This document shows, piece after piece, positions 1-64,000 of a stretch of 64,000 nt of DNA; the stretch's first letter is position 1; the number at the start of each line of letters is the position of its first letter. The translations under genes were made by a program, and so were the position numbers. Below the pieces are notes generated by a model, which had not been told where the DNA came from, searched no databases, and saw only the letters and a list, made by a program, of their open reading frames with translations. Origin of the DNA: a virus (lineage: Duplodnaviria > Heunggongvirae > Uroviricota > Caudoviricetes); the IMG/VR virus record IMGVR_UViG_3300045051_000909, positions 64,001-128,000 of that record; one strand, 5' to 3'.

Positions 1-16
1 AACCCCAGGAGGTAAC

Positions 17-184
17 GTGAGGAAGAAGACCAGCACCATTCGCACAGGTACGAAGGTGCAGTTCAAGATTGGACGAGGAACGCTGACCGGTCGTGTGGAG
101 ATGATCAAGGACGGAGTTGCGATCATCGTGAGCTCGGGTCGTCCGGTTCTCAGCCGCAAGCTCGCACTTATCAAGCGGGCCTAA
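17..184 (+). CDS. small basic protein (55 aa, SH3/KOW-like beta pattern)
   Basis: AGGAGG at 7-12, GTG at 17, MRKKTSTIRTGTKVQFKIGRGTLTGRVEMIKDG...; below the ORF-track cutoff. Confidence 0.7.
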   Translation: MRKKTSTIRTGTKVQFKIGRGTLTGRVEMIKDGVAIIVSSGRPVLSRKLALIKRA

Positions 185-240
185 ATGCCTGCGGTATCCA
201 TTGCTCCGCCGGGGGCGACTTCGGCGGAGCCGGGGACCTA

Positions 241-369
241 ATGTTCAAAGACCTCTGGAAGTCACTTCCACTGCCCTTGAAGCTGTACTGGCTGTTCTGT
301 GGTGTAGCCAGTGTGACGTTCGTTGTTCTAGGGTGCATCGCCCTCTTGAAATTGATCGCGAGGCTCTAA
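241..369 (+). CDS. small membrane protein (42 aa)
   Basis: TAATG coupling at both ends; MFKDLWKSLPLPLKLYWLFCGVASVTFVVLGCIALLKLIARL has one TM segment. Confidence 0.6.
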   Translation: MFKDLWKSLPLPLKLYWLFCGVASVTFVVLGCIALLKLIARL

Positions 370-653
370 TGCGCATTTCGCACGACTCCCCGATAGCTCG
401 AGCGGTGCTAATCCTAGACGCACAGGATCAGCTCGTTGGCATGGTGCATAGCCTCGACACGGAGGCAAACACCATTACTAGGCTGGTCGTGCGTGATGGC
501 CGCGCTGTCGCAGCCGAGAATGGACAGTGGCTCACGACTACTGAGTCACTCGACGGATACCGTGTGTTCATCGACTTGGCGTACCTGGAACCGCAGATCA
601 AGGATCTCCTTCCCCTTTCCGACGAGGTGACTTCAAATGTACGTGATCATTGA
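369..653 (+). CDS. hypothetical protein
   Basis: ORF track 201..653; ATG at 369 coupled by TAATG to the upstream ORF is the likelier start; overlaps the next gene. Confidence 0.6.
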   Translation: MRISHDSPIARAVLILDAQDQLVGMVHSLDTEANTITRLVVRDGRAVAAENGQWLTTTESLDGYRVFIDLAYLEPQIKDLLPLSDEVTSNVRDH

Positions 654-1140
654 TATCGACGGGACGTTGGCGGATAACAGCCACCGGGAAGGGCACATCA
701 ACAAGAACCCCAAGGATTGGGAGACCTTCCTCAAGCCTGAGCTCGTGGCCCAGGATAGCGTCCTGCCTGGAGCTCAGCGCGGCATCGAGAATCTGCGTAA
801 CCAGAAGCACGAGCTCATCTTCCTGACTGGCCGAAACGAGGGGTTGCGCCTCGTCACTGCGGATTGGCTGCAACAACACTTCGGGCTCGTCGTTAACGAG
901 GAGTGGCTGCTGATGCGCCCCATCGGCAATATGCTCAAGCCGACAGAGTACAAGCGCGAGCAGATCCAGCGTCTAGTGACCACTATCGACCGTAGCCACG
1001 GTTTAGTGTTTGTGGACGACGATCCGTTTATGTGGCCGATCTATCGGGAGTACGGCCTTTGCTTGAAAGCCCCTGACTGCTGGCAGGTACTGTTTCCTGA
1101 GGCACAAAATCTTCCAGAAGAAACACATTGGCGGAAGTAG
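637..1140 (+). CDS. HAD-superfamily phosphatase (PNKP phosphatase-like)
   Basis: IIDIDGTLAD (DxDGT), FLTGR, LLMRP, FVDDD motifs. Confidence 0.85.
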   Translation: MYVIIDIDGTLADNSHREGHINKNPKDWETFLKPELVAQDSVLPGAQRGIENLRNQKHELIFLTGRNEGLRLVTADWLQQHFGLVVNEEWLLMRPIGNMLKPTEYKREQIQRLVTTIDRSHGLVFVDDDPFMWPIYREYGLCLKAPDCWQVLFPEAQNLPEETHWRK

Positions 1141-1143
1141 CCC

Positions 1144-1623
1144 ATGCCCTGCTGCGTAGCTTGCGGTAAGATTAAATCACGGTGTCAGTTTTATGTGCAA
1201 CGGCGTCAACTAGCCGACGGCTCACTAAAGGGTTACCGGACAAAACGATGCAAGCGCTGTCATAACAAGTACACACTGACACACTGTGACACTGTACGTC
1301 GAAAACGGATGCAGCGTGAGTGGGCACAGCGTGGGCGCCGTGAGCGGTGGCTGCGGCGCAAACAATCACGACACGCCTGGTTGGAGGTGTTGAAAGCAAA
1401 GCCTTGCGCTGATTGCAGGCGCGTGTTTCCACCTGTATGTATGGACTTTGATCACCGAAATCCGCGCACTAAGTACATGTCGATAGCTGCGATGATTAAT
1501 CAAGTACGTTCAAAGACCCGCATTCTCGCCGAGATCAGAAAGTGTGATCTCGTGTGTGCTAACTGTCATCGATTACGGCATGCACGACGTAACGGATGGA
1601 TGAGCCACCGCACTGATGGGTGA
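1144..1623 (+). CDS. HNH endonuclease
   Basis: CADC...MDFDHRNP...KCDLVCANCHRLRH. Confidence 0.8.
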   Translation: MPCCVACGKIKSRCQFYVQRRQLADGSLKGYRTKRCKRCHNKYTLTHCDTVRRKRMQREWAQRGRRERWLRRKQSRHAWLEVLKAKPCADCRRVFPPVCMDFDHRNPRTKYMSIAAMINQVRSKTRILAEIRKCDLVCANCHRLRHARRNGWMSHRTDG

Positions 1624-1628
1624 GACGT

Positions 1629-1973
1629 ATGCGCATCATCATCGCAGGCTCTCGCCAGTTCACAGACATTAAGTTGATCGACGAAGCCGTGCAGAAGAGC
1701 GGGTTCGAGGTCACGGAAGTTGTCTCGGGTGGAGCGCGCGGCGTCGACTCCCTTGGTGAGCAGTGGGCTCGTTCCAAGGGCCTGCCCACCAAGCGGTTCA
1801 TCCCTGACTGGCGTCAGGGGAACTTGGCTGCGCTGCATCGCAATGGCGAGATGGCCGCGTACGCCGAAGCCTTGGTCGCCGTTTGGGATGGCCGTAGTCG
1901 GGGTACGCAGAATATGATTTATCAGGCCGAAGCGCGTAAGCTACCTGTCTTCGTCCTATACCGAGAACCCTAG
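1629..1973 (+). CDS. SLOG/YspA-like (DUF2493-type) protein
   Basis: MRIIIAGSR, VVSGGARGVD, RNGEMA, AVWDGRSRGT. Confidence 0.85.
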   Translation: MRIIIAGSRQFTDIKLIDEAVQKSGFEVTEVVSGGARGVDSLGEQWARSKGLPTKRFIPDWRQGNLAALHRNGEMAAYAEALVAVWDGRSRGTQNMIYQAEARKLPVFVLYREP

Positions 1974-1983
1974 TGGAGGCGCC

Positions 1984-2061
1984 ATGTGGGAATTCCTGAA
2001 GCTGATTGTCGCTGTACTGCGTGAGGAGTACAAGAAGTGGACGCAGCGTCAGGGGCCCTGA
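1984..2061 (+). CDS. micro-protein (25 aa)
   Basis: GGAGG upstream; MWEFLKLIVAVLREEYKKWTQRQGP. Confidence 0.45.
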   Translation: MWEFLKLIVAVLREEYKKWTQRQGP

Positions 2062-2227
2062 GGGGGTAATTTCGTTTTCCGCTTTGGCGTGTGCTAGGCT
2101 TCTGCGCGAAGGAGGAGGAATGATCACGCATCCTAGCGCAACGTCTACAGATCCGCCATGAATCCAGTCCTCATTTTCAGTTCACGATTGGTCGCCACCG
2201 TGCGGGACCTTCGCCTTAAGAGGACGG

Positions 2228-2422
2228 ATGACGAGGCTCGAGGCAGAAAAGAAGGCACAGGCGCTCCTAGGCGAGATGGGTGACTGTCTTAGTCTTGGAG
2301 CCGGGATCTTTCAGATCGGCTTCTGGGAGAAAGGCCCGCAAGGATTCATGATTTTCCGTGTGTGCGGTCGCGGCCCAAGTTGGGAGGCTGCGCTTCGCAA
2401 CACCGAGACACCGTCTACCTGA
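2228..2422 (+). CDS. hypothetical protein
   Basis: 64-aa ORF with AGAGGA upstream. Confidence 0.6.
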   Translation: MTRLEAEKKAQALLGEMGDCLSLGAGIFQIGFWEKGPQGFMIFRVCGRGPSWEAALRNTETPST

Positions 2423-2433
2423 TAGCCTATACT
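2405..2433 (+). promoter_or_regulatory. possible sigma70-like promoter
   Basis: GAGACA-N17-TATACT just upstream of a long hairpin and the 2557 gene. Confidence 0.35.
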
Positions 2434-2443
2434 TCAGGAGTCC

Positions 2444-2540
2444 TACCCGATGTAGGGGTGCGACGACTGAACGTCCGACGGGGTCCCTTCCCCTCCCCGC
2501 CCTCCTGGGCAATTAAGTCGTCGCACCCCTAGATCGGGTA
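2444..2540 (+). repeat. 25-bp inverted repeat / leader hairpin
   Basis: TACCCGATGTAGGGGTGCGACGACT (2444-2468) pairs with 2516-2540, one mismatch; C/T-rich loop. Confidence 0.85.
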
Positions 2541-2556
2541 ACCACTAGGAGAAGCG

Positions 2557-3912
2557 ATGCGCGACCAATTTCTACGCGGTGCAGCGACAGCGAGCACCAA
2601 GTTCGCTGTTGACGTCCGTGACGTAGCGATGATGGAGCAGATTCTCCACGCGCTCGTTCCCGCAGGCCAGAAGATGCCGGTTCCGCTAGGCTCCATTACA
2701 GGCCTACATAGCGGTATGACAGATACGGGGGACAGTCCCATCGCGCGGGGCCTTCTTACCGGCGCAGGCATGCATTTTGGGGATCGTGCTGGCCAAGCCG
2801 TTGGTGGTACGGTGGGTGGCCTTGTGGGTACGGGTGCCGGCATGCTTGCCCGCGGTCTTGGCGCTGGCCCGCACGCTGGCGGGAATATTTACAACTTCAG
2901 TTCGCTGCTCGGTAAAGCCTTGGGCGGTTACGTCGGTGCACAGGAAGGTGCACACGCAGGTCAGGCGTTTGCGGATCGCAATAAGCCAAAGCCTGAGCCG
3001 AAGAAGCCCGAAGTCGAGAAGAAGTCCGCACTAGATGAGTTCTTCCTCAAGGAAGCAGCGGGCTTCGGTGCCAAGAGCATGGGCACGATGATGCGCCAGC
3101 AGGCGCTCAACGACGCCTTCCGCGCTGCACCTCGCCAGGGACCGCAGATGCCCGTAGCGCGCCAGGTCCCCATGGTCCAGATGGCACAGCAGAGCGGCGG
3201 TCGCAATATCGCGCTCCCTGGCGCCAACGCGCCGTCGCTCGAGCTCGACATGACGCCGAAGCAGTTCGCCTATGGCTACAAGGGCGGCAGCGAGAAGCAG
3301 GCGTTCACACTATTCGACTTGATCTCGCATGGTGTGATGGGTGCTGCGTGGGGTAACGCTACCTCAAACCCAGAGCACCAGCTACTAGGAACTACGCTGG
3401 GTGCCTTAGGCGGTATGGGGGGTATGGTAGGAGGGGCGCTCACCCCCACAATCCCAGGAAACGGAACACCTAGCATTATTGCCAATGCAATGCGGCCTGT
3501 CGCAGGCGCTGTTGCGGGCGGCGCTCTCGGCGGGGCAGCGACACGACTCCTTCCGCGCCACGAAGAAGAGAAGGGTGCCGCCGACGCTTCGGCTTCCTTC
3601 GGTCTCCAGAAAGAAGCAATTGCGCCGCTCCTCGGCCTTGCTGCTCGCGCCGTGCCGTGGATGGCTCGCACAGCGGTTCCATGGTTGGCCAAGAACCTCG
3701 GCAAGGGCGCTCTCGTCAATGGTGGCATCAGTGCTGGGACGTCTCTGGCCCAAGGACAAGGGGTTGGTCAATCGCTCGCCAGTGGTGTTGTCGGAGCAGG
3801 CGCCGGTATGATCAAAAATCCCGTGCTGAGCGCTGGCGCCAACATGGCAGGCGGCATGGCCGTCGATAAGCTCATGGGTCCTAAAGCATCGATGGGCAAT
3901 GGTCTCAACTGA
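2557..3912 (+). CDS. Gly/Ala-rich multi-module protein with K-x-A linkers (candidate virion internal protein)
   Basis: AGGAG SD; hydrophobic Gly-rich blocks separated by STKFA, EKKSALDEFFLKEAA, SEKQAF, GLQKEA; virion role is inference. Confidence 0.7.
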   Translation: MRDQFLRGAATASTKFAVDVRDVAMMEQILHALVPAGQKMPVPLGSITGLHSGMTDTGDSPIARGLLTGAGMHFGDRAGQAVGGTVGGLVGTGAGMLARGLGAGPHAGGNIYNFSSLLGKALGGYVGAQEGAHAGQAFADRNKPKPEPKKPEVEKKSALDEFFLKEAAGFGAKSMGTMMRQQALNDAFRAAPRQGPQMPVARQVPMVQMAQQSGGRNIALPGANAPSLELDMTPKQFAYGYKGGSEKQAFTLFDLISHGVMGAAWGNATSNPEHQLLGTTLGALGGMGGMVGGALTPTIPGNGTPSIIANAMRPVAGAVAGGALGGAATRLLPRHEEEKGAADASASFGLQKEAIAPLLGLAARAVPWMARTAVPWLAKNLGKGALVNGGISAGTSLAQGQGVGQSLASGVVGAGAGMIKNPVLSAGANMAGGMAVDKLMGPKASMGNGLN

Positions 3913-3920
3913 GATGCCTG

Positions 3921-6900
3921 ATGATCGAATTCGAGAAGGTTGCGCTTCACGCGCTTGACCGTCTTCGGGAGCGGACGCAGCTCGACCCGGATCTGATTCC
4001 TCTGCTCGAGGCCGAGGCTGACCGCGTTTCTAACGAGGTCCCGCCCGGCAAGTACTGGCTGCCGTTGCGCGACGAGCATGGACGGGTCATCGCTATCGCC
4101 GCGTTCAAGACGGTGCAGACCTACTACGGTCACAAGCTCGTCTTGGCCACGGTCCTCGCGCCAACGATGGTGCCACAAGGTACCTCGCTTGAGCACCTGA
4201 TGCACCCGCCACAGTTGGCCAAGGCTGCGGCATATGCTCCGGGCATCAAGGAGAAGGGCGACAAAGGCGACCATACCGACCTTCCCGTTGGTTTGGCTGA
4301 CTTTGTAATCCATAAGCATGACGCCGAGCGCGCGGGGCTGCACTACGACATCCGTATCGGAACACCGAAAAGCGGCCTCATCTCCTGGGCCACTCGTGAA
4401 AACCTCCCAGCACCCGGGGCGCGCATCACGGTCTTCCGTCAACCCGTGCATGAGTATTCATACAAGGACTTTGAAGGGAAGATCGAGTCTGGTTACGGCA
4501 AGGGCGACGTTAAGATCCACGACTCCGGGAAGGCCATCGTTACACAGGTTAAGCCCGAGCTGCTTCAGTTCACGCTGGGTCACAAGAAGTACCCACAGCG
4601 GTTCACCCTGATCCCCTGGAAAGAGGATCAGTGGTTGATGATGAACAGCACGCCTGTCTCACCGATCCCCTATAAGAAGCAGCACTACAAGACGCTTCCG
4701 CCCTCGAAGGCCGAAGACTTCCTGAAGAAGATTCCGACGGGAAGCTCTGTACAAGCGAAGATCGACGGGGCAGCGGGGCTAGTCACCTTCAAGAATGGCA
4801 AACTGGAAGTTGCGTCCTACCGCACGGCGGGGCCGACAGGGTACCCGATCATCCACACTGAGCGCGTCTTCGGTGGTCGCCCGGAAGTATCTCTCCCGGC
4901 ACACCTGAAGGGGACGATCCTTCGCGGCGAAATTTACGGCGTAAGGGACGGCAAGGTCATTCCGCCGCAGGAGCTCGGGGGCATCCTCAACGCAACCACC
5001 AACAACTCGCTAGAGATGCAGAAGGAGCGCGGCATCTCGTTGAAGATGATGGTGTTCGACATCCAGCAGTACGGCAAGAAGCCGACTGCGGGTATGCCAT
5101 ACAATGAGCGTCAGAAGCACGTCGATGAAGTTCTCAAGCATCTCCCGAAGGATCGGTTCCACGTCCCGGAAGAGGCCACGACACCGAAGGGCGCGCTGGA
5201 CCTTTTTCACAAGGTTCGTTCTGGCGGCCATGCGCTTACTCACGAAGGTGTTGTGGTGCACCTGCCTGAAGGTAAGCCCGTAAAGATCAAGTTCGTAGAC
5301 GACCACGACGTCTACATTACTGGCTTCTTCCAAGGAGAGGGCAAGTACGCCAAGGGTCACGTAGGCGGCTTTACCTACGCCTTCTCTAAGGACGGGAAGA
5401 CTGTTGGCCGTGTGGGTACCGGCTTGAGCGATGAATTGAGGAAAGATATGCACGAGAATCCCGACGATTTCATCGGGCGCGTAGCACGCGTGCGTTCACA
5501 GGAAGTGCTTCCCTCCGGGGCACTGCGTGCACCTTCGCTCATTGCTCTGCACGAGGACTACCCCGCCGCCAAGACGGCGGGGGAGATGTTGGAGCAGTTC
5601 CTCATTAAGATCGCGGATGACGCCGTAGCGCCGCAGATCCCCTCACACGAGTACTCGCCTGCGGAACTGCGCCTACTTCAACAGCGCTTTGGCCGTCTTC
5701 AAGGTTACCTGCGGGAGCACGGGGCCTTCGCCGGAACAGGGCACCAGCGCATCGTTATCCCCAAGAACGTATTGACTGAGGCCGACATCAATCAGTTGGG
5801 GTTCAAGCCTGTCAAGATCGCCATCCCTGAATCGGGACAGGATCGTTTTGAGTCTTTCCGGCACCCGGACAACCTCTTCCACATCCACTCGCATCCCGAG
5901 GGGTGGACGATGCACGAGGACCGTCACCCCGCCTCGACGATGCTCATCACCAAGCTTCAGCACCCCTGGGACAAAGCCAAGGCTTTTTTTCAGGGTCTCC
6001 CGCATGTCGTTACTGAGGGTATGCCAGGGCTCTTCTACTACACCAAGGGCAAGGTGCGTGACGCGCGCTCGACAGCGCAGGCAGTGCTCGAGGAAATGGA
6101 TCCTGGTGTCATTAAGCGCTTTCAAAGCTGGAAGCCCTCACCAAGCTATGCGCCGCCACCTGAGGTCACCGAGGAGTTGAAGGCGGCTGCCGAGAAGCTG
6201 TTCGGCGGAAAGGCCGATGGTCGGTCTGACACCGAATTCAATCCTGCGGCAATTGCGGCGGGCGTGCAGGTAGAACGCGAGCATACGTCGAACAAGGCGG
6301 TCCAGAAGGAGATTGCGAAGGACCACCTGTCCGAGGACCCCTCGTACTATCAGAAGCTAGAGAAGATGGAGAAGAAGGGGTTTGAGCAGTTTCTATTGAA
6401 GTCCGCGAAAGAAGCTCCAGCCCCGAAGACCGAGAAGCCGAAGTCGACCGAGAAGCCCAAGGCCGAGCCGCCAAAGAAGGCAAAGCCTGCGCCGAAGCAT
6501 GAGCTCAACATCCCCAAGGATCAACCCAATTACCAGCACACGCAGCTCTTCACAAAGCTGCTCGAAAAATCTCCGGTTCCGGTGAAGCTGGAACCGAAGG
6601 CGTACACGCACCCGGAGGACAACGGGTTTTATGACTTCGTCAACAAGCGGATCAGACTCCTGTCACCAAATCACGATTCCTTGGCACACGAAATAGGCCA
6701 CGCGCAGTACGATGAGACCCCGCTCGGATGGGCGCTGCAAAGTCGTGCCCTGTATCCGCAGATTTGGAGTACTCCGTTCGCGTCAATAGCAGGTGGCGTA
6801 ACATCGGGCCTTCTTCGTGGCTCTGGATCCTTGAAAGGACAGGGTACAGCGTCCCTGCTCAATGAGGCCGCCGGGCTACTAGCACCACTTCTACTTAGCG

Positions 6901-7730
6901 CCCCTGCTTTGTGGTCGGAGTACAACGCTACAACGCGCGGGCGAAAGCTCCTTGAGGGCGTGGGCGCAACGCCTGAGGAACTGGATCACTACGACAAGGG
7001 CCTCTGGAAGTCATATAAGTCATACTTGACCCTCCCGACTATCTCCGCGCTAGGCGGCGCCGTTATGTACGGCCTGAGCGCCTTGAACGCTCCTAAATTT
7101 GGATCAGAGAAAACCGCCGACTGGAAGGACATCCTCCTCGGCGCGGGCAAGGGCGCTGTGTTACCGGGGCTTTTCGGCGCAGCGGCTGGCGCCCTGACGG
7201 ACAGTGAAGACCGGGCGCGTGGAGCCCTGAAGGGTGGCCTCACAGGGGCAGCTATTGGTGCCATCCCCGGCGGGATTCAAGGACACCTCGAAGGCAAAGC
7301 GACAGCCGCTAACCAAGCGCTCTGGGGGCATAAGGATGTCGCCGATCACTATACACAGCAGGCAGGTGACGCAGCTCGGGCTATCGAACGCTGGCAATAT
7401 TCGCCGCCGGATGTGAAACTGCCTCCTGGGGGGCGTACTGCGGTTCGTACGCCGCAGCTACACGACCTAGGTAAGCTATTCGACCGCTACGACTTTCATA
7501 CGCAGCAGGCAGAGCTTGCTAACACGTTGGCGGACCAAGCGCGTGCGCACTGGCAACACCTTGGTGGGCAGGCTGCTGGCATGAACAAGTGGCGGTGGGG
7601 CGCGGTGCCTGCGGGTATGCTCGCGGGCGGGCTCGCAGCCTACGCACCTGAGAAGCCGGAGTGGGAGAGTGGTGGCAAGGTCTCATCGCTTCGGAGGTTA
7701 CTTCATCAAGGAAGCGAAAGTTGTCACTGA
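3921..7730 (+). CDS. multi-domain protein: LigD-type 3'-phosphoesterase + ATP-dependent DNA ligase + DUF5661-like + HExxH metallopeptidase + Gly-rich modules
   Basis: FVIHKHDA..LHYDIRI and HEYSYKDFEG (PE); QAKIDG, EGVVVH, KIKF, GRVGTGL, ALRAP (ligase); GVQVEREH..IAKDHLSEDPSYYQKL (DUF5661); AHEIGH. Confidence 0.85.
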   Translation: MIEFEKVALHALDRLRERTQLDPDLIPLLEAEADRVSNEVPPGKYWLPLRDEHGRVIAIAAFKTVQTYYGHKLVLATVLAPTMVPQGTSLEHLMHPPQLAKAAAYAPGIKEKGDKGDHTDLPVGLADFVIHKHDAERAGLHYDIRIGTPKSGLISWATRENLPAPGARITVFRQPVHEYSYKDFEGKIESGYGKGDVKIHDSGKAIVTQVKPELLQFTLGHKKYPQRFTLIPWKEDQWLMMNSTPVSPIPYKKQHYKTLPPSKAEDFLKKIPTGSSVQAKIDGAAGLVTFKNGKLEVASYRTAGPTGYPIIHTERVFGGRPEVSLPAHLKGTILRGEIYGVRDGKVIPPQELGGILNATTNNSLEMQKERGISLKMMVFDIQQYGKKPTAGMPYNERQKHVDEVLKHLPKDRFHVPEEATTPKGALDLFHKVRSGGHALTHEGVVVHLPEGKPVKIKFVDDHDVYITGFFQGEGKYAKGHVGGFTYAFSKDGKTVGRVGTGLSDELRKDMHENPDDFIGRVARVRSQEVLPSGALRAPSLIALHEDYPAAKTAGEMLEQFLIKIADDAVAPQIPSHEYSPAELRLLQQRFGRLQGYLREHGAFAGTGHQRIVIPKNVLTEADINQLGFKPVKIAIPESGQDRFESFRHPDNLFHIHSHPEGWTMHEDRHPASTMLITKLQHPWDKAKAFFQGLPHVVTEGMPGLFYYTKGKVRDARSTAQAVLEEMDPGVIKRFQSWKPSPSYAPPPEVTEELKAAAEKLFGGKADGRSDTEFNPAAIAAGVQVEREHTSNKAVQKEIAKDHLSEDPSYYQKLEKMEKKGFEQFLLKSAKEAPAPKTEKPKSTEKPKAEPPKKAKPAPKHELNIPKDQPNYQHTQLFTKLLEKSPVPVKLEPKAYTHPEDNGFYDFVNKRIRLLSPNHDSLAHEIGHAQYDETPLGWALQSRALYPQIWSTPFASIAGGVTSGLLRGSGSLKGQGTASLLNEAAGLLAPLLLSAPALWSEYNATTRGRKLLEGVGATPEELDHYDKGLWKSYKSYLTLPTISALGGAVMYGLSALNAPKFGSEKTADWKDILLGAGKGAVLPGLFGAAAGALTDSEDRARGALKGGLTGAAIGAIPGGIQGHLEGKATAANQALWGHKDVADHYTQQAGDAARAIERWQYSPPDVKLPPGGRTAVRTPQLHDLGKLFDRYDFHTQQAELANTLADQARAHWQHLGGQAAGMNKWRWGAVPAGMLAGGLAAYAPEKPEWESGGKVSSLRRLLHQGSESCH

Positions 7731-9141
7731 GCTCAAGCCCCACCAACAGCGTGTAGTTGAGCGCATGCAAGACCCCGATCAGCGCGGCCTGGTGGCCGTG
7801 CACGGTCTTGGCTCGGGTAAGACGCTCACGAGCATCGCTGTTGCTGACGCCCTCAAGCTTCCGGCGGACGTGGTGGTTCCTGCGGCGCTCCAGGGCAACT
7901 ACCAGAAGGAAGTTGCGAAGCACACCGACAAGCCGTTCCCGATGAATCTCCAGAGCCTCGAGCTGACGGCTCGCAAGGGTGGCGGCTCGTTGCAGAACCC
8001 GCTTTTGATCGTGGACGAGGCTCACCGTGTGCGTAACCCCGGGAAGACGCAGTCGGCGTTGATGAAGTCTCCGGCCAGCAAACGGCTACTCCTGACGGGC
8101 AGCTTGATGTACAACCACCCTGGCGACATGGCTGCACCGATCAACTTGGTGGCGGGCTCCGGAACCCTGCCTTCGAAGCAGAACGAGTTTGAGAATCAGT
8201 TTATCCAGGAGCGGCGTATCAGCCCTGGCCTCTGGGGAGAGCTCGTCGGTAAACCGGGCCAGACGAAACTCGAGATCAATCCTCTGATGAAGCCATACTT
8301 GGAGAAGGTCCTCCACAAGTACGTCGACTACCACCCGGGGTCAACGGAGAACTTCCCGCAGACACAGGAACAGACGCTAAAGGTTCCGATGTCCGGGCGG
8401 CAGCGCAAGATCTACGACGCAGTTATGGACGCCGCTCCGCCTTGGGTGAAGGATAAGATTCTTCGGAATCTACCTCCCACGAAAAGCGAAGCAAAGGAAC
8501 TCAACGCCTTCCTAACAGGCATCCGGCAGGTGTCGAACAGCACGGCTGCGTACGATCTGAAGAACCCTGCGGAGAGCCCGAAGATCGACCGGGCTGTGGC
8601 GGAGCTCAAGCAAATGCTTGAGGCGAATCCACGCGCAAAGGCCATCGTCTACTCCAACTTCCTGCCTTCGGGTATCAACCCCTACAAGGCCAAGCTGGAT
8701 GAGCTGAAGGTCCCTTACGGTGAGTTCACAGGAGAGATGCCGCGTCTAAAGCGCGACCAGCTCGTTCGTGATTACAACGAGGGCAAGCTGCGCGCGCTGC
8801 TACTGTCCTCGGCCGGCGGCGAAGGCCTCGACCTAAAGGGTACGCGCCTGATCCAGTTGCTCGAGCCCCACTGGAACGAAGAGAAGTTGAAGCAGGTACA
8901 GGGGCGCGGCATTCGCTTCAAGTCACACGACGACCTACCCCCGGAGGAGCGGAACGTCTTGATTCAGCGCTTCCTCGCGACTAGACCCCGGGCCGGGTTC
9001 TGGGAGAAACTACGTCTCAAGGATCCTGGCACGTCGGTAGACGAGTATCTGCACGACATGGGTGCGCGCAAGGAAGAATTGAAGGGCCAGTTCAAGGCAC
9101 TGCTCGCACAATCGGAAAAGGAGAAGACACATGCTGCGTAA
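7669..9141 (+). CDS. SNF2/SF2 helicase
   Basis: LKPHQQ, HGLGSGKT, IVDEAH, LLTGS, SSAGGEGLDL, QVQGRGIR. Confidence 0.9.
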   Translation: MVARSHRFGGYFIKEAKVVTELKPHQQRVVERMQDPDQRGLVAVHGLGSGKTLTSIAVADALKLPADVVVPAALQGNYQKEVAKHTDKPFPMNLQSLELTARKGGGSLQNPLLIVDEAHRVRNPGKTQSALMKSPASKRLLLTGSLMYNHPGDMAAPINLVAGSGTLPSKQNEFENQFIQERRISPGLWGELVGKPGQTKLEINPLMKPYLEKVLHKYVDYHPGSTENFPQTQEQTLKVPMSGRQRKIYDAVMDAAPPWVKDKILRNLPPTKSEAKELNAFLTGIRQVSNSTAAYDLKNPAESPKIDRAVAELKQMLEANPRAKAIVYSNFLPSGINPYKAKLDELKVPYGEFTGEMPRLKRDQLVRDYNEGKLRALLLSSAGGEGLDLKGTRLIQLLEPHWNEEKLKQVQGRGIRFKSHDDLPPEERNVLIQRFLATRPRAGFWEKLRLKDPGTSVDEYLHDMGARKEELKGQFKALLAQSEKEKTHAA

Positions 9142-9730
9142 CATCGCTGTTTTTTTTTGTCGGTTGGGCGTAGTCGCGTACCTTAGCCTCCGGCTTTACC
9201 AGGTAAAGTCGTGGTTGTATCGCTGGGTGTTCGAGCGCAAGTATCGGGATACGCCGCTTCCTACGTACACCAGTATGGATGACCTGGTGGCATTCATCCA
9301 CAAGCTAATCTGGGTAGCCGATTCCTGGCAGCAACTTTGGGACGCATTCTCGTACCCCGGCAAAGTCCAGTGGATCGGGACCGAGGGTGATCGGCGAGTC
9401 GGCGATTGCGATGAGTTCGCGATCTACAGCGCCACCGCGATCCTGAAGGCAAACGCAGCTGGATACCTCAAGGAGTACCGGAATCCGCGCATCCTTACCG
9501 CTTGCTGGATGGACTCCAAGGGAAAGCTGGGAGGCCATAACGTCTGCCTGCTTGAGCGCGACGGTGGGGTCGCTTACATGGATTACGGCGACCCGATTCA
9601 CTTCGACACGCTACAAGATCTGGTCGCGAGCGTTATCGCACGCTACACACGCGAGGAGAACGGCGCGTGTATTGGATGGGGCGTCACGGATCCCGTGACG
9701 CTCCGCCCTATCGAGGTTCACTGGTCCTAG
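9131..9730 (+). CDS. membrane-anchored transglutaminase-like Cys protease
   Basis: N-terminal hydrophobic segment; GDCDEFA, GHNVC, YMDYG give a Cys-His-Asp triad. Confidence 0.65.
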   Translation: MLRNIAVFFCRLGVVAYLSLRLYQVKSWLYRWVFERKYRDTPLPTYTSMDDLVAFIHKLIWVADSWQQLWDAFSYPGKVQWIGTEGDRRVGDCDEFAIYSATAILKANAAGYLKEYRNPRILTACWMDSKGKLGGHNVCLLERDGGVAYMDYGDPIHFDTLQDLVASVIARYTREENGACIGWGVTDPVTLRPIEVHWS

Positions 9731-10065
9731 AGTCCGAAGCGCTCCCAGCGAGAGTCCACACCGGCATCCCGGAATAGGTCCACCATACTCCGTGCGCGGT
9801 ACATATTAAACGAGTGGACGACGATGATCGGTGGGAGTTTCTCACGCGGAAACTGCTCGGGGTCTACAAGGGTGTTGGCAAATACGGTGCCGTTCATCCC
9901 GTATCCGAGATCGTGATCCAAGGTCGCTGCGTCAAACCGAGGGCCATCCCTCATGCAGGCGAGGGCCTCTTCGGCGGTGTAGCAGTGTACACACTCATCG
10001 GCTTCATACTTCAAGGCGAAGTACCGATGGCGAATCTCCTCGTCATCAAGAATCAAGATCCGCAT
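9727..10065 (-). CDS. cyclic-phosphate-processing receiver-like domain protein
   Basis: GGAGG SD; MRILILDDEEIR, TLDHDLG, NGTVFA, IVVHSFN. Confidence 0.75.
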   Translation of the reverse strand: MRILILDDEEIRHRYFALKYEADECVHCYTAEEALACMRDGPRFDAATLDHDLGYGMNGTVFANTLVDPEQFPREKLPPIIVVHSFNMYRARSMVDLFRDAGVDSRWERFGL

Positions 10066-10094
10066 GTTGTACCTCCAGAAGATTCTAGGTGTTT

Positions 10095-10124
10095 TTGACA
10101 AAAGCCCCTAAAGTCGACTAGGTT
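10095..10124 (+). promoter_or_regulatory. possible sigma70-like promoter
   Basis: TTGACA-N18-TAGGTT in a divergent intergenic gap. Confidence 0.4.
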
Positions 10125-10154
10125 TCGTCGGAGGGATGGGGCCATCGGAAGAGC

Positions 10155-11144
10155 GTGACCGTGAACAAGACCTGTACACGTTGCCTCCATGAGTACCCTG
10201 CCACCCCCGAGTACTTCTTTCGCCTCGCACGTAGTGAGGACGGCCTTAGGAATCAGTGTAAATCCTGTCTCGGGAACCAGCCTAGTAAGCCAAAGCCCCC
10301 ACCCGCTATGCAGCGCGAGCCTACCATGCCACCAGCGAAACGGCCTCGTAAACCGTCTGGGCAGCCTAAGGTGGCGCGCGCGCCCGACCTGAAAACAATA
10401 CTCATCCTACCCGACCTGCATGTCCCCGAACATGACCAAATCGTCTGGGACGCACTTCTTCAGTGGCTTCGTGAACACCCCGTATCAGAAATCGTGTTGC
10501 TGGGCGACTTCCTGGAACTCGCTAGCTGCTCACAGCACCCTGGCACCGACTTCACCTCTCTCAACGAAGACTTCAAAGCAGGGCGACAAGTACTTAAGGA
10601 GCTCCTGACAGCTTGTCCGAAAGGACACATCACACTCCTTGAAGGCAATCATGAGACACGATTGGCGCGCATCACTGCGTCAAAATTGCCACAGCTGGCT
10701 GACAATTTGTCAATCGCAGAAGGTCTGCGACTCGCTGAAATAGGGGCAACATGGGTCCCTGAGGATGAGCAACCCATTACGCGCGGGGACCTTGAGCTCA
10801 TTCACGGACACCAGGCTCTAGGTGAAGGCTTCGGAGCGCGCTACCACGCCGCCAAGATGGTCGACGTCTATGGTGAGCCGGGGCATACCGTCGTCTACGG
10901 TCACACGCACAAGCAGCAGGCCATCCTGAAGGCCAGTAAGCGCGGGAATCAGTTGGGCCTAGGACTTGGTGCGTTGCGCACTATGCGCCCAGACTGGCTG
11001 CACGGGCGTGAGGCGGGCTGGTGCCATCAGTTCGCAGTGGCCTGCGTTCGCGCAAATGGGCATACAGACGTGATGGTCGTCTCCATTAGGGACGGCGCAT
11101 TCGTCTGGGACGGTAAGCTATACACCGGACGACGTCATGGCTGA
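10155..11144 (+). CDS. calcineurin-like metallophosphoesterase with N-terminal Zn ribbon
   Basis: CTRC..CKSC; PDLH, LGDF, EGNHE, IHGH, YGHTH. Confidence 0.85.
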   Translation: MTVNKTCTRCLHEYPATPEYFFRLARSEDGLRNQCKSCLGNQPSKPKPPPAMQREPTMPPAKRPRKPSGQPKVARAPDLKTILILPDLHVPEHDQIVWDALLQWLREHPVSEIVLLGDFLELASCSQHPGTDFTSLNEDFKAGRQVLKELLTACPKGHITLLEGNHETRLARITASKLPQLADNLSIAEGLRLAEIGATWVPEDEQPITRGDLELIHGHQALGEGFGARYHAAKMVDVYGEPGHTVVYGHTHKQQAILKASKRGNQLGLGLGALRTMRPDWLHGREAGWCHQFAVACVRANGHTDVMVVSIRDGAFVWDGKLYTGRRHG

Positions 11145-11469
11145 GGATCCAGAACCGCTCGAAGAGGAGGATCCGCCGCAAGAACTGACCCCCGGACACC
11201 ACGAGGTAGCGGAAATGATTAGCGGGGATCTCGGCGAGGCCCTTCTTCTACTCATCGGTAATGCGTCTCAGGTACTCGCGTTGCTACTCGAGACCGACGA
11301 AGAAGAATTTGGAATGAATGCACGCCGGCTCCAGACCTTCTTCGATATCGTGCGGAACATGCCGACGCAGCCGATGCGGAGAACGCCCGTGAAGTTGCCG
11401 GTGGGCTTCCAGGTAGCCGCGAAGAAGACTTTACGGCGTAAAAGCCGGAAGCCAAAGAAAACCGAATAG
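11137..11469 (+). CDS. hypothetical protein
   Basis: 110-aa ORF overlapping the previous stop; acidic N-terminus, basic C-terminus. Confidence 0.6.
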   Translation: MAEDPEPLEEEDPPQELTPGHHEVAEMISGDLGEALLLLIGNASQVLALLLETDEEEFGMNARRLQTFFDIVRNMPTQPMRRTPVKLPVGFQVAAKKTLRRKSRKPKKTE

Positions 11470-11475
11470 CGGTGT

Positions 11476-11549
11476 TGCCCCTGGAAGGATTTGAACCCTC
11501 AGCCTGCCGGATAGAAGCCGGTCGCTCTGTCCAATTGAGCTACAGGGGC
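11476..11549 (-). tRNA. tRNA-Arg(UCU)
   Basis: cloverleaf; anticodon loop CT-TCT-AT. Confidence 0.9.
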
Positions 11550-11553
11550 TTTG

Positions 11554-11640
11554 CAGAGAGTCGAGGTCTTGATCCTCACACGCTTGTCGCGTGCCATCGG
11601 TTTAGCAAACCGCGCTGGGCGCCCGCCCAGTTGGCTCTCC
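11554..11640 (-). tRNA. tRNA-Ser(GCU), 8/4 fold
   Basis: loop TT-GCT-AA; 8-bp acceptor (one C-A), 4-bp T stem GAGG/CCTC, 6-bp D stem, long V arm. Confidence 0.8.
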
Positions 11641-11644
11641 ATAG

Positions 11645-11729
11645 AGGAAGGCAGTGGTCTTGATCCACACGCCCTTGCGAGCGCGCTCCGCTTTCGAGGC
11701 GGGCCTGGTCCCTGACCAGTTTACCTTCC
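11645..11729 (-). tRNA. tRNA-Ser(CGA), 8/4 fold
   Basis: loop CT-CGA-AA; acceptor GGAAGGTA/TGCCTTCC, T stem GTGG/CCAC, D stem CTGGTC/GACCAG. Confidence 0.8.
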
Positions 11730-11738
11730 GAATCTGAG

Positions 11739-11823
11739 CGGAGAACGGAGATCCCGACTCTCACAGACTTACGCCTGCGCACGCGCTTCCAACGCGGCCT
11801 GGTCCCTGACCAGTTCATTCTCC
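11739..11823 (-). tRNA. tRNA-Ser(GGA), 8/4 fold
   Basis: loop TT-GGA-AG; acceptor GGAGAATG/CGTTCTCC, T stem GAGA/TCTC. Confidence 0.8.
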
Positions 11824-11829
11824 AACGTG

Positions 11830-11917
11830 CAGAGGGCGGAGGACTTGAACCCCATGCCCCTTCCGGAGCACGATCTGCTTTCAAGGCAGCCTCGGTCGCC
11901 TAACCGATTCACCCTCT
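11830..11917 (-). tRNA. tRNA-Ser(UGA), 8/4 fold
   Basis: loop CT-TGA-AA; acceptor AGAGGGTG/CGCCCTCT, T stem GGGG/CCTC. Confidence 0.85.
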
Positions 11918-12473
11918 ATAGACCAATTTTCGCTAGCACTTCGTGAGCCTTCTCCTCAGAAGGATCACCCGCGCAGATCTGGAGTACCCGATGCGCCAGC
12001 TCATGAACGAGTGCTGAGTCGTCGAGGCGCAGATGCCAGCCCACAGTGATAAACGTGCCGTCTTGTTCCCCGGCGACACGGCGAAGCGACGTTATCTGGG
12101 TCCAGGTAGGTTCCCGAAACACCACCACACAACCCGCCAGTGCTTGTCTTGCCAGCGGATACGTCGGCTCAAGGTGGACGAGGAGCTCCTCAACGGTTGC
12201 ATCGAAGTCCTCGATCTTTACCGCGTACTGTTTGTCCGTCCAGCCTACCCAGAGACGGTGCGAGCTCTCAAACTTTAGGATCTTGGTTGTGCGACAGCGC
12301 TGTATAACCTGAACGATACTGACACCTATCCAGCCAGCGGCGGCTACCCAGGACACAAGCTGGGCCGGGGCTTCCTGTTGCGACACCATTGCCCATACCG
12401 CAGTTGCTAGGGCGAGTAGTGGAAACAGAACAAAAAAAAGAGCGTCGGTGAGGGTGAGCAGGCTCAGGCGCAC
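11916..12473 (-). CDS. membrane protein with HExxH metallopeptidase motif
   Basis: two N-terminal TM segments; SALVHELAHRVL. Confidence 0.65.
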   Translation of the reverse strand: MRLSLLTLTDALFFVLFPLLALATAVWAMVSQQEAPAQLVSWVAAAGWIGVSIVQVIQRCRTTKILKFESSHRLWVGWTDKQYAVKIEDFDATVEELLVHLEPTYPLARQALAGCVVVFREPTWTQITSLRRVAGEQDGTFITVGWHLRLDDSALVHELAHRVLQICAGDPSEEKAHEVLAKIGL

Positions 12474-12531
12474 AGGCGACTCCTAATCGGGATGCTCGCC
12501 CTCCTAGTATAGAGGGCGAGCGCCCCTGTAG

Positions 12532-13080
12532 TCACTTGTCCTGCACGAGCTCACCGTGCCAGTACTCAACATCGCGTAGGAACGCCTTCCAAGAGACCGG
12601 CATTCCGTTTTCATACCGCAGCGTAATGTTGAGGATGTTTGGTAGCCGCTTTGGCTGAATAGGCTCACGGAGGAGCTTCATCCCGGCCTCAGCGGGAGTG
12701 CTGTCCGCCTTCTTCTGGTTGCAAGGGATGCAGGCGACTACTACGTTCTGCCATGTCGTCTTGCCTCCCCGGCTCTTCGGCACGACGTGCTCGAAGGTGA
12801 AGTTGTGGCGCGGTACGTTTCGCCCGCAGTACTGACACTGGCCGTTGTCCCGGATCCAGATGTTGTCCCGGGAGAACCGTGCGGGGCGATCCTTCTTCCG
12901 CTTGCCTCGGATGTAGCGGACGATGGACGGTACCTTGATGGTCATGGTGACGGAGCTGACGGTACGATCTTCGTACTCCTCGACAATCTGCACCAGACCC
13001 TTGAACCAAAGTGATACGGCATGTTGCCAAGGGACCCGACGCACGGGTTCCCATTGGGCGCTAAGCACCAGCGTGTCCAT
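12532..13080 (-). CDS. HNH endonuclease (McrA-like)
   Basis: CQYCG..TFEHVVPKSRGGKTTWQNVVVACIPCNQKK; AGGAGG SD. Confidence 0.9.
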   Translation of the reverse strand: MDTLVLSAQWEPVRRVPWQHAVSLWFKGLVQIVEEYEDRTVSSVTMTIKVPSIVRYIRGKRKKDRPARFSRDNIWIRDNGQCQYCGRNVPRHNFTFEHVVPKSRGGKTTWQNVVVACIPCNQKKADSTPAEAGMKLLREPIQPKRLPNILNITLRYENGMPVSWKAFLRDVEYWHGELVQDK

Positions 13081-13109
13081 CGGGCGTCCTCCTGTTGTAA
13101 GTTTAGTTG

Positions 13110-13191
13110 TGCCCCCGGGAGGATTCGAACCTCCACGCCTTTCGGCGGCGGGGTTTAAGGCCGCTGCGTCTACCTATTCCACCACGAGGGC
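13110..13191 (-). tRNA. tRNA-Leu(UAA)
   Basis: loop CT-TAA-AC, long V arm. Confidence 0.85.
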
Positions 13192-13194
13192 GAG

Positions 13195-13277
13195 TGTCCC
13201 GGGCGGGATTCGAACCCGCAAGCCTTTCGGCAGTGGTTTTTGAGACCACCCTGTATACCAGTTCCAAGCACCAGGAC
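13195..13277 (-). tRNA. tRNA-Leu(CAA)
   Basis: loop CT-CAA-AA. Confidence 0.9.
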
Positions 13278-13280
13278 GTG

Positions 13281-13363
13281 TGGCTAAGGAGGGACTCGAA
13301 CCCTCAAGGTCTTGCGACCACCGGCTTCTAAGACCGGCGTGTATGCCATTCCACCACTCAGCC
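13281..13363 (-). tRNA. tRNA-Leu(UAG)
   Basis: loop CT-TAG-AA. Confidence 0.9.
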
Positions 13364-13373
13364 GTATCAAATG

Positions 13374-13459
13374 TGCTCGAGAGAGGAGTCGAACCTCCAC
13401 GGCCTCGCGGCCACAGGACTCTCAATCCTGCGTGTCTACCAAAGTTCCACCACTCGAGC
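13374..13459 (-). tRNA. tRNA-Leu(GAG)
   Basis: loop TT-GAG-AG. Confidence 0.9.
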
Positions 13460-13464
13460 AAGAG

Positions 13465-13548
13465 TGCTTCGGAGAGGATTTGAACCTCCACGGGTTTTAC
13501 CCCACCGGCTTCTGAGACCGGCGCGAATACCAGTTCCGCCACCGAAGC
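13465..13548 (-). tRNA. tRNA-Leu(CAG)
   Basis: loop CT-CAG-AA. Confidence 0.9.
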
Positions 13549-13554
13549 ATACAG

Positions 13555-13626
13555 TGCCCAGAGCAGGGATCGAACCTGCGACAGTCGGCTTGTAAGGCCG
13601 CTACTCTACCGCTGAGTTATCCGGGC
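13555..13626 (-). tRNA. tRNA-Val(UAC)
   Basis: loop CT-TAC-AA. Confidence 0.9.
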
Positions 13627-13633
13627 AATACGT

Positions 13634-13756
13634 TCTCGTCTGGGGCTGCATTAGCTTCACCAGCCTTGGGAGCCAGATCCGCGAACACCCCAGCCTTCAG
13701 TTGTTCCCAAGAACTTCAGGCCTCCTAAGGGGAGTGGGCTTTATACCCAGACGAGA
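13634..13756 (-). ncRNA. unassigned ~120-nt rod-like structured RNA
   Basis: terminal stem CTCGTCTGGG/CCCAGACGAG plus inner TTGGGA/TCCCAA stem; fills the gap between two tRNAs; strand inferred from the array. Confidence 0.5.
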
Positions 13757-13757
13757 G

Positions 13758-13830
13758 TCGCGACGGGTGGACTCGAACCACCGCATGACGGCTTATGAGG
13801 CCGTTGCCTTTCCATCTTGGCTACGTCGCG
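13758..13830 (-). tRNA. tRNA-Met(CAU), elongator type (Ile2 not excluded)
   Basis: loop CT-CAT-AA; C1-G72 paired; no GGG/CCC in anticodon stem. Confidence 0.8.
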
Positions 13831-13833
13831 TTA

Positions 13834-13943
13834 TAGCGGGGGCAGGAATTGAACCTGCGTAGACCGGCGTATGAGACCAGTGAGTCTTGCCTAGGCTGGG
13901 CCTTCTGAGGGCTTCTGCGTCGGCTCCACTACTCTACCCCGCA
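13834..13943 (-). tRNA. initiator-like tRNA-Met(CAU) with 33-nt D-loop insertion
   Basis: U1/U72 mismatch, A11-U24, loop CT-CAT-AC; insert at 13896-13928. Confidence 0.75.
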
Positions 13944-14011
13944 AGCCCCAGGCGGGAATCGAACCCGCCGGCTGAACCTTAGGACGGTCCGCCAGATCCA
14001 TCGTCTGGGGC
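13944..14011 (-). tRNA. degenerate tRNA-Arg(CCU) with shortened D arm
   Basis: 68 nt; acceptor and T arm intact; loop GT-CCT-AA; only 14 nt between acceptor and anticodon stems. Confidence 0.6.
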
Positions 14012-14015
14012 GACT

Positions 14016-14089
14016 TGCTCTCGGCCGGAGTCGAACCGGCAACCTCACGCTTCGGAGGCGTGCGACCTATCCAGTTGATCGACGAGAGC
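14016..14089 (-). tRNA. tRNA-Arg(CCG)
   Basis: loop CT-CCG-AA. Confidence 0.9.
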
Positions 14090-14093
14090 GTAG

Positions 14094-14166
14094 CGTCCTC
14101 GGAAGGAGTCGAACCTTCATTCCGGGTTTCGTAGACCCGTGTGATATCCAGTTTCACTACGAGGAC
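14094..14166 (-). tRNA. tRNA-Arg(ACG)
   Basis: loop CT-ACG-AA. Confidence 0.9.
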
Positions 14167-14169
14167 GTA

Positions 14170-14243
<74 letters not shown>

Positions 14244-14252
14244 ACTGTGATC

Positions 14253-14301
14253 AAAAAAACCGGCGGTGTAGGGCGACCCCGACGGAGCGGGGCCGCCCTA
14301 C
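14253..14301 (-). terminator. terminator-like hairpin after AAA ATPase gene
   Basis: 14-bp stem GTAGGGCGGCCCCG/CGGGGTCGCCCTAC, then T7 8 nt downstream. Confidence 0.5.
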
Positions 14302-14314
14302 GTACCACCACCAA

Positions 14315-15832
14315 CTATGCGCGAGCCGGAACGACGCCGTTCTTCTTCTGCGTGGTGGACAGGACCACCGTGACCTCGCCGTTCTCGTTGTCGTGCTCGA
14401 CGGCCGAGACGCGGTACTGCTCCTGCTTCTCCGCCTTCCCGTTCATGAGGTCGATGTGCGTCTGCATCCCGTCGATGGTGACCAGGATGTCCTGCTCGTT
14501 GATGCTCAGGCCGCTCTGCACCGCCGTGCCCTTGGGCAGGCGCCCGATGGCCGCGAGCTTGGCGCGCTCCACGACCTCCCGGATGATCGCCGGCCGCTGC
14601 CCGGCCAGACGCTTGCCGACCGCGCTCAAGTCGGTGCCCGGGACCATCAGGTCCCGTGCGTACAGCGTCACCAGCCGTTCGACGGCCTTGGCATCGGGCG
14701 GCCGCATCACGATGACCGCGTCGAGCCGACCCGGCCGCAGCATCGCCGGATTGATCTTCTCGGCGTGGTTGCTCGTGAGCACCACCATGATCTCCTTGCC
14801 CTTGCTGAGGATGCCGTCCAGGGTGTTCAGGATGTCGTTGACCGCCTCGTCGCGGTCCTCGTCGTCACCCCGAGTGACCTGGTCGATGTCCTCGGAGAAG
14901 ATGCAGGCCGGCTGGTACTGCATGGCGAAGGTGATCGCGTGCTCGAGGTGCTTGACCGACTTGAGGTAGATGAAGGTCCAGTCCTTCGCCTCGCACTTCT
15001 TCGCCAGGATGTTGGCCGACATGGTCTTGCCCACGCCGTAGCTGCCGGCGAGGAGCACGCCGCGCTTCAGCGGAATGCCGAGCTGGCGGCACTCCTCCGT
15101 CCGCTCCACCGGGGTGAAGAGGTTGGTCTGCATCAGCGCCTCGACCTCGCCGGGCAGGACGAGCTCGCGGTCGTCGATGCCGTGGAGGTTCATGAACTTC
15201 GGGGCGACGTCCTCGGGGCTCGTCTCGCGGGGGTTGAAGTCGTCCGGGAAGGCGACGGTGATCGCCTTGCCCTTGTAGATCGACTCCCGGTCGACGATCT
15301 TGCGAGCGAGCTCGCAGATCTCGGTCACGAGGACGCGGTGCTTGTGCTTGATCTCGCCCGCGACGGCGAAGAAGTAGCCGTCCTTGGTGACCTCGATGGA
15401 GGAGGACAGGTAGCCCTCCATGCCCGGGATCTGGAAGCGGCCCCAGGGCACCTGGACGAACTTGTTGTACGCGACCTCGATGCTCAGCATGTGCGGGGGG
15501 CGCGAACCCCAGAAGCCGGGGGTCGGCACCTGGTCGACCCAGCCGAACTTCTCGCGCAGGGCCTTGACGAAGGCGACGGCGCCGTCGAACGGGTGAGTCT
15601 TGATGACCTCGTGAACCGCGACGACCTTCTCCTCCTCCTCGCGGCGGCGGCGGATCCAGACCTCCGCGTCGGCGAGGCTCATGCCCTCGGGCATGATGAT
15701 CTTCTGGACCGGCGCCCGCTCGAGGCCGATGACGTCGAGCTTCTGGGGGTTGTTCTCCTCCATGCCCAGCTTCTTCGCCATCTTGTCGAGCTGCTTCTGC
15801 ATCTCCGCCATGTTCTGATTCTGATCAGCCAT
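14315..15832 (-). CDS. AAA+ ATPase
   Basis: GVLLAGSYGVGKT (Walker A), IFSEDID (Walker B), TSNH..PAMLRPGRLD (SRH). Confidence 0.92.
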   Translation of the reverse strand: MADQNQNMAEMQKQLDKMAKKLGMEENNPQKLDVIGLERAPVQKIIMPEGMSLADAEVWIRRRREEEEKVVAVHEVIKTHPFDGAVAFVKALREKFGWVDQVPTPGFWGSRPPHMLSIEVAYNKFVQVPWGRFQIPGMEGYLSSSIEVTKDGYFFAVAGEIKHKHRVLVTEICELARKIVDRESIYKGKAITVAFPDDFNPRETSPEDVAPKFMNLHGIDDRELVLPGEVEALMQTNLFTPVERTEECRQLGIPLKRGVLLAGSYGVGKTMSANILAKKCEAKDWTFIYLKSVKHLEHAITFAMQYQPACIFSEDIDQVTRGDDEDRDEAVNDILNTLDGILSKGKEIMVVLTSNHAEKINPAMLRPGRLDAVIVMRPPDAKAVERLVTLYARDLMVPGTDLSAVGKRLAGQRPAIIREVVERAKLAAIGRLPKGTAVQSGLSINEQDILVTIDGMQTHIDLMNGKAEKQEQYRVSAVEHDNENGEVTVVLSTTQKKNGVVPARA

Positions 15833-15901
15833 TTGGTGTTACCTCTTGGGTAGTGGTGGTGGTGATTCCCGTGCGTGAGGCACAGTTGCCTCACAGCGAC
15901 G

Positions 15902-15910
15902 GCTTATACC
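15902..15910 (-). promoter_or_regulatory. possible -10 element for AAA ATPase gene
   Basis: GGTATAAGC on - strand, intergenic, just after a terminator and about 70 nt before the ATG. Confidence 0.35.
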
Positions 15911-15944
15911 CGAGAGTCATGAATTTTTTGAAAGCCTGGGAGCC

Positions 15945-15972
15945 AAAAAAAGCCGGGTTATAGGTGGCCCGG
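15945..15972 (-). terminator. intrinsic terminator ending the large ncRNA
   Basis: CCGGG-N10-CCCGG followed by C-T7 on the - strand. Confidence 0.5.
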
Positions 15973-16445
15973 AGAGAGATAGCCTTCTCTCCCCGGGCCG
16001 GTCATTTGGCTTTCTCGCCGACCGTGGTGATCTATGGGCTCCGTTTAAGTCACAGGGTCAGTCTTAGATAGGACGCTCTAGCTTTAAGCTACCGGGCCAT
16101 AAGATATTTGGCGGCCCGGGAGGGACTTCAACCCCCATCTTCCCGTCATAGCTCCTGTAACGTTCGACTAGATCATACGGTTGTTAGTCTGAGCTTGGAG
16201 TGTAACAGCTTGAACTTGAATCTCAGTGCCTCGCTCCTAACTTACGACCTTGCCTCTCTGTGGGCTACCCGGGCGTACTAAGCAGCTACCGAATGGCTTA
16301 CACCGTTTATGGCGGTGCCCAGGTGCACGCTGGGAATTCGGTCGCTGCTTACTATGCCCGGGGGTGGTTACGAGCCACCGCTGGGGGGTCTAGGTTAGGG
16401 CTAAGCATCAGCTATCAGTCTCAGCTTGCACTCCGTAGAAACTGT
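15963..16445 (-). ncRNA. ~480-nt RNA with two circularly permuted tRNA-like modules and a minihelix
   Basis: T arm, acceptor 3' strand, closing domain, acceptor 5' strand, D arm order at 16259-16380 and 16075-16137; 14-bp hairpin 15966-15999. Confidence 0.7.
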
Positions 16446-16447
16446 TC

Positions 16448-17185
16448 CTACTTGTTGAACAAGTAGTCGAGGATCGGGGAGGTGTTGAGCTCCACCGCCT
16501 CATGCATGTTCGCTTCCTCGCGCGACGTCTTCACCGCGCGCTGGAGCTTCTCGACCCGCTCGAAGAGCTCCTTGACCTGCTGGGCCGGCATCGCGCCGGA
16601 GAACTTGACCGTGGTCCAGTAGCCGTCGAGGACGTCGGTCGTCACCTTGACTGCCTGAGCCGGATGCTCCTTGGTCGGCTGGACGATGACCTTGAAGTCC
16701 TCGACCTTCTTCTGGCGGATCGTCTCGACGGGCTCCGTGGCGTGGCAGTTCTGGTTCGAATCCCAGTGCCAGGTCTCGGTCGGATCGAGCGTCGGCAGCT
16801 TGCCGATGAAGGTCTTGAGATCGACCAGCTGCTTCTCGAGCCAGAGCAGATGCGTGGCCGGGACGCCAGTGACGAGCACCTGACCATCGACGATGACGTC
16901 GGCCTTGGCGACGCAGTTGGTCGAGTCCTTCATGCCGACGATGTTGAAGAGCTCGCTGAGGTTGCGCTTGACCTCGGTGATCACCTCGTGCGCTCGCAGC
17001 TGCACGACCTGGCGCTCGGACGGGAGCTTGTCACCCTCTTCCATCTTCGCGCGGTAGGTCTTGGCGAGACCTGCGAGCAGCGCAGGTTTGGCCATGTTCT
17101 GGTAGGCGTCGGTGAAGACCTTGTTCGCCTGGGTCTTGATGCTCTTCTCGACAGCGACAACTTGGTTCAACTTCTTGAGCTTCAT
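16448..17185 (-). CDS. uncharacterised coiled-coil protein
   Basis: 245 aa, GGGAG SD, KLNQVVAVEK..., very high GC3; function unknown. Confidence 0.85.
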   Translation of the reverse strand: MKLKKLNQVVAVEKSIKTQANKVFTDAYQNMAKPALLAGLAKTYRAKMEEGDKLPSERQVVQLRAHEVITEVKRNLSELFNIVGMKDSTNCVAKADVIVDGQVLVTGVPATHLLWLEKQLVDLKTFIGKLPTLDPTETWHWDSNQNCHATEPVETIRQKKVEDFKVIVQPTKEHPAQAVKVTTDVLDGYWTTVKFSGAMPAQQVKELFERVEKLQRAVKTSREEANMHEAVELNTSPILDYLFNK

Positions 17186-17265
17186 CTTGTCTCCCGTGGT
17201 GGACTGCGGACCCTTAGTGAGTGCCGTCAGTACTCCTCATACCACGGGCAACCAGATTTTTATGA

Positions 17266-17337
17266 TGCGCGAGGCAGGACTTGAACCTGCAACTTTCGGC
17301 GTGTCACACCGACGCTCTACCTTTGAACTACTCGCGC
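17266..17337 (-). tRNA. tRNA-Val(GAC)
   Basis: loop GT-GAC-AC. Confidence 0.88.
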
Positions 17338-17340
17338 GTG

Positions 17341-17403
<63 letters not shown>

Positions 17404-17413
<10 letters not shown>

Positions 17414-17655
17414 TTGAACTCATTGAATCTGTCCAGCGTTGCTACCTTTGCCGGATCCTCGATGTACTGCGGGCAGCCGCCATACTTCACGACGCTGAGC
17501 TGCCGCTTGGCGTCACTGTGCTTGAGATGTTCGTAATTGTGCAGCGAGCAAGTGCCCCACTCGTTGTTGGGGAATTTGCTATAGCGGCACAACGCGCAGC
17601 ACTTGAAGATTCGATACTCGATCTTCGCTAGCTTCTGTCTCTTGTTCTCATCCAT
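17404..17655 (-). CDS. small Cys-rich protein
   Basis: MDENKRQKL..CCALC..GTC..GGC; real start inside track ORF 17404..17922, whose 5' part is tRNA sequence. Confidence 0.65.
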
Positions 17656-17659
17656 GGTG

Positions 17660-17732
17660 TGGACCCGAGCGGGATCGAACCGCTGACCTCCTGAATGCCA
17701 TTCAGGCGCTCTCCCAACTGAGCTACGAGCCC
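17660..17732 (-). tRNA. tRNA-Ala(GGC)
   Basis: loop AT-GGC-AT. Confidence 0.9.
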
Positions 17733-17735
17733 GTG

Positions 17736-17808
17736 TGGAGCCAGCCGGAATCGAACCGGCGACATCCAGCTTGCAAAGCTGGCGTTCTCCCAACTGAACT
17801 ATGGCCCC
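17736..17808 (-). tRNA. tRNA-Ala(UGC)
   Basis: loop TT-TGC-AA; G3-U70. Confidence 0.92.
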
Positions 17809-17814
17809 AAAAAA

Positions 17815-17957
17815 CCCTTTCTCTCCAGCGGGACGCTGATCGCGTTCATCAAGAAAGGGGACTGCGCAATATGCGTCCCGTAATAAAGGCCGGGGGTTCG
17901 AGTGGTGAAAGGAAAAGGCCACTCATCTTCACGGACACCCCCGGTGGTCCGACCACC
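17815..17957 (-). ncRNA. structured RNA after rtcB (hairpins plus pseudoknot)
   Basis: crossed 8-bp stems 17815-22/17852-59 and 17829-36/17873-80; stem 17890-97/17937-44. Confidence 0.5.
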
Positions 17958-17962
17958 ACAAG

Positions 17963-19234
17963 CTACTCACGTACCCGATGCTTCATCTCTCGTTCGAGTC
18001 GGCGCTGGTTCTTCCACGCCTTCTCGCTTTCCTTACGGTCGCGCCTCATCTTCTCGTCGTGCCCCTTGACTGTCAAGAGAGAGTGAAGCTCGAACATCGG
18101 CGTAACAAGGTCCGCTTGGTTCTGCATGACGACCTCGATGTCCTTGTAAGCCATCGCGATCTCGTCAAGCACGCCCTTGCCGATGTGGCACTCGACGCCT
18201 TTGGTGGACTCGCGGAGGTCGTCGAGCGTGAACGTCTTGTTGGCCTTGGACCGGCTCATCTTACGTCCAGCGCCATGGCTGGCGGACATCAGGCTCTCGG
18301 GATTGCCGAGGCCTTGCACGATGAAGCTCTTGCGCCCCATGGCCCCAGGGATGATGCCCCACTGACCTTCCTTGGCTTCGATGGCGCCCTTGCGTGCGAC
18401 GATCAGTTTCTCGCCATCGATAACTTCCTCGGTGGCGTAGTTGTGATGGCAGCTGACCCGCATATCGACGGGAGCGTAATCGAGACCCTCAGCGTGCAGA
18501 GCCGACAGCAGAAGGTCCATCATCAGTTGCCGGTTCAGCCGCGCGTACTCCTGCGCGGTCTGCATGTCACGCCAGTAATCGGCGAAGTCAGGGGACTCTC
18601 GCGGAAACACGGCGATGCGCTTGTCCGGAAGATCCCGGTTGATTGGGTGTTCCTCGGCCAGGTGCGCATAGCTATCGGCGACCTCCTTGCCGAAGTTGCG
18701 TGAACCCGAGTGCAGCATGAGCCAGATGCGCCCTTCTTGATCCTCGCACACCTCGATGAAGTGATTCCCCGAACCGAGGGTTCCCATTTGACGCTTGGCA
18801 TTCTCGAGGGAACAGCGAGACTGCCTGGTCTGCTTGACGCGCTCCCACAGCTCCTCGAACTCAGGAGCCTTGGTGCCCGGATGCGCCGTCTCATGCGCAC
18901 AGCCGGTACCATTGGGGATGAACTCCTCGATGCGTAGGCGCAGACCCTTGAGGTCCTTCGGCAACATCGCGGGTGTGAGTGAGGTGCGCAGAGCATCCAT
19001 CCCGCATCCGATGTCAACACCGACGATGCCCGGGGCAACGGCGTCCTTCAACGCCACGACGCTCCCGACGGGGACGCCGAACCCCGCGTGCACGTCCGGC
19101 ATGGCGCGCACGTAGCGTGCGCTCGGCAGATTGGCGGTGTTACGAAGTTGCGTTAGCGCCTCGGACTCCACCTCATGGAGCGGCGCCCACAGCAGTACAG
19201 GCACTTGCTGCCCGTCCATCCGTGAGATCGACAT
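17963..19234 (-). CDS. rtcB: RNA 2',3'-cyclic phosphate/3'-phosphate-5'-OH ligase RtcB
   Basis: MPDVHAG, GVDIGCG, GTLGSGNHF, LHSGSR, HHNY, RKGA, SHGAGR, DEIAMAYK. Confidence 0.96.
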   Translation of the reverse strand: MSISRMDGQQVPVLLWAPLHEVESEALTQLRNTANLPSARYVRAMPDVHAGFGVPVGSVVALKDAVAPGIVGVDIGCGMDALRTSLTPAMLPKDLKGLRLRIEEFIPNGTGCAHETAHPGTKAPEFEELWERVKQTRQSRCSLENAKRQMGTLGSGNHFIEVCEDQEGRIWLMLHSGSRNFGKEVADSYAHLAEEHPINRDLPDKRIAVFPRESPDFADYWRDMQTAQEYARLNRQLMMDLLLSALHAEGLDYAPVDMRVSCHHNYATEEVIDGEKLIVARKGAIEAKEGQWGIIPGAMGRKSFIVQGLGNPESLMSASHGAGRKMSRSKANKTFTLDDLRESTKGVECHIGKGVLDEIAMAYKDIEVVMQNQADLVTPMFELHSLLTVKGHDEKMRRDRKESEKAWKNQRRLEREMKHRVRE

Positions 19235-19558
19235 GACCTTCCCCTGAATCGAAAATAAAGGGGAGCGGCGCTGGTGCGCCGTCCCCCGGGGGCGACCTGG
19301 TTAGGTCACCCTCCACCACCCATGCTGACGGGCACGGGACCGTTTGAAAGTGGAGCTGCGAAAAGCTGAAGAGCCGGATAGTACGCAGTAGGTAGTATGC
19401 ACTTGAGACCCGAGAATGTCGGTTCTGAATAATGCCCGCTTTGATGGCCGTTGGTCATGCCGGCGAGCTTTTACACGTCTACCGCTCTCTAGGCCCTTCC
19501 GGTAGCGGACGGGGTCCGCTGTCATTAGCTTTCAACTTCTCGCAGTCTGAAAGCGACT

Positions 19559-20065
19559 TTAGAGGTCGCCGTCAGCAAGATCGGACACGCCGACCTTCTC
19601 CGTGTTTCCTTCGGCGATGAGACCCTTCAGCGTGGCAAGGATTTTCTCTGCCTCGATGATCTGGGCCATCACCTGATCGTTGGTCATCACCGGCTTTGCG
19701 TGCTCCTCGGTGACATCTGCGCGCTTGATGCGGATCGTCTCATCCGGCTCGAGGTCCATGCGCTGATACATGCTCCAGCGACCTGCGTTCCGTCCCGCGA
19801 CGCCCTGCAACCGGACGGCTTCAGCCAAGGAGATCTTCTGTCCCTGGAAGTCTACCTTGACCAGCAGGTTGTACTGGGTCTGGGCTGCCTGGAGGCGGAC
19901 GATGCGGCGCTCGAGCTCGAACACCTGCGCTGCAAGCTTGGTCGGATGCTCCTTCTCCTGATCAGCGAAGCGATACATCGCCTTGTTGAACTTCCGCTCG
20001 ATGTTCTGCAACGTCAGCGAGTGCTTCTTCAGCGCCTCGCGCAACTGGTATCCTGTGACTTCCAT
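19559..20065 (-). CDS. uncharacterised coiled-coil protein
   Basis: 168 aa, GGGGAA SD, MEVTGYQLREALK...; heptad-rich. Confidence 0.8.
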   Translation of the reverse strand: MEVTGYQLREALKKHSLTLQNIERKFNKAMYRFADQEKEHPTKLAAQVFELERRIVRLQAAQTQYNLLVKVDFQGQKISLAEAVRLQGVAGRNAGRWSMYQRMDLEPDETIRIKRADVTEEHAKPVMTNDQVMAQIIEAEKILATLKGLIAEGNTEKVGVSDLADGDL

Positions 20066-20092
20066 GTGGTCTTCCCCTTGTGAATGTTTCAG

Positions 20093-20431
20093 TGGAGCTG
20101 CCGGGAATCGAACCCGGGTCCGAAGATCAATCCAGAACAGCTTCTACGAGCGTAGCCACTACCGGTGGCGCGGTACTACAGTGGAGCCCCGTTCGCAGAC
20201 GAGTGCGGGCTGCCTCTCTTCCCCGTCATGTGACCCTGTTGGTTTACCCCTGCGGCTACTAGGGTGATCTTGCCTCGGGGTGCCCACGCGGCTTTTTAGG
20301 CCGCCATCAGCTGGGCGCGCTCAACGTTGTCGTTGGCGTTTGTGTCTTTGGTCGGCTTTTAACGTGGCCTGCTGACCAACCACGGCTCGCAACCATTCTC
20401 TCTTTCACTTCGTCGAAACCAGTTCAGCCCC
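20093..20431 (-). ncRNA. ssrA: tmRNA, tag (A)ANDNVERAQLMAA
   Basis: 5' GGGGCTGAACTGGTTTCGAC, G3-U70, 3' GGTTCGATTCCCGGCAGCTCCA; tag ORF 20296-20337. Confidence 0.93.
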
Positions 20432-20526
20432 GAAACCACGGGGTGGAGCCTCGCGGCTCCGCAGTCGCTGTGCGTCCGCCTGTGGTCAATTCCACAGAGT
20501 ACCCGTGGGTGCTTCAACAACTACGG

Positions 20527-21552
20527 CTAGGCGCGCTTCCCGTTGCCCATGCCGTTGTTCTGCTGCGAGGCCGTCTGCATGGCCACCGCGAGCGCCTGCT
20601 GGCCGGACGCCGACTCGAGGGCCTTGCTGGCGATGGTCTCGGCGCGCATGTTGGCGGCGTCGATCTGGGTGCGCAGGGAGTCGATGAGCTTCTGCTGCTC
20701 GTTGATGGTCTTGGTCAGCGAGGCGATCTCGTTGCTCGAGACCTTCAGCGCCACCTCGGCGTCCTTCTTGATCATCTCGATCTGGTGGTTGAAGTCCTTG
20801 GTCAGCCGGTTGGTCGTGATGGCCTCGACGGTCTTCTCGGCCTTGGCGATGACCGACGGCATCTCGTCGACGGTCTTCTTCAGCGCGGCGAACTCCTGCT
20901 CCTTCGCCGCCATCACCGTCTCCCGCTCCTTCATGTTCTTGTTGAACGCATCGGCGCGGTCCCGCTCTTGGGCCTGCTGAACCCGCATCTGCTCCTTCCA
21001 GGCGTCCTCCGCCTGGCGGCGCTGCTGCCCGAGCTGGTACGCGTACTCCGCCTCCTCGCGGGTGCGCTCCTGGCGCTCTTCCTCATCGAGCTCGGTGATG
21101 CGCTTCTTGAGGGCGGCCAACTGCTGGTCCAGCTCCTCGCGACGGGCGAGGAAGGTGGTCTCGAGCTCCTTCTGCTTGGTGTCGTACTCGGCGACGAGGG
21201 TCTCGATGCTGGCCTTGGCGATGTCGATCTTGTACAGCCGCTCGAGCTCCGCCTTCTCGAGCTTCACCGCCTCGCGGGTCTCCTCGAGCTCCTTGACGGT
21301 GTTGGCGAACTGCTCGCTCACGCCTGCGAGGGTCTTCTGGAGGGTGAGGCCGACGTCGGTGAGGTTCTTCACCGCCTTCTCGACGGTGACCTCGTTGGTG
21401 GCGTTGCGGATCTCGGTCTCGCGCTGCGCCTGGAGCGCGCGCTCGGTGGGCGTGGCGGTCTTGACCGTCATCGTCTCAGCGCGAACGTCCTCGAAGCTCT
21501 GCTTCACGTCGGCCTTGGTCCGGGTGTTGCGATTGCTGCGCTTGCTTGCCAT
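20527..21552 (-). CDS. long coiled-coil protein
   Basis: GGAG SD before ATG at 21552; E/K/A-rich heptads; very high GC3. Confidence 0.85.
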   Translation of the reverse strand: MASKRSNRNTRTKADVKQSFEDVRAETMTVKTATPTERALQAQRETEIRNATNEVTVEKAVKNLTDVGLTLQKTLAGVSEQFANTVKELEETREAVKLEKAELERLYKIDIAKASIETLVAEYDTKQKELETTFLARREELDQQLAALKKRITELDEEERQERTREEAEYAYQLGQQRRQAEDAWKEQMRVQQAQERDRADAFNKNMKERETVMAAKEQEFAALKKTVDEMPSVIAKAEKTVEAITTNRLTKDFNHQIEMIKKDAEVALKVSSNEIASLTKTINEQQKLIDSLRTQIDAANMRAETIASKALESASGQQALAVAMQTASQQNNGMGNGKRA

Positions 21553-21605
21553 GTCGTTGCTCCGAAAATGTGGGTGGTGTCCTACACCGTCGAACCACAA
21601 TGGTC

Positions 21606-22037
21606 TCAGGTGCTGGTGCTTATACCACGACCCTCTGACAATTTATGTTCATGCGGGCAACGACCGTCAGGCGAATGTGCACGGCCGCAATTGCAGTTAT
21701 AGCAGAGCAACCGATATTCAGGAGGGAACCCTTGGCTACGAATCTGTTGGTATACGCGCGCTGAGCTGCCCAGTGAACGCCGATGCGTGGCACCGTTATT
21801 ATTTATGTGATCGATGGTCAAGAATCTCGGTTCTAACTCGCCACAACATGCGCACTTTCCGCCGTATGCCCGCAGCACCTCGTCGCGAATCTGAGTACGG
21901 TATTGGCGTTGATACGTGGCTTCCTTAGCTAAAAACGAGGCATCTACTTGTTTACGCCGTTTACGTAACTCTCTCTGATACTTCGCGCTTTTGCTAACCG
22001 GAACAGAGTTGCTACGAAACGCTAAACCCACGCGCAT
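21606..22037 (-). CDS. HNH endonuclease
   Basis: CACCG..LTIDHINNNG..LLCYNCNC; more AT-rich than neighbours. Confidence 0.85.
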   Translation of the reverse strand: MRVGLAFRSNSVPVSKSAKYQRELRKRRKQVDASFLAKEATYQRQYRTQIRDEVLRAYGGKCACCGELEPRFLTIDHINNNGATHRRSLGSSARVYQQIRSQGFPPEYRLLCYNCNCGRAHSPDGRCPHEHKLSEGRGISTST

Positions 22038-22062
22038 GCGATCACTCGTAGTGTTGAGAGAA

Positions 22063-22135
22063 TGCCAGCTCCCGGAATCGAACCAGGCTCGTCCGCTCTT
22101 CAGGCGGCTGCGATCACCAGATGTGCCTAACTGGC
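22063..22135 (-). tRNA. tRNA-Phe(GAA)
   Basis: loop CT-GAA-GA. Confidence 0.85.
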
Positions 22136-22140
22136 AAGAG

Positions 22141-22212
22141 CGCTCCGTACGGGACTCGAACCCGTCTCATCGCATAGACAGTGCGACAGCCTCACCCGAT
22201 GCTTAACGGAGC
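22141..22212 (-). tRNA. tRNA-Asp(GUC)
   Basis: loop CT-GTC-TA. Confidence 0.85.
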
Positions 22213-22371
22213 CCGCGGTCCCCACGGCTCACCGGTAGGCTCGATGCGCACAATTTCGCAAGTCGCGCACTCAATTCGGAGAGCTGGGAGGTACGTGTTG
22301 CCGCACTGCTCAAGCTTTGCACTCGAGGTTAGTGCGGGTTTACCACACTTCGGGCAGGGTTTGGGGTCCAT
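22192..22371 (-). CDS. small Zn-ribbon protein (59 aa)
   Basis: MDPKPCPKCGK...IECATCE; fills the gap between tRNA-His and tRNA-Asp; below track cutoff. Confidence 0.5.
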   Translation of the reverse strand: MDPKPCPKCGKPALTSSAKLEQCGNTYLPALRIECATCEIVRIEPTGEPWGPRAPLSIG

Positions 22372-22389
22372 GTCCGAATACTAGCCGAT

Positions 22390-22465
22390 TGGGGTGGCCG
22401 GCGGGAAACGAACCCGCATCCCCTGGGTCACAGCCAGGTACTCTAGCCAATTGAGCTACGGCCAC
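22390..22465 (-). tRNA. tRNA-His(GUG), C73 and encoded CCA, no encoded G-1
   Basis: loop CT-GTG-AC; acceptor GTGGCCG/CGGCCAC; position -1 is T (22466). Confidence 0.88.
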
Positions 22466-22466
22466 A

Positions 22467-22539
22467 TAGGGGCAAGCGGGTTCGAACCGCTGACCTGTCG
22501 GTTATCAACCGACTGCTCTACCAACTGAGCTATGCCCCA
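22467..22539 (-). tRNA. tRNA-Ile(GAU)
   Basis: loop TT-GAT-AA; U1/U72 mismatch. Confidence 0.88.
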
Positions 22540-22548
22540 ACAACACTG

Positions 22549-22622
22549 TCTAGGTGGCAGGATTTGAACCTGCGATCTCTCGCATCCGAAGCGAGCGCGA
22601 TACCAGGCTTCGCTACACCTAG
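22549..22622 (-). tRNA. tRNA-Pro(CGG)
   Basis: loop TT-CGG-AT; C1-G72. Confidence 0.9.
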
Positions 22623-22701
22623 ATAGCCGGTCAAACCTCTTGCGAGGCCCCCGTGCGCTTCGGTCCTGCGACCGAGGGGCTTACGTTAACCGCCGAGCGT
22701 G

Positions 22702-22775
22702 TCAGGATGGCAGGATTCGAACCTGCGGCCTCCTGCGTCCAAGGCAGGCGCGCTACCAGACTGCGCTACATCCTG
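22702..22775 (-). tRNA. tRNA-Pro(UGG)
   Basis: loop CT-TGG-AC. Confidence 0.9.
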
Positions 22776-22784
22776 ATGAAAAGG

Positions 22785-22901
22785 GCCGGCGCGCTACCTC
22801 TACGCTACGGTCTACTCAACGTACTCGGCTAATCTGTCTCGCGAGACTCAGATCAGTTGCTACGCCTTTTAACCGACGGGATTCGAACCCGCTCCTCCGG
22901 C
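22785..22901 (-). ncRNA. circularly permuted tRNA-like RNA (YrlA/Y-RNA-like architecture)
   Basis: GCCGG-AGGA-GCGGG TTCGAAT CCCGT-CGGTT...GACCG-TAGCGTAGAGGTAGCGC-G-CCGGC; opened at the anticodon, acceptor capped by a hairpin. Confidence 0.7.
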
Positions 22902-22908
22902 GGCTCTG

Positions 22909-22982
22909 TCAGCGTGGCCGGATTCGGACCGGCGACCTCCTGCACCCCAAGCAGGCGCTCTACCAGGCTGAGCCACACGCTG
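22909..22982 (-). tRNA. tRNA-Pro(GGG)
   Basis: loop TT-GGG-GT; T loop TCCGAAT. Confidence 0.88.
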
Positions 22983-23480
22983 TCATGTACTGATGACCAT
23001 CTTCACGACTACTGCGACGATGGCTACGAAGAGAAACACACTGAACACTCGTAGATGCCAAAGCACATAACCACGAACGATGCGGAACCGCTCAGCGTCA
23101 CAGTTCGGGTTGGGTGTAGGCATCCACCAGCCCGACAACCAGACGATGCAATCGATGCCAGCCAGGACGCCCTCGACGCGCGCGATCCAGTGGTACGCCC
23201 AGAACGACGCTCCTGTGTGCCAAGCGATGGCAAGGATGATCGGGGCTGCACTGATCAGTCCTGTCTGCTGTGGGTTGAACTGTCCCTGGAATTCAACCCG
23301 GGCCCATACAGGGCTCCACCAAGGCCGCCCTGTCCAATCAGGCCAGAGCCGGAAGTGGAAATCCGTCGCGCCATAGAGCTTGGCCACAGCTGCGTGGGAC
23401 AGCTCATGCAGTGCGAGGTGTAGAAGGATACTAAACGGCAGCCAGATGAGAGCGATGTGTAGTGAGTTCATGCTGCCCAT
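22983..23480 (-). CDS. membrane metallopeptidase (M50-like)
   Basis: LALHELSH within TM segments, ISAAP, CDAERF; start at 23471 or 23480. Confidence 0.7.
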   Translation of the reverse strand: MGSMNSLHIALIWLPFSILLHLALHELSHAAVAKLYGATDFHFRLWPDWTGRPWWSPVWARVEFQGQFNPQQTGLISAAPIILAIAWHTGASFWAYHWIARVEGVLAGIDCIVWLSGWWMPTPNPNCDAERFRIVRGYVLWHLRVFSVFLFVAIVAVVVKMVIST

Positions 23481-23484
23481 TATA

Positions 23485-23556
23485 TACCCCCGGCGAGTAT
23501 CGATCTCGCACTTCCGGCTTGAAAGGCCAGCGTCCAGGCCACTAGACCACGGGGGC
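23485..23556 (-). tRNA. tRNA-Glu(UUC)
   Basis: loop CT-TTC-AA; atypical T loop ATCGATA. Confidence 0.85.
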
Positions 23557-23562
23557 GCGACA

Positions 23563-23634
23563 TGACGCCACGGGGATTCGAACCCCGACTACCGACGTGA
23601 GAGGCCGGCTTCCTAACCATTAGAAGATGGCGCC
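23563..23634 (-). tRNA. tRNA-Glu(CUC)
   Basis: loop CT-CTC-AC. Confidence 0.9.
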
Positions 23635-23637
23635 GTA

Positions 23638-23710
23638 AGGGTTGTCCGGGGATCGAACCCGGCTACGCGGTTTTGCAGACCGCTGCCTTCGCCGTGAGGG
23701 CCAACAACCC
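23638..23710 (-). tRNA. tRNA-Cys(GCA)
   Basis: loop CT-GCA-AA; U73. Confidence 0.88.
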
Positions 23711-23715
23711 ATCAG

Positions 23716-23789
23716 TCCTCGCGGGTGGGCTCGAACCACCAACCTCCCGCTTATAAGGCAGGTGCTCTGACCCGTTGAGCTACACGAGG
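23716..23789 (-). tRNA. tRNA-Ile(UAU)
   Basis: loop CT-TAT-AA; full cloverleaf; A73. Confidence 0.88.
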
Positions 23790-23795
23790 ATCAAG

Positions 23796-23868
23796 AGCGG
23801 CACGCGGGATTCGGACCCGCGACCTTCTGCTTGGCAAGCAGACGCTCTACCAACTGAGCTAGTGCCGC
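23796..23868 (-). tRNA. tRNA-Gly(GCC)
   Basis: loop TT-GCC-AA. Confidence 0.9.
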
Positions 23869-23874
23869 ATAGTG

Positions 23875-23948
23875 CGTACCCGCCAGGACTTGAACCTGGA
23901 ACATGCCGGTTAACGGCCGGCCACTCTAGCCAATTGAGTTACGGGCAC
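23875..23948 (-). tRNA. tRNA-Asn(GUU)
   Basis: loop CC-GTT-AA (C33). Confidence 0.85.
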
Positions 23949-23968
23949 ATTCATCGTGAATTTCAGCA

Positions 23969-24041
23969 AGCCGGCGGCGAGAATCGAACTCGCGACCTAC
24001 CGCTTACAAGGCGGGTGCTCTACCAACTGAGCTACGCCGGC
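23969..24041 (-). tRNA. tRNA-Thr(UGU)
   Basis: loop CT-TGT-AA. Confidence 0.92.
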
Positions 24042-24056
24042 GTTTACGAAGTAAAG

Positions 24057-24129
24057 CAGGGGAGGAAGGAGTCGAACCTTCAACCTTGCGGTTCAGAGCC
24101 GCCTGCGCTGCCAATTGCGCCACTCCCCT
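24057..24129 (-). tRNA. tRNA-Gln(CUG)
   Basis: loop CT-CTG-AA. Confidence 0.88.
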
Positions 24130-24146
24130 ATGGAGTTAAGATCGAG

Positions 24147-24217
24147 CTGGGGCACTAGGAGTCGAACCTAGATAGGCGGATTCAAAGTCCGCCGTCCTGC
24201 CTTTGGACGATGCCCCA
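24147..24217 (-). tRNA. tRNA-Gln(UUG)
   Basis: loop CT-TTG-AA. Confidence 0.9.
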
Positions 24218-24222
24218 ATGAG

Positions 24223-24293
24223 AGCGGGTGAAGGGAGTCGAACCCTCACGTCCGGTTTGGAAGACCGGAACTCTACCGTTGAGCTACACCCGC
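24223..24293 (-). tRNA. tRNA-Gly(UCC)
   Basis: loop CT-TCC-AA. Confidence 0.92.
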
Positions 24294-24297
24294 ATGA

Positions 24298-24370
24298 TGC
24301 CCCTGGAGGGATTCGAACCCACACTGAACCGCTTAAAAGGCGGAGGTGCTAGCCATTACACTACAGGGGC
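24298..24370 (-). tRNA. tRNA-Lys(UUU)
   Basis: loop CT-TTT-AA. Confidence 0.88.
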
Positions 24371-24373
24371 GTG

Positions 24374-24445
24374 TGGGTCCGGAGAGACTCGAACTCTCGT
24401 TGCCCGGGTAAGAGCCGGGGATCCTAGCCACTAGACGACGGACCC
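24374..24445 (-). tRNA. tRNA-Lys(CUU)
   Basis: loop CT-CTT-AC. Confidence 0.88.
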
Positions 24446-24454
24446 AAAACACCG

Positions 24455-24475
24455 CTATTCAGTTTTCAATGAACA
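24455..24475 (-). promoter_or_regulatory. rrn-type boxA-like antitermination element
   Basis: TGTTCATTGAAAACTGAATAG on the - strand in a tRNA spacer. Confidence 0.6.
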
Positions 24476-24510
24476 GGAGCTATCCGGTCAGGCCGGCATC
24501 GCTCTGTCAG

Positions 24511-24595
24511 TGGACGGGGTGGGAATCGAACCCACTGGTATCCCGGAGGAGGGCGGTGTTACAGACCGCTGCCGTACCATTACGGCGTCCCGTCC
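24511..24595 (-). tRNA. tRNA-Tyr(GUA)
   Basis: loop CT-GTA-AC; long V arm. Confidence 0.88.
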
Positions 24596-24598
24596 ATA

Positions 24599-24671
24599 AG
24601 CCCGAAGCCGGAGTTGAACCGGCGACCTACTGCTTACGAGGCAGTTGCTCTACCAACTGAGCTACTCGGGC
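24599..24671 (-). tRNA. tRNA-Thr(CGU)
   Basis: loop CT-CGT-AA. Confidence 0.92.
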
Positions 24672-24680
24672 ACTTCTTTG

Positions 24681-24751
24681 CACGGCGTGTAGGAATCGAA
24701 CCCACGTAGCGGGTTTTGGAGGCCCGCGTCTTACCATTAGACGAACGCCGT
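24681..24751 (-). tRNA. tRNA-Trp(CCA)
   Basis: loop CT-CCA-AA; G73. Confidence 0.88.
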
Positions 24752-25057
24752 ATGTATCCTCCTAAAACGTTGAAGGCCGGGGAACCTTTCGGTCACCCGG
24801 CCTCCGTGGATCCTTGCGCTTGGGGCGCTTGCTCACACGGGGCCGGGCGGTTGGGTATCGAGGATCGCCGGGGCCTGATTCTGCTTCAGCATGGCCTTGG
24901 GGCACACCTCGACGGAAGCATAGCGCCAGGAAAACGAGCGACCTGCGCTCATCCCTAGATGTTGCAACGCTGTGCTTTTGAACGTCACCGGTCGACTCCG
25001 GGTTACTGCGAAGAACAAAGTGACTGTAGACCAACTCAGCCAAGAACGCAAGTAGGT

Positions 25058-25468
25058 CTAGTTGAGTAGGGTCTTGACCAGCGGGGCGCGGAGTGTTTCG
25101 GCAGCTTGCCGACGCAGAGTTTCAATAGCATTGGGATCGACGATATTGAGTTTGATCATCTCCTCAACTACCTGAGCCACGGTCATACCGTGCAACTCTG
25201 CCTGACAAGTAGGGCATTCACAAAAAGTAGCGAACACGAGACCGGTCGCATCGACGCGAAGACCCCGGAAAGCGTCGTGCTCGCTTTCCGGGATCGACAC
25301 GCCCCGGCCAACCACCTTGGAAAACGTATCCAAGGCGGTGGCCAGTTTTGCTTCTTCTGCTTCGAGACGTGCACGACGCTTCTGGAGAGCATCCCAGCGA
25401 CGCTTCAATTTTTCGTCGAGGGATCCGACAACGCGTTCCTTGATGACCTGGAATTTGCGTTCAGCCAT
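25058..25468 (-). CDS. hypothetical protein (coiled coil plus CxCPxC)
   Basis: 136-aa ORF with GGGAGG SD. Confidence 0.7.
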   Translation of the reverse strand: MAERKFQVIKERVVGSLDEKLKRRWDALQKRRARLEAEEAKLATALDTFSKVVGRGVSIPESEHDAFRGLRVDATGLVFATFCECPTCQAELHGMTVAQVVEEMIKLNIVDPNAIETLRRQAAETLRAPLVKTLLN

Positions 25469-25500
25469 TGCAGACCTCCCGCGTATCCCAGAATCATAGC

Positions 25501-25989
25501 CTACTTGGATTCGCGCGCGGTGTGTACTTCGCAGCTAGTACACGGTTCCAGGACATTGTGCAAGACGCACCGAGGACGGAGGTCCGTCAATCGGATATGT
25601 GCCGCCCGCGCCAGTTCGGTGATGCGCTCATCTCGGTACATCTCGCCGAAGACAATGCGCTGGATGCCCGAGTTGGCGATCAGCTGAAAGCAGTAGAAGC
25701 ACGGAGAAGCAGTGACGTACAGATCTGCCTTATCGATGCTGTTCCCGTGCTTCGCTGCCTGCAAGATGGCGTTGGCCTCCGCGTGGACAGTGCGTACGCA
25801 GTGACCATTCTCCATCATGTGTCCGACGTCATCGCAGTGTGGCTGACCTCGGACGGAGCCGTTGTAGCCAGTCGACAGGATGTTCTTGTCCCTGACGATC
25901 ACCGCGCCGACGTGTTTGCGGTCACAGGTCGCCCGTGTAGCAACCGTTTTCGCGACTTCCATGAAGTACGCGTCCCAGTCGCGCCTCAC
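25501..25989 (-). CDS. dCMP deaminase
   Basis: RATCDRKHVGAV, STGYNG, VHAEANA, ASPCFYC. Confidence 0.92.
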   Translation of the reverse strand: MRRDWDAYFMEVAKTVATRATCDRKHVGAVIVRDKNILSTGYNGSVRGQPHCDDVGHMMENGHCVRTVHAEANAILQAAKHGNSIDKADLYVTASPCFYCFQLIANSGIQRIVFGEMYRDERITELARAAHIRLTDLRPRCVLHNVLEPCTSCEVHTARESK

Positions 25990-26669
25990 GCCGCCTCCTC
26001 GAGCCCGATGTCCTCATCATCCTTCATGCGCAGCGCGGCCTTCGGATCGCGGAAGTACAACATCAGCCGCTCCTTCTGGCACTCGCTGATGAAGAACCGC
26101 TTGCCGTCCCGCTTCCAGATCTGACGAAGTGCATCGCGGGCCGCCTCGAGCTGGGTGTGGTGATACCCCGTCTCGTGTGCAAGCTGCATCATAGAGTACA
26201 GTCCCGAGTAGGACCGAAGGTTGTACTGCTTCATCTTCTGACGAACGCTGGGGACGGGACGGCCGAGAATCTCCGCAGCGCCGTCCGCGTTGTGACGCTC
26301 CACCAGGCCCATCAGCTTGAACTCTTCTGCCTTGGTCCACTTCCGGCGTGCGTGTTTGTACGAGATGCCTTGGCGATCCAGGTAGGCATAGAGCTGGGGC
26401 TCACTGATCCCCATCTCTGCCGAGAGCTCCGGAAGCGTCTTGTTCGGAGCATTCTCCCGAAGGTACTGGAGCTCCGCTTCGGACCAGAGCCGGCGCTGGA
26501 GCATGTTCTTGTCCTTCTTGAGCGGAATGTTGTAGCGAACACACGCGCGGCGAATCGCCTCTACGGTGCGCCCTGCAAGCTCAGGGCACTTTGCCAGTCG
26601 CGGCGCTGATGTTGTCGGGGCGTTTTCGCGCAGAAACCCGAGCTCTCCGAGCCCCCAAAACTCTCTCAC
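25986..26669 (-). CDS. protein with repeated Myb/SANT-like HTH units
   Basis: W..GELGFLRENA, WSEAELQYLRENA, WTKAEEFKL; GTG at 26669 with AGGAG SD. Confidence 0.7.
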   Translation of the reverse strand: MREFWGLGELGFLRENAPTTSAPRLAKCPELAGRTVEAIRRACVRYNIPLKKDKNMLQRRLWSEAELQYLRENAPNKTLPELSAEMGISEPQLYAYLDRQGISYKHARRKWTKAEEFKLMGLVERHNADGAAEILGRPVPSVRQKMKQYNLRSYSGLYSMMQLAHETGYHHTQLEAARDALRQIWKRDGKRFFISECQKERLMLYFRDPKAALRMKDDEDIGLEEAA

Positions 26670-27261
26670 GCTGTGTCTCCTTTCGTTCGGTTGTGTAGTC
26701 AGACCAAGCTTCATCGATGCGGAATTTGTACTCATGAACCAGCGCTGGATAGAGCTGATCCACGCTATCGCGACACTCCTTAAAGAAGTTCACGATACGT
26801 TCGATTTGTTCCGTGTCGGCTTCCTCTACGGGCTTATACCACGTAGGCTCGTAGAGGCACTTACGATTGGCATGATCACTAAAGGCCGCATCGCAGTACT
26901 GACACTCCGGGCTCCCCTCAAGCTGAAGCAGGCGATGAGGTGGCCAGTCGCTCAAGATGAGCCAACCGCTGCTTCGACCAGCTGAGTAAGCGGGACCGAG
27001 GTCAAGTTCTTTTGCTCGATCAACCGCCCACTCCCACCACCATTCCTGTACACACTGCCCTACCATCGAATCGAACTCGTCGCGGTCTACACGGCCCAGC
27101 TCGACCAGACGTTCCAGTTTACGGCTATAGCGCTTGGACAATTTTACGGAGGGCCCGTAATACTTCACATTTACAGCAGCAAAGTGTGGCCCACTGACAG
27201 CACCGTTGCCATGCGTCTCGATTCGGTACGTGTTCCCGGCTACCTCTAGATCAAGCGACAT
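26581..27261 (-). CDS. hypothetical protein
   Basis: 226-aa ORF coupled to the kinase gene; its 3' end overlaps the next gene. Confidence 0.6.
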   Translation of the reverse strand: MSLDLEVAGNTYRIETHGNGAVSGPHFAAVNVKYYGPSVKLSKRYSRKLERLVELGRVDRDEFDSMVGQCVQEWWWEWAVDRAKELDLGPAYSAGRSSGWLILSDWPPHRLLQLEGSPECQYCDAAFSDHANRKCLYEPTWYKPVEEADTEQIERIVNFFKECRDSVDQLYPALVHEYKFRIDEAWSDYTTERKETQRERVLGARRARVSARKRPDNISAATGKVP

Positions 27262-28048
27262 CGACCCCTGTGTTTTGGAGGGCGAGTTTCACATTCTTGA
27301 AGAGATCACCCCGCGTTCCCACATTGTTGAGTTCAAGGCTGACGTACTTATCCATCTCTTTCGATTTCTGCTCCTCTTCCGAACGATGTCCCTGCACGCC
27401 GGCCTCGAGCGCCTTGAGATCCTTGCGGTGTATGCGCCAAACCTGTCCGCCCAGCTCACGGATCATGCTGGCTTCGTTGAGGAAGCGTACGTCGGTAATT
27501 ACGACCATGGGAAGAGGTGCGTCCCCGGACAACAACGCGCGAGCGCGGCTCAGGCCAACTTTGATCCACACGTCGGGATCAAGGTCCCGGCCGAACTCCG
27601 TGCCGAGAGTCTGGAGCACCAGTCGAGGTGTGAGCACCTCCTCACGGGGAAGGCCGTCGAACCATCGAACGAGGGCCTGAAAGGCCACCTTAGGCTCGAC
27701 GTCTGGTAGGACCTCCTCGAGCCAGGACATGCCCCAGGTATAGAGCTGCTCGCGCGCAATCTCCCAGTTCGCTTGGCGCTCAGCAGGGGCGTAATACTCT
27801 CCGCGCAGTCGATGGAGCATCCGAGCCCACCAGCGGCGATCCGTGTCCGCCGAAAAGCGCAGGTCTGGTGTGTTACGCAGTTCACTCGGCCCCCAGAGTT
27901 GGCTGGCCGTGAACCCAAAGACCTCTTGGGCAAGTTCCTTCAGCGGATCAGCTAGCGCCAAGGTAGCGCCGTCAGTGATTGCTGCGATCATCTTGCCGAC
28001 GGTGTCCTTACCCGATCCCGCGTTACCCAGTACACCGATGATGTTCAT
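27251..28048 (-). CDS. deoxynucleoside monophosphate kinase
   Basis: GNAGSGKDT, TPRLVLQTLGTEFGR, ITDVRFLNE. Confidence 0.9.
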   Translation of the reverse strand: MNIIGVLGNAGSGKDTVGKMIAAITDGATLALADPLKELAQEVFGFTASQLWGPSELRNTPDLRFSADTDRRWWARMLHRLRGEYYAPAERQANWEIAREQLYTWGMSWLEEVLPDVEPKVAFQALVRWFDGLPREEVLTPRLVLQTLGTEFGRDLDPDVWIKVGLSRARALLSGDAPLPMVVITDVRFLNEASMIRELGGQVWRIHRKDLKALEAGVQGHRSEEEQKSKEMDKYVSLELNNVGTRGDLFKNVKLALQNTGVDVA

Positions 28049-28305
28049 GGCTTCACTCCAGAGACTTGTGGTTTGAACCCGAGCCGCTCGAGGCAGATGT
28101 TGAGCGTTACCTGTTGCTTGATGGCTTGTTCAAGGGACTTGTGAGCCATGTCCGCAGACGCGTCTACCAAGCGGACGGCTTCGTCACGTTCATCCCTTAG
28201 GCGCTCCACTTCGACGGTGTGGCGCCATTTCGACAAACTCCAACCTGCGAGAAAGGCCAGCCCCAGCGCAACGAGCGCCGGAAGAGTCTTGGTGTGGATT
28301 TCCAT
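28045..28305 (-). CDS. small membrane/coiled-coil protein
   Basis: ATG at 28305 coupled (TAATG) to the thyX stop; N-terminal TM segment. Confidence 0.65.
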   Translation of the reverse strand: MEIHTKTLPALVALGLAFLAGWSLSKWRHTVEVERLRDERDEAVRLVDASADMAHKSLEQAIKQQVTLNICLERLGFKPQVSGVKP

Positions 28306-29138
28306 TAGATCCCTGGGTATCCGGGTCGATTTTGGTTGTGGATCTCGTAACGGTATTGCTGCCACCCTTTGAAATTGCTGTTCGTGCTGCTTGCATGTAG
28401 CAGCGGCGTAGCCTGGTGCTCGAACGCCGACATGTGCAGGCTTTCGCGCAGACGGTCGTGGAGCTCCAGGTCCTTCTGGACATCGGGGGTGCTACCATCG
28501 TGGTTGTTGTACGAGACACGAGCGCAACGAGCGACGGAAATTCGCTTGCAGTGCTCCACGTCGTACTGCGCACGCTCTTCCTCTGTTACGTAGGGCAGGT
28601 GCCACCCGCTGATCTTTACCTGGCGTGGGCGGCTGTTCGTCATAGCCTCGTACATGGCATCAGCGAGACGCTGAATAACTGGATGCGCATCCTTGTGACG
28701 GCGGAGGTGAAAAAAGTTTCCGAACTCCGACGCCGTGATGATCACTGAGATGTGTGAGAAGGGCTCGAGGAGGCGATTCACTTCTTGCTTATGCAGGCCC
28801 ACGGCATTGAGGTGTCGCGCCGAGCTTACGGCGGCGTCTCGTGCGATGAGCCACATCGTCCGCGCCTCCGCGGCCTCTTCTGAGGTCATCTCCTCGGTTG
28901 CCTGCATCCCTGGCTTGTTCTTGCCCCAGTAGATCGGGACGTACGGATCGTCGATGATATCTTGGATGATCTTCTGGACGGGGATAGCGCGAGAACTTGA
29001 AGCGTTGCGACTGAATACCCGGTGAGTCATTACCTCGGCGTGGATCGAGCGCGGGTAGCGTGCCTGAATCGTGGTTAGACGCTTCCCATTCGGGACAGCG
29101 ACGCTGTCCTCGATTACCTTCGCTGTGATGGTGGTCAT
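28305..29138 (-). CDS. thyX: FAD-dependent thymidylate synthase
   Basis: EVMTHRVFSRNASSSRAIP, HKQEVNRLLEP, HMSAFEHQA. Confidence 0.92.
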   Translation of the reverse strand: MTTITAKVIEDSVAVPNGKRLTTIQARYPRSIHAEVMTHRVFSRNASSSRAIPVQKIIQDIIDDPYVPIYWGKNKPGMQATEEMTSEEAAEARTMWLIARDAAVSSARHLNAVGLHKQEVNRLLEPFSHISVIITASEFGNFFHLRRHKDAHPVIQRLADAMYEAMTNSRPRQVKISGWHLPYVTEEERAQYDVEHCKRISVARCARVSYNNHDGSTPDVQKDLELHDRLRESLHMSAFEHQATPLLHASSTNSNFKGWQQYRYEIHNQNRPGYPGI

Positions 29139-29155
29139 GTCTTCCCCTTACTGCG

Positions 29156-29512
29156 CTACGCCTTCTCGGGCGGCCAGAACCACTCGCCCGTCTGCTTTTT
29201 GTAGATGAGGCCCTTGTTGGCCTTCATGAATCGGTCAACAGTGCAGCCGCAGAGCGTCTCACGGGTCGCCACGTTTCCATGACGATCCCGCGTGGTCGTA
29301 CGCAGCCGCCCTACTCCAAGCACACTGTAGCGGCAAGCGGAGCAGCCGCGCTTGGCGAAGGCCAGAACTTCCTCGTTCGTAACCGGGCGGAGCGTGTCAC
29401 TCGTCGTCGTGGGCGAAGTCGTCACGGCGGGTGCCGCGACTGCGGCGTCGGCGGTCTCGGCGTTCGGCGCCGTCACCGTTGGTCCACTCGACGCGCTGTT
29501 GCTCGGGTCCAT
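29156..29512 (-). CDS. hypothetical Cys-containing protein
   Basis: CSAC..CGC; ATG at 29512 has AGGAG SD but lies inside the neighbouring gene; start uncertain. Confidence 0.45.
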   Translation of the reverse strand: MDPSNSASSGPTVTAPNAETADAAVAAPAVTTSPTTTSDTLRPVTNEEVLAFAKRGCSACRYSVLGVGRLRTTTRDRHGNVATRETLCGCTVDRFMKANKGLIYKKQTGEWFWPPEKA

Positions 29513-29678
29513 GGTTCTCCTGGGGTTGGTTGTTCGGTCGCTGCGTCTTGCGCTGCTGGCGGCAGCCCTTGCACCGCTTGGGCTCTTGGAAACCCATACG
29601 CGAGAAAAAGGCTTGCTCGCTCTCACTGAGGGTAAACGGGTTGTTGCACTCCTTGCAGGTCAGAGTCTTGTCAGGCAT
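29397..29678 (-). CDS. CxxC-x(n)-CxxC zinc-ribbon protein
   Basis: DKTLTCKECNNPFTLSESEQAFF..GFQEPKRCKGCR. Confidence 0.85.
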   Translation of the reverse strand: MPDKTLTCKECNNPFTLSESEQAFFSRMGFQEPKRCKGCRQQRKTQRPNNQPQENHGPEQQRVEWTNGDGAERRDRRRRSRGTRRDDFAHDDE

Positions 29679-29691
29679 TTGTTTTTGGTTC

Positions 29692-30114
29692 CTATCGTTT
29701 GCGGAGAAGTCCCTCGAGCTTCTCCTTGAGCTCGGGGGTGATGCCCTTCATAGAATCGACTTGCAAGAAACGCTTGTCGTGTCCGTGTTGGGCAAGCCAG
29801 GTAACCTCATGCGGGATAAGTTCACCGTCGATCCAGTAGAAATTGTCACCATGCGGTTCAATGACTTCTACCTTCGAAACATCGAAGAGATGGACGGGCA
29901 CCGAGTCCTCTGGGAGGGCGAGGTGGTCGTTGAGGTAAAACGCATCCCGAGGGCTACGATCCGTGAGCCAGCGAACGTCAAAGTGACTCAAAGCCCAGTT
30001 GACGAAAGGCTTGGCGTACGGAACGACTTCTCCGTGAAGGAACCGTTCAGGCGTGTGAGAGGGGACGACGACGGGGCCGTCGATCCCGATGAATAGCTTG
30101 GGCTTGGCAGTCAT
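29692..30114 (-). CDS. HAD-like domain (resembles RNA-repair-associated HADs)
   Basis: LFIGIDGPV, VRWLT, YWIDGEL; first catalytic Asp is replaced. Confidence 0.55.
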   Translation of the reverse strand: MTAKPKLFIGIDGPVVVPSHTPERFLHGEVVPYAKPFVNWALSHFDVRWLTDRSPRDAFYLNDHLALPEDSVPVHLFDVSKVEVIEPHGDNFYWIDGELIPHEVTWLAQHGHDKRFLQVDSMKGITPELKEKLEGLLRKR

Positions 30115-30434
30115 GTTGGGCTCCGCTCGTATTCTAGCCCAACAGCCGTACGAACCGGATACTGAACCGGACCATTTGCAAGCTCTTCAGCTATCTCCTT
30201 GAGCTCGTCGTCTGTAAGATCGTTGGGTGTGGGGTGCTTGAAAACAACGATCATCTTGTAGCCGCCAGGCGCATCTTCGAACCGAAGCTTCGCGCGAACG
30301 CCGCAAGCTAGCCGCGTGAATGGAGAGAGGTCCGTGTAAGCCTCTCCACGAGCAGATGCCTCCCGTCGGAAATTAAGCACCCGTCGAGCTACTAGTAGGA
30401 GGAACTGCCGTTCAGCGTTGTCGACTTGGCTCAT
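30111..30434 (-). CDS. hypothetical protein
   Basis: 107-aa ORF in a tightly packed operon. Confidence 0.65.
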   Translation of the reverse strand: MSQVDNAERQFLLLVARRVLNFRREASARGEAYTDLSPFTRLACGVRAKLRFEDAPGGYKMIVVFKHPTPNDLTDDELKEIAEELANGPVQYPVRTAVGLEYERSPT

Positions 30435-30436
30435 GG

Positions 30437-30754
30437 CTAGGTGACGTCGTCGTAGTAATCAGCGGCCGACTGCGCAATCGTGTCGAATGCTTCTTTGCCC
30501 TCGGGGTACTCTTCCCGAAGGTTGATACACGCGAGCGCCATCCCAAACACCATATGTTCCTTGGAGAGTCCAAGCTCGCGGCAGCGAGCATTGAGACACT
30601 TCACCAGGAACTCTGTGAGTCCGCCCGCCTCCTTGATGAACTCTTCCTGAAGAGCGGCCTGCTGCTTCTCAGCGTCAGCCTTCTGATCCTTGGCCACGAC
30701 TTCTCCCTCAACCTCCGACCAACCACCCTTGCCGTCTGGTACGCGCACTTTCAT
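30437..30754 (-). CDS. hypothetical protein
   Basis: 105-aa ORF, GAGG SD. Confidence 0.7.
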   Translation of the reverse strand: MKVRVPDGKGGWSEVEGEVVAKDQKADAEKQQAALQEEFIKEAGGLTEFLVKCLNARCRELGLSKEHMVFGMALACINLREEYPEGKEAFDTIAQSAADYYDDVT

Positions 30755-30762
30755 GGTTCACC

Positions 30763-31002
30763 TCACCGCTTGAGCGCCTGGGGACATGCTGCCACAACCT
30801 CATCGGTGCGCACGATCACGGGCTTCGCCAGCTTCTCAGGGGAGTCGACGCGACGTGCCGACGGAGGGAAGACCTGCCCTGGGCCCTCCTTGAAGGGGTA
30901 GAGCGAACGGGCAACGCACCAGCCGTGCGAGGCCGTGTGTCCCTTGGGCGGTGTGACCGGATCGAAGTACTTGCACTCAGAGCAACGCAACGTGTTTGCC
31001 AT
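30763..31002 (-). CDS. small Cys-rich protein
   Basis: CSECKYF..GWC..ACP. Confidence 0.7.
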   Translation of the reverse strand: MANTLRCSECKYFDPVTPPKGHTASHGWCVARSLYPFKEGPGQVFPPSARRVDSPEKLAKPVIVRTDEVVAACPQALKR

Positions 31003-31010
31003 GTGATCTC

Positions 31011-31487
31011 CTAGACGATGAGGGCTTTGATTCTTGCTGCGGCGATAGCCTTTTCCCCGTCGGGCTTGTTCTGTAGTTCCCGCAGTACGCCGACCAGAGT
31101 ATCTACGGCTGCTTTGTCATCGGTAGCTCGGATACGAACAAAGCTATTTTCCTTACCGTGAATGGTCGCATGCGGACCGGATTCGTCCAGACCGGCCAGG
31201 AAGACTCCAGCCTGTTCAAACGCGGAGCGGTGCCCCTTGGCCAAGGTGTGCACCAGCGCCACAATGCGGCTGCGAGCCGTCTCCATTGGTGTTTCGCAGT
31301 CTGCATCGAGCCATACGTGCAGGCGCGTTCGGTACCCAGGGAACACCGCACAAATCTCTTCCTGATCCTGAACAGGCTCCAGGGCGTCTTCTACACGCAG
31401 CGCATGCTTCGGATCCGTAGCCGCCTCATCTCGAGTCGGCGCCTCCTGTCTCCATGGATCGAAGATACCCGGGCGGGACTTTTTCAT
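31011..31487 (-). CDS. hypothetical protein
   Basis: 158-aa ORF coupled to the upstream gene. Confidence 0.65.
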   Translation of the reverse strand: MKKSRPGIFDPWRQEAPTRDEAATDPKHALRVEDALEPVQDQEEICAVFPGYRTRLHVWLDADCETPMETARSRIVALVHTLAKGHRSAFEQAGVFLAGLDESGPHATIHGKENSFVRIRATDDKAAVDTLVGVLRELQNKPDGEKAIAAARIKALIV

Positions 31488-31708
31488 TTGGTCACGATCT
31501 CGATAACGTGGTCGAGCGAAGTATTCTCGCAGTCAACGTGCACGAGTTCGAATTCGCCACTAAGCCACGAGCCGAAGTTCCGGATATTTCCAGGATCGAC
31601 GCCGACCTTTTCGACGATGTACGCAGGGAGAACGCGATCCGTCGCCTGGAGTCGACGCTGACATTTCATACAGCGGTCAGTGCCGCGAGAAGTCATTGGG
31701 GCGGTCAT
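31484..31708 (-). CDS. small Zn-finger protein
   Basis: CMKC...HVDC. Confidence 0.6.
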   Translation of the reverse strand: MTAPMTSRGTDRCMKCQRRLQATDRVLPAYIVEKVGVDPGNIRNFGSWLSGEFELVHVDCENTSLDHVIEIVTK

Positions 31709-32199
31709 GTGCGACTCCGAGTATCTTGCCTCGAGCTCTCGTGACTGGTCAATGCCAAAAGATACGCGGCGCCTGTGCGCCAGCTGCGCGCATCAAGTAC
31801 CTGCGGGGTTGTGTTCACGAACTCCGACGCGAGCTTCTCACCATCGGGGAGATAAACGTGAATCTCCTCTTGCCCGATACCTTGGAGAGCCTCTGGATGT
31901 GTGTGCATCAAACGTTCGAGGCAGCGCACAACGGCTAATCCTTTGGCGGCCGTTTTTGACTCCTGGGTCGTAACGGCCCAGCTAAGCACAGATCGGCGTA
32001 GATGTGCAATGACTGACGTTGTCAGGTCCATCGGTAGGCGCTTAGGCTGGCTCAAGAAACGCGCGCGGCGCTTACGTCCTCGAGCATTACGATACTCAAA
32101 TGTCGGTTCCGGATCGTTTACTGGGTAAACGACGGCCGCCGCGGTGTATCGCTTATGTGATCCTACGACGTCCACGGCAATCACCAGCTTGGCGCTCAT
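31705..32199 (-). CDS. hypothetical protein (weak RNase H-like N-terminus)
   Basis: LVIAVDVVGS..AAAVV resembles RNase HII beta1-beta2; weak. Confidence 0.5.
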   Translation of the reverse strand: MSAKLVIAVDVVGSHKRYTAAAVVYPVNDPEPTFEYRNARGRKRRARFLSQPKRLPMDLTTSVIAHLRRSVLSWAVTTQESKTAAKGLAVVRCLERLMHTHPEALQGIGQEEIHVYLPDGEKLASEFVNTTPQVLDARSWRTGAAYLLALTSHESSRQDTRSRT

Positions 32200-32252
32200 T
32201 CACTTCCCCTGGCTAGCTGGGGGGCAGCATACCCCCCAGCCGAGCCAGGTGT

Positions 32253-32492
32253 CTACTTCGTATTCAGTAACTCAGACAAAGAGATTCGAAATACTTTCGC
32301 CAAACTACACAAGTGGTCGTAGTTCAGCATTGACCGCCCTTGTTCGATCAGCGTGTATTGCGACCGTGAAATCCCGAGCTCCCACGCGACCTGTGCCTGC
32401 GTCAGTGAGTTCTGAGCGCGCAGGGTGTACAGGCGTTGGAGAAGCCACACATATTCGCGGGGATTACGAATTTCCCGCCTTCGAGTTCTCAC
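32253..32492 (-). CDS. XRE-family HTH regulator
   Basis: AGGAGG SD with GTG at 32492; LRAQNSLTQAQVAWELGISRSQYTLIEQG. Confidence 0.85.
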   Translation of the reverse strand: MRTRRREIRNPREYVWLLQRLYTLRAQNSLTQAQVAWELGISRSQYTLIEQGRSMLNYDHLCSLAKVFRISLSELLNTK

Positions 32493-34593
32493 GGGTTTCC
32501 TCCTGACGGCGCAACATCGCCAAGTAGCGCTCGACGAGGTTGAAGTCGTCGGTGCGTTGGCCATAACCCAGAGCCTTGACCACAGCGGCACCATAGCCCC
32601 AATGCGACTGAGTGGCCGTGGGCAACTTCTTACTGCTGCCGGTGTACACCCGGGGATCGAGAATAGCCAGAACACCCCGGTCCGTCTTGGTACGGATGAG
32701 CCGCCCCGCGCCCTGCCGAAGATCAGTGAGCATGGCGGGGACTGCGAAGATGTTGAAGACTTGCTTCTCGGCAACATCCTGAGGAACGCCCCGCGCCACT
32801 TGCTGCTGTACGTACTGACGCACTTGGGCGGCGTACACGGGCTCGCTTGGCATCGGAAAGGGCAGCTTCGTGATGATGACAAGCCGCAACTTGTCACCCT
32901 CGATGTTCACCCCTTCCCAGAACGACTTCACACCCAACAGGAAACTGCGGGGCGTGTTCTTGAACTCCTTGAGCGTGGACTCCGCGTCCTCCCCTTGCAG
33001 GACGATTGGGTTGTCCAGATCCTCCTCAAGAAGCCGAGCGTGGATCTCCTTCATGTCTTCCTTGGAAGAGAAGAGCACGAACGCATTGCCGTCGGACGCC
33101 CGGACCAGCTTCAGTATCTTGCTCTCAAGCTGGTCGTAGTACTTCGACTTGTCGGGATGCCCGCCCGAAACCGGCAAAGGCAGATCCCTGGGCATGTAGA
33201 GCAGGGCCTGCCGGTTGTAATCGAACGGTGTCTCGAGGATGGCTTCGAGCGGTTTGACATAGCCCTCCCACGGCGTGGAGGGGTCCTCGAGGCCAAGGCG
33301 ACGCTTGATGTCCGAGAAGCTGTCGCCGACGGCGATGGTGGCGCTGGTGACAACGACCGTGGACAGTGTGCGCAACTTGGGACCAATCATCGGGCCCACG
33401 CTGATCGGCGCAACGGTGACCGTCTTGTACTTGCGCTCCGACGACGGCGGAATGTAGATCACCTTGTTGTCGCCGGGCTCCTTCAGGTCACGCAGCGTCA
33501 ACCGAGTCTGCGCGAGAGAGCCCCCCAACGACTCCAAGGTGAACATCCGTTTCAGCTCTTCACTATCGGTGGGGACTGTGCTTTCTGCGTCTTCGCTGTC
33601 CCCTGACCGCCGCATCCCGAAGTCATCCTTGAGTGTGGTAGCCACGAGCTCTTCGTAGTCAGCTACCTGCGCGGCAAGGTCGTCGTGCGTCGAGCCGAAA
33701 GGGTCGCGGGCGATCTCCCCCTCCAGATCACGGATGCGCTCAAACGCAGCCGTCCACGCGTCCTCGAGACCCTTGGCATTGAAATGAACGCCAGCACGGT
33801 CACCCGCTTTGATCAGTCGCTTGACGTACTGGGATCCGAGGGACACGCTGTAGGCGCCCTGGAAAGCCTTCTCCGCCTGATGCGCCTCATCGATGACGAG
33901 CACGTCGTACTTACCGAGAATGCGCTGCGGCCCGAACTTCAGGTCGAACGCCACGACGTGATGGTTGGCGATGATGATGTGCGCGGTCTTGGTCTGCTGC
34001 TTGGCCTTCCAGTAGCCACAGCCGCGCTCAGCCCAGGGGCAGCGCTTACCGATGCAATCTTCCGCAGTGGCTTCGTACCAGAACGGAGGGGGACGCCCGG
34101 GGTAGTCAGCGATGTCTCCGTATTCCGACTTCTCGAGCCACTCGACGAACTTCTTGTAGCCGTCGCGGGCAACGAGATCGGTCGCCTTGTAGCGACAGGC
34201 GTAGTTGGACTTGCCCTTGAGCAATGCGACGGTGTAGTGTGGTCGTCCGAGTTTGGCGACAAGCTTCGGGAGATCGTCGCGGAGCTGGTGTTGGAGCTGC
34301 TTCTTGGCCGTGCTGATTACGACCCGTTTGTTGGCGAGAATTGCAGGGACGCAATACCCGAAGCTCTTGCCGATGCCGACGGGACCCTCAATGAACGCGA
34401 CCGCTTTCTTTTGAATGGCCTCTTCGATCAATCGACCCATCTGCACCTGGCCCGGCCGTATCTCGCGGCCCAGCGCGCCGTGCAAAAGAAAGTCATCTGA
34501 CTGGGGCTGCATCAGCTGCCCGCAGGACATGCAGCCATGACCAGCGGGAGCCTGTGGAAGGGGAATGGTGAAACCGCATGCAAGGCACAGCAT
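32464..34593 (-). CDS. DinG/YoaA-family Fe-S DNA helicase
   Basis: EGPVGIGKS, NYAC..DCIGKRC..C, DEAH, SFWEGVNIEG, QGAGRLIR; N-terminal Zn ribbon. Confidence 0.92.
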   Translation of the reverse strand: MLCLACGFTIPLPQAPAGHGCMSCGQLMQPQSDDFLLHGALGREIRPGQVQMGRLIEEAIQKKAVAFIEGPVGIGKSFGYCVPAILANKRVVISTAKKQLQHQLRDDLPKLVAKLGRPHYTVALLKGKSNYACRYKATDLVARDGYKKFVEWLEKSEYGDIADYPGRPPPFWYEATAEDCIGKRCPWAERGCGYWKAKQQTKTAHIIIANHHVVAFDLKFGPQRILGKYDVLVIDEAHQAEKAFQGAYSVSLGSQYVKRLIKAGDRAGVHFNAKGLEDAWTAAFERIRDLEGEIARDPFGSTHDDLAAQVADYEELVATTLKDDFGMRRSGDSEDAESTVPTDSEELKRMFTLESLGGSLAQTRLTLRDLKEPGDNKVIYIPPSSERKYKTVTVAPISVGPMIGPKLRTLSTVVVTSATIAVGDSFSDIKRRLGLEDPSTPWEGYVKPLEAILETPFDYNRQALLYMPRDLPLPVSGGHPDKSKYYDQLESKILKLVRASDGNAFVLFSSKEDMKEIHARLLEEDLDNPIVLQGEDAESTLKEFKNTPRSFLLGVKSFWEGVNIEGDKLRLVIITKLPFPMPSEPVYAAQVRQYVQQQVARGVPQDVAEKQVFNIFAVPAMLTDLRQGAGRLIRTKTDRGVLAILDPRVYTGSSKKLPTATQSHWGYGAAVVKALGYGQRTDDFNLVERYLAMLRRQEETRENSKAGNS

Positions 34594-34739
34594 GTGAGGT
34601 GTTCCTTTCGACGTCGTGGGGTCTAACACAATTTGGTTGATGGCGTCAACGTAGCACTTGTGCGCGGCCCTCGTTCGAGATAGGGTTTACCGCGTAAATG
34701 TCTGGCTTGAAATCTTGTACCAAAAAACCTGGAGATCTC

Positions 34740-35387
34740 ATGGCACAACGTCCCCTCATCGGCGATTTCCGCTCCCCCTCTAATAACGCGCCGCGTACCG
34801 ACGCCCCACCGCCCGCTGAGGAAACGCTGGCCACGCCCGCACCCGAAGCCGCGGTAGCCGAGCGAAGCGAAGAAGTGAACGCCGATGCGGCGAAGGAGGC
34901 GACGGAGGAGGTGCTCAAGGAGATCGAGGAAGAAGCCAAGATGACGCCGGCGGAGCGCTACCGTAAGCGCTTGGAGAAGGCGAAGATCGACATCAACACC
35001 GCTCGCGCAATCTTCGACGCTGTGCTCGCCAAGGGTCACTACGAGGAATACATCTACCTCGGCAAGAAGGAACTGGGTAAGCGTGCCACGCTGCGCACGC
35101 GCCTGTATGAGGACACGCTACGGCTCCAGACCCAGCTCGAGCTCACACGCCCTGTTCTGGGTATGACGCAGGATGACCTCGTCACGCGCTACAACCTGGC
35201 CGCGTCCTTGGTGGAGTGGAATGGTAAGCCCCTCAAGCACGAGACCGACGAAGAGTTCGACGCGGTGGTCAAGTTGTTGCACCGCCTACCGGCTCCGGTC
35301 TACGGAATGCTTGCTCAGGAGCTTGCTAAGTTTGACCGCAAGACAATGATCGTCTTCAGCGAGGGGGCGGTTGAAAATTTCTCGTAG
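34740..35387 (+). CDS. tail assembly chaperone (G-like)
   Basis: GGAG SD; lies before the tape-measure-like gene; ends at a slippery heptamer. Confidence 0.7.
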   Translation: MAQRPLIGDFRSPSNNAPRTDAPPPAEETLATPAPEAAVAERSEEVNADAAKEATEEVLKEIEEEAKMTPAERYRKRLEKAKIDINTARAIFDAVLAKGHYEEYIYLGKKELGKRATLRTRLYEDTLRLQTQLELTRPVLGMTQDDLVTRYNLAASLVEWNGKPLKHETDEEFDAVVKLLHRLPAPVYGMLAQELAKFDRKTMIVFSEGAVENFS

Positions 35388-35450
35388 CCCCGTGGGGGAA
35401 CTCTCGCGCGCATTGGTACGCTAAGGGTCTCCCACTACCTCCACGGGGCT
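35375..35450 (+). promoter_or_regulatory. -1 programmed ribosomal frameshift signal
   Basis: A-AAT-TTC in frame at 35375-35381; 13-bp stem 35386-98/35438-50; -1 frame open to 35779. Confidence 0.85.
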
Positions 35451-35779
35451 CTGCCCAAGATGAGCTCCTTCGGGAACTCTATCGTCGTGAAATGAATGAA
35501 CGAATGGCGCAGACGGCGCTGTTCGCACGGCTGCTTGGCGCAGGTTTGCACGTCCCTGGCAAGACTGTTAGCCAGATGCTGGAACTATATGCACTAGAGC
35601 TCTCGCAGGATCGCTACCGTCCGGCTATCATTGAAGCAATGCGCCAGACACGTTTGGCGCAGGCTGCGCAGCAAGAGGCGGACAAGAAACTCCTGGAGAA
35701 GGTGGAGCAGCTCACCGTCCCCGAAACGGAGCTACCGCCGCTGCCTAAGCCCAAGGGGCGCGCGCGCCGGAGGAAGTAA
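35381..35779 (+). CDS. tail chaperone frameshift extension (GT-like)
   Basis: stop-free -1 frame from the slip site through track ORF 35492..35779. Confidence 0.75.
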   Translation, partial: LVAPWGNSRAHWYAKGLPLPPRGSAQDELLRELYRREMNERMAQTALFARLLGAGLHVPGKTVSQMLELYALELSQDRYRPAIIEAMRQTRLAQAAQQEADKKLLEKVEQLTVPETELPPLPKPKGRARRRK

Positions 35780-38700
35780 ATGGCGGACGGCGACATGAAT
35801 GTGATGCAGGCTCAACTGGGTCTTCTTGGACAGTCTAGTATGAGCCCGCTCGGCATCCCAACTCCGATGCCAAATATGCCGCAGGTGAAGCACCCCGGCG
35901 AGGTCTCTCAAGAGGCCGTTCGACAGACCCAGAGTCAGTCCGTCCAGACGATGCAGTCTGCGATGATGACTCGACCGGGGGCTATGGGTGGCTGGCAGAC
36001 CCCAGGGCAGGTTGGTCCGTTCGGCGGTCCTATCGGCAGCTTCGCACAGCAATTCCAGGCTAACATGTCGCAGATGAATGGGATGATGTTCAACCCGTTC
36101 ATGGCTCAGGCGATGGCCGGCATGATGGGCCAGCAAGGCTTTGCTCCGGGCATGCTGCCCTCGCCGGTTCAAATGACGTCACCGTCGATGGGCATTTTTC
36201 GGTCGTTCCCGCAAGGACCGATGCCGTCGATCCCGCCCGTTCCGCAAATGCCGCTGTTCCAGACCCCGTTTACTCCGCGTCCGGTGTCTCCACAGTTCCA
36301 AACGCCGTACGACTACAACCACGCGTTCTATGGGCAGCGTGCGTCGCAGTGGGAGGGTGCCGCGCTTGCCACGCCGGGTGTTATGGCGCGTGGCGGCGTA
36401 GACTTCGCTGGAACCTTTGCTGGAGCGGGTATCGGCGCGGCTCTGGGCGCGCGCTTCGGCGGTGGCATGGGCGCGCGCTTTGGCGGCGGCCTTGGCGCCC
36501 TAGCGGGGTTCGCGCTGTCTGAGGGCGGCGGTTTCGGTCAAGCCGCTCAGCACATGATGGACGGCCTTAATCCTTTTGCCCCGATGGCGCGGCGTGCAGC
36601 GCAGATGCGTGGCATCACTCAGGAGTTCGTTGTTGGAGGTTCTGAGTTTGGAAGCCCAATGGCGGCACGGCGACTAGGCCGCCAGATCGAAGACGTTGGA
36701 TACGACTCTGACTTTAGGCGCCAAACTGGCGGCCAGTTCTCCGTCCAGGATCTTACTCGCATCACCCGTATGTCGGGGGAGCAGGGTCTACTGGACATGA
36801 CGCAGACCTCGGGTCAGATCGCAGGTCAAGTCAAGAACGTGGCCAAGCTAGTACGAGAGCTGATGCGTATCGTCGGCGAGCCTGACGTCAAGGAAGTCAT
36901 CAAGCAGATGGGCCAGATGAATGCCATGGGCCTATCGATGCCTGAGATGGAACGCCTGGCCCGTAACGCTAAGACGTACGCGCGTATGGCTGGCACCACG
37001 GTCAAGGGAATCATGGAGTCCGGTCTGGCCGGCGCATCTACCTATCAGCAGATGGGGCTGTCGGCAGGCTTGGGTTACGAGATGGGTATGGGGACTCTGG
37101 GTATGGCCCGTCAGGCCGTGTCCGCTGGCGTATATAACCCACAGCAACTTTCAATGCTCGGTGGCGTATCGGGCATTGCTCAGCGTGACATGATGAGCGG
37201 TGCGGCCATGCTCCGCCTGCCCATGATGGCGGCCGGCATGTCGCGCATGGGTGCTAACGGCACCTTTGGGCTCGACCCGTCTTCTGTCCTCGGGTTGATC
37301 AATGGCAACGTCGACATTCATCAGATGACCACAATGGGGGCGAACAACCTGCTCGGTGCGGTCAATAAGGGCGGTGTCGGCGCTCTGGGTATGTACAAGC
37401 TCCAAGAACGGGAGCTTCAGGATCAGCTCGGACGCGTCCTCGGCCCGCGTGGCATGAAGGTAATGACCGCACGCCAGGTCATGCAAACCCAGAAGCTCAT
37501 GGGTCTGGATCAGAACGCCGGCGGTCTAGCCACCGCTGCAATGTCAATGGGTTTAGACGAGGATCAGACTCGACAGTTCCTACAAGAGGCTGGAAGCCCC
37601 GCCTACTGGCGCAACATGCAGACGCAGTCTGAACGCGAACGCATGGAGACCCGTGCGTCTGAGCGTGAGCGTCGAGACAGGGACCGCCCGGGCATGCTAC
37701 ATCGATGGGCGAATCAAAGTCTCGCCGGCGCAGGGGGTCTTGGAAATTCAGCAGCTGCGGGTTTGATGTATGGCGGTGTACGTGACTTTGGGATAGGCAT
37801 CCGCGACACGATCAATGGCGTAGGGTCCTACTTCGACCGACAGGGAGTCGAGGCGGCCAACTGGCAAGCCCGTCAAGCTACGGTGTTCACCGAGCGCAAT
37901 CTCCTGGCGTCAAGCCCCGCGGAGGAGCGCCAGATGCGTGCGCTCAGTGGCAAAGAGATGTCAGGGGCTGCCCGCGAGATGGAGGCTTTGGCGCGTCGTC
38001 GTAGTGGTGAGGGATCGCTCTTTGGTGTCCGTAGCGGCTCGGTTGGGTTATTCAATGACGCTGTGATGGGGGGGGACTCGATGGACCTCGCCCAAGCGCG
38101 CGCAGGGCAGGGAGGTCTCTCTGGACTCATCGGCGGTGGGGTAGCCGAGGGGATCGTCCGTCTAAGTCCGTTTGGCGCTCTCTTAAGCTCAGGAAGTGAA
38201 GTCCGTGCGGAAAACGAGCGGATGTCTCGAAGTGCAAACACTACGGGTCGCGGCCTATCTATGTCCGGTGGTGAGCGAACGTCCAGCATGAAGAAAGTTT
38301 CAAAGGCATTCGGCGGCGAAGATAAGGCGATGGAATTCCGCATGCGCCTTGAACAAAAGATGGCTAAGATCGGCCGCGATAAGACCGGTGTTGTAGGGGA
38401 TACTGGAGCTATGCAGGGAGAAGAGTTTGGCGCATTCGAAGAAACCGCTCGCGAGATGGGTCTCAATACAGCACAGCTAGGGGATGCGCGTGGGGCCATG
38501 ACCCAAATGGCCGCGCGAGGGGCCAGCATTGAATCTAAGACCACCGGTGGAGGTGAGCTGCGCTTCTTCGATGCGCAGAGTATGCAGAAGGAGGGTCAGT
38601 GGGCGGCTGCGGCACAGGATTATATGACGGGTGTAAAATCCGACCTTTTCGGAAACAACGACGGCCTCTCTGGCTGGCTAAGTGATATCACCGGCGGCTC

Positions 38701-39487
38701 GGTACGCACAGGGGAGGAAAGACGGCGCGACGAGGTCATGGACATGCTGGCCAATGTCTCACCGGAAGTAGCGACCGTCGCATCTCTTATTGCAGCCGGA
38801 AACAAAGTAGAAGCGGGCAAGCTCTTAATGACGCTCCCGGAGGACCGCCGAGGAATTGTTGAAGATGATGCCAACAGCCTGGTAGCCCAGGCGGACGCCG
38901 CCGGTAACAAAGACCTCCTGGCCAAAATGGGCCGGAAGGTAAACACAATGCAGAATCCAAAGGCACAGCGTGCCTGGGTGGAAGGCAACGTCAAACGCCA
39001 TATCGCAGGTAAAGCGATCACACAATACCGCTCTGGGGTTAAGAAGCTAGTTAAGGACAGCTCACTGCTCGCCGACTCCATCGCACCCGACAGCGTGTTG
39101 CGTAAGCTGTCAGGCCTAAACGCTGACCGCCTCGAGAGCGCCGGCGTCAGCGCTGCGGGTAAGAAGATCATCGCTAAGTACAAGGGAGCCCGGACGGACA
39201 AGGAGCGTACGGCCGCCATTAATGATTGGGAGAACCTTGGCACTTCGCTTGGTGACGTGCAGGAGGCCAATGCGCGAGGTGGTGATATTACCTCGAGCGA
39301 AGGTAAGTACGATACCGAGCAGGGATCAATGGCGGCTACACAGACCGATCTCGCCAAGAACTTCCCCGGAAGCGTCGACATCTTTGCTGACGCGTCTCAG
39401 CAAATGCTCGAGGCGGCGAAGATGCTCAAGCAGATCGCACCGGACACTTACTACAACCCTGGTACGAACACGATGCGGAGGCCGTAA
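35780..39487 (+). CDS. tape-measure-like protein
   Basis: 1235 aa, A/G/M-rich helical composition, directly after the frameshifted chaperone. Confidence 0.75.
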   Translation: MADGDMNVMQAQLGLLGQSSMSPLGIPTPMPNMPQVKHPGEVSQEAVRQTQSQSVQTMQSAMMTRPGAMGGWQTPGQVGPFGGPIGSFAQQFQANMSQMNGMMFNPFMAQAMAGMMGQQGFAPGMLPSPVQMTSPSMGIFRSFPQGPMPSIPPVPQMPLFQTPFTPRPVSPQFQTPYDYNHAFYGQRASQWEGAALATPGVMARGGVDFAGTFAGAGIGAALGARFGGGMGARFGGGLGALAGFALSEGGGFGQAAQHMMDGLNPFAPMARRAAQMRGITQEFVVGGSEFGSPMAARRLGRQIEDVGYDSDFRRQTGGQFSVQDLTRITRMSGEQGLLDMTQTSGQIAGQVKNVAKLVRELMRIVGEPDVKEVIKQMGQMNAMGLSMPEMERLARNAKTYARMAGTTVKGIMESGLAGASTYQQMGLSAGLGYEMGMGTLGMARQAVSAGVYNPQQLSMLGGVSGIAQRDMMSGAAMLRLPMMAAGMSRMGANGTFGLDPSSVLGLINGNVDIHQMTTMGANNLLGAVNKGGVGALGMYKLQERELQDQLGRVLGPRGMKVMTARQVMQTQKLMGLDQNAGGLATAAMSMGLDEDQTRQFLQEAGSPAYWRNMQTQSERERMETRASERERRDRDRPGMLHRWANQSLAGAGGLGNSAAAGLMYGGVRDFGIGIRDTINGVGSYFDRQGVEAANWQARQATVFTERNLLASSPAEERQMRALSGKEMSGAAREMEALARRRSGEGSLFGVRSGSVGLFNDAVMGGDSMDLAQARAGQGGLSGLIGGGVAEGIVRLSPFGALLSSGSEVRAENERMSRSANTTGRGLSMSGGERTSSMKKVSKAFGGEDKAMEFRMRLEQKMAKIGRDKTGVVGDTGAMQGEEFGAFEETAREMGLNTAQLGDARGAMTQMAARGASIESKTTGGGELRFFDAQSMQKEGQWAAAAQDYMTGVKSDLFGNNDGLSGWLSDITGGSVRTGEERRRDEVMDMLANVSPEVATVASLIAAGNKVEAGKLLMTLPEDRRGIVEDDANSLVAQADAAGNKDLLAKMGRKVNTMQNPKAQRAWVEGNVKRHIAGKAITQYRSGVKKLVKDSSLLADSIAPDSVLRKLSGLNADRLESAGVSAAGKKIIAKYKGARTDKERTAAINDWENLGTSLGDVQEANARGGDITSSEGKYDTEQGSMAATQTDLAKNFPGSVDIFADASQQMLEAAKMLKQIAPDTYYNPGTNTMRRP

Positions 39488-39490
39488 GCT

Positions 39491-39694
39491 ATGTCGACCA
39501 AGCTCATCGTTCCGACCTCTATCAACATCGTCACCTTAGTGAACGACACCATCCTCAAGAACTACCGTGAAGGATCGTCCGCTGAGGTCGTGCTGCCTAG
39601 CCTCCGCCAGCGCGCAAAGATGATTGTTCAGGAGCAGGGGGCCATTGCGGTCCATGAGGAAGAGATTGCCGGCACTGTGATGGTAACGAGGTAA
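39491..39694 (+). CDS. hypothetical tail-module protein
   Basis: 67-aa ORF in operon. Confidence 0.65.
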   Translation: MSTKLIVPTSINIVTLVNDTILKNYREGSSAEVVLPSLRQRAKMIVQEQGAIAVHEEEIAGTVMVTR

Positions 39695-39696
39695 CT

Positions 39697-40635
39697 ATGA
39701 CGTCCCCCTTTGACGGATTCAGCGACTACGATCTCCGAGACTCGTCGTTCGCCTCGGTTCTCGAGGGGGCGAGCAAGCTTGGGCTGCCGCTACCGCGTGG
39801 CGTGTTCGCGCAGAATCCGGTCGCCACCCCTAAGTACACCAAGCAAACGCCGAATGGCGTGCGCGAGGCGGATTTCGCGGAGACCTTGGCGCGCCTATTC
39901 GTGCAGGTTGGGCGCCAGGAGTATGACAAATTCCTGAACTCCGTCGCCGCGAGCGGGGACTCATCGGCTGTGGCCCTGGCTAAAGTTCTCGCGGGTACGA
40001 ACCTAGGCGTTGGCGACGGACAGGGCGGCGCAGGTTATATCGACTTCATTCTTCAGAGCGCGCAGCACAACTTAGCGGAGCGTAAAGAAGTTGTTCCGCT
40101 GCTCTCGAATAACTACGTCGTCTACTACTTCGGCGCTGAGCCCCCGACGTTCATGTACAACGGGGCACTGATCAATAGTAAGGAAGACGATCAGGCGCAC
40201 AATATGTACCGAGTCTACCGGGACATGATCCGGGGTACGCAGCTCGCCCGTCGCCGCAAGTTGGTTGCACTGCGTTACGACAATATGATCGTCCGTGGAA
40301 CTACGGACAGCATGGGCTGGTCGATAAGCGCTGACAATGAGATGGTGTGCCCATTCCAGTTCTCTCTACTGGTCAAGACGATCACCTTGCTGCCCAATCC
40401 GGATGCGGCCATCTACCCGCTCAGCGAGCCATTCGCGGGGTCTGATGTACTGCCGAAGATGGAGAGCGCCGACGCTGTCCAGACGCGCTCTAAGATGTTC
40501 CGTGTTACACTTGTCCCACCCGAATCTAACACTGCGGCTACGAGCGCAGAGGGTACGCGCGCGAAGGTAGAGACCACTGCCGCTACGACCCCCGCTTTTG
40601 GTAGAATGGACAACTGGACGCAGGGCTCTCGGTAA
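39697..40635 (+). CDS. putative baseplate/tube-initiator protein
   Basis: 312 aa after the tape measure, GAGG SD; function inferred from synteny. Confidence 0.55.
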   Translation: MTSPFDGFSDYDLRDSSFASVLEGASKLGLPLPRGVFAQNPVATPKYTKQTPNGVREADFAETLARLFVQVGRQEYDKFLNSVAASGDSSAVALAKVLAGTNLGVGDGQGGAGYIDFILQSAQHNLAERKEVVPLLSNNYVVYYFGAEPPTFMYNGALINSKEDDQAHNMYRVYRDMIRGTQLARRRKLVALRYDNMIVRGTTDSMGWSISADNEMVCPFQFSLLVKTITLLPNPDAAIYPLSEPFAGSDVLPKMESADAVQTRSKMFRVTLVPPESNTAATSAEGTRAKVETTAATTPAFGRMDNWTQGSR

Positions 40636-40644
40636 GGAGCAGCG

Positions 40645-41211
40645 ATGGCCAGCAACAACGACTTCGTCATCGCTGTTTACGACGTAAATGGGGACCCCCT
40701 CCCCGGGGTCACGCCTACTTGGGTTTTCCTCAAGGACGTAGGCACTGGTAGCGACGTAACGCCGCCTGATGTGACACACATCTCCAATGGGGTCTATAAG
40801 GCTGCGCGTGCCGCTCTCCTGGAGCAGCATATTGCGGGGCTCATTGACTTCGGCGCCTCAGCCAAGCCCCGGTACGTCCTATACGAAGATCCGCGCGTTG
40901 ACGCGCGCCCGCCCTACGTCTCCTTTATTGGCGGTGGCGCGACGTCCAATCCTGTGGTCGCGCAAGTAGACGTGCCGCGCCGCAACCAGGTCAGGGTGAC
41001 CTTCTCTGAGCCTGTTGTGATGACTGGGGACGTGAACGGGGCTCTGCGGCTTGCTAACTACGACATCCCAGGCCTAACGCTATACGCGGTGTCGCGCGTG
41101 AGCGATACTCAAGTGCTGCTAACCACGGCAGTACAGGTCCCGGGTACAGCGTATAATCTCACCATCTCCAACGTGGAAGACCTGGACGGAAATCCCGTCG
41201 CTCCTCTCTAA
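40645..41211 (+). CDS. structural protein with C-terminal Ig-like domain
   Basis: VRVTFSEPV..LANY.IPGL..DLDGNP; paralogous to both ends of 47821..49044. Confidence 0.7.
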   Translation: MASNNDFVIAVYDVNGDPLPGVTPTWVFLKDVGTGSDVTPPDVTHISNGVYKAARAALLEQHIAGLIDFGASAKPRYVLYEDPRVDARPPYVSFIGGGATSNPVVAQVDVPRRNQVRVTFSEPVVMTGDVNGALRLANYDIPGLTLYAVSRVSDTQVLLTTAVQVPGTAYNLTISNVEDLDGNPVAPL

Positions 41212-41223
41212 TAGGGAATCCCA

Positions 41224-41649
41224 ATGCCTGGATTCAGTCACTACCTGGAAGGCAAAATTATTGGGGCCGTGTTTCGTGGCCTCGCGTTCCCAGCCCCGCC
41301 TGCTAATCTATACCTAGCGCTCTTTACTGCGTCGCCAGGAGAAGCAGGGGAGCTCACCAATGAGCTCGTCCCTGAGACAAGCCCGGGGTACGCGCGGGTA
41401 ACCCTGAGTACATTGGCCTGGGGAACGCCGGTCGTGTACTCATCAGGCACGCTGATCGCTAATGCAGGTACCATCGAGTTTCCTGGGGCGAATGGTGACT
41501 GGACGGGGCCTATCACTCACTTCGCATTGCTTGACGCCGCGTCGTTTGGAAATGTGTGGTTCCACGGCGCACTAAGCGCGCCGCGAACCGTTCTCAGTGG
41601 TGACGTACTTCGCTTCGGTCCTGGGGCGCTAAGCGTTCTAATTGATTAA
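41224..41649 (+). CDS. tail-fibre adaptor-type protein
   Basis: YLALFTA..GYARV..IEFP.A.GDW..ITHFALLDA..GN; paralog of 44933..45343. Confidence 0.75.
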   Translation: MPGFSHYLEGKIIGAVFRGLAFPAPPANLYLALFTASPGEAGELTNELVPETSPGYARVTLSTLAWGTPVVYSSGTLIANAGTIEFPGANGDWTGPITHFALLDAASFGNVWFHGALSAPRTVLSGDVLRFGPGALSVLID

Positions 41650-41655
41650 CGTCCA

Positions 41656-42741
41656 ATGGCTCTCGAGAAAACATGGCAGTACGCCCTGAACCAACCCATC
41701 ACGGGCATCTCTACAGTCGCCGGACTGTCGAAGGCGCAGATCCTGTCCCTAAAGAACGGATTGCTTGGAAATGGTGTTACCTTCACGGACCAGAGCGGTG
41801 CTGTCATAGATAGCCCCAAGGCACTCTGGGCGATGTACGCATCTTGCGATGGGACTACTGCCGGAACTATGAATGACGGGGTTGACCGCATCGGGGTGGA
41901 TCCAGCGAAGCTGGTCCGCGCGGCGGCTGGTGTTGCCCATTCATGGTTCGTCCTCAAGTCTCCCCTGATGTCCAATAAGTCGTTCACAGGTGCGTATTTC
42001 TATCTCATCGTGGACGTGTCCGGCGCCGACGACCAGCGTATGGCCCAGGTGGTGATGAGCAAGGCCGCACCCACGGGTGGAAGTACTACTGCTCGACCTA
42101 CCGCGACAGATGAGTGGGTCATCTCTCCGGCGAACACCTACTGGAACGCTAATACGATCACCACGGGTCATGTGAACTTCGTGTTGAGCACTGAGGGCTC
42201 GTGGTTCTGGTACTGGATTCCGGGCAACCTCAACATCCCGACCAACACGTTCGCGGCTTTGTTGATGGAGGATGTGTACGCAACGGACCAGTACCCGCTT
42301 TTCTGTTGGCAGGGCTACTACACAGCCGGAGGCGACGGCGTAATGAGTCGCGCTCTACAGATTCTTTACTGGGCCAACTATGGCACCAACTATCTGGTAC
42401 GTAACCGAACTCATGACGGATCAGCACTAACAGATCAAGGGGTTATCTTCCCAGTCAGAGGATCCGGGGCTTCGGGATTTACCGATTTTACAGCGGCATC
42501 GTTTGGTACTTATTCCGGAGACTACCAGACTCGCTATATGCCTGACTTTCCATGTTGGGTCATTAGCCTTTCGACAGGATACTATGGACTTCGCGGTAGG
42601 CTCCCGGACATGTTCATTACAGGGAATAACCTTCCAGGCTTCGGCTCTGCACGCCTGTCAACACCACTTGGGCCTGTGGAATATGTAGATCTTGGTGGGT
42701 TCCTGTATCCGTCCAATTCTTCGATTGTGTTGAGCTACTGA
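41656..42741 (+). CDS. fibre/appendage protein, paralog 1
   Basis: EKTWQ..LKNGL.GNGV..SCDGTTAGTMNDGVDR..GRLPD. Confidence 0.7.
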   Translation: MALEKTWQYALNQPITGISTVAGLSKAQILSLKNGLLGNGVTFTDQSGAVIDSPKALWAMYASCDGTTAGTMNDGVDRIGVDPAKLVRAAAGVAHSWFVLKSPLMSNKSFTGAYFYLIVDVSGADDQRMAQVVMSKAAPTGGSTTARPTATDEWVISPANTYWNANTITTGHVNFVLSTEGSWFWYWIPGNLNIPTNTFAALLMEDVYATDQYPLFCWQGYYTAGGDGVMSRALQILYWANYGTNYLVRNRTHDGSALTDQGVIFPVRGSGASGFTDFTAASFGTYSGDYQTRYMPDFPCWVISLSTGYYGLRGRLPDMFITGNNLPGFGSARLSTPLGPVEYVDLGGFLYPSNSSIVLSY

Positions 42742-42748
42742 GGTCACG

Positions 42749-43831
42749 ATGGCGACAGAGAAAATTTGGCAGTACTGCCTGAACAACCACTTGGCCGACT
42801 ACTCCAGCGTTGCTGCGCTATCGAAGTCTAATGTTCTTGCCCTCAAGAATGGGCTTATGGGAAACGGGGTCTCGTTTCTAAACCAAAGCGGCGCGGCTAT
42901 TGGATCACCTCAAGGGCTATGGACGATGTACGCCTCGTGCGACTCGGTTACAGCGGGGACGATGAACGACGGCGTGGACCGCATAGGTGCAGACGCTACC
43001 AAGCTCGTGCGCAACACTGCCGGCAACGCGCACTCGTGGTTCGTGCTCAAATCCCCGCTGATGAGTACGCCTACGTTCCAGCCTGGGGCGAATTTCTATC
43101 TCATCGGCGATGTCGCAGCAGCGGGCGACCAGTTGATGATCAACTACTACTGGAGCAAGAGCGCTCCGACTGGTGGTAGTACGACGGCACGCCCCACTGC
43201 GACAGACGAGATGGGATTCTCAAATACGGGCACATATCAGAATGATAACACCGCGACGAATACGTGGTGGCATTTGATGCTAACTACGGAAGGGTCGTTC
43301 ATCTACTTCGCCGCGAAGTCTGGACTGGGCATCCCGCACTACGGGGCAGTGTTCCTGTTACTCTCCGATACCACGGCTATCGAGCAGTACCCAATCTACG
43401 CCATGAACGTATACTACGCGGCAGGATGGGGCGCTCTTGGAGCTACGTGGTGGTTTCTATGGTCGAACAACGCCACGGGAAACGGCAACTGGGGTAATCG
43501 TATATACGATGGCTCTGCACTTTCTACAGCAGGTGTTGCTTACCCGATGCGCGGAAGTCTAAACAACTCAAACTGGATCGACTTCCTAAACAGCGGATTT
43601 ACGACAGCGCAAGGGGATCGTGCTACCGGAAAGAGCCCAGAATTTCCTATGTGGGCTTACACGTTCACTACGAACCTGTACCAGTACAAGGGGCGGATCC
43701 CAGATCTGATGTGGGGTCAGTCTAACCTGTCCCCTGTAGTAGGATGCACCGACCCCCTTTCCGGGTCTCCGACTTCTATCAACATGGGCGGGGTCTGGAT
43801 CCCCACCAATAGCGCGCTGCTCTGGGGCTAG
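42749..43831 (+). CDS. fibre/appendage protein, paralog 2
   Basis: same conserved blocks as 41656..42741. Confidence 0.7.
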   Translation: MATEKIWQYCLNNHLADYSSVAALSKSNVLALKNGLMGNGVSFLNQSGAAIGSPQGLWTMYASCDSVTAGTMNDGVDRIGADATKLVRNTAGNAHSWFVLKSPLMSTPTFQPGANFYLIGDVAAAGDQLMINYYWSKSAPTGGSTTARPTATDEMGFSNTGTYQNDNTATNTWWHLMLTTEGSFIYFAAKSGLGIPHYGAVFLLLSDTTAIEQYPIYAMNVYYAAGWGALGATWWFLWSNNATGNGNWGNRIYDGSALSTAGVAYPMRGSLNNSNWIDFLNSGFTTAQGDRATGKSPEFPMWAYTFTTNLYQYKGRIPDLMWGQSNLSPVVGCTDPLSGSPTSINMGGVWIPTNSALLWG

Positions 43832-43834
43832 TCG

Positions 43835-44914
43835 ATGGCGACAGAGAAGACTTGGCAGTTCTGCCTGAACCTTGCTGACTCGGATACGAGTTCGGTGGCG
43901 AACTTGTCTAAGTCCCAATTGATGAATCTCAAGAACATGCTCCGTGGAAACGGGGTAACTTTCACGGATGCGGCCGGAAGCGCTATTGGATCACCACAAG
44001 GGCTCTGGGCCACTTACTACTCCTGCGACAGCGTGACAGCGGGGACCGCCAACGACGGCGTGGACCGTTGGGCAGCTATTGCCAACATCGTACGAAACGC
44101 TGCGGGTGTGCATTCATGGTTCGTCTTGAAGTCGCAGACGATGAGCACCACGACGTTCACTCCGGGCGCACCGCTCTACATGATTTTGGACTGCAATGGA
44201 TCCACCGACCAGTCGATGGCTACCGTGATCTTCAGTAAGGCGGCGCCGACCGGTGGCACTACTTCGGCTAGACCGACCGCAACAGATGAGTGGGTACACG
44301 GAGCTTGCGCGCTCAACGACAACACCGCCTCTGCGGGCAAGTGCCACATGGGATTGACGAGCCAGGGGGCTTTCTGGTTCGGCACGAGCAAGAACACCGC
44401 CGGGTACATGTATGGCGGTATTTGTGCGTTCCTACTAGAGGACACCAGGACGACGGATCTGTACCCGTGGCTCACGTACTTCGGGTACCTCGTTAACGGG
44501 ACCAACGACTTCCGTGGTGCGTTCTCCCAGGCGTGCTTCTGTCGCTACAGTCCCGCAGGTAGCTCTACAGGTGGCGCGTGGCGCGCTCGCGCTCATGACG
44601 GTGCGGAGGTAATCAACGAAACCGCGCCGCTCAACCCGATGGGTGGAAGCGCGACTAATAACTTCATTGACATCATGGATACGTTTAGCGCAAGTACGTA
44701 TGACCGGATCACAGGGAAATCATTCGAATTTCCTATGTGGATTTTCTCATACAAAGCGGCCAGCAACTACTTCTCCTATCGCGGCAGGATCCCGGACTTT
44801 TTCTGGGGCCAAGACAACCTAACCTATCCCACCTACGAGCCTACGGTGGGTACGTACAGTACGGGAAACTTCGCAGGCATTTGGATGCCTGTAAACGCAG
44901 CGCTATCGCTGTAA
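43835..44914 (+). CDS. fibre/appendage protein, paralog 3
   Basis: same conserved blocks. Confidence 0.7.
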   Translation: MATEKTWQFCLNLADSDTSSVANLSKSQLMNLKNMLRGNGVTFTDAAGSAIGSPQGLWATYYSCDSVTAGTANDGVDRWAAIANIVRNAAGVHSWFVLKSQTMSTTTFTPGAPLYMILDCNGSTDQSMATVIFSKAAPTGGTTSARPTATDEWVHGACALNDNTASAGKCHMGLTSQGAFWFGTSKNTAGYMYGGICAFLLEDTRTTDLYPWLTYFGYLVNGTNDFRGAFSQACFCRYSPAGSSTGGAWRARAHDGAEVINETAPLNPMGGSATNNFIDIMDTFSASTYDRITGKSFEFPMWIFSYKAASNYFSYRGRIPDFFWGQDNLTYPTYEPTVGTYSTGNFAGIWMPVNAALSL

Positions 44915-44932
44915 ACCAATACGGAGGATTAC

Positions 44933-45343
44933 ATGGCTGGACTAAGCAACTATTTTGAAACCGCGATTCTGAACTACCTATTCCGGGGAAGCGCGGCTCC
45001 CTCGATTCCGGCCACGCTATACATCGGCCTGTTTACAGCGGATCCGGTAGATACCGGTACCGCCAACGAAGTGTCGGGTAACAACTATTCGCGAGTTTCG
45101 ATCTCAACGTCAAATGCGTTTGGGGCTCCGTCAGGCACCCCGGCCCAGAGCATCGCCAACAGCTCCACGATTACATTCCCCGTCGCATCCGGAAGCTGGG
45201 GCACGATCACCCACTTCGCTATCTTTGACGCCGCTTCGAACGGCAATATGCTTGTGGGTGGTGCTCTAAATACCCCGCAGGCTATTGGCCTCAATACGGC
45301 TGCGCAGTTTGGTGTGGGGTCGTTGACGATTAGCCTCGATTAA
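44933..45343 (+). CDS. tail-fibre adaptor-type protein
   Basis: LSNYFE..ILNYLFRG..LYIGLFTA..ITFP.A.G.WG.ITHFAIFDA. Confidence 0.8.
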   Translation: MAGLSNYFETAILNYLFRGSAAPSIPATLYIGLFTADPVDTGTANEVSGNNYSRVSISTSNAFGAPSGTPAQSIANSSTITFPVASGSWGTITHFAIFDAASNGNMLVGGALNTPQAIGLNTAAQFGVGSLTISLD

Positions 45344-45366
45344 GCACTGGCGAGTGAGCGCTACCG

Positions 45367-47547
45367 ATGGGACAACCAGTACTGCCATCCACAATCTTTT
45401 TGTGGCCGATGGACACGGCGTGGAACGCCAATTCCTATACCGCCCTCGGGTCGCTCAATAGTTACGGCCCCGCAGCCTACAACGGCAGCGGTCAGGATGC
45501 GATTATTACTTGGGCGCCTGGCCGGTACAATTATGGGTTTCGTACGCTAAACGATGCTGTTGCTGCGAATCAGCGGTATGGCGCGTTGCGGGTTGGGAAC
45601 AGCTCCGGAAGTGACTCCCTCGCTCAGGCGTTTCTAGGGTCGTGGACTGTAGAGCTATTCACCAAGTGGGACGCAACACAGACGCCTCGAAGTGGGCGCG
45701 TCTGCCTGTTCTCACACTATGCGAACTACAACTCGTTAGGGGAAGTCGGCGTGCTGTGGGGCGCTGAGGGCCCTACAGGTCTCTATGTCGGTTGGGAAAA
45801 CGATGCTCACAATCAAGTTTACGCGGACCTTACCACTCCTCTGGCTATTGACGGTAACTGGCGGCATCTTGCATACAGGCGCAGTGGTGGCACCGTAACA
45901 TTCTTTGTGAATGGAACTCTCGTTGGGACTGTATCTGGTCTTTCCGGAGCAGGGTTGGACCCAGGGTTTAATGGGACTACCACTGAGCACCTGACACTAG
46001 GGTACCGCCCCCTTAGCGACTTCGCAGCCCCCGGCAGCTACTTGTACAACGGATACACCGATGACGTGCGGCTGAGCAACGTTGCCCTGTCCGACGCCAC
46101 GATCTTATCCGATGCAGACTACACCGCGCCTACCTACGCGGGAATAGCCGGTGCTGTCTCTGCTGCCGCAGCTAGCTCGGGGACAGTCACCGTTGTTCCT
46201 TACTACCAACTACAGGGGGCTGCCTCGGCTACCGCCAGTGCCACAGGCGGGGTAACGGTGGTTCCGTACTACTCTCTGGCCGGTAGCGCTGTAGCGACCG
46301 CCGCCGCTGCTGCAACCGTATTGCGTCAGCTTTTCCAGGCACAAGCGTCTGTACAAATCAGCTTTACAGCCGGCGCGCCATTGCTTGCAGGCGACGTGAT
46401 CCCTATTCAAGGCACCAGCACTCCTGCGGCGTCTGCTGCGGCTACTCTGACCGGACTGGTGTCTAAACACGAAAAGCTCTGGTCCTTCTGTCTCAACACG
46501 GTTCGCACCGCTGATTTTTCGTCTGTCGCCGCAGTTTCGAAGTCCATCCTTCTGAGCTTGAAAAACATGCTCATCGCGAATGGCGTGATTTTCACAGACG
46601 ACTACGGTAGCCCTACATCCCCACCAGGAAAATGGTCCATCTATTACTCGTGTGATGGGAACACCGCCGGAACCGCCAACGACGGCGTAGACCGCTGGCT
46701 TAACAATTTGTCGATCACACGAGCGACGGCGGGCTCCGCGCATTCCTGGATGGTACTCAAGTCTCCCACGATGAGTACCGCTACTTTCCAACCCGGCGCC
46801 CCGCTCTACATGATCCTAGACGCCAGCGGAACTACGGATCAGGTAATGTTAAACCTGACCTTTTCAAAGGCAGCGCCGACCGGGGGGACCACAACGGCTA
46901 GACCAACTGCTACTGATGAGTGGACTCACGGCATTACAGCTTTGAACGACAACACGGCGACAGAGCATAGCTTGTTCTTGGCGTTGGCTAGCTCGGGGGC
47001 TTTTTGGTTTGGGTCCAGTAAGCGTGGTCAGGGATACATTGCTGAGGGTATCGCTGCCTTCTTGCTGGAAAACACCGACGCAACCGATGTGTATCCTTGG
47101 CTTACGATGTTCGGCTCTTATGGAGGCGCAGGTTCCTCGCGTGGGGCTTACGCACAAGCCAGCTTCTACCGCTACACAAGCGGCGGGTCTGCTTCGGGCG
47201 GCATGTTCAGGGCGCGCTCGCACACAGGGACTTCGGTACTGACTATGGAGTCCCCGATTCTTCCCTGGGGCGGCACCGGGGCTAGCGGTCTCTACGTGCC
47301 CTGGGACTATTGGCCGGATGTATACCACGACCGGCAGACCAACAAAGCCCCGCGAGTTCCGATCTACGTGTTCGCGTATGATACGGCGGGGGCTACTTAC
47401 TACGCCTATCGCGGGCGCCTCCCGGACTTTTTCTGGGGTCAAACAACTATAGACTATGGAAATGGTGATACCCTCTCCGGAGGAACTAACTTTGTAAACT
47501 GCGGCGGTACCTGGGTACCGGTGAACGCGGGACTGGGACTGGGGTGA
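45367..47547 (+). CDS. LamG/ConA-like domain + Ala-rich linker + paralog-4 domain
   Basis: SWTVELF, WRHLAY.R..VTFFVNG, GYTDDVRLSN; C-terminal ~360 aa match paralogs 1-3. Confidence 0.8.
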   Translation: MGQPVLPSTIFLWPMDTAWNANSYTALGSLNSYGPAAYNGSGQDAIITWAPGRYNYGFRTLNDAVAANQRYGALRVGNSSGSDSLAQAFLGSWTVELFTKWDATQTPRSGRVCLFSHYANYNSLGEVGVLWGAEGPTGLYVGWENDAHNQVYADLTTPLAIDGNWRHLAYRRSGGTVTFFVNGTLVGTVSGLSGAGLDPGFNGTTTEHLTLGYRPLSDFAAPGSYLYNGYTDDVRLSNVALSDATILSDADYTAPTYAGIAGAVSAAAASSGTVTVVPYYQLQGAASATASATGGVTVVPYYSLAGSAVATAAAAATVLRQLFQAQASVQISFTAGAPLLAGDVIPIQGTSTPAASAAATLTGLVSKHEKLWSFCLNTVRTADFSSVAAVSKSILLSLKNMLIANGVIFTDDYGSPTSPPGKWSIYYSCDGNTAGTANDGVDRWLNNLSITRATAGSAHSWMVLKSPTMSTATFQPGAPLYMILDASGTTDQVMLNLTFSKAAPTGGTTTARPTATDEWTHGITALNDNTATEHSLFLALASSGAFWFGSSKRGQGYIAEGIAAFLLENTDATDVYPWLTMFGSYGGAGSSRGAYAQASFYRYTSGGSASGGMFRARSHTGTSVLTMESPILPWGGTGASGLYVPWDYWPDVYHDRQTNKAPRVPIYVFAYDTAGATYYAYRGRLPDFFWGQTTIDYGNGDTLSGGTNFVNCGGTWVPVNAGLGLG

Positions 47548-47551
47548 TACT

Positions 47552-47821
47552 ATGGCGGTTGTGGGGCGCAGCTACTACTCGGTTTTTTATCCAGCGTACA
47601 CCTCGGTAACTACACCTGCGTCCGATTTTGCCGCCCGTCCTATCGTGGCGCGGGACGTTGACTGCCCGACTGGTACAGTGCCGGTCCCGGAAGCTGTGCA
47701 GCCCAAAGCGGTGCGTGCACCTGCATTCCGTTTTGTAATGCAGCACTGGAACTTGCGCATACCCTGGCAGGCGACAACAGCGGGAACGGGAACGATGCTG
47801 CCGGGCGTTAGGAGAGCGTAA
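47552..47821 (+). CDS. small structural protein
   Basis: 89-aa ORF in operon. Confidence 0.6.
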   Translation: MAVVGRSYYSVFYPAYTSVTTPASDFAARPIVARDVDCPTGTVPVPEAVQPKAVRAPAFRFVMQHWNLRIPWQATTAGTGTMLPGVRRA

Positions 47822-49044
47822 TGCAGCTTATTCCGCGAGGCGACACACCCAGAGTGCTCCTTTACGCCACGGACGGTGGCGGTGCACCGCTTACCGGGCT
47901 CACGGTTGCGGCAAAGGTGTCAAAAGATGGTGGTGGATTCATCGCTAGTTCAAACGTAGTCCAGGAAACCGGCTATGGCTTCTACTATGTAGATCTGACC
48001 TCAGCTGAAACCAACGCAGCTGTCATCGCTATCGTTGCTACAGCTACCAATGCTTTCTTCGGCCCGGTGGTTTTGAACACTGAGCCCAACTATACGCCGG
48101 CTCGGTCGGCACGGCTCGACAACCTAGACGCGACCGTGAGCAACCGCGCGACCCAGGCCAGCGTGGATGCGCTGGGGTCCCCGCTTCAGGCCTCGGCGTA
48201 TACCGCGCCGGATAACCCCCGGATCGCGGCTATCGATGCCAAGACCAGCAATCTTCCGGCGATTCCGGCGGCGCGGGGGGACGCGATGACCCTCACTCCG
48301 GCGTATGATGCTGCGAAGACCGCCGCTCAAGTTTCAGACATCCCCACACCCACTGCGAATGCTATTGCCGTTTGGGAGGAACCCACAGCGTCGCACCAGG
48401 CCGCAGGTACCGCCGGTAAGGCAATCACCGCCGGTACAGCTCCCACCGTGCCCGAGATCGTTAGTGGTATTCTGGACGAAGCGCTAGCGAGTCACACGAC
48501 CGCTGGAACTGTCGGCAAACGCCTAGCCGACACCGCTCTGATTACCGACATCCCGACAGCCGCACAGATTACCGATTCCGTATGGGATGAGCCTAAAGCA
48601 GACCATCAGATTGCTGGTTCTACCGGTCAACAGCTATCAACAAGCACCGCGCCTACCGTTCAGCAAATTGTCGACGGCGTACTGGACGGACCCATTGCAG
48701 GGCATGTTGGAGCCGGTACGGTCGGCGAGGCGATCTCGGCTACCGGGAGTTCGACCGTCTATCAGTTTACGGGCGGCGGGGAGATGGTCAATCCGATCAT
48801 TACTTCCGTCATGGCTCCAAACCGACACACGGTCACAGTTGTATTTTCAGAGCCGGTAAAAATGACTGCTGACCCTGATGGTGCTTTGAACCTGGCAAAC
48901 TACTCTATCGTGGGTCTTACAATTAATTCCGTCACCGAAGTCAACAGTACGACGGTAACGCTACACACTGACCTGCAAGTGCCCGGGCTGGGCTACTCCC
49001 TCACCGTGCTCAACATCGTTGACCTCAACGGGAACCCACTCTAA
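47821..49044 (+). CDS. structural protein with four internal repeats and C-terminal Ig-like domain
   Basis: four PT...V(W/L)(D/E)E....H..AG(T/S).G repeats; VTVVFSEPV..DLNGNP. Confidence 0.75.
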   Translation: MQLIPRGDTPRVLLYATDGGGAPLTGLTVAAKVSKDGGGFIASSNVVQETGYGFYYVDLTSAETNAAVIAIVATATNAFFGPVVLNTEPNYTPARSARLDNLDATVSNRATQASVDALGSPLQASAYTAPDNPRIAAIDAKTSNLPAIPAARGDAMTLTPAYDAAKTAAQVSDIPTPTANAIAVWEEPTASHQAAGTAGKAITAGTAPTVPEIVSGILDEALASHTTAGTVGKRLADTALITDIPTAAQITDSVWDEPKADHQIAGSTGQQLSTSTAPTVQQIVDGVLDGPIAGHVGAGTVGEAISATGSSTVYQFTGGGEMVNPIITSVMAPNRHTVTVVFSEPVKMTADPDGALNLANYSIVGLTINSVTEVNSTTVTLHTDLQVPGLGYSLTVLNIVDLNGNPL

Positions 49045-49694
49045 TGGCCGAGATCATTTTCAGTGGTGGGAACTCGACCCCTAGAGATGCAGGGGCCGAT
49101 ATCACCGCGTTGGGTGCGCCCGAACTCAACCTGACCGCCGTTCGAGAGGTGGAGGCACCTACTATAACTGCGGGGGCTTCGGTCTCGCTTAGCAGCCATG
49201 CCCGCGTCAGTTTCACCGGCACAGGTCCGATTACCGAATCTGTCGGCGGAGCCATCGTCGAACAGTTCCCTGTTGAGCTGCGCCTGCTCTCACCTTTCCC
49301 TTACCCTGCCCTCGAGGAATGCCGTCAACGCACGCTACGCGCCGTGACGATCTTCCCTGACACTACTGCGCAGTCGCGAGGCGTTCTCGTATTCGCATAC
49401 GCGACCGAGCTCAGGTCAGTATTCGTGGAACTGCTCAACGCACCTGTTGAGAAGGTTATCGTAGCGATCCCGGGGCGCCAGAAGACGCTAGACATCGATG
49501 CTGACCTCCAGATCTTGCAAATGCGTAAGCCTCAGTTCATGCGCGAAATGGAACAGCTACGCGTACCCCAAGCGTACCGGGACGTCATCGAAACTCACTA
49601 CACCAGCGCATCCTTTACTCACCGTGTATCCGCGATGTGCGCTATGCTCGTGCTCGTAGCCGCGCTGCTCTTGGATGACGAGGCACATGCGTGA
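49044..49694 (+). CDS. hypothetical tail-module protein
   Basis: 216-aa ORF, TAATG-coupled. Confidence 0.65.
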   Translation: MAEIIFSGGNSTPRDAGADITALGAPELNLTAVREVEAPTITAGASVSLSSHARVSFTGTGPITESVGGAIVEQFPVELRLLSPFPYPALEECRQRTLRAVTIFPDTTAQSRGVLVFAYATELRSVFVELLNAPVEKVIVAIPGRQKTLDIDADLQILQMRKPQFMREMEQLRVPQAYRDVIETHYTSASFTHRVSAMCAMLVLVAALLLDDEAHA

Positions 49695-52066
49695 CCGCTT
49701 TCACCGAGACCTTCACTCCGTCTGACCCACATCGCGGGGCCTGGTTGGTTTACATCAACGGGATCGAAGTTCCCTGCCCCGCTGTAACAGTAAGCTACGG
49801 GGTGTGGCAAATCCCTGAGGCAACACTTTCGTTCGCGCCACACCGACTACTTCAGCGGTTGGGTAACGAGGATCGCCTTGAGGTGGTGGTCTTCTATCTG
49901 GATACCCTCCAGAACCCCGATGAGCCTACGTGGAAGCTGCTATTCGAGGGTGACATTGTGGGCTGGAGCTATACCAGCTCGGCACGCGGTCGCCAGATGT
50001 CTTTCAACGCCATCGGCGATATCTCCATCTGGACTCAGCTAAACTATTTCTTCACCAACACCGTTGATGCTGTCGCGACCTCCGTGCTCGATCCGGAAGT
50101 ACACGCGGGCGGCATAATCCAACCGGGGGCCTTTTATCCGTTCTCACTCTTCAAGAAGGGGTTGGTAGTACCCCCTGGGCGTGAAGGTGAAGAGACACCG
50201 GCGGATATCACCCGGCCGTATGAACTAGTCTACAACATCGTGAAGGGTATGCTGAGTCACAACCTCCCTAGCCAGCAGCGCACACTTGCAGCGGTGAACT
50301 TCTTCGCGCGCTGGGCTCGGAAGCGTAACTTCCTGAATCGGTTTGCTGCGCTGCCCTTGATTGAAGACGAGGCCGATAAGACAGCTGGCGTCTTCCCAAT
50401 CTTTCAGTCTGCGCAGGCGGTGCAGGCTGTAGACGCCATGAAGTCCAGCCTGGCAACGACCATTGGCAGCGCAGGGACGATCTTCGACGTACTTAAGGAA
50501 GCCCTGGGTCAGGTCTTCTTCGAGCTCGCGATGATCCCCACGGCTCCCTGTCTACGCGTACGTCTGAATGACGGGACCATCCTGGGACCCTCTAATGTAG
50601 AGCCTACGTCCCCAGTGAACGCAGCACTCGAGCCAGTGCGCGTGGTCAACTACTTCGCCAAACCTCAGATGGTTTTTGGCATACCACCAACCTGCAATGT
50701 CATCTTCCCACCGATGATCGCGTCGTACTCGTACAGCGAGAGCTTCCTCTCGCAACCGACGCGTATGTATGTCAATGACCAGTTCATCTCCAAAGGCCTG
50801 AGCACAACGAACGCATTCGTGCCTCCCGCTCTGACCGCAGCGTATCCTGAAAGTGCCCAGGTCATCCTGCGTCAGCATACCGGGGACCCTACTGACGACA
50901 GCCCAGCCCCCAATAGCCTGGCGCACGGTAAGAACTTGTTGGTGTTCCCTGAAGAGTTCTTCAAGGGGCCGATTATCCGACGCACGCCCGTCCCCGCGTG
51001 GTTCACACACCTGATGAACACGCTGCGGGCAAACAAACCTGACGAGAACACCCCAGAAGAATCCGAGGTACTCAAGCAGGAAGTAGGCCGGGTGCAGCAG
51101 CTTCTCGAGCTGTACGCCAAGTATGAGTACTTCAGGAGCCGCTACGAGCGGCGCGGCGGTGCGGTGAACCTCGCATTCAACCCATATGTTCTGCCTGGCT
51201 TTCCTTGCGTCGTCTTTGACCACCGAGCCAGTGCACTGGACACCGTTGGCTACGTAACCAATGTCACGCAGTCACTAAGCAACGGGAGCATGAGCACGGC
51301 CATCCAGTACAGTTTCGGACGCACCCTCCAGGAGATGTTCGATCTCCTGCACTACGACATTGCTCAGCAGGGCAAGGTGTACGGGGCCGCGCCGCTGGAG
51401 CCGGTGCCCATGATCCGGGACATCATTCAGGATTTCGACAAGGCCGAGCAGTTGTACGGTTCGCTCCTTTTTGGCCGACTGGTACCTGAGGGGCAGACCG
51501 CGGCCTTCGACTTCCGTAAGGTGATTGGCTACATCAAGGATGATCCGACCAAATGGTACGATGATGAAGTCATCGAGCCTATTCAGGTGACCACGACAAA
51601 GGACAATCTAAGTGGGGACCGGGACATTGCTCCGCTTAAGACTGCGGAGGAACTGTTCCAGAACTACGACGCCGCCATGCAATATGTGTCGCGCCCTATC
51701 TGTACCTTGCAGGAGTACATCACCTTCTTGCACGGCGGGAAGTTGCTAAGCGAGCTCATTGATAGTGGGGAGCTACAAGGCGTGAGCAATGAGTACGGCT
51801 ACGACGGCGAAAACGTGTCTACGGATCCACAGATTCCTATCACCGGCGCAACCTACTTCACACGAATTCGAAAATTGCGGCAGGGACCGGGTCCCAATCC
51901 CAATGCCTCGCAGGTGGGCGTGGCGAGTGCAAATGGTGCTGTAACCCCGTATACTGGGAGTCCGCAAGGTGTGGACGCTGGGTTCGCACAGACCCGGTTT
52001 GACTGGGACGCTGTATTGCTAGCGTACCGCCATGAGATCTTGACTCTGGAATCGCCGCAGAGGTGA
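49691..52066 (+). CDS. baseplate hub-like protein
   Basis: 791 aa; AWLVYINGIEVP..LLFEGDI and FNPYVLPGFP..VTNVTQSL patterns; synteny. Confidence 0.6.
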   Translation: MTAFTETFTPSDPHRGAWLVYINGIEVPCPAVTVSYGVWQIPEATLSFAPHRLLQRLGNEDRLEVVVFYLDTLQNPDEPTWKLLFEGDIVGWSYTSSARGRQMSFNAIGDISIWTQLNYFFTNTVDAVATSVLDPEVHAGGIIQPGAFYPFSLFKKGLVVPPGREGEETPADITRPYELVYNIVKGMLSHNLPSQQRTLAAVNFFARWARKRNFLNRFAALPLIEDEADKTAGVFPIFQSAQAVQAVDAMKSSLATTIGSAGTIFDVLKEALGQVFFELAMIPTAPCLRVRLNDGTILGPSNVEPTSPVNAALEPVRVVNYFAKPQMVFGIPPTCNVIFPPMIASYSYSESFLSQPTRMYVNDQFISKGLSTTNAFVPPALTAAYPESAQVILRQHTGDPTDDSPAPNSLAHGKNLLVFPEEFFKGPIIRRTPVPAWFTHLMNTLRANKPDENTPEESEVLKQEVGRVQQLLELYAKYEYFRSRYERRGGAVNLAFNPYVLPGFPCVVFDHRASALDTVGYVTNVTQSLSNGSMSTAIQYSFGRTLQEMFDLLHYDIAQQGKVYGAAPLEPVPMIRDIIQDFDKAEQLYGSLLFGRLVPEGQTAAFDFRKVIGYIKDDPTKWYDDEVIEPIQVTTTKDNLSGDRDIAPLKTAEELFQNYDAAMQYVSRPICTLQEYITFLHGGKLLSELIDSGELQGVSNEYGYDGENVSTDPQIPITGATYFTRIRKLRQGPGPNPNASQVGVASANGAVTPYTGSPQGVDAGFAQTRFDWDAVLLAYRHEILTLESPQR

Positions 52067-52070
52067 GTGC

Positions 52071-52811
52071 ATGATTTACCGCGTAAAGGAAGCACTCCAG
52101 GGTGCGGGCGGGCGGCCTGACGTCAAGCAGAAGGACCTCGAGCTCTGGCGCCAGTGGAAGAAGTCTCAGAATCCCCAGGACCTTCAAAAGCTGCTCGACC
52201 AGATGCAGCCGATCATCTCGCGCGAGGTAAATAAATGGGCGGGCGCGATGTCTCGCAGTTTGCTCGAAGCAGAGGCCAAACGGTTGGCGGTGGAGGCGTT
52301 CAAGAGCTACGACCCTAATCAAGGCACCGCGCTCTCAACCTACGTGGCGAGTCGTCTGCCAAAACTATCCCGCATGGTGTATGCAACGCAGAACACGGCA
52401 CGGCTATCTGAAACCAAGGCCTTGCTCTTTCACACCTACAACACCGCCACCAATGAGCTGCGCGATAAGCACGGGCGTGAGCCGACTAACGAAGAGCTTG
52501 CCGACCATCTCGGCTGGTCAAAAAAGAAGCTTGAGCAGTTTCAACGCCAGGCTACGCGCAAAGAGTTCATCGAGTCGGAAGAACACCCCGACCATGAAAC
52601 CGCTGAGGATCATCTGGCTGACTTCATCTACCACGACCTTACACCACTCCAGAAGCAGATCTTCGAGTATACGACTGGCTATGGTGGTAAGCCCAAGCTT
52701 TCTGGCAAAGAGATCATGTCCAAGCTGGGCGTCACACAAGGCCAACTCTCCTATCAGAAGAGCCTCATCGTCAAAAAGGTAGAGGAGGCACAGCAGGTTC
52801 ATGGCCTATAA
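52071..52811 (+). CDS. phage sigma70-family factor (FliA/WhiG-like)
   Basis: region 2 (EAFKSYDPNQGTALSTY), region 3 (REPTNEELADHLG), region 4 HTH (KEIMSKLGVT). Confidence 0.85.
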   Translation: MIYRVKEALQGAGGRPDVKQKDLELWRQWKKSQNPQDLQKLLDQMQPIISREVNKWAGAMSRSLLEAEAKRLAVEAFKSYDPNQGTALSTYVASRLPKLSRMVYATQNTARLSETKALLFHTYNTATNELRDKHGREPTNEELADHLGWSKKKLEQFQRQATRKEFIESEEHPDHETAEDHLADFIYHDLTPLQKQIFEYTTGYGGKPKLSGKEIMSKLGVTQGQLSYQKSLIVKKVEEAQQVHGL

Positions 52812-54039
52812 CGGCACGCTGAACTTCAGCCAAGACTTTGCTGATGCTTCCTGGGTGGTCCAGATCACGGACGGGGAGCTCGTTAGTGTCTTCCGTAACA
52901 AGGAAGACGTGACTCGGGCATTTCTGGATCTAGACGTATCCGGCATTTATAACGACACCAGTGTTGGCCGGGATGTGCAGATCGAGCGCATCCTGACGAA
53001 ACTTCAGGCCGAATACGCTACCAAGTTCAAACCCCGGGACGACGTCTCCGTAGACCGGCTACCGCCGCAACTGCTGAACGACCCCGTCAGTGTGGATCCA
53101 ACAGCGGCAGCGGGCGCACTTCAGAGCGTAGCCCAGCACGCGCAGAACGCGGCGCTTGCCTGCGTCAATGTGACGAATCCCCCAGCACTTCGCCAAGGGC
53201 CTCGTCTACCCCCGTTGCCCGTGCAGACAGTGGAGGGCTACGCACGCGGCTCCCCGCTACAAGTCCAAGTCGTTACGATTGATGGATTCCAGATCGAGGA
53301 GAACACGGCCAAGGACTTCATCCTGATGCGCAACGCTGCGGCTAAGGATGGGATTATCCTGCACATCGTCAGTGCGTTTCGATCAATGGAGCTCCAGACA
53401 AGGATGTACAGTGAGCGCTTCAATAGCGACGGCTCACTTACGGCTGAAGGGCTCAAGTGGGGGCCCGCTGCTAAGCCCGGCTGGAGCAACCACCAGAGTG
53501 GCGTCGCCCTGGACATTGAAACGGGTATGACCATCGCTGACCGTCTGGCCGGGCGACGCTCCGCGATCTTTGCCTGGTTGCAAACACATGCAGCAACCTA
53601 CGGGTTCGACAACGACGACATCCCTCCCAAGCAACCCGAGCCGTGGCACTGGCGGCACAAGGAGAAGCGCTTCGTCGCCGAGACTCTGATCGACAGTGTG
53701 CTCGCCACGGATTACTACGCGCAGCTCGTCGACTCCAGTGAAGCAGCCAAAGCAGCTATGCGCAGAGGGTCACTGTCAAAGGTGGCCTACGACAAGGTCC
53801 GCGCATACGAGCGTAGCGTTAAAATTGCCAACTCGAGCCGGGACACCCTCATCAATCAGAACGCGGCTGAGAAGCTAGGCACTTCGGCTGACATCAACAA
53901 GACCGCCGCCCAGATGACCCAAACCGCCGTTAAGGCAGATCAAGAATATCCTGCATATACGGCGGGGTCTCTCAACGCCCTCGTCTACAATTTTGAAACG
54001 GGGCGCTGGGGTGAGGACGGGAAGGGAGACGTGGTCTGA
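52801..54039 (+). CDS. protein with M15 (VanY-like) peptidoglycan peptidase domain
   Basis: IVSAFRS..Q..AAKPGWSNHQSGVALD..EPWHW. Confidence 0.85.
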   Translation: MAYNGTLNFSQDFADASWVVQITDGELVSVFRNKEDVTRAFLDLDVSGIYNDTSVGRDVQIERILTKLQAEYATKFKPRDDVSVDRLPPQLLNDPVSVDPTAAAGALQSVAQHAQNAALACVNVTNPPALRQGPRLPPLPVQTVEGYARGSPLQVQVVTIDGFQIEENTAKDFILMRNAAAKDGIILHIVSAFRSMELQTRMYSERFNSDGSLTAEGLKWGPAAKPGWSNHQSGVALDIETGMTIADRLAGRRSAIFAWLQTHAATYGFDNDDIPPKQPEPWHWRHKEKRFVAETLIDSVLATDYYAQLVDSSEAAKAAMRRGSLSKVAYDKVRAYERSVKIANSSRDTLINQNAAEKLGTSADINKTAAQMTQTAVKADQEYPAYTAGSLNALVYNFETGRWGEDGKGDVV

Positions 54040-54485
54040 TGGCTACCTACGACACCCACATCCAACTGCTCGCTCCTGAAGTACAGGAAAGAACTGGCAA
54101 ATTTTTTGGCTTCGGCTATGTGGCATCCGTAGCCATACGCGGGCCACAGAAGCTCATCAACCGCTGGTTGAAGTGCCTACTCACACCTAAGGGCTCTGAT
54201 CCACGGGAGCCTGCGTATGGCACCGGTTTCACAGGGTTGATTGGGTCGAACATCAGCAGTAACAAGGATGTCTATGACGCGCTGACCCTCTTCGTCGAAG
54301 ACTGCAACAATCAGATTCGGGCCATGGATATCCGTAGTTTCCCTCCGGACGAAGAGCGGTTAGAATCAGCAACAGTGGCGGGTGTCGTACCGCACGCATC
54401 TGGCGACGGCTTCGAAGTCTATGTCCGGCTCCGTAACGCAGCTGGGCTAGTAGTCGCTCTTCAACTTCCGAGTGTCTCGAGGTAG
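54039..54485 (+). CDS. baseplate wedge gp25-like protein
   Basis: LLTPKGSDP.EP.YGTGF..LIGSN; precedes the baseplate J-like gene. Confidence 0.75.
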   Translation: MATYDTHIQLLAPEVQERTGKFFGFGYVASVAIRGPQKLINRWLKCLLTPKGSDPREPAYGTGFTGLIGSNISSNKDVYDALTLFVEDCNNQIRAMDIRSFPPDEERLESATVAGVVPHASGDGFEVYVRLRNAAGLVVALQLPSVSR

Positions 54486-54487
54486 GA

Positions 54488-56473
54488 ATGGCAACGATCA
54501 CGATCACGGCGCAGGATGTCGAACGCGCTGACGCGTTTCTCGAAGCCTACCTAAAAGCAAAGATCCCGGACGCGGACTTCAGCCCGGGAAGCGCTAACCG
54601 GGACTTCACTGTCAAGGCTATTGCGTACATCTTTGCGTACCTCGAGAGTGAACGAAATCAGGCCCGTGCCCGGCAGTCCCTTAAGAACCTAACGGCACTC
54701 ACACCCGACGAAGATGTAGGCGAGGCCATCGAGGCGCTGCTCTCGAACTGGTTCCTTACCAAGAAGGGGGGCACTCGCGCACGGCTTCCCGTGGTCCTCC
54801 ACTTCTCACGGGCTACCGACGTAACTCTTAAGCCCACACAGCGCTTCTTCAAGAGCTCCTCTCTGATTTTCCAGCCGAACATCACCGAGCAGATGGTAAT
54901 TCCTGCTAGCGATCTACAGCGCTCGGTTGACGCAGACGGCACGATCCAGGACTACAGCATTACCGTGACGCTGTTGGCCAAGGAAGCCGGGAGCACCTAC
55001 AACGTCAAGGCGGGGCGCTTCGTTGCAGCGGATCCCTTCAATCCGTACTTCCTGTACGCCGAGAACCTGGTTGAAGGCTATGACGGCCAAGACGCAGAAA
55101 CGGCACAGGAGCTGCTCGAGCGCGCGCCAACCGCCATTACCGTGCGCAATATGGTGAATGAGCGGTCCATCGCAACTGTCCTTCGTGAACGCTATTCTGA
55201 TCTTCGCCGCGTGGTAACTGTTGGGTTTGGTGACCCTGAGATGTTGCGAGATCGTGCTGTTGAGGCGGTCACCAACCTCGACATGCACGTCGGCGGCTAC
55301 AAGGATATCTTCGTCGATCTGAACCGAACAGATGTCACTGAAACGTTGACTATTGGCGGAGAGTTCCGGCGTCCCGACAATCTCATCACGATCCTGCGGG
55401 ATGAGACCATCGACTTTACTGGCGTAGTGCAGCCACGCGATATTCTGCGTGTCGTGCAAGGGCTTCCTCGAGTACCCCGTATGTACGTCGTTCAGAGCGT
55501 ACTACCGAACCAACTTGAGGTAGTGTCCCGGCAGCCCTTCAGTGATGCCACAGATGAACAGGGCACCATTGAACAGCCTGTGTTCGTTCGCTATAGCGTA
55601 GGAGCCACAGCTCCCGGCTTCCAAGATCATGTTCCTCTGCGATACACCGGCCAGACTTCTCGCGTGTACAAGAATACAGGAAGTGTCGTCCTGACCGGCC
55701 GCCCACACTACCGGATCAAGCGGATCGAAGTACTGAACGATGATGACACCGTAAACGCCGTGCTCAGTACGCGCGTAAATATGGGCCCGGGGCCCACGCA
55801 GTACAGTGTTAGTGTGTACAACCCGCCCGCAGCACAGTCCAGCAGTGTGATGACTGTGATCAATGTGAATGCTGCGTACAACGGGCGCCGGCTTCGCGTC
55901 ACATATGAGACTCTGAGCGGGTTTTCGGAAATCGACACCTTCGTTCAAGATCGCTATGAGCGCGTTCTAGACTCAAACGTCATGCTGCGCGCGCTGCACC
56001 CGGTGTACCTCAGCATCCTGCTCAACTGCCGTCCGTTGGTAGAGATCGACAAAGCAGATGTTGCCCGGCGACTTGCGGCGTACATCAATACTCTGGATCC
56101 CTCGAAGACGGTCGACGTCATGGAAATCGGGCGGTATGTGCGGTCCACGTTCCCTGAGCTTGGAGCTGTTCTAGACCCCCTGGGCGTGAGCTACAGTCTG
56201 CTCGCACCCGACGGACAGGTATACTCCTTCACTACGCGAGACATCGTTACCATCCGTCCGGAGTACCCCACGAACCATGCAAAGCTGACCAATGGTGGCT
56301 CCCTGCGTATCGCCATCCCGTACGCGAGCCTGGACCCTGCGATTCCCGCAAACACAACGAAAGTCTCCACTGCTGAAAAGACTTTGCGACGCCAGTTGGA
56401 CGCACTGGGTGTATCTGATCGCACTATTCGACTTATGACCGATACCTCTTTGATCACCATCAACGCAGGGTAA
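54488..56473 (+). CDS. baseplate J-like protein
   Basis: DFSPGS..RD, G.YNV..G, GQDAET..ELLER. Confidence 0.8.
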   Translation: MATITITAQDVERADAFLEAYLKAKIPDADFSPGSANRDFTVKAIAYIFAYLESERNQARARQSLKNLTALTPDEDVGEAIEALLSNWFLTKKGGTRARLPVVLHFSRATDVTLKPTQRFFKSSSLIFQPNITEQMVIPASDLQRSVDADGTIQDYSITVTLLAKEAGSTYNVKAGRFVAADPFNPYFLYAENLVEGYDGQDAETAQELLERAPTAITVRNMVNERSIATVLRERYSDLRRVVTVGFGDPEMLRDRAVEAVTNLDMHVGGYKDIFVDLNRTDVTETLTIGGEFRRPDNLITILRDETIDFTGVVQPRDILRVVQGLPRVPRMYVVQSVLPNQLEVVSRQPFSDATDEQGTIEQPVFVRYSVGATAPGFQDHVPLRYTGQTSRVYKNTGSVVLTGRPHYRIKRIEVLNDDDTVNAVLSTRVNMGPGPTQYSVSVYNPPAAQSSSVMTVINVNAAYNGRRLRVTYETLSGFSEIDTFVQDRYERVLDSNVMLRALHPVYLSILLNCRPLVEIDKADVARRLAAYINTLDPSKTVDVMEIGRYVRSTFPELGAVLDPLGVSYSLLAPDGQVYSFTTRDIVTIRPEYPTNHAKLTNGGSLRIAIPYASLDPAIPANTTKVSTAEKTLRRQLDALGVSDRTIRLMTDTSLITINAG

Positions 56474-56477
56474 TCGA

Positions 56478-58517
56478 ATGGCCTTGATCGGTAACAACGC
56501 AGACACGCTCCTCCAGGGTCTATCAGACTTCTGGCTGCGTTACTTCAAGGACATCGGCGACCTTCAGGCCATCTACGAAGGCACCGAGATTCTGCTAGGC
56601 CAGCACTACCTGAATCTGTTGAATGATGTCCTCAACATCACCGTGACTGAAACACCTCTTTTTCGTAAGGAGTACTACAAGCTCTACACCGTCCGTGAAG
56701 ATCAACTGCGCTATCGCGATACAGGTACTATCGCGCAGGCTCGGTACGTGTTCACATCTGATGAGCCAATTGTGGCGGTGCCTCAGCTACAGAACAAGGT
56801 CTATAACCCTACGGCGGCGCTCGAGGATGGCGTTGAGTACGAGGTGATTGACGGTGCGCTCGCTTTCGCCGAGAACCCATTCACATCCAACACGCTGCGC
56901 GGTTTCGCGCGTCGGCAAGTTGATGTAGCTGTCTCGGGATTCTTCACAACCACTGACCCGCTGGTAGGTGTACCCGTACAGCCGGGAGATATCCTTTATC
57001 TGTACACAGTCACACAACTGCCTGTCGATCAGGGTGCGCGGTTCCCCTTAGCGTCGTCCAAGCTCACAGTCACCCATGTGGCTAATGGCCGCCTCGCAAT
57101 CGCTACCGATACGACGCTACCGCCGGAACCGCCGACACCAGTTGCATATCAGTGGGAATTGGTGCGCCAGCGGGTAGGCGGCATCCTTGTATCTTACGCA
57201 AGCGGTACCGGTTTCACTGGTAGCCTCACATACACCTCAACATTGCAGGTCGAGCAGCTTGCCCTTTGGGCGGTCGACGCGCGTATCGATGACTACCGAC
57301 TTTATGAAACCTTTGGGCACCTGTTCGGTGACAAGCGGCGCTCAACCGAAAGCTATCGTGCGTTCATCCGTGGACTCATGCAGCTGTACATCTTGGGACC
57401 CGCTATCGCGCGTGTGGAGAGTGCGTTGAATGTGGTCGCCAATCTTCCGGTGATACGGGACGATGGCGAGATCCTCCAAGAGTATCGCAGTGGAACACTA
57501 GGTAGCGGGGCGACCGGCGCACTACTGAGCAGTGGGACTACGGCTGTCTTTACAGCGTCATCTGCGATACCGCCGCCCAGTGTCTTCCGACCTGAGTATG
57601 TCGGCTACTACGTGTGGATCAAGGGCTCCCGGAATCCGACCAATCAGGGACTGTTCCAGGTCCGGTCGTACATCGATCCAAATACCGTCGAGCTCTATCA
57701 CCCCACCAGTACATTCGTATCTGAGAATGGTGTGACGTGGGAACTCACGATAGATGCAATTCAGCGTGTGATCACGGATAAGAACACCTACAGCTACCCC
57801 AGTGACATTCCGATGCGGTCTGACGTCGTCACACCTGCCAACTTCGGAAAACTGATATTCCGCGCATTCGAGCCCCTCACAACTGCGGTTCAGGTCACTG
57901 ACTATATTGAAGACCCTGAGTGGTGGTACAACATCACCATCCCTGAAGAGATTCTTCCGGGGCTTCCGCGCGAGCAGAGAGTTGTTTCTCCGGAGCTGTA
58001 TCCCAACTACATTGGCGCTACCGGTAACGCGTATATCGGGGATGCGGGATACTTTATTGGCGCGGATGAAAATGGTCAGATTCCTAGCCAGCCCGACGGT
58101 GAGACCTTCCGTCACCTAGCTACGTTCATCCTCGTCGACCGTTTTCTAAAGACCCACTTGTTCATGGTGCGCCTCGACGGTGCCTTAGATCTCACGGGCG
58201 TGCTCATTCAAGAGCTCCAGCAGCTTATCAAAGAAGTAAAACCAGCACATACGCAGGTCTACTTCCAGCCGTTCACAGTTTTCCATGACATCGTGGATGT
58301 AGTTGATGACCTAGACCTCGGAGCCCGTCTACCGTTGACCCCGGACGAGATCCCAGTAGTGGATAACGTCTTCCGCATCGGAGACGCTGCTATTATCGGG
58401 GCCTTTGGCCGCTCAGAGGGTATGGTCCTTACGGTCGGTGGGCAGGATCCAGGAGTAACAGGCACCGGTCTGCTGGACCAGGTACTGGAACTGACCGTGC
58501 GGCCGGTGATTACGTAA
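56478..58517 (+). CDS. baseplate wedge subunit
   Basis: 679 aa after baseplate J; LIKEVKPAHT motif. Confidence 0.65.
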   Translation: MALIGNNADTLLQGLSDFWLRYFKDIGDLQAIYEGTEILLGQHYLNLLNDVLNITVTETPLFRKEYYKLYTVREDQLRYRDTGTIAQARYVFTSDEPIVAVPQLQNKVYNPTAALEDGVEYEVIDGALAFAENPFTSNTLRGFARRQVDVAVSGFFTTTDPLVGVPVQPGDILYLYTVTQLPVDQGARFPLASSKLTVTHVANGRLAIATDTTLPPEPPTPVAYQWELVRQRVGGILVSYASGTGFTGSLTYTSTLQVEQLALWAVDARIDDYRLYETFGHLFGDKRRSTESYRAFIRGLMQLYILGPAIARVESALNVVANLPVIRDDGEILQEYRSGTLGSGATGALLSSGTTAVFTASSAIPPPSVFRPEYVGYYVWIKGSRNPTNQGLFQVRSYIDPNTVELYHPTSTFVSENGVTWELTIDAIQRVITDKNTYSYPSDIPMRSDVVTPANFGKLIFRAFEPLTTAVQVTDYIEDPEWWYNITIPEEILPGLPREQRVVSPELYPNYIGATGNAYIGDAGYFIGADENGQIPSQPDGETFRHLATFILVDRFLKTHLFMVRLDGALDLTGVLIQELQQLIKEVKPAHTQVYFQPFTVFHDIVDVVDDLDLGARLPLTPDEIPVVDNVFRIGDAAIIGAFGRSEGMVLTVGGQDPGVTGTGLLDQVLELTVRPVIT

Positions 58518-58555
58518 GCTATACTAACTGCGCATCTTCGTGATAGGGTACCTGC

Positions 58556-59056
58556 ATGTCTGCGATCCAACGCACTGAAGGTCTTCCGGTCCGTGGCGAC
58601 TTGCGCGTGACTGTCCGCGACGCTACGACGGGTAGGTCTCTGCGACGTTTTCTGATCAAAAATACGATCACTGAAAAGGGTCTCACCGCGCTCATTAATC
58701 TAATGCGGCAGATCACCAACTACGACCCGACCGGTAATCGCATCGCTACCTTGCAGGTGGGAACGGGAAATGCGCCACCGGATCGGCTTCAAACCGCGCT
58801 CGTGGCTCCCGTGGCTCCTCCCGTCGCCCTCACTATCGGCGATGCCAATGTGTCGGGGTCGACGACAGCAGATCCGGTCTACGAGCTGCGCATTCTAGTA
58901 ACGCTCGGTGCCAATGACGCCAATGGGAACACGCTACAAGAAGCAGCGTTGTTCATGGCGAACAATGAGATGTTCTCTCGTCAGACGCATCCGGCGATCC
59001 CGAAAAGCAGTGCCATCGTGGTTGACTACGACTGGCGCATCTCCATTACGGCGTAA
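58556..59056 (+). CDS. tail-fibre attachment/collar-type protein
   Basis: NTIT..GL..LQVGTG..TLQEAALF..MFSR..WRI. Confidence 0.7.
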   Translation: MSAIQRTEGLPVRGDLRVTVRDATTGRSLRRFLIKNTITEKGLTALINLMRQITNYDPTGNRIATLQVGTGNAPPDRLQTALVAPVAPPVALTIGDANVSGSTTADPVYELRILVTLGANDANGNTLQEAALFMANNEMFSRQTHPAIPKSSAIVVDYDWRISITA

Positions 59057-59070
59057 AGGGGTTTAGGCAC

Positions 59071-61629
59071 ATGGCCAACCAGTTCATCGACTACACCGTT
59101 TCTCCTGTGACCGCAGAGAATGACACGGGCGAGCAGGACCTTGATTCTATCAGGCCCATCATCGACGGGGAGCGGGGCAGCCAAGCCACCTTCCGTCGTC
59201 CGATGGAAAATCTGCGCAAGCGTACGGAAACACTGCGCGGCACCGCAGAAGACCAGCTCTACCTCAGCGATGCTGACCGTGCGCTCCTCTTGGAGGGCGG
59301 AGGTACTGTTGCTTGGACCTATGACGTTGAACAGAATCACGGGTCCTTCACTATCGGGAGTGATCTCGTCATCCGTCCGATGGTGGGTGTTACCGAGAGC
59401 ACGCCAGCTACAGCCACGATCCTTGGCCTGAAGTTCTCTACGGTTACTAGCGCCGAAGGAGAGCTGCGAGGCTCCGTAGTTCCGCGTGCTTATAGCGGCG
59501 CTAACAAGATCACAATCGCAGTCACCGGAGCAAACGGCGCAAGCCTCGCCGTCGCTGTCAGCGGCAGTCCTGCGGACAACTGGTCGATTACGATCAATAC
59601 GCACCCTGACGTAGGCACGACCCGCCAGCAGCTAGTCGACTATTTGATGGCGAACACAACGTTCCTGAACGCGGGCTTGAAGGTTGAAGTTGCCACGGGT
59701 GCTGATCCGCTTGTCAAGATTGCTCTAGTCGAGCCGACATCCGCAAGGCTGACCGGGGCAGTCGACGGAGAGGAACACGTCCTTAGTGCGGCCGGGCTGG
59801 CTGCTTTCTTTGCCCAGGTAGATGATCTTTTTGTGCCCATTAATCGCCTCCGCAAGGGGGACAGTCTCTGCATCTGGTACGATTCCCTTGTGATGGCAGA
59901 AACGTACGGTGGTCGTCGTCAGTCTTTGGCCGGGTATCCAGAAGCCACTAGCGGCAAGGGCACGAACGTCGACAACAACCTGTTCATCGCTCGCCGTTTC
60001 CCAGAGAAGGTCCCGCTGGCGATTCCTATCGCTAGTGTGGATGGCAGCGGCCGGCTCATCTTCGCGAATGGCGTGGCGCTATCCCCGGGTCAGTCGCGTA
60101 CTCTCGTGCTCACGCCGGCAGATGCCACTACCGCGCTAGATGGCACGGCGGCTGGCGGTTCGGCGAGTACGTTCTCTCGTGGGGATCACAAGCATGGCAT
60201 TGGCGCAGGTGCGATCACCACCACGATGCTTGCGACGGGATCCGTAACCGAGGACATCCTCGCACAGGATGCGGGGAACGATGCCAACCGTGCCGTTGGT
60301 ACTGATCACATCCACAACTATGCGGTAACCACGATTAAACTCGATAGTGACGCTGTTGATGGCCGTGTACACGGTGACATCACCGCGCCTATAACCGCTG
60401 GTACGTATCACGGTCTCGCAAAGAGCGCAGCGGGTAGCGAAGCTCACGGCTTCATGTCTGCCTCGGATCGACAGCTCCTCGAGCAGGGATCTGTCACTGC
60501 GATGCTGCATGAGAATTTTGAGGGGTCTTCGATGATCCCTCCTCTTTGGGAATCGTATCCAGGCATGCCTGGTAATAAGTACTGGGCTACTGCGGGGCTA
60601 CCGGTATACGATTGGCAGCGCAATCTAGCGGGAGCTATCCGAGGCACTTACAGCTTCCGTGCTCAATATGAAAACATTGATGGATCCGTTTCGCTAGCGC
60701 GACTGCGGGTGAATACTGCAACGTGGTCCGACCTTGCATTCTCGCTCAGCATGCACGGCGATTTTACTGAATTCACTGTATGGTGTGACGAAGTTCAGAT
60801 CGATATACGGGCGTCGACGGGTAGCGTAACCCGGTTGCTCAAAAATGCAATACCGCCGGGGTCTCACTCGATCTGGTTTGCGGCCAAGCGAAATGCTGGG
60901 GCGTACAATGCGGGAGACTACGTCGTCATCGACGACGTGAAGGTCCTCGCCTCTCCTGACTACCTGACGACGATCTATCCGTTGAACAATATGATGGGCG
61001 GCTTGGCGGATAGCGTGTACCCGCTTCTCTCGGCGCCGGGAACGATGAATCGTGTTGCAACGTACACTCAGCCAGCGAATTCAGCGCTACCCTCGTACAC
61101 GATCCAGGGAAACTACCTTCAGTTCGACACCCCGAATAACGTCAACCCCAATGACACCTGGTATTTCTATAACCAGATCTCGATCTTTATGGCTCGCAAT
61201 TACCGGATCGGCTTCCAAGCCGAAGTAGACGTACCGAACGGCAATGCGGGTAACTTCGAATTCGAATGCGGTCTAGAGACCCCCGACCACCTGATTTACT
61301 ACCGCTTCTTCAAGACGACAGGTACCAACTGGCGCTGCCAAAACGACGTAGCGCTAGACGTGGACACTGGCGTCTCCTCGCAGTCCACCACATTGCGATT
61401 GGAGTATATCCAATACGCGGCGGGCAATGGCTTGTGGGAGTTTTACGTAGGGGACACTCGCTACGCCACCTACGAAATTGATGAGTCGGCGCTGAGCAAG
61501 TGGGTACGCCCGTATGTGAAGTGCAAGGTGACTGGCGTGCCTACGCTCACGGACTCCGGCTTGCTCCGCTACACTACCTACAAGTTGCAGCTTCCTCACC
61601 TGCCCTACTGGCGTACTGGGGCCGCGTAA
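59071..61629 (+). CDS. tail fibre protein
   Basis: 852 aa; SRGDHKH and 'AVTTIKL' fibre-type motifs, aromatic beta-rich C-terminus. Confidence 0.7.
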   Translation: MANQFIDYTVSPVTAENDTGEQDLDSIRPIIDGERGSQATFRRPMENLRKRTETLRGTAEDQLYLSDADRALLLEGGGTVAWTYDVEQNHGSFTIGSDLVIRPMVGVTESTPATATILGLKFSTVTSAEGELRGSVVPRAYSGANKITIAVTGANGASLAVAVSGSPADNWSITINTHPDVGTTRQQLVDYLMANTTFLNAGLKVEVATGADPLVKIALVEPTSARLTGAVDGEEHVLSAAGLAAFFAQVDDLFVPINRLRKGDSLCIWYDSLVMAETYGGRRQSLAGYPEATSGKGTNVDNNLFIARRFPEKVPLAIPIASVDGSGRLIFANGVALSPGQSRTLVLTPADATTALDGTAAGGSASTFSRGDHKHGIGAGAITTTMLATGSVTEDILAQDAGNDANRAVGTDHIHNYAVTTIKLDSDAVDGRVHGDITAPITAGTYHGLAKSAAGSEAHGFMSASDRQLLEQGSVTAMLHENFEGSSMIPPLWESYPGMPGNKYWATAGLPVYDWQRNLAGAIRGTYSFRAQYENIDGSVSLARLRVNTATWSDLAFSLSMHGDFTEFTVWCDEVQIDIRASTGSVTRLLKNAIPPGSHSIWFAAKRNAGAYNAGDYVVIDDVKVLASPDYLTTIYPLNNMMGGLADSVYPLLSAPGTMNRVATYTQPANSALPSYTIQGNYLQFDTPNNVNPNDTWYFYNQISIFMARNYRIGFQAEVDVPNGNAGNFEFECGLETPDHLIYYRFFKTTGTNWRCQNDVALDVDTGVSSQSTTLRLEYIQYAAGNGLWEFYVGDTRYATYEIDESALSKWVRPYVKCKVTGVPTLTDSGLLRYTTYKLQLPHLPYWRTGAA

Positions 61630-61639
61630 CGGGTGACCC

Positions 61640-62050
61640 GTGGCCGACGAACAGATCGACAAGAAGATCAAGGATCTCGCCGACACCGCGCTCAAGCTGG
61701 GCGATGAGAATCAGTCGTGGATTTGGAAGCTCATCGGCACGATCATGCTAGGCATCAGCCTGTGGTACCTGCGAAACGAGCTCGAGGAGAAGACTGCGGA
61801 GCTCGCCAAGGCCCGCACGGAACTTGCCCTCCAGAAGCTCGAGGCTCAGCAAAAGCTAGCGCAGGCGCGCTTCCAGGAACTTCAACTTGGTGCCAAGGGC
61901 GCCGAGGAAGTAGCGAAGAAGGAGCTCGCGGCCGTCCTCGAACGCGAGACCCAGATCCGTACCGCTGAAGAGGTGCATCGCAAGCGCGTAGAACAGATTG
62001 AGAAGATTCGAGACTGGAAGAATCTCAACAAAGACGCCGGTGTGTCATGA
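61640..62050 (+). CDS. TM plus coiled-coil protein (i-spanin-like)
   Basis: single N-proximal TM segment followed by a long coiled coil. Confidence 0.55.
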   Translation: MADEQIDKKIKDLADTALKLGDENQSWIWKLIGTIMLGISLWYLRNELEEKTAELAKARTELALQKLEAQQKLAQARFQELQLGAKGAEEVAKKELAAVLERETQIRTAEEVHRKRVEQIEKIRDWKNLNKDAGVS

Positions 62051-62517
62051 AGAAGAAGAAGATCCTCGCGGTTACCCTGGCGATCCTGCTACCGGCTGAA
62101 AGCCTGGCAGAGGGGCTACAGGCCCTGCCCAAGTGGCACATGTGTGGGCAGGAGGCCTGCTACAGCTTTGAGGAGGCAAAGCAGCTGCTGGTGCTCGACA
62201 GCGAGCTCCTCATGCACCGCGACGTCAGCGCCAAGCTGAAGCTGCTCAATACCGACCTACATCTGGCAGTCGACGCCCTGAAGATTTCACTAGACCAGCA
62301 GAAGGCCGCTACTCAGGTCATCCTCGACAATAACAAGATCCTCGAGGAGCAGCTCAAGACAGCAATCATCGAAAAGAACAAGGCCGAGGCGAACCGCGCC
62401 CCAGGCCTGGGGTGGGCCGTCGCGGGTAGCCTAGCTCTGGTGATTGTGGGAGTCGTCGTCGGTCACTACCTGTGGCCAAAGACCGAAGTGGTGACCTCTA
62501 CACCGCCCGCACAATAG
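62047..62517 (+). CDS. signal peptide + coiled coil + C-terminal TM (spanin-partner-like)
   Basis: MKKKKILAVTLAILL; two Cys; C-terminal TM; ATGA overlap with the previous gene. Confidence 0.55.
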   Translation: MKKKKILAVTLAILLPAESLAEGLQALPKWHMCGQEACYSFEEAKQLLVLDSELLMHRDVSAKLKLLNTDLHLAVDALKISLDQQKAATQVILDNNKILEEQLKTAIIEKNKAEANRAPGLGWAVAGSLALVIVGVVVGHYLWPKTEVVTSTPPAQ

Positions 62518-62782
62518 GGTCTCCACCGAAGCCTGCCGGCTTCAGAGCGAACTCTACCCACTTCACACGACGCTGTCCCAAGAAGAACTCCACCACGAGA
62601 ATCGTGGTTGAATTCATCGGGTCTTCCGCGTCGGCCTTCCAAGGCATGAGCTCGCGGACCACAACGCTGTTGAACCCAGCGTACCCCTTCGGGGAGTAGG
62701 TCCCACATCCCAACGCCGCGTAGTAAGCTGCCAGGCGCAGGACGTAGGGCGTGACTCCCGCTCGTTGAATTTCGCTGGTCAT
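62498..62782 (-). CDS. hypothetical protein
   Basis: 94-aa ORF, GAGG SD. Confidence 0.55.
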   Translation of the reverse strand: MTSEIQRAGVTPYVLRLAAYYAALGCGTYSPKGYAGFNSVVVRELMPWKADAEDPMNSTTILVVEFFLGQRRVKWVEFALKPAGFGGDPIVRAV

Positions 62783-62790
62783 TTGTCACC

Positions 62791-63333
62791 TCACATGAAC
62801 GGCAACGGTGGGCCGGGCACTGGAGTAAGTCCCGAGGGGGTGGTAGTCCACACATTGGCGACGACCATATGTGTCATCGTCCAACCGTGGATCGCCGTAC
62901 CCAACGCCTTTCGCTGAACGTTCTTACCGCTAGAATCTTTGATCGCCATACCGATGGCAACTGTTGCCACACCCAGTGGTACAAAGGGCGCCGGCGCAGG
63001 AATGATCGACAGTCGCTGGAACTGACCTGGCGCAGGAGGTAGGTCTTGTTTCAGACCCACAGGTGTGCCGAGCGCCGTCCAGGTCGCGCGCATCGCTGCT
63101 TCGAGCTGGGCAAAAAAAACCGGGAGGGGGTTTGCCTGAATGAGCCCGGGGAGGAGCGCGGGCACAAAGACTCCTTGTGCCAGCGCGTCCATCCCCTGGT
63201 TCAAGTGCGACATGTTCTTCGCGTACTTCCACCAGGCGTCAAACCACCGCTGTGCCGCCGAAGCTGGATTCGGCGGACAGGGTTCGTCGAGCTTCATCAA
63301 CTCGTCGATCAACGTCTGGGGGTTGAGTGCCAC
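62791..63333 (-). CDS. hypothetical Pro-rich protein
   Basis: 180-aa ORF abutting the upstream stop. Confidence 0.6.
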   Translation of the reverse strand: MALNPQTLIDELMKLDEPCPPNPASAAQRWFDAWWKYAKNMSHLNQGMDALAQGVFVPALLPGLIQANPLPVFFAQLEAAMRATWTALGTPVGLKQDLPPAPGQFQRLSIIPAPAPFVPLGVATVAIGMAIKDSSGKNVQRKALGTAIHGWTMTHMVVANVWTTTPSGLTPVPGPPLPFM

Positions 63334-63549
63334 TTAGAACGGTACTCCAATGATCGGCTGGTACTGCTCGTACATGAAGGTCTCGCTATCGACGAATTTC
63401 TTCACCACGAGCTTGGCGAGAGCTACGTTCTCCAGGCAGGAAGGACAGATCGCCGCTACGACGACGCCCTTCTCCCGGAGAACCATGCAGCCAGCATCGT
63501 GGTCAGCCGCGAGATCCACTTCCTTTTCACAGTTACTGCACTGATACAT
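63334..63549 (-). CDS. small Zn-finger protein
   Basis: MYQCSNC..ICPSC; GAGGAG SD; real start inside track ORF 63334..63780. Confidence 0.7.
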   Translation of the reverse strand: MYQCSNCEKEVDLAADHDAGCMVLREKGVVVAAICPSCLENVALAKLVVKKFVDSETFMYEQYQPIIGVPF

Positions 63550-64000
63550 TACAAGTCTCCTCGAGATACTTGAAGATGTATCCCTTAGTATGAGAAAGCC
63601 TACCTTTGAGAACTGCGGAGATAGCCGAACTGTCGACCCCCAGCTGGCGTCCTGCTTCTCGTACTGAATCGTACCGATTACCAAACTGATCTGTGAATGG
63701 ACGTGCACCGCGGGCACGAGCCATGCGCAACCGTTGCTCAGGTGTATGCGGGCCGTGAATAGCTGCACGCGTACGTGCATTCGCTAATTGTCGTCGCTGA
63801 ACGATGTTCTGCATCCGCTGTTGTTGTGCGGTACGCATTCGCTGCCGCGTCTCCTCGGAAAAGACGCGTCCTTTGAACAACTGTGAATAGTACTTACGTT
63901 CGGCGGGGTCCTCAAAGCGTTTCTTCGTACTCAAGCTTAATCTGCGTTTGGTTTCTTCAGACACTTGACGACCAACACGAGAACGGGCGCGCTCCTTTGC
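63533..64000 (-). CDS. homing endonuclease C-terminal region (NUMOD3/NUMOD1), 5'-truncated by the window edge
   Basis: GRQVSEETKRRLS, GRVFSEETRQRM, YDSVREAGRQLGV..GYIFKY; frame open to 64000. Confidence 0.8.
   Translation of the reverse strand, partial: AKERARSRVGRQVSEETKRRLSLSTKKRFEDPAERKYYSQLFKGRVFSEETRQRMRTAQQQRMQNIVQRRQLANARTRAAIHGPHTPEQRLRMARARGARPFTDQFGNRYDSVREAGRQLGVDSSAISAVLKGRLSHTKGYIFKYLEETCNVSVQ

Follow-up and report, generated by a model that had tools for sequence, protein, structure and literature searches.

The stretch of DNA analysed here (the window, 64,000 nt) covers positions 64001-128000 of IMG/VR record IMGVR_UViG_3300045051_000909, a phage record of 194,266 bases that is rated complete and has a GC content of about 58-60%. 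The stretch was matched by 4 runs, all of them rhizosphere DNA metagenomes, one of which may be its source; no RNA run was among the matches listed. Within the window we found a long tRNA array on the minus strand, in which four tRNA-Ser genes lie in tandem behind an HNH endonuclease gene. The features considered are as follows, with coordinates given within the window.

11476..24751, minus strand: tRNA array of 38 tRNAs called by ARAGORN, three further Ser genes and a tmRNA
17963..19234, minus strand: RtcB RNA ligase gene within the array (Pfam RtcB, E 1e-109), a gene whose context is tRNA repair
12532..13080, minus strand: HNH endonuclease gene, 182 aa, with Pfam HNH_5 at residues 82-136, 615 nt upstream of the Ser cluster
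11916..12473, minus strand: ORF of 185 aa between the HNH gene and the Ser cluster, with two hydrophobic helices predicted by eye and a HELAH motif
11830..11917, minus strand: tRNA-Ser(UGA), 88 nt, anticodon at 11883-11881
11739..11823, minus strand: tRNA-Ser(GGA), 85 nt, anticodon at 11790-11788
11645..11729, minus strand: tRNA-Ser(CGA), 85 nt, anticodon at 11696-11694
11554..11640, minus strand: tRNA-Ser(GCU), 87 nt, anticodon at 11606-11604

The 41 tRNA genes of the array represent all 20 amino acids, and an ARAGORN run over the whole genome returned the same set as the window (38 tRNAs and 1 tmRNA), all of it within the window. The Ser cluster lies near the 3' end of the array, downstream of five Leu genes and the HNH gene; its spacers measure 6, 9 and 4 nt in the 5'->3' order of the cluster, and tRNA-Arg(UCU) begins 4 nt past it. 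The other array tRNAs inspected in ARAGORN drawings (five Leu, Tyr, His, Arg, Lys and Asp) are of the 7/5 type and have ordinary T loops. The ORFs of the phage use all six Ser codons. A whole-genome scan found no Ser tRNA in the 194-kb genome besides the four, which are thus the complete Ser-decoding set of the phage. Neither a SerRS-type class II synthetase core nor a CCA-adding enzyme was found in the complete phage genome, so these Ser tRNAs must rely on host enzymes. The 185-aa ORF had no family match, and no homolog of it was seen at other loci with Ser genes of this type.

The four genes differ mainly in their loops. Ser(UGA), which shares its first two bases with the stop codon of the ORF upstream, has the D loop AGGC, the T loop UUCAAGU, A1-U72 and G73. 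Ser(GGA) has the D loop AGG, the T loop GUCGGGA with G54.G58, and G73. Ser(CGA) carries the same D loop, the T loop AUCAAGA with A54.A58 and A60, and U73, while Ser(GCU) has the D loop GGGC, again the T loop AUCAAGA, G1.U72, a C.A at acceptor pair 7 and G73. Three of the T loops lack U54 and Ser(CGA) has U73, as the initial annotation had stated. CCA is encoded in none of the four genes. Position 8 is A throughout, the D loops have no U, and A or G stands at position 54 in three genes. Judged from these letters, the usual substrates for s4U8 (here A8), for m5U54 (in three of the four genes) and for dihydrouridine (no U in the D loop) are absent.

Unconstrained MFE folding gave an 8-bp acceptor, a 4-bp T stem and a 6-bp D stem in three of the four genes, in the layout acceptor, two A, 6-bp D stem with a loop of 3-4 nt, long variable arm, 4-bp T stem and 7-nt T loop. 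For Ser(GCU) the MFE structure opens pairs 7-8, because pair 7 is the C.A. The z-scores of the MFE against shuffles lay between -2.3 and -4.5 (-4.0 for Ser(GGA) and -4.5 for Ser(CGA)), and the variable stems measure 6-7 bp. The acceptors of the UGA, GGA and CGA genes consist of eight standard pairs out of eight, with U.G as pair 7. In Ser(GCU) seven of the eight are standard, and its C.A at pair 7 together with the G.U at pair 1 counts against reading the cluster as working Ser tRNAs. The T stems, in the order UGA, GGA, CGA and GCU, are GGGG/CCUC, GAGA/UCUC, GUGG/CCAC and GAGG/CCUC; under the 7/5 register, the T stem would gain U.C, U.C, U.U and U.G as its fifth pair. Since the acceptor and T helices still total 12 bp, the L-shape is kept. 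All four D arms have the 6-bp stem and the 3-4-nt loop, which agrees with the Sec-like D arms described in the initial annotation. The last base of the D loop is C in the 4-nt loops (UGA and GCU), and the 3-nt AGG loops (GGA and CGA) have no Y20-type base.

Standard tools performed poorly on these genes. ARAGORN called one of the four, Ser(UGA), at 11829-11917 and drew it as 8/4, and left the GGA, CGA and GCU genes uncalled. The Rfam tRNA model RF00005 missed all four, even at E<=10. The Rfam tRNA-Sec model (RF01852) scored Ser(UGA) at 47.8 bits, against a cut-off of 47, and had no match on the other three genes. A covariance model built from the four genes (R1) scored them at 94.9 (UGA), 88.8 (GGA), 96.3 (CGA) and 95.3 bits (GCU).

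The R1 model was then used to gather relatives. For the viral sample, IMG/VR was scanned by motif in two rounds and the model was then applied, which gave 160 matches at E<1e-6. The bacterial sample came from a stringent pattern applied to one genome per bacterial species, which gave 60 loci and, with the model, 151 genes. In total, about 300 relatives from phages and bacteria were collected, about 280 of them distinct. The bacterial carriers belong chiefly to the Alphaproteobacteria, Myxococcota and Planctomycetota, with some candidate phyla. At the bacterial loci, the genes usually stand in tandem, two to five together, and the order UGA-GGA-CGA recurs. The complete four-member set, which had seemed striking in the initial annotation, turned out to be a recurrent arrangement: no fewer than 7 other viral loci carry all four anticodons together, and the bacterial loci include at least 12 tandem clusters of four genes.

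We examined base pairing across 132 distinct viral sequences. Standard pairs filled 97.2% of the cells and every one of the 28 pairs showed compensatory change, while sliding the partners by one to three columns lowered pairing to 37-47%. The T-stem cells were 100% paired and the D-stem cells 96% paired. Acceptor pair 8, which defines the 8/4 fold, was kept in 131 of the 132 sequences (GC 63, AU 28, UA 26, CG 11). These paired fractions are inflated, since a T-arm motif served as the seed for the family sample and the covariance model itself guided the large alignments. Because the 132-sequence alignment was model-fitted, the analysis was repeated with MAFFT and RNAalifold on 42 diverse members, a run that is clear of the fitting bias. 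An 8-bp acceptor and a 4-bp T stem were again predicted, with pair 8 kept in 42 of 42 (GC 18, AU 11, UA 8, CG 5). The fold of the family is thus 8/4 by covariation, and the 8/4 fold proposed in the initial annotation holds for the genes at hand, from the MFE structures of three of them, the ARAGORN drawing of Ser(UGA) and the conservation of pair 8.

The 7/5 register was rejected, its defining pair being broken in 92 of the 132 sequences. That the genes are misread canonical 7/5 or selenocysteine-type tRNAs is scarcely credible: Ser(UGA) barely passes the cut-off of the tRNA-Sec model, but besides the failure of the 7/5 pair, the acceptor and T branch has 12 bp and not 13, the anticodons are sense Ser anticodons and not UCA, and the other three genes have no Sec match.

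Two further pairs in the anticodon stem, proposed by RNAalifold and lying outside the R1 model, are likewise clear of the fitting bias. They hold in 120 of 129 (CG 60, GC 38, AU 18, UA 4) and 101 of 131 sequences of the large alignment. A plain 5-bp anticodon stem was discarded, since its pair 27:43 holds in only 52 of 132 sequences. Because the pairs of the bulged register hold and the plain register fails, the anticodon arm is read as 4 bp, then a 1-nt bulge on the 3' side, then two pairs; the resulting bulged 6-bp stem is directly visible in the MFE fold of Ser(CGA). The D, anticodon, variable and T helices follow one another without linker bases, and the variable arm, which starts with a conserved G.U, directly adjoins the T stem. 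Acceptor pair 7 is U.G in 85 of the 132 sequences, and the C.A of Ser(GCU) is isosteric with this conserved wobble. The GCU gene of a Myxococcaceae MAG, 88% identical to Ser(GCU), has C.A at the same pair.

The T loops had been described as eroded, and this description did not stand. UUCAAGU, GUCGGGA and AUCAAGA are recurrent variants within the family, with GUCGGGA found chiefly in GGA isoacceptors. The elbow bases are strongly conserved among 150 viral relatives (U55 in 144, C56 in 149, a purine at 57 in 150, and the two G of the D-loop GG in 129 and 149), and the elbow contacts can therefore form. Covariation in the T loop was counted only on the 136 distinct sequences outside the search seed, which removes the motif bias. 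Positions 54:58 were U.A in 64 sequences, A.U in 22, G.G in 19 and A.A in 15. Positions 54 and 60 were both A in 28, both U in 49 and mixed in 13 (Fisher p ~8e-12, uncorrected for relatedness). The combination of A54 and A60 is a signature of the T loop of eukaryotic initiator tRNA (PMC3950347), so a loop of this type can be functional. In that tRNA too, A54 stands with A58 and A60 in place of T54 and pyrimidine 60; its lineage and role are unrelated, however, and the likeness is an analogy for loop folding, not homology. On these sequence patterns, we regard the T loops as working rather than eroded.

The family keeps a strict Ser identity. The anticodons are GGA, CGA, UGA or GCU in 149 of 150 viral relatives (the remaining one has ACU) and in 149 of 150 bacterial relatives. 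Among the 132 viral sequences, 124 have G1-C72, 131 have G2-C71 and 123 have A3-U70, three pairs that are reportedly SerRS determinants in the E. coli identity set of Normanly et al. 1992. The discriminator base is G in 112 and U in 31 of the 150 viral relatives, and the closest relatives of Ser(CGA) are mostly CGA isoacceptors, some of them likewise with U73. This U73 is less favourable for an E. coli-type SerRS and counts against the reading as working Ser tRNAs.

Whether the four genes could be decaying or non-translational tRNA-like genes, such as pseudogenes or regulators, can be judged from the same data. The non-canonical T loops, the C.A of Ser(GCU) and the failure of the standard tRNA model would fit such an origin. 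Set against this, all helices covary over the roughly 280 distinct relatives, the anticodons stay within the Ser set, the bases of the elbow are conserved, the C.A has the geometry of U.G and recurs in the 88%-identical relative, and these are the only Ser tRNAs that the phage has. We consider decay extremely unlikely.

The kind of molecule is already known. As described by Mukai et al. 2017 (PMC5389517), a paper that the initial annotation had correctly cited as precedent, the (8/4) tRNA-Ser class comes from phage tRNA clusters, including those of alphaproteobacterial phages, and from proteobacteria. The four genes agree with this class in every criterion that could be tested: an 8-bp acceptor, a 4-bp T stem, a D stem that is long and closed by four nucleotides or fewer, a long variable arm, G73 or U73, and Ser anticodons. 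Two differences were noted. The phage His tRNA is 7/5, whereas an 8/4 tRNA-His stands beside the 8/4 tRNA-Ser in some of the phages described there, and the GGA and CGA genes, with their 3-nt D loops, lack the Y20 by which a gene is classed as an allo-tRNA.

Comparison with two other tRNA classes sets the genes apart. Like bacterial tRNA-Sec (RF01852), which SerRS charges first, they have an 8-bp acceptor, a 6-bp D stem with a 4-nt loop, an extended anticodon stem and a long variable arm; unlike it, they have a 12-bp (8/4) acceptor and T branch in place of a 13-bp (8/5) one, and sense anticodons in place of UCA. With canonical class II tRNA-Ser they share the anticodon set, the long variable arm, G73 and G1-C72/G2-C71/A3-U70. 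The canonical tRNA-Ser of Chondromyces and Roseibium, in contrast, are 7/5 and have U8. An 11-nt loop closes their D stem of 3 bp, their T loop reads UUCGAAU, and a single nucleotide separates the variable arm from the T stem. The family-wide alignments sharpen the description of the 8/4 family by U.G (or C.A) at pair 7, a bulged 6-bp anticodon stem, the lack of linkers between helices, and covarying positions 54:58 and 54/60. These structural rules, together with the evidence for an accessory and mobile lineage and the scale of the annotation gap given below, are what the present analysis adds.

We further examined the genomic setting of the relatives. Chondromyces apiculatus DSM 436 and Roseibium sp. 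SCP15 each have a full and dispersed set of canonical 7/5 tRNA-Ser genes (GCU, UGA, GGA and CGA) and, in addition, one 8/4 cluster. The Chondromyces cluster forms the end of a 38-tRNA array and has the same layout of HNH gene and array as the phage. Because each of the two bacteria also has a complete canonical Ser set, their 8/4 Ser tRNAs count as accessory genes of mobile arrays and not as the housekeeping set. Being extra to the canonical set in two cultured bacteria and often placed after an HNH gene, the 8/4 Ser genes look like cargo of mobile tRNA arrays. We propose that the lineage of Ser clusters moves horizontally, through phage tRNA arrays and long bacterial arrays, and would run parallel to the hosts' canonical 7/5 Ser tRNAs.

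The HNH gene is a frequent companion. Among 123 loci with 8/4 Ser genes, 35 (11 viral and 24 bacterial) have a homolog of the HNH protein at 33-52% identity, and in most of these 35 the first Ser gene follows 48-350 nt downstream on the same strand. No HNH homolog was seen in the DNA covered at the other 88 of the 123 loci. In a tree, the closest HNH homologs belong to two MAGs of Myxococcota type, which also carry the closest GCU and CGA genes; as the same MAGs hold the closest homologs of both, the HNH gene and the tRNAs appear to travel together. A reverse test found 18 viral relatives of the HNH protein with no 8/4 Ser gene within 2.5 kb. Since all 18 fall in only two clades, we describe the link as frequent and not obligatory. 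The HNH gene probably encodes a homing-type endonuclease that travels with the tRNA cluster. An HNH homing endonuclease is conserved beside long tRNA arrays, for which a role of RtcB next to the array has also been published (PMC8421152). The L-array operon described there resembles the phage locus in being an accessory array of about 40 tRNA genes with a same-strand HNH gene and an RtcB gene. It differs in that the phage HNH gene lies inside the array, just before the Ser cluster, and not at its head. A precedent is T4 SegB, an endonuclease by which adjacent tRNA genes are carried along or amplified (PMC2330249, PMC13096335). The phage gene is like SegB in having tRNA genes beside it that it may carry, but SegB is a GIY-YIG enzyme and the phage gene encodes an HNH protein.

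A different role for the HNH protein was also weighed, namely that it cuts canonical Ser tRNAs or their genes and that the 8/4 tRNAs serve as a resistant replacement, the two forming a competition or addiction cassette. The position of the HNH homolog immediately upstream of the Ser genes and on their strand, seen in the majority of the 35 HNH-bearing loci, is compatible with such a pairing, as are weak HNH-motif matches to PtuB-type defence nucleases and to a retron HNH model. These matches, however, span only the generic HNH motif: the best PDB match is the small HNH protein 4H9D, and the HNH domains of IscB and Cas9 score equally. Such a gene is moreover missing from the DNA covered at 88 of the 123 Ser loci, the 18 HNH relatives mentioned above have no 8/4 Ser gene within 2.5 kb, and HNH genes of this kind beside long tRNA arrays have already been read as homing endonucleases (PMC8421152, PMC2330249). 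We regard this role as very unlikely.

From the fold, the Ser identity and the genomic setting, we conclude that the four genes very probably are functional elongator Ser tRNAs of the published (8/4) tRNA-Ser class, carried in an accessory mobile lineage. They would probably be transcribed together with the rest of the minus-strand array and probably be excised by the host RNase P and 3' processing enzymes. CCA addition is assigned to a host enzyme, which would complete the 3' ends, because none of the genes encodes CCA. Charging would be carried out by the host SerRS, whose compatibility is assumed, with the long variable arm, G73 or U73 and the G1-C72/G2-C71/A3-U70 signature as recognition elements, and EF-Tu would deliver the products to the ribosome. 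The set could read all six Ser codons, with GGA reading UCC and UCU, UGA reading UCA and its neighbours, CGA reading UCG, and GCU reading AGC and AGU. For 8/4 allo-tRNAs with Ser identity, processing, serylation and use by E. coli ribosomes are reported by Mukai et al. 2017 (PMC5389517), and by analogy we infer processing, charging and translational use for the four phage tRNAs.

Such functional Ser tRNAs might in addition owe their odd body to defence. On this proposal, which adds to the elongator reading and does not replace it, the phage Ser tRNAs would survive nucleases or toxins that hit canonical tRNA-Ser thanks to the 8/4 fold, the very small D loop and the A or G at position 54, and the phage could go on translating once the Ser tRNAs of the host were destroyed. 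The idea is reasonable because some known defences are directed at tRNA-Ser: in E. coli, all four Ser tRNAs are depleted by the HNH nuclease of a type I-A retron (PMC12475279), and the toxin MenT3 prefers tRNA-Ser through the variable arm (PMC11541572). An RtcB repair ligase lies in the phage array, the 8/4 set is an extra copy beside the canonical one in two bacteria, and the tRNA body is without U8, without U54 in three genes and without a D-loop U. Yet the Ser tRNA of phage T5 is also cut by the retron nuclease (PMC12475279), 8/4 tRNAs should stay recognisable to toxins that read the variable arm, because SerRS needs the same arm, and the spread over many phyla fits a generally portable tRNA as well as an arms race. 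Evasion is thus a tentative proposal that we think unlikely on balance; resistance of the body to tRNA-Ser-directed defences, if it exists, would account for the carriage of all four isoacceptors in 8/4 form. It is rather improbable that the HNH gene and the 8/4 Ser cluster form a self-spreading anti-defence cassette, in which a full set of Ser tRNAs with altered bodies (8/4 branch, mini D loop, purine-54 T loop and bulged anticodon stem) would escape tRNA-Ser nucleases and toxins and the HNH protein would move or amplify the cassette or itself be a tRNA-Ser nuclease.

The phage proteins gave little on host or taxonomy: PHROGs yielded almost nothing, and the RtcB relatives are scattered over many hosts. 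The closest relatives of the HNH gene and of Ser(GCU), which lie in Myxococcota MAGs, may point to the host, but are only a hint.

The elongator reading also bears on annotation, where the 8/4 Ser genes are systematically missing. That scanners overlook them, as the initial annotation had anticipated, was seen beyond the one of four found by ARAGORN and the none of four found by RF00005 in the window: ARAGORN recovered 29 of 150 relatives, about one in five. We further found 11 copies in published GenBank records of four phages (three each in Caulobacter phage BL57, Microcystis phage Mwe-JY26 and Phaeobacter phage MD18, and two in Stenotrophomonas phage DLP_6), all 11 in unannotated gaps inside annotated tRNA arrays. 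Phage and bacterial arrays that appear to have no Ser gene probably do have Ser genes, and the low frequency of Ser published for such arrays may be partly an annotation artefact.

Upstream of the four tandem tRNA-Ser genes with an 8-bp acceptor and a 4-bp T stem (8/4) in the phage lies an HNH endonuclease gene:

12532-13080, minus strand, HNH endonuclease gene

This association recurs in other genomes. Among 123 phage and bacterial loci carrying 8/4 tRNA-Ser genes, 35 have an HNH gene, in most cases directly upstream of the Ser cluster; those with the gene beside the cluster include L252, L268, L291, L248 and L287. The closest relatives of the HNH gene in the window, together with the closest tRNA-Ser(GCU) and tRNA-Ser(CGA) genes, are held by two Myxococcota-type MAGs. 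In Chondromyces apiculatus DSM 436 (L339; contig C24, 83000-93600), 38 tRNA genes form an array spanning roughly 10 kb. It closes with Leu genes, followed by an HNH gene and then four 8/4 tRNA-Ser genes, the same end layout as that of the phage array.

Two further features separate the HNH gene from the Ser cluster:

12506-12535, minus strand, promoter-like site (GTGACT, 18 nt, TATACT) between the HNH gene and ORF185
11916-12473, minus strand, ORF185, encoding 185 aa

The promoter-like site overlaps a GC-rich hairpin, and the ORF185 stop codon TAG shares two nucleotides with the 5' end of tRNA-Ser(UGA). The ORF185 product contains two N-terminal hydrophobic segments and a HELAH (HExxH-like) motif; no family match was found for it, and no homolog was present among the other Ser loci.

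The tRNA array also contains the following genes:

13194-13277, minus strand, tRNA-Leu(CAA), drawn as 7/5
16448-17185, minus strand, DUF7873 gene
17963-19234, minus strand, RtcB RNA ligase gene (E 1e-109)
22390-22465, minus strand, tRNA-His, ordinary 7/5 fold
24510-24595, minus strand, tRNA-Tyr(GUA), drawn as 7/5

ARAGORN supplied both the calls and the 7/5 drawings of tRNA-Leu(CAA) and tRNA-Tyr(GUA); neither gene reached the Rfam tRNA gathering score. The tRNA-His gene does not encode G-1 (a T precedes G1), has C73 as its discriminator and is the only one of the genes inspected with an encoded CCA. In some of the phages reported by Mukai et al. 2017 (PMC5389517), 8/4 tRNA-Ser is paired with 8/4 tRNA-His, whereas the phage analyzed here has a 7/5 tRNA-His instead.

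Unusual tRNAs were also observed in related loci. Non-Ser anticodons are carried on 8/4 Ser bodies by a gene in the viral locus L085 (ACU) and by one bacterial gene in alignment A3 (UAG); both genes are candidates for allo-tRNAs of the missense type. In Caulobacter phage BL57 (L002:903-992) and Microcystis phage Mwe-JY26 (L003:756-844), GenBank annotates a 'tRNA-Lys' of 89-90 nt. This length far exceeds that of a normal tRNA-Lys; these genes may represent another non-canonical or miscalled tRNA.

Follow-up and report, generated by a model that had tools for sequence, protein, structure and literature searches.

The elbow formed by the D loop and the T loop is among the most conserved parts of a tRNA, and to our knowledge the textbook fifth arm is confined to the variable region of the tRNAs for Ser, Leu, Tyr, and Sec. 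Bacterial initiator tRNAs are marked for formylation by a 1:72 mismatch together with positions 2:71 and 3:70, and natural initiator variants of the types au/GC/GC and GC/GC/gu exist (PMC5389676). For archaeal tRNAs, position 20/21 is a published site of non-canonical introns (PMC4090602). In the literature, we found no account of phage tRNAs with an arm in the D loop, nor of tRNA splicing in phages. In this study, we analyzed a 110-nt initiator-type tRNA-Met gene from a phage tRNA array, the D loop of which contains a 36-nt insert. As judged from sequence comparison, the gene probably (at a rough probability of 0.55) encodes a functional initiator-type tRNA-Met that keeps this insert as a fifth arm.

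The window, that is, the whole stretch of 64,000 nucleotides that was analyzed, belongs to a 194,266-bp virus record from rhizosphere metagenomes. ARAGORN located 39 tRNAs and, like Rfam, a tmRNA on its minus strand at approximately 11.4 to 24.8 kb, where they form a one-strand array with interspersed protein genes, RtcB among them. The 110-nt gene is packed like the other members of the array, with spacers of 1 nt upstream and 3 nt downstream to the neighboring genes. In the deduced tRNA, U1 stands opposite U72 (13835), A73 is nucleotide 13834, and pairs 2-7:66-71 form the acceptor stem; U8 and A9 precede the D stem, A26 precedes the anticodon arm, and the variable region is UCUAC (5 nt). Pairing is complete in the four canonical stems, and both the T loop and the anticodon loop are intact. 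The D loop has 45 nt (13930-13886), the length given in an earlier note on this DNA. The coordinates of the features are collected in Table 1.

Table 1. Features of the initiator-type tRNA gene and its surroundings in the window
Feature	Positions	Strand	Basis or remark
RtcB RNA ligase gene in the tRNA array	17963..19234	-	Pfam PF01139, E 1.4e-109; genomic context
Initiator-type tRNA-Met(CAU) gene, 110 nt, CCA not encoded	13834..13943	-	Sequence reading; ARAGORN after insert deletion; family covariation
U1, acceptor 5' strand GCGGGG, and U8	13936..13943	-	Pairs with 13836-13841 (CCCCGC); sequence reading
D stem 5' strand GAGU (A11)	13931..13934	-	Pairs with ACUC 13882-13885 (U24)
D loop 5' part AGUGGA, with elbow G18 G19	13925..13930	-	AGU(NN)GGAG in 8/8 of the family; AGUGG in uninterrupted alleles
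D-loop insert, 36 nt, candidate fifth arm	13889..13924	-	Base pairs in register with hairpins of 7 relatives
10-nt tandem repeat CAGAAGCCCU / CAGAAGGCCC within the insert	13898..13917	-	Sequence reading
D loop 3' part AAG, from insert to D stem	13886..13888	-	Relatives: GAAA, GUAA, GUAG, or GCA
Anticodon arm CUGGU - CUCAUAC - GCCGG; CAU at 13871-13873	13864..13880	-	Sequence reading
T arm GCAGG-UUCAAUU-CCUGC	13842..13858	-	Partial Rfam match and sequence reading
Ordinary tRNA-Met(CAU), C1-G72 paired, elongator type	13757..13830	-	ARAGORN; Rfam tRNA 64.8 bits

Positions 13788-14226 of the window recurred, identical and without gaps, in a 439-nt contig that another study had obtained from another sample (X4), and the depth across the region was 24 in the probable source run (X1). 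The insert is therefore real DNA, and the assembly artefact that the earlier note had named as one of the outcomes that would overturn its reading is ruled out. The 110-nt gene was called neither by ARAGORN nor by Rfam at the gathering threshold; Rfam gave only a partial tRNA match of 16.8 bits to the 3' two-thirds of the gene, and ARAGORN called tRNA-Met(CAT) after each of four alternative deletions of the insert. No further copy of the insert beyond chance 10- to 12-mers was found in the 194-kb genome, which rules out a repeated or mobile element. An exact 25-mer from the 3' half of the gene had no match in IMG/VR, and blastn searches for cultured-phage relatives, with the region and its homologue L116 against 50,697 phage records, returned just ordinary tRNA matches.

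The earlier note had described the gene as an initiator-like tRNA-Met, and its three hallmarks, namely, the 1:72 mismatch, A11:U24, and CAU, are all present. A11:U24 belongs to the D stem GAGU/ACUC, and CAU lies within a 7-nt loop, CUCAUAC, in which position 38 is C where A is usual. The formylation determinants consist of the U1.U72 mismatch, G2:C71, and C3:G70, and 1:72 is unpaired in all eight members of the insert-bearing family described below. By contrast, the three consecutive G:C pairs of initiators (29:41, 30:40, and 31:39) are incomplete; G29:C41 and G30:C40 are found, as the earlier note had read, and 31:39 is U.G. The variants known from the literature keep a purine:pyrimidine order (PMC5389676), whereas U31.G39 is pyrimidine:purine, which is the opposite orientation. 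In the sole other tRNA with CAU that was called in the window, C1 pairs with G72, and the AUA codon is served by a tRNA-Ile(UAU) called by ARAGORN; the 110-nt gene is thus the initiator candidate of the phage by elimination. No second initiator-like tRNA is found among the tRNA genes of the window. Formyltransferase (Fmt) and deformylase (Pdf) genes were sought in the phages, and none was found, so that host enzymes would have to act on the tRNA.

Using the 17-mer at the 5' end of the window gene, we retrieved uninterrupted phage alleles (L312, L313, L316, L317, L318, L319, and L062), the kind of relatives with which the earlier note had proposed a comparison. Their D loops are AGUGGUU, AGUGGCCUA, and similar. 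Both U31.G39 and C38 (in the CUCAUAC loop) are common to the window gene and the uninterrupted alleles L312, L313, L316, and L318, which indicates that these are traits of a phage tRNA class and not signs of decay. Because uninterrupted alleles share the 17-mer, U31.G39, and CUCAUAC, the tRNA body is that of a normal member of this class. The window gene is the uninterrupted phage tRNA class plus a D-loop insert.

The earlier note had placed the insert at 13896-13928. Removal of this segment does leave AGCCUAGGCAAG, but it would also take out the conserved UGGAG; since the GGAG with the D-loop GG sits 5' of the insert throughout the family of eight, the segment is not a natural unit, and these boundaries are ruled out. 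The insert is instead closed by G 13924 with C 13889. Its closing helix consists of three pairs (G-C, C-G, and C-G), inside which are 3x3 and 4x3 internal loops, 2-bp and 3-bp helices, and a 7-nt loop, and its apex is GCC-CUCAGAA-GGC. The self-pairing of the ends claimed for the shorter segment exists as UGG/CCA but is weak and amounts to nothing more than these 3 bp, and the two CAGAAG copies that had been seen are part of the 10-nt tandem repeat. With a minimum free energy (MFE) of -5.8 against a shuffle mean of -7.4 (z +0.67), the insert folds no better than shuffled sequences; the probability of the closing helix is approximately 0.55 with the cloverleaf enforced, and that of the D stem is approximately 10% in the unconstrained ensemble. 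The window insert is the least tidy member of its family and is unusually long and loosely paired.

A group I intron requires at least 200 nt, a P1-P9 fold, and a position in the anticodon loop, whereas the insert has 36 nt and lies in the D loop; it is too short, as had been noted before, and Rfam gave no intron match at the gene. The gene is not of class II, in which the arm lies between positions 44 and 48, because its variable region has 5 nt and the arm is in the D loop. The apical CUCAGAA was considered as the loop of a second anticodon arm and was ruled out, as this loop is not shared by the relatives.

A pattern scan for the initiator acceptor strands combined with an over-long stretch ahead of CUCAUA found the design of the window gene in L043 (a 389-kb contig) and L044 (a 194-kb contig) from IMG/VR and in L116, L138, L156, L180, and L190 from JGI metagenomes. 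Together with the window, these form a family of eight (L043 is the same as L106). All the loci lie inside dense phage tRNA arrays, that of L116 also including a tmRNA. In L044, L116, L138, L156, and L190, the gene is directly flanked by tRNA-Thr(CGU) and tRNA-Thr(UGU); L180 has the same order, tRNA-Thr(CGU)/gene/tRNA-Thr(UGU), but with a gap. In all eight members, the D loop starts with AGU(0-2 nt)GGAG, directly followed by the insert (20-36 nt in the phages), and the last G of GGAG pairs with the C that closes the insert, after which 3-4 purine-rich bases lead to the D stem.

In the alignment of the eight members (A1), 96.9% of the cells in the cloverleaf around the insert were paired, and 9 of 20 pairs had changed on both sides in a compensatory manner. 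None of 500 shuffles reached the observed pairing, and slid controls gave 34-54%. The acceptor is invariant in all eight; a compensatory change at 11:24 separates the window and L043, with A:U, from the remaining six, with G:C, and four of the five T-stem pairs covary. The gene is therefore more than a product of chance, because the cloverleaf that encloses the insert covaries in eight members with no equal among the shuffles. When the inserts were anchored at their bases, 51 of 56 cells (91%) were paired, compared with 15-52% after sliding by one or two positions. Pair 0 of the insert is G-C throughout, and pairs 1 (GU, GC, AU, and CG) and 2 (UA, GC, UG, AU, and CG) are formed in every member; the insert sequences are otherwise unrelated across the family. 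Five relatives have insert hairpins of 8-12 bp with z values of -2.6 to -3.6 against shuffles, and the inserts of L156 and L043 are GAAA-capped stems, each with a defect. This comparison demonstrates the gene and its cloverleaf, the site of the insert, its closure by base pairs, and its recurrence in phage arrays. It also supports the extra-arm tRNA, which the earlier note had listed as an alternative, since the design recurs in seven other phage arrays with its base pairs in register. The family appears to represent a covarying D-loop arm on initiator-type tRNAs of at least eight large phages, to which archaeal intron genes provide a contrast at the same site.

The insert-bearing relative closest to the window, L043:2412-2511 (+) (L106), comes from a record of 389 kb with the class of a provirus; its 1:72 mismatch is A1.A72, its T arm is irregular (with C.C opposite each other or an 8-nt loop), and its genome lacks RtcB. 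In L044, L116, L138, and L180 of the GGGA subfamily, GAAAC at the 3' D-loop/D-stem side is perfectly complementary to GUUUC of the variable loop, so that in the MFE folds of these four, an anticodon arm extended to 11 bp is preferred to the D stem. This predicted long arm was rejected, as its pairing is interrupted in L156 and L190 and the window lacks it.

Syntenic relatives were sought via the neighboring AAA-ATPase, the nearest homologue of which (P0002) has 71% identity. At the P0005 and P0008 loci, no tRNA array was found beside the AAA-ATPase gene, and L001, a 209-kb related phage, was the only syntenic case. Its initiator tRNA (L001:11290-11376, plus strand) has C1xA72, three G:C pairs, and an extra hairpin, GGC-GCAA-GCC, which is located in the variable loop and not in the D loop. 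A second scan found at least 13 distinct initiator-like tRNAs with a variable-loop hairpin in large IMG/VR phages (e.g., L053-L071), among them that of L001 and many with U1.U72. Extra arms on such tRNAs are therefore common in phages, and their occurrence in the variable loop of the same tRNA type also suggests that phages tend to retain such arms.

Other tRNA-like RNAs of unusual form were also observed. Directly upstream of the gene, the minus strand at 13945-14011 contains a 67-nt tRNA-Arg(CCU)-like RNA missed by ARAGORN, for which the only Rfam match was tRNA-Sec (22 bits). Its acceptor and T arm are normal, and its anticodon arm consists of an 8-bp stem, in which an A is bulged, and the loop GUCCUAA, but a 12-nt unpaired stretch takes the place of the D arm, and the variable loop is absent; L001, L044, L116, and L190 have an ordinary tRNA-Arg(CCU) instead. 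At 22860-22900 (minus strand), a T-loop motif, GGUUCGAAUCC, lies outside the called tRNAs in surroundings that resemble a rearranged tRNA. Furthermore, 12 related IMG/VR viral contigs (L036-L039, L041, L042, L045, L047-L049, L051, and L052) have a perfect tRNA-fMet 3' half, from the anticodon loop to CCCCGC, after AGCGGGGU. The two are separated by 56 nt of structured sequence that is not tRNA and forms two covarying hairpins, and the D arm and the 5' strand of the anticodon stem are absent. This element may be either a remnant of the attP type or a tRNA-framed RNA.

In GTDB genomes, the pattern scan matched initiator tRNAs of Thermoplasmata (61) and Nitrosopumilaceae (34) that are interrupted at the same place in the D loop and have A1-U72 and three G:C pairs. 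The interrupted genes have approximately 100-104 nt in Thermoplasmata and 87-95 nt in Nitrosopumilaceae (L073-L191 and L192-L311; examples are L073:5509-5608 and L072:380-466), the interruption follows AGUCAGGA or AGUCAGAC, and such genes are very abundant in peat, soil, and marine metagenomes. Matches in Streptomyces and other bacteria were discarded as artefacts that arise from a GCGGGGT repeat upstream or from N-masking. In the archaeal signature, the exon end pairs with the 3' end of the intron in a 4-bp helix (CAGG/CCUG), beyond which come a 3-nt bulge and a long inner helix. Because these inserts covary and possess this helix of exon and intron together with bulges, they presumably represent bulge-helix-bulge introns at approximately position 20/21. 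We scanned for a 4-bp helix flanked by 3-nt bulges, with the archaeal initiator tRNAs as positive controls; the controls were positive, whereas no bulge-helix-bulge motif was found in the D region of the window gene, even with one flanking helix. The scan was noisy for the phage relatives, some of which may have a few weak alternative pairings; in the MFE folds, their insert stems are continuous or near-continuous helices without bulges offset by 4 bp. The tRNA-splicing endonuclease domain PF01974 (EndA) was absent from the four phage genomes G000, G001, G002, and G003. RtcB is present in three of these four, G001 and G003 among them, and absent from G002, which has the insert-bearing design.

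These data bear on the alternative that the insert is an intron, with a phage or host endonuclease cutting at its base and RtcB rejoining the ends to yield a 74- to 77-nt initiator tRNA. The presence of RtcB in the tRNA array of the window and in G001 and G003 fits this explanation, as do the acceptance of the insert-deleted tRNA by ARAGORN and the existence of the uninterrupted alleles, which shows that the arm is dispensable for the tRNA body. Because the initiators of Thermoplasmata and Nitrosopumilaceae are interrupted at the same D-loop site, a spliced insert would also have a precedent there, and 20/21 is a listed intron position (PMC4090602). The absence of the bulge-helix-bulge from the window, of PF01974 from the four genomes, and of RtcB from one insert carrier nevertheless goes against archaeal-style splicing, which the earlier note had proposed, and the junction sequence is poorly conserved beyond GGAG and the G-C pair. 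A tmRNA implies a bacterial host, so the host of the window phage is bacterial, and we know of no tRNA-splicing endonuclease in bacteria; the RtcB of phages is sufficiently explained by the repair of nuclease-cut tRNAs. An intron is therefore quite unlikely, and we regard as more doubtful still the specific proposal that a bacteriophage splices a tRNA in the archaeal style, with an unrecognized endonuclease excising the D-loop insert and the phage RtcB sealing the ends.

A decaying or impaired allele, in which an event such as the 10-nt tandem duplication broke up a clean ancestral arm and left a poorly folded, little-used tRNA, would account for the z value of the insert compared with those of the five relatives, the repeat itself, and the low ensemble probability of the D stem. 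The lack of a normal D arm in the adjacent tRNA-Arg(CCU)-like gene and the aberrant T arm of L043, the closest insert-bearing relative, are in line with this explanation. However, all four canonical stems are paired, the T and anticodon loops are intact, the arm still forms its first three base pairs in the register of the family, U31.G39 and C38 belong to the tRNA class as such, the window's tRNA genes include no other initiator-like tRNA, and the same sequence was found in two independent samples; we thus consider decay unlikely, although it is the least so among the alternatives. The gene might also encode a non-decoding tRNA mimic, for example, a decoy that diverts host enzymes from initiator tRNA or, through its arm, the ligand of a phage protein. 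Evasion of the anticodon nucleases of the host is known for phage tRNAs (PMC10264068), and the window contains other non-ordinary tRNA-like RNAs, namely, the T-loop motif at 22888 and the odd Arg-like gene. Such a role seems improbable, as the anticodon loop, the acceptor identity elements, and the 1:72 mismatch are conserved as in a working initiator, and a partner protein was not found. A built-in fifth arm is likelier than an archaeal-style intron or a dead gene because the design recurs in at least seven other large phages. At the same time, the window arm is long, is weakly folded, and contains a 10-nt tandem repeat, which leaves some room for decay or for an unknown mode of splicing.

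The insert directly follows the nucleotides of the elbow (AGUGGA / arm / AAG), at the length-variable place of the D loop around 20/20a. The D-loop bases after G18 G19 face the solvent, so a helix at this point need not break the elbow. If the insert is a retained fifth arm, the array would be transcribed as a precursor and probably cut by host RNase P and 3' processing enzymes, with CCA then added. Host MetRS would be expected to charge the tRNA via CAU and A73, and the host formyltransferase would accept it owing to the 1:72 mismatch, G2:C71, C3:G70, and A11:U24. The product would serve as the only initiator-like tRNA of the phage, and the arm would stick out at the outer corner of its L-shape. 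As a guess, the arm may alter recognition by host nucleases or toxins that target tRNA, or it may be merely tolerated.

A retained arm would mean that MetRS, the formyltransferase, IF2, and the P site tolerate a large appendage at the elbow. It would also mean that standard tRNA finders systematically miss such genes; as finders miss D-loop-armed genes, phages said to be missing an initiator can be wrongly so called. If the arm protects against host enzymes that target initiator tRNA, it would represent a new kind of counter-defence. If the arm is removed instead, protein-dependent tRNA splicing would be linked to bacteria for the first time.

Among known tRNAs, the window tRNA resembles E. 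coli tRNA(fMet) (metZWV/metY) in CAU, a non-Watson-Crick 1:72, A73, A11:U24, G29:C41, and G30:C40, and its acceptor 2-7:66-71 is GCGGGG/CCCCGC, which we take to be that of the E. coli initiator. By analogy with the latter, it would not need to pass through the ribosomal A site. The two differ in that the window tRNA has U1.U72 where E. coli has C1xA72, U.G at 31:39 where E. coli has G:C, an anticodon loop that ends with C38, and a D-loop arm of 36 nt, giving 110 nt compared with 77. Class II tRNAs and the variable-loop-armed phage initiators (L001 and L053-L071) are five-armed, as the window tRNA probably is, and the phage initiators also share with it an initiator-like acceptor, a 1:72 mismatch, and a place in large-phage arrays; however, their fifth arm is at 44-48, whereas that of the window tRNA is in the D loop. 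The archaeal initiators with D-loop introns have their inserts at the same site as the phage genes, just after GG(A), and of similar length (12-30 nt in archaea and 20-36 nt in phages). By contrast, the archaeal genes possess the 4-bp helix with 3-nt bulges required by EndA, whereas the phage inserts are plain hairpins, or an irregular stem in the window, and no EndA is encoded in the four phage genomes.

Follow-up and report, generated by a model that had tools for sequence, protein, structure and literature searches.

RNAs of the YrlA type have been defined, and are understood, only as partners of the Ro60 protein; their tRNA-like half is referred to as the 'effector-binding module'. They are bound by Ro60/Rsr and modified by TruB and DusA. 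Wang et al. (2018, 10.1101/312249) concluded that the effector contacts the elbow at its T and D stems. The length of the acceptor varies within the group, long acceptors being reported from cyanobacteria and delta-proteobacteria (PMC4201824; 10.1101/312249). In the dimeric-tRNA model of YrlA origin (Sim and Wolin 2018, as cited in 10.1101/312249), the T arm derives from one tRNA, the D arm from the next one and the acceptor from the spacer.

Other RNAs share parts of this plan. In the permuted tRNA genes of Cyanidioschyzon merolae and some archaea (Soma et al. 2007, as cited in 10.1101/312249), the 3' half comes first and the precursor has its acceptor ends connected; processing at a bulge-helix-bulge turns it into a real tRNA. 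Two-piece tmRNA, encoded by permuted ssrA, has a tRNA-like domain that is likewise permuted and is interrupted at the acceptor by an intervening segment. The b7a-tRNA of Band-7/RtcB loci is a tRNA-like RNA that is independent of Ro60 and was proposed to aid RNA ligation (Burroughs and Aravind 2016, as cited in 10.1101/312249); going by the same citing source, it resembles an ordinary, non-permuted tRNA and adjoins a Band-7 gene. Here, we describe a permuted tRNA-like element in the tRNA array of a phage that lacks Ro60.

Results

A permuted tRNA body fills the spacer between two tRNA-Pro genes

We analyzed a 64,000-nucleotide stretch (hereafter the window, to which all coordinates refer unless a contig is named) of a virus record that comprises 194,266 bp and is rated 100% complete by CheckV. 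The phage carries about 42 tRNAs in total. Its tRNA array runs on the - strand from 24751 to 11476 and holds 38 tRNAs recognized by ARAGORN, a tmRNA and several non-canonical tRNAs that escape this program; the tmRNA is of the ordinary one-piece kind (20092-20431; ARAGORN, Rfam). A few protein genes are interleaved, among them those for the RNA ligase RtcB (17963-19234, - strand; Pfam PF01139, E = 1.4e-109) and for a DUF7873 protein (16448-17185, - strand). No promoter-like or terminator-like sites were found on the - strand between 21900 and 25200, in keeping with co-transcription. Genes for Gly(CCC) and Val(CAC) tRNAs are not among the ARAGORN calls in the window. Searches of the phage for a CCA-adding enzyme, a tRNA-splicing endonuclease (PF01974) and an Rnl-type ligase were likewise negative. 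The phage is present in four rhizosphere DNA metagenomes, and no RNA dataset is listed with it; where metagenome contigs were mapped to 22500-23100, the depth over the tRNA genes stems from other organisms, and the core of the element described below received no coverage even from the probable source run, a sign that some records are filtered out.

Within the array, tRNA-Pro(GGG) (22908-22982, - strand) and tRNA-Pro(UGG) (22701-22775, - strand), both identified by tRNA search, are separated by a 132-nt spacer. An earlier note on this DNA had described an RNA of YrlA-like topology here and placed it at 22781-22907, with a 5-bp acceptor formed by CGGTT and GACCG. All the parts it listed are present on the - strand, and the unconstrained MFE and centroid folds of 22776-22907 reproduce the architecture, a circularly permuted cloverleaf with a four-way junction. 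The element is thus real, but its extent has to be revised: the unit is the whole spacer (22776-22907, - strand), and the acceptor, while it includes the two named strands, comprises seven positions with six pairs. The element is best explained as a small non-coding RNA gene within a polycistronic tRNA transcript.

Read from its 5' end, the element begins with a leader, AGAGCC (22907-22902), and GCCGG (22901-22897), which is equivalent to the 3' strand of an anticodon stem and, by the MFE fold and the descriptor introduced below, forms the 5' half of a 5-bp closing stem. A V loop, AGGA (22896-22893), leads to a T arm (GCGGG/TTCGAAT/CCCGT, 22892-22876) with G53-C61 and a canonical T loop, for which sequence, fold and ARAGORN agree. 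The equivalent of the acceptor 3' strand, CGGTTAA (22875-22869; tRNA positions 66-72 by sequence and ARAGORN), is followed by A73. A 54-nt closing rod seen in the fold (22868-22815) then seals the acceptor and returns to TAGACCG (22814-22808), the equivalent of the 5' strand (positions 1-7; ARAGORN, stem comparison), which pairs with 22869-22875 except for an A2xA71 mismatch and includes a G3-U70 wobble. U8-A9 (22807-22806), a D arm with A14 and G18-G19 (GCGT/AGAGGTA/GCGC, 22805-22791; sequence, fold, ARAGORN) and G26 (22790) precede CCGGC (22789-22785), which corresponds to the 5' strand of an anticodon stem and provides the 3' half of the closing stem (fold, descriptor). The unit ends with the tail CCTTTTCAT (22784-22776); leader, V loop, U8-A9, G26 and tail were assigned by reading the sequence. 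All these features are on the - strand as is the unit, the terminal stem of which amounts to 5 bp plus a weak 4-bp extension in the MFE fold.

The sequence of 22776-22907 encodes no CCA and contains no anticodon loop. Read against tRNA numbering, U8, A14, G18-G19, T54-T55-C56, A58 and G53-C61 are all present, and the Levitt position 15-48 is a non-canonical G15/A48. Three stacked helices (GGCGTA/TACGTT, CTGATCT(G)/(C)AGATTAG and GTCT/AGAC) make up the rod, along with internal loops and a 12-nt palindrome at its apex, and no second copy of the rod was found in the 194,266-bp genome. The folding energy of the whole element is unremarkable (z = -0.9), as is usual for RNAs of tRNA size; the rod alone reaches -16.1 kcal/mol (z = -2.0). 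The combination of G3-U70 and A73 recalls alanine identity. We take it as a coincidence, because G3-U70 is missing from the counterpart in a related contig (L005, see below) and A2xA71 is mismatched.

ARAGORN calls nothing on the element in its native order, whereas the two halves re-joined via any synthetic 7-nt anticodon loop are recognized as a 71-nt tRNA. We also searched both strands of the 194,266-bp genome with a strict descriptor of a permuted tRNA that demands a canonical T loop with G53-C61, at least six of seven acceptor pairs closing 3-110 nt, U8, a 4-bp D stem, GG in the D loop and a 5-bp closing stem. The sole match was 22785-22901, and 30 shuffled genomes yielded none. The permuted tRNA architecture of the element is more than chance. 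Moreover, a 2,016-bp JGI metagenome contig (L022) is 100% identical to window positions 24118-22103, including all 132 nt. Since this separate contig is identical across the element, an artefact confined to a single assembly does not explain the arrangement; together with the pair-preserving stem substitutions described below, this speaks against a rearranged pseudogene unique to the assembly. L022 may share its sample with the phage record, though a second small contig in one assembly would be unexpected.

The element has the shape of YrlA and lacks the features that connect YrlA to Ro60

Folding, ARAGORN on the re-joined halves and the descriptor match all bear out a YrlA-class topology. As in YrlA, the T arm precedes the D arm, a loop closes the acceptor, and the ends of the RNA fall at the anticodon-stem position; by sequence reading the tRNA elbow nucleotides are present apart from a canonical Levitt pair, tRNA genes adjoin, and rtcB is in the vicinity, at a distance of 3.5 kb. 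The Rfam YrlA model (RF02553; gathering threshold 69 bits), however, does not report the element, either at E <= 10 in 22500-23500 or at E <= 1 genome-wide. Its best match in the genome, 17674-17788, is a tandem tRNA-Ala, and tandem tRNAs are known false positives of YrlA searches (Chen et al., PMC4201824). The sub-threshold matches in the comparison genomes G000, G002 and G003 are false positives of the same tandem-tRNA type, and 13 of 14 control genomes also give sub-threshold matches.

The element differs from RF02553 in its 54-nt acceptor closure, which is far longer than the Rfam consensus; long closures occur in sister modules too. Compared with the M. smegmatis YrlA, which is bound by Rsr and encoded beside it (PMC4201824), the acceptor of the element is weaker and is extended by the stacked rod. 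It also has no Ro60-binding module: the long terminal stem that constitutes this module (7 bp plus about 8 bp in the L005 counterpart) is absent from the fold, and a regular-expression search of the 132 nt for GNCGAAN0-1G, the putative Ro60 contact, was negative. That the element stands alone, with no Ro60 gene, had been proposed from the window and holds for the whole phage: no TROVE, DUF2828 or Ro60-type vWA domain (PF05731, PF11443, PF25045) was detected in the complete 194-kb record, nor was any match to, or remnant of, the Ro60 encoded by L005. In YrlA loci a Ro60/TROVE gene lies on the same strand no more than about 4 kb away, which is not the case here. A resemblance of UAGCAA in the rod to CNGCAA was dismissed, as only five of six positions match and the phage has no DUF2828. 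Because the element has the YrlA shape but none of these marks of membership, we filed it as a handle-less variant of the YrlA kind, outside Rfam family RF02553. It is essentially the YrlA elbow module alone, plus the rod.

The remaining described systems are more remote. The element shares the order of halves and the joined acceptor ends with the permuted tRNA genes of C. merolae, but it has no anticodon loop that could be restored and the phage no splicing endonuclease. Unlike two-piece tmRNA, it has no mRNA-like part or tag. It differs from b7a-tRNA in being permuted and in its neighbors.

The tRNA body looks derived from tRNA-Pro

Among the tRNAs of the phage, the downstream neighbor tRNA-Pro(UGG) is most like the element and, by stem comparison, the closest paralog of its tRNA body: the T loop and G26 are identical and the D arm is nearly so. 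Six substitutions separate the two across the D, anticodon and T stems, and all six preserve pairing; they comprise two compensatory doubles (U-A to G-C in the anticodon stem and A-U to G-C in the T stem) and two wobbles. When six substitutions were placed at random, all 14 pairs stayed intact in about 6 of 10,000 trials (P ~6e-4), which favors selection on the fold. The element therefore looks derived from tRNA-Pro with its stems kept paired. Intact stems could also be plain inheritance from a recently functional tRNA.

The acceptor strands, by contrast, are unrelated to any tRNA-Pro acceptor and yet pair with each other. A closing stem of the form CGGTTAA...GACCG is common to the element and to the 78-nt structured, stem-closed spacer between tRNA-Pro(UGG) and tRNA-Pro(CGG) (22623-22700, - strand), and these are the only two such places on that strand of the genome. 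We considered whether the rod is paralogous to this second spacer and rejected the idea, as only the ends are common and the interiors agree no better than P ~0.3. The putative tRNA-Pro origin matches the prediction of the dimeric-tRNA model, a correspondence that is suggestive, not proven.

Related tRNA arrays contain further solitary modules of this plan

Megablast and blastn against 50,697 phage records returned tRNA-Pro matches only, and exact and gapped DNA patterns of the element had no match in viral contigs. In metagenome contigs the gapped pattern gave four matches, all to ordinary tRNAs arranged in tandem and separated by long spacers. With DUF7873, ORF165 and ORF357 as protein anchors, no close relatives turned up among viral and metagenome contigs; ORF165 is an ORFan. 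Thus, no ortholog with the architecture of the element was found in the collections searched, and for this reason no true covariation is available for the closing stem or the rod.

A distant syntenic relative is L005, a 197,865-bp metagenome contig with the run Glu-Pro-[139 nt]-Pro-[69 nt]-Pro-Ile-His. Its 139-nt inter-Pro spacer (7494-7632 of L005), in the slot equivalent to that of the element, has the YrlA shape (z = -3.4) and shows, in order, a 7-bp terminal stem, an internal loop, a second stem of about 8 bp, the T arm, a short closed acceptor and the D arm. The Rfam YrlA model aligns to it in full length at a sub-threshold 26.5 bits, and the gene for a true Ro60 of 553 aa (TROVE + vWA_Ro60) lies a few kb from it in L005. 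Both RNAs occupy an inter-tRNA spacer bounded by tRNA genes, and their 3' tails are very similar (GCCCTT(C/T)TTCAT). Relative to the L005 RNA, the terminal stems of the element lack some 30 nt (5' side) and some 22 nt (3' side), and its acceptor closure is about 50 nt longer.

Further solitary modules were found in L001 (6144-6290 and 3311-3440) and in L005 (9599-9733), with z = -2.7 to -4.6; the closing stem of L001 3311-3440 is only 5 bp. In L009, a viral contig that is AT-rich and unrelated, a YrlA-like RNA separates tRNA-Met from tRNA-Pro (Rfam YrlA, 40.3 bits, E = 7e-6). No DUF7873 was seen in L009, a record that is only 29% complete. Across 12 vetted modules, the core of T arm, closed acceptor and D arm is 94.8% paired, compared with 70% in shuffles, and both partners vary in 12 of 16 pairs. 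Small ORFs take the inter-Pro slots in the complete syntenic phage behind L012, which has neither TROVE nor DUF7873, and the cargo of the slot is therefore dispensable. A covariance model built from the 12 sister modules, with the element left out, aligns 22784-22902 end to end at 30.8 bits (E ~4e-8); this model is not discriminating, because 13 other sites score higher, one of which is a training sequence and three of which, on reading their alignments, are ordinary tandem-tRNA junctions.

A DUF7873 cassette in the same array encodes two further permuted modules

The earlier note had called the element the third permuted module in the window, and the two others indeed lie downstream of the DUF7873 gene. 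Gene and RNA together span 15945-17185 on the - strand, with the RNA part at 15945-16447; its modules are located at ~16250-16405 and ~16046-16161 (both - strand), and the second carries GTCGAACG and an embedded G-CCA. This arrangement is constant: the 400-500 nt that follow DUF7873 contain two permuted modules in every locus compared, namely those of this phage, L001, L005 and Arthrobacter phage Mimi and a bacterial one. We found no paper on this two-headed RNA. It has the same permuted tRNA-like plan as the element. The element differs in being a single head with its own closing stem and more canonical loops (TTCGAAT, G18-G19), and it does not lie immediately downstream of DUF7873 but 5.6 kb off; the cassette and RtcB are both less than 6 kb from it.

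An AlphaFold model of DUF7873 was confident, with a pLDDT of 90. Foldseek gave no meaningful match in the PDB (TM <= 0.16), and AFDB clusters contained only unnamed relatives. The best VIA-align result (Z = 8.2), obtained with helical designs, was discarded as background. A 10-mer common to the rod and the DUF7873 RNA of Mimi was likewise set aside, being matched by about 10% of shuffled rods.

Discussion

Our preferred reading, which we hold tentatively and at somewhat less than even confidence, is that the element is a co-transcribed mimic of a tRNA body that works without Ro60, as a decoy or as a cofactor. Judging from the gene order and the predicted fold, RNase P cleavage at the 5' end of tRNA-Pro(UGG) would generate its 3' end and 3'-end trimming of tRNA-Pro(GGG) its 5' end, so that excision from the tRNA transcript would release an RNA of about 130 nt that may fold as an L-shaped tRNA body. 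With no free CCA, such a mimic would be uncharged; it would also be non-decoding and could not be cleaved at an anticodon loop. On the known determinants, binding by Ro60 would be impossible, and the elbow and body may instead serve as ligand for a factor that recognizes tRNAs, the element acting alone. A candidate role, raised in a similar form by the earlier note, is that of a decoy or sponge for a host enzyme directed at tRNA. Alternatively, the element might be a cofactor of a phage tRNA-maintenance kit that would comprise the tRNAs, the tmRNA, RtcB and the DUF7873 protein together with the two-headed RNA; a function as cofactor of RtcB has been put forward for tRNA-like RNAs (Burroughs and Aravind 2016, as cited in 10.1101/312249). 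Counting against the preferred reading are the lack of an ortholog in our searches, the z-score of -0.9, the G15/A48 Levitt position, the weak outer acceptor, the dispensable slot and the non-discriminating covariance model.

Several of these points would also suit a functionless young by-product of a tandem tRNA-Pro rearrangement, made up of a 3' half, a spacer and the next 5' half, which would be transcribed passively and degraded after the tRNAs have been excised. We regard this as unlikely, though to be taken seriously: the element sits within a run of three tRNA-Pro genes and most resembles one of them, the dimeric-tRNA model predicts such intermediates (Sim and Wolin 2018, as cited in 10.1101/312249), the equivalent slot of L012 holds ORFs, no conserved ortholog was found, and the stability of the rod is modest. 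Yet a by-product would require two independent deletions, each ending exactly at the anticodon-stem boundary, and would not account for the pairing kept in all six stem substitutions (P ~6e-4), for acceptor strands that are foreign to tRNA-Pro, pair mutually and run into a stacked rod, or for the recurrence of solitary modules of the same plan in related arrays. Distinctly less probable is a role as third ligand of DUF7873, in which the element would be an extra, separate head that joins DUF7873 and the two-headed RNA in a Ro60-independent particle. The constant pairing of DUF7873 with two permuted modules in all five loci and the absence of TROVE from Mimi and this phage point in this direction. 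So does the distribution of solitary modules, since the phages in which the context can be checked (this one, L001 and L005) all carry DUF7873, and G002 and G003, which are complete and have neither DUF7873 nor Ro60, gave only tandem-tRNA false positives with the YrlA model. On the other hand, 5.6 kb with genes and tRNAs intervene between element and DUF7873, their RNAs have only generic tRNA features in common, DUF7873 has no recognizable RNA-binding fold, and the co-occurrence concerns a handful of genomes and depends on a YrlA model that itself misses the element.

The acceptor bears on a further reading, which we consider quite improbable, namely that the element is a pre-RNA: RNase P would cut 5' of the internal acceptor strand, the rod would be trimmed, and a host enzyme would add CCA to give a two-piece tRNA-like molecule. 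A 7-position acceptor has the length that makes the M. smegmatis YrlA a substrate of RNase P (PMC4201824), A73 follows the acceptor 3' strand, the rod would then be an intervening sequence comparable to that of permuted tmRNA genes, and one head of each DUF7873 RNA has N-CCA directly after the acceptor strand. Opposed to this are the weakness of the acceptor (one mismatch, one wobble and a terminal A-U), the lack of an encoded CCA and of a CCA-adding enzyme of the phage, and the coaxial stacking of the rod on the acceptor, which favors the closed form. The suggestion in the earlier note that the RNA could hijack host Ro60 or PNPase fared worse and is, in our view, very unlikely. It would make the element a Y RNA for the Ro60 (Rsr) of the host, and it draws on the YrlA-like topology, on the Ro60 and long-stemmed YrlA-like RNA in the equivalent slot of L005, and on the sister module at 16046-16161, where GTCGAACG matches GNCGAAN0-1G; the element itself lacks this motif and the long terminal stem, having only 5 bp and the weak 4-bp extension, and gets no score from Rfam YrlA, so that the sequence lends the idea no support. 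The last reading is a permuted tRNA gene of the Cyanidioschyzon merolae type, in which the ends would be joined and the rod removed to yield a functional tRNA, perhaps a missing isoacceptor. RtcB is present, but it does not join the 5'-P and 3'-OH ends that RNase P and RNase Z produce. Although the re-joined halves score as a tRNA and genes for Gly(CCC) and Val(CAC) are missing from the window, AGAGCC and CCTTTTCAT would give a 15-nt loop rather than a 7-nt anticodon loop with U33, the acceptor contains a mismatch, and neither a tRNA-splicing endonuclease nor an Rnl-type ligase was found in the phage; we consider this explanation highly implausible.

Returning to the preferred reading of a Ro60-independent mimic, a more specific version would have a functional mimic close to its birth from tandem tRNA-Pro genes, alone or as third ligand of DUF7873, take part in counter-defence against tRNA-directed host nucleases. 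In this full form we consider the proposal rather doubtful.

The occurrence of the tRNA-like half alone in a complete phage without Ro60 suggests that the tRNA-shaped module may be functional in its own right, and the element offers a minimal object for finding what binds this module. Its position among its apparent source tRNA genes makes the dimeric-tRNA origin of Y RNAs concrete and testable. Should the element be only a by-product, it would be a curiosity; if it does act as a decoy or repair cofactor, the conflict between phage and host over tRNAs would gain an RNA component.

Solitary permuted modules in related tRNA arrays

Solitary YrlA-like modules, that is, single permuted tRNA-like units, lie inside the tRNA arrays of two related large phage contigs, at 6144-6290 and 3311-3440 of L001 and at 9599-9733 of L005, with folding z-scores of -2.7 to -4.6. 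All three lack the strict GNCGAAN0-1G motif, the putative Ro60 contact, and in L005 it is missing although that contig encodes Ro60.

Two Rfam matches in the window are spurious. The genome's top-scoring YrlA match, at 17674-17788 (minus strand), is actually the junction between tRNA-Ala(UGC) and tRNA-Ala(GGC), and the 'tmRNA_permuted' match at 20296-20487 (minus strand), which at 54 bits exceeds the gathering threshold, merely overlaps an ordinary one-piece tmRNA.

Further elements of the window's array

Three tandem tRNA-Ser-like genes at 11550-11828 (minus strand), with anticodon loops reading GGA, CGA and GCU, were called neither by ARAGORN nor by Rfam; their D arms are long and hairpin-like, and their T loops are odd (ATCAAGA in two). 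Two further undetected tRNA-like genes occupy 13831-14015 (minus strand), of which the first reads CCU (Arg) in its anticodon loop and has an aberrant D region, and the second combines a normal acceptor and T arm with a very long interior. An 11-bp terminal stem seals the 130-nt spacer that separates tRNA-Met from tRNA-Val (13627-13756, minus strand; -49 kcal/mol), and Rfam gives no match to this spacer at the gathering score.

Within the array, immediately upstream of tRNA-Pro(GGG), lies ORF165 (22983-23480, minus strand), for which a search of 5.8 billion proteins returned no homologs beyond identical copies. tRNA-Pro(UGG) and tRNA-Pro(CGG) are separated by a 78-nt spacer (22623-22700, minus strand) that is predicted to fold into a stem-closed three-way junction (-31 kcal/mol), and its closing stem, CGGTTAA...GACCG, is identical to the acceptor of the permuted tRNA-like spacer at 22776-22907 (minus strand). 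The equivalent slot of L005 holds a 69-nt stem-closed spacer of different sequence. In L012, from a complete 209-kb syntenic phage, small ORFs (2197-2686 and 2763-2998) fill the slots among the three tRNA-Pro genes, and one of these ORFs has a cytidine/deoxycytidylate deaminase-like signature (HSE...PCxxC); the inter-Pro slots therefore act as variable cargo sites.

The DUF7873 cassette

DUF7873 cassettes were found in the window (15945-17185, minus strand), L001 (10001-11153), L005 (10001-11145), L006 (10001-11144) and L003 (10001-11206). At these five loci the gene is followed, without exception, by some 400-500 nt of non-coding DNA containing two tandem permuted tRNA-like modules, an arrangement common to phages and one bacterial contig. 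In each phage cassette, one module encodes N-CCA directly behind its 7-bp acceptor strand (G-CCA in the window, T-CCA in L001 and L005, and A-CCA in Arthrobacter phage Mimi), a possible sign that these modules imitate a CCA end or are processed to one.
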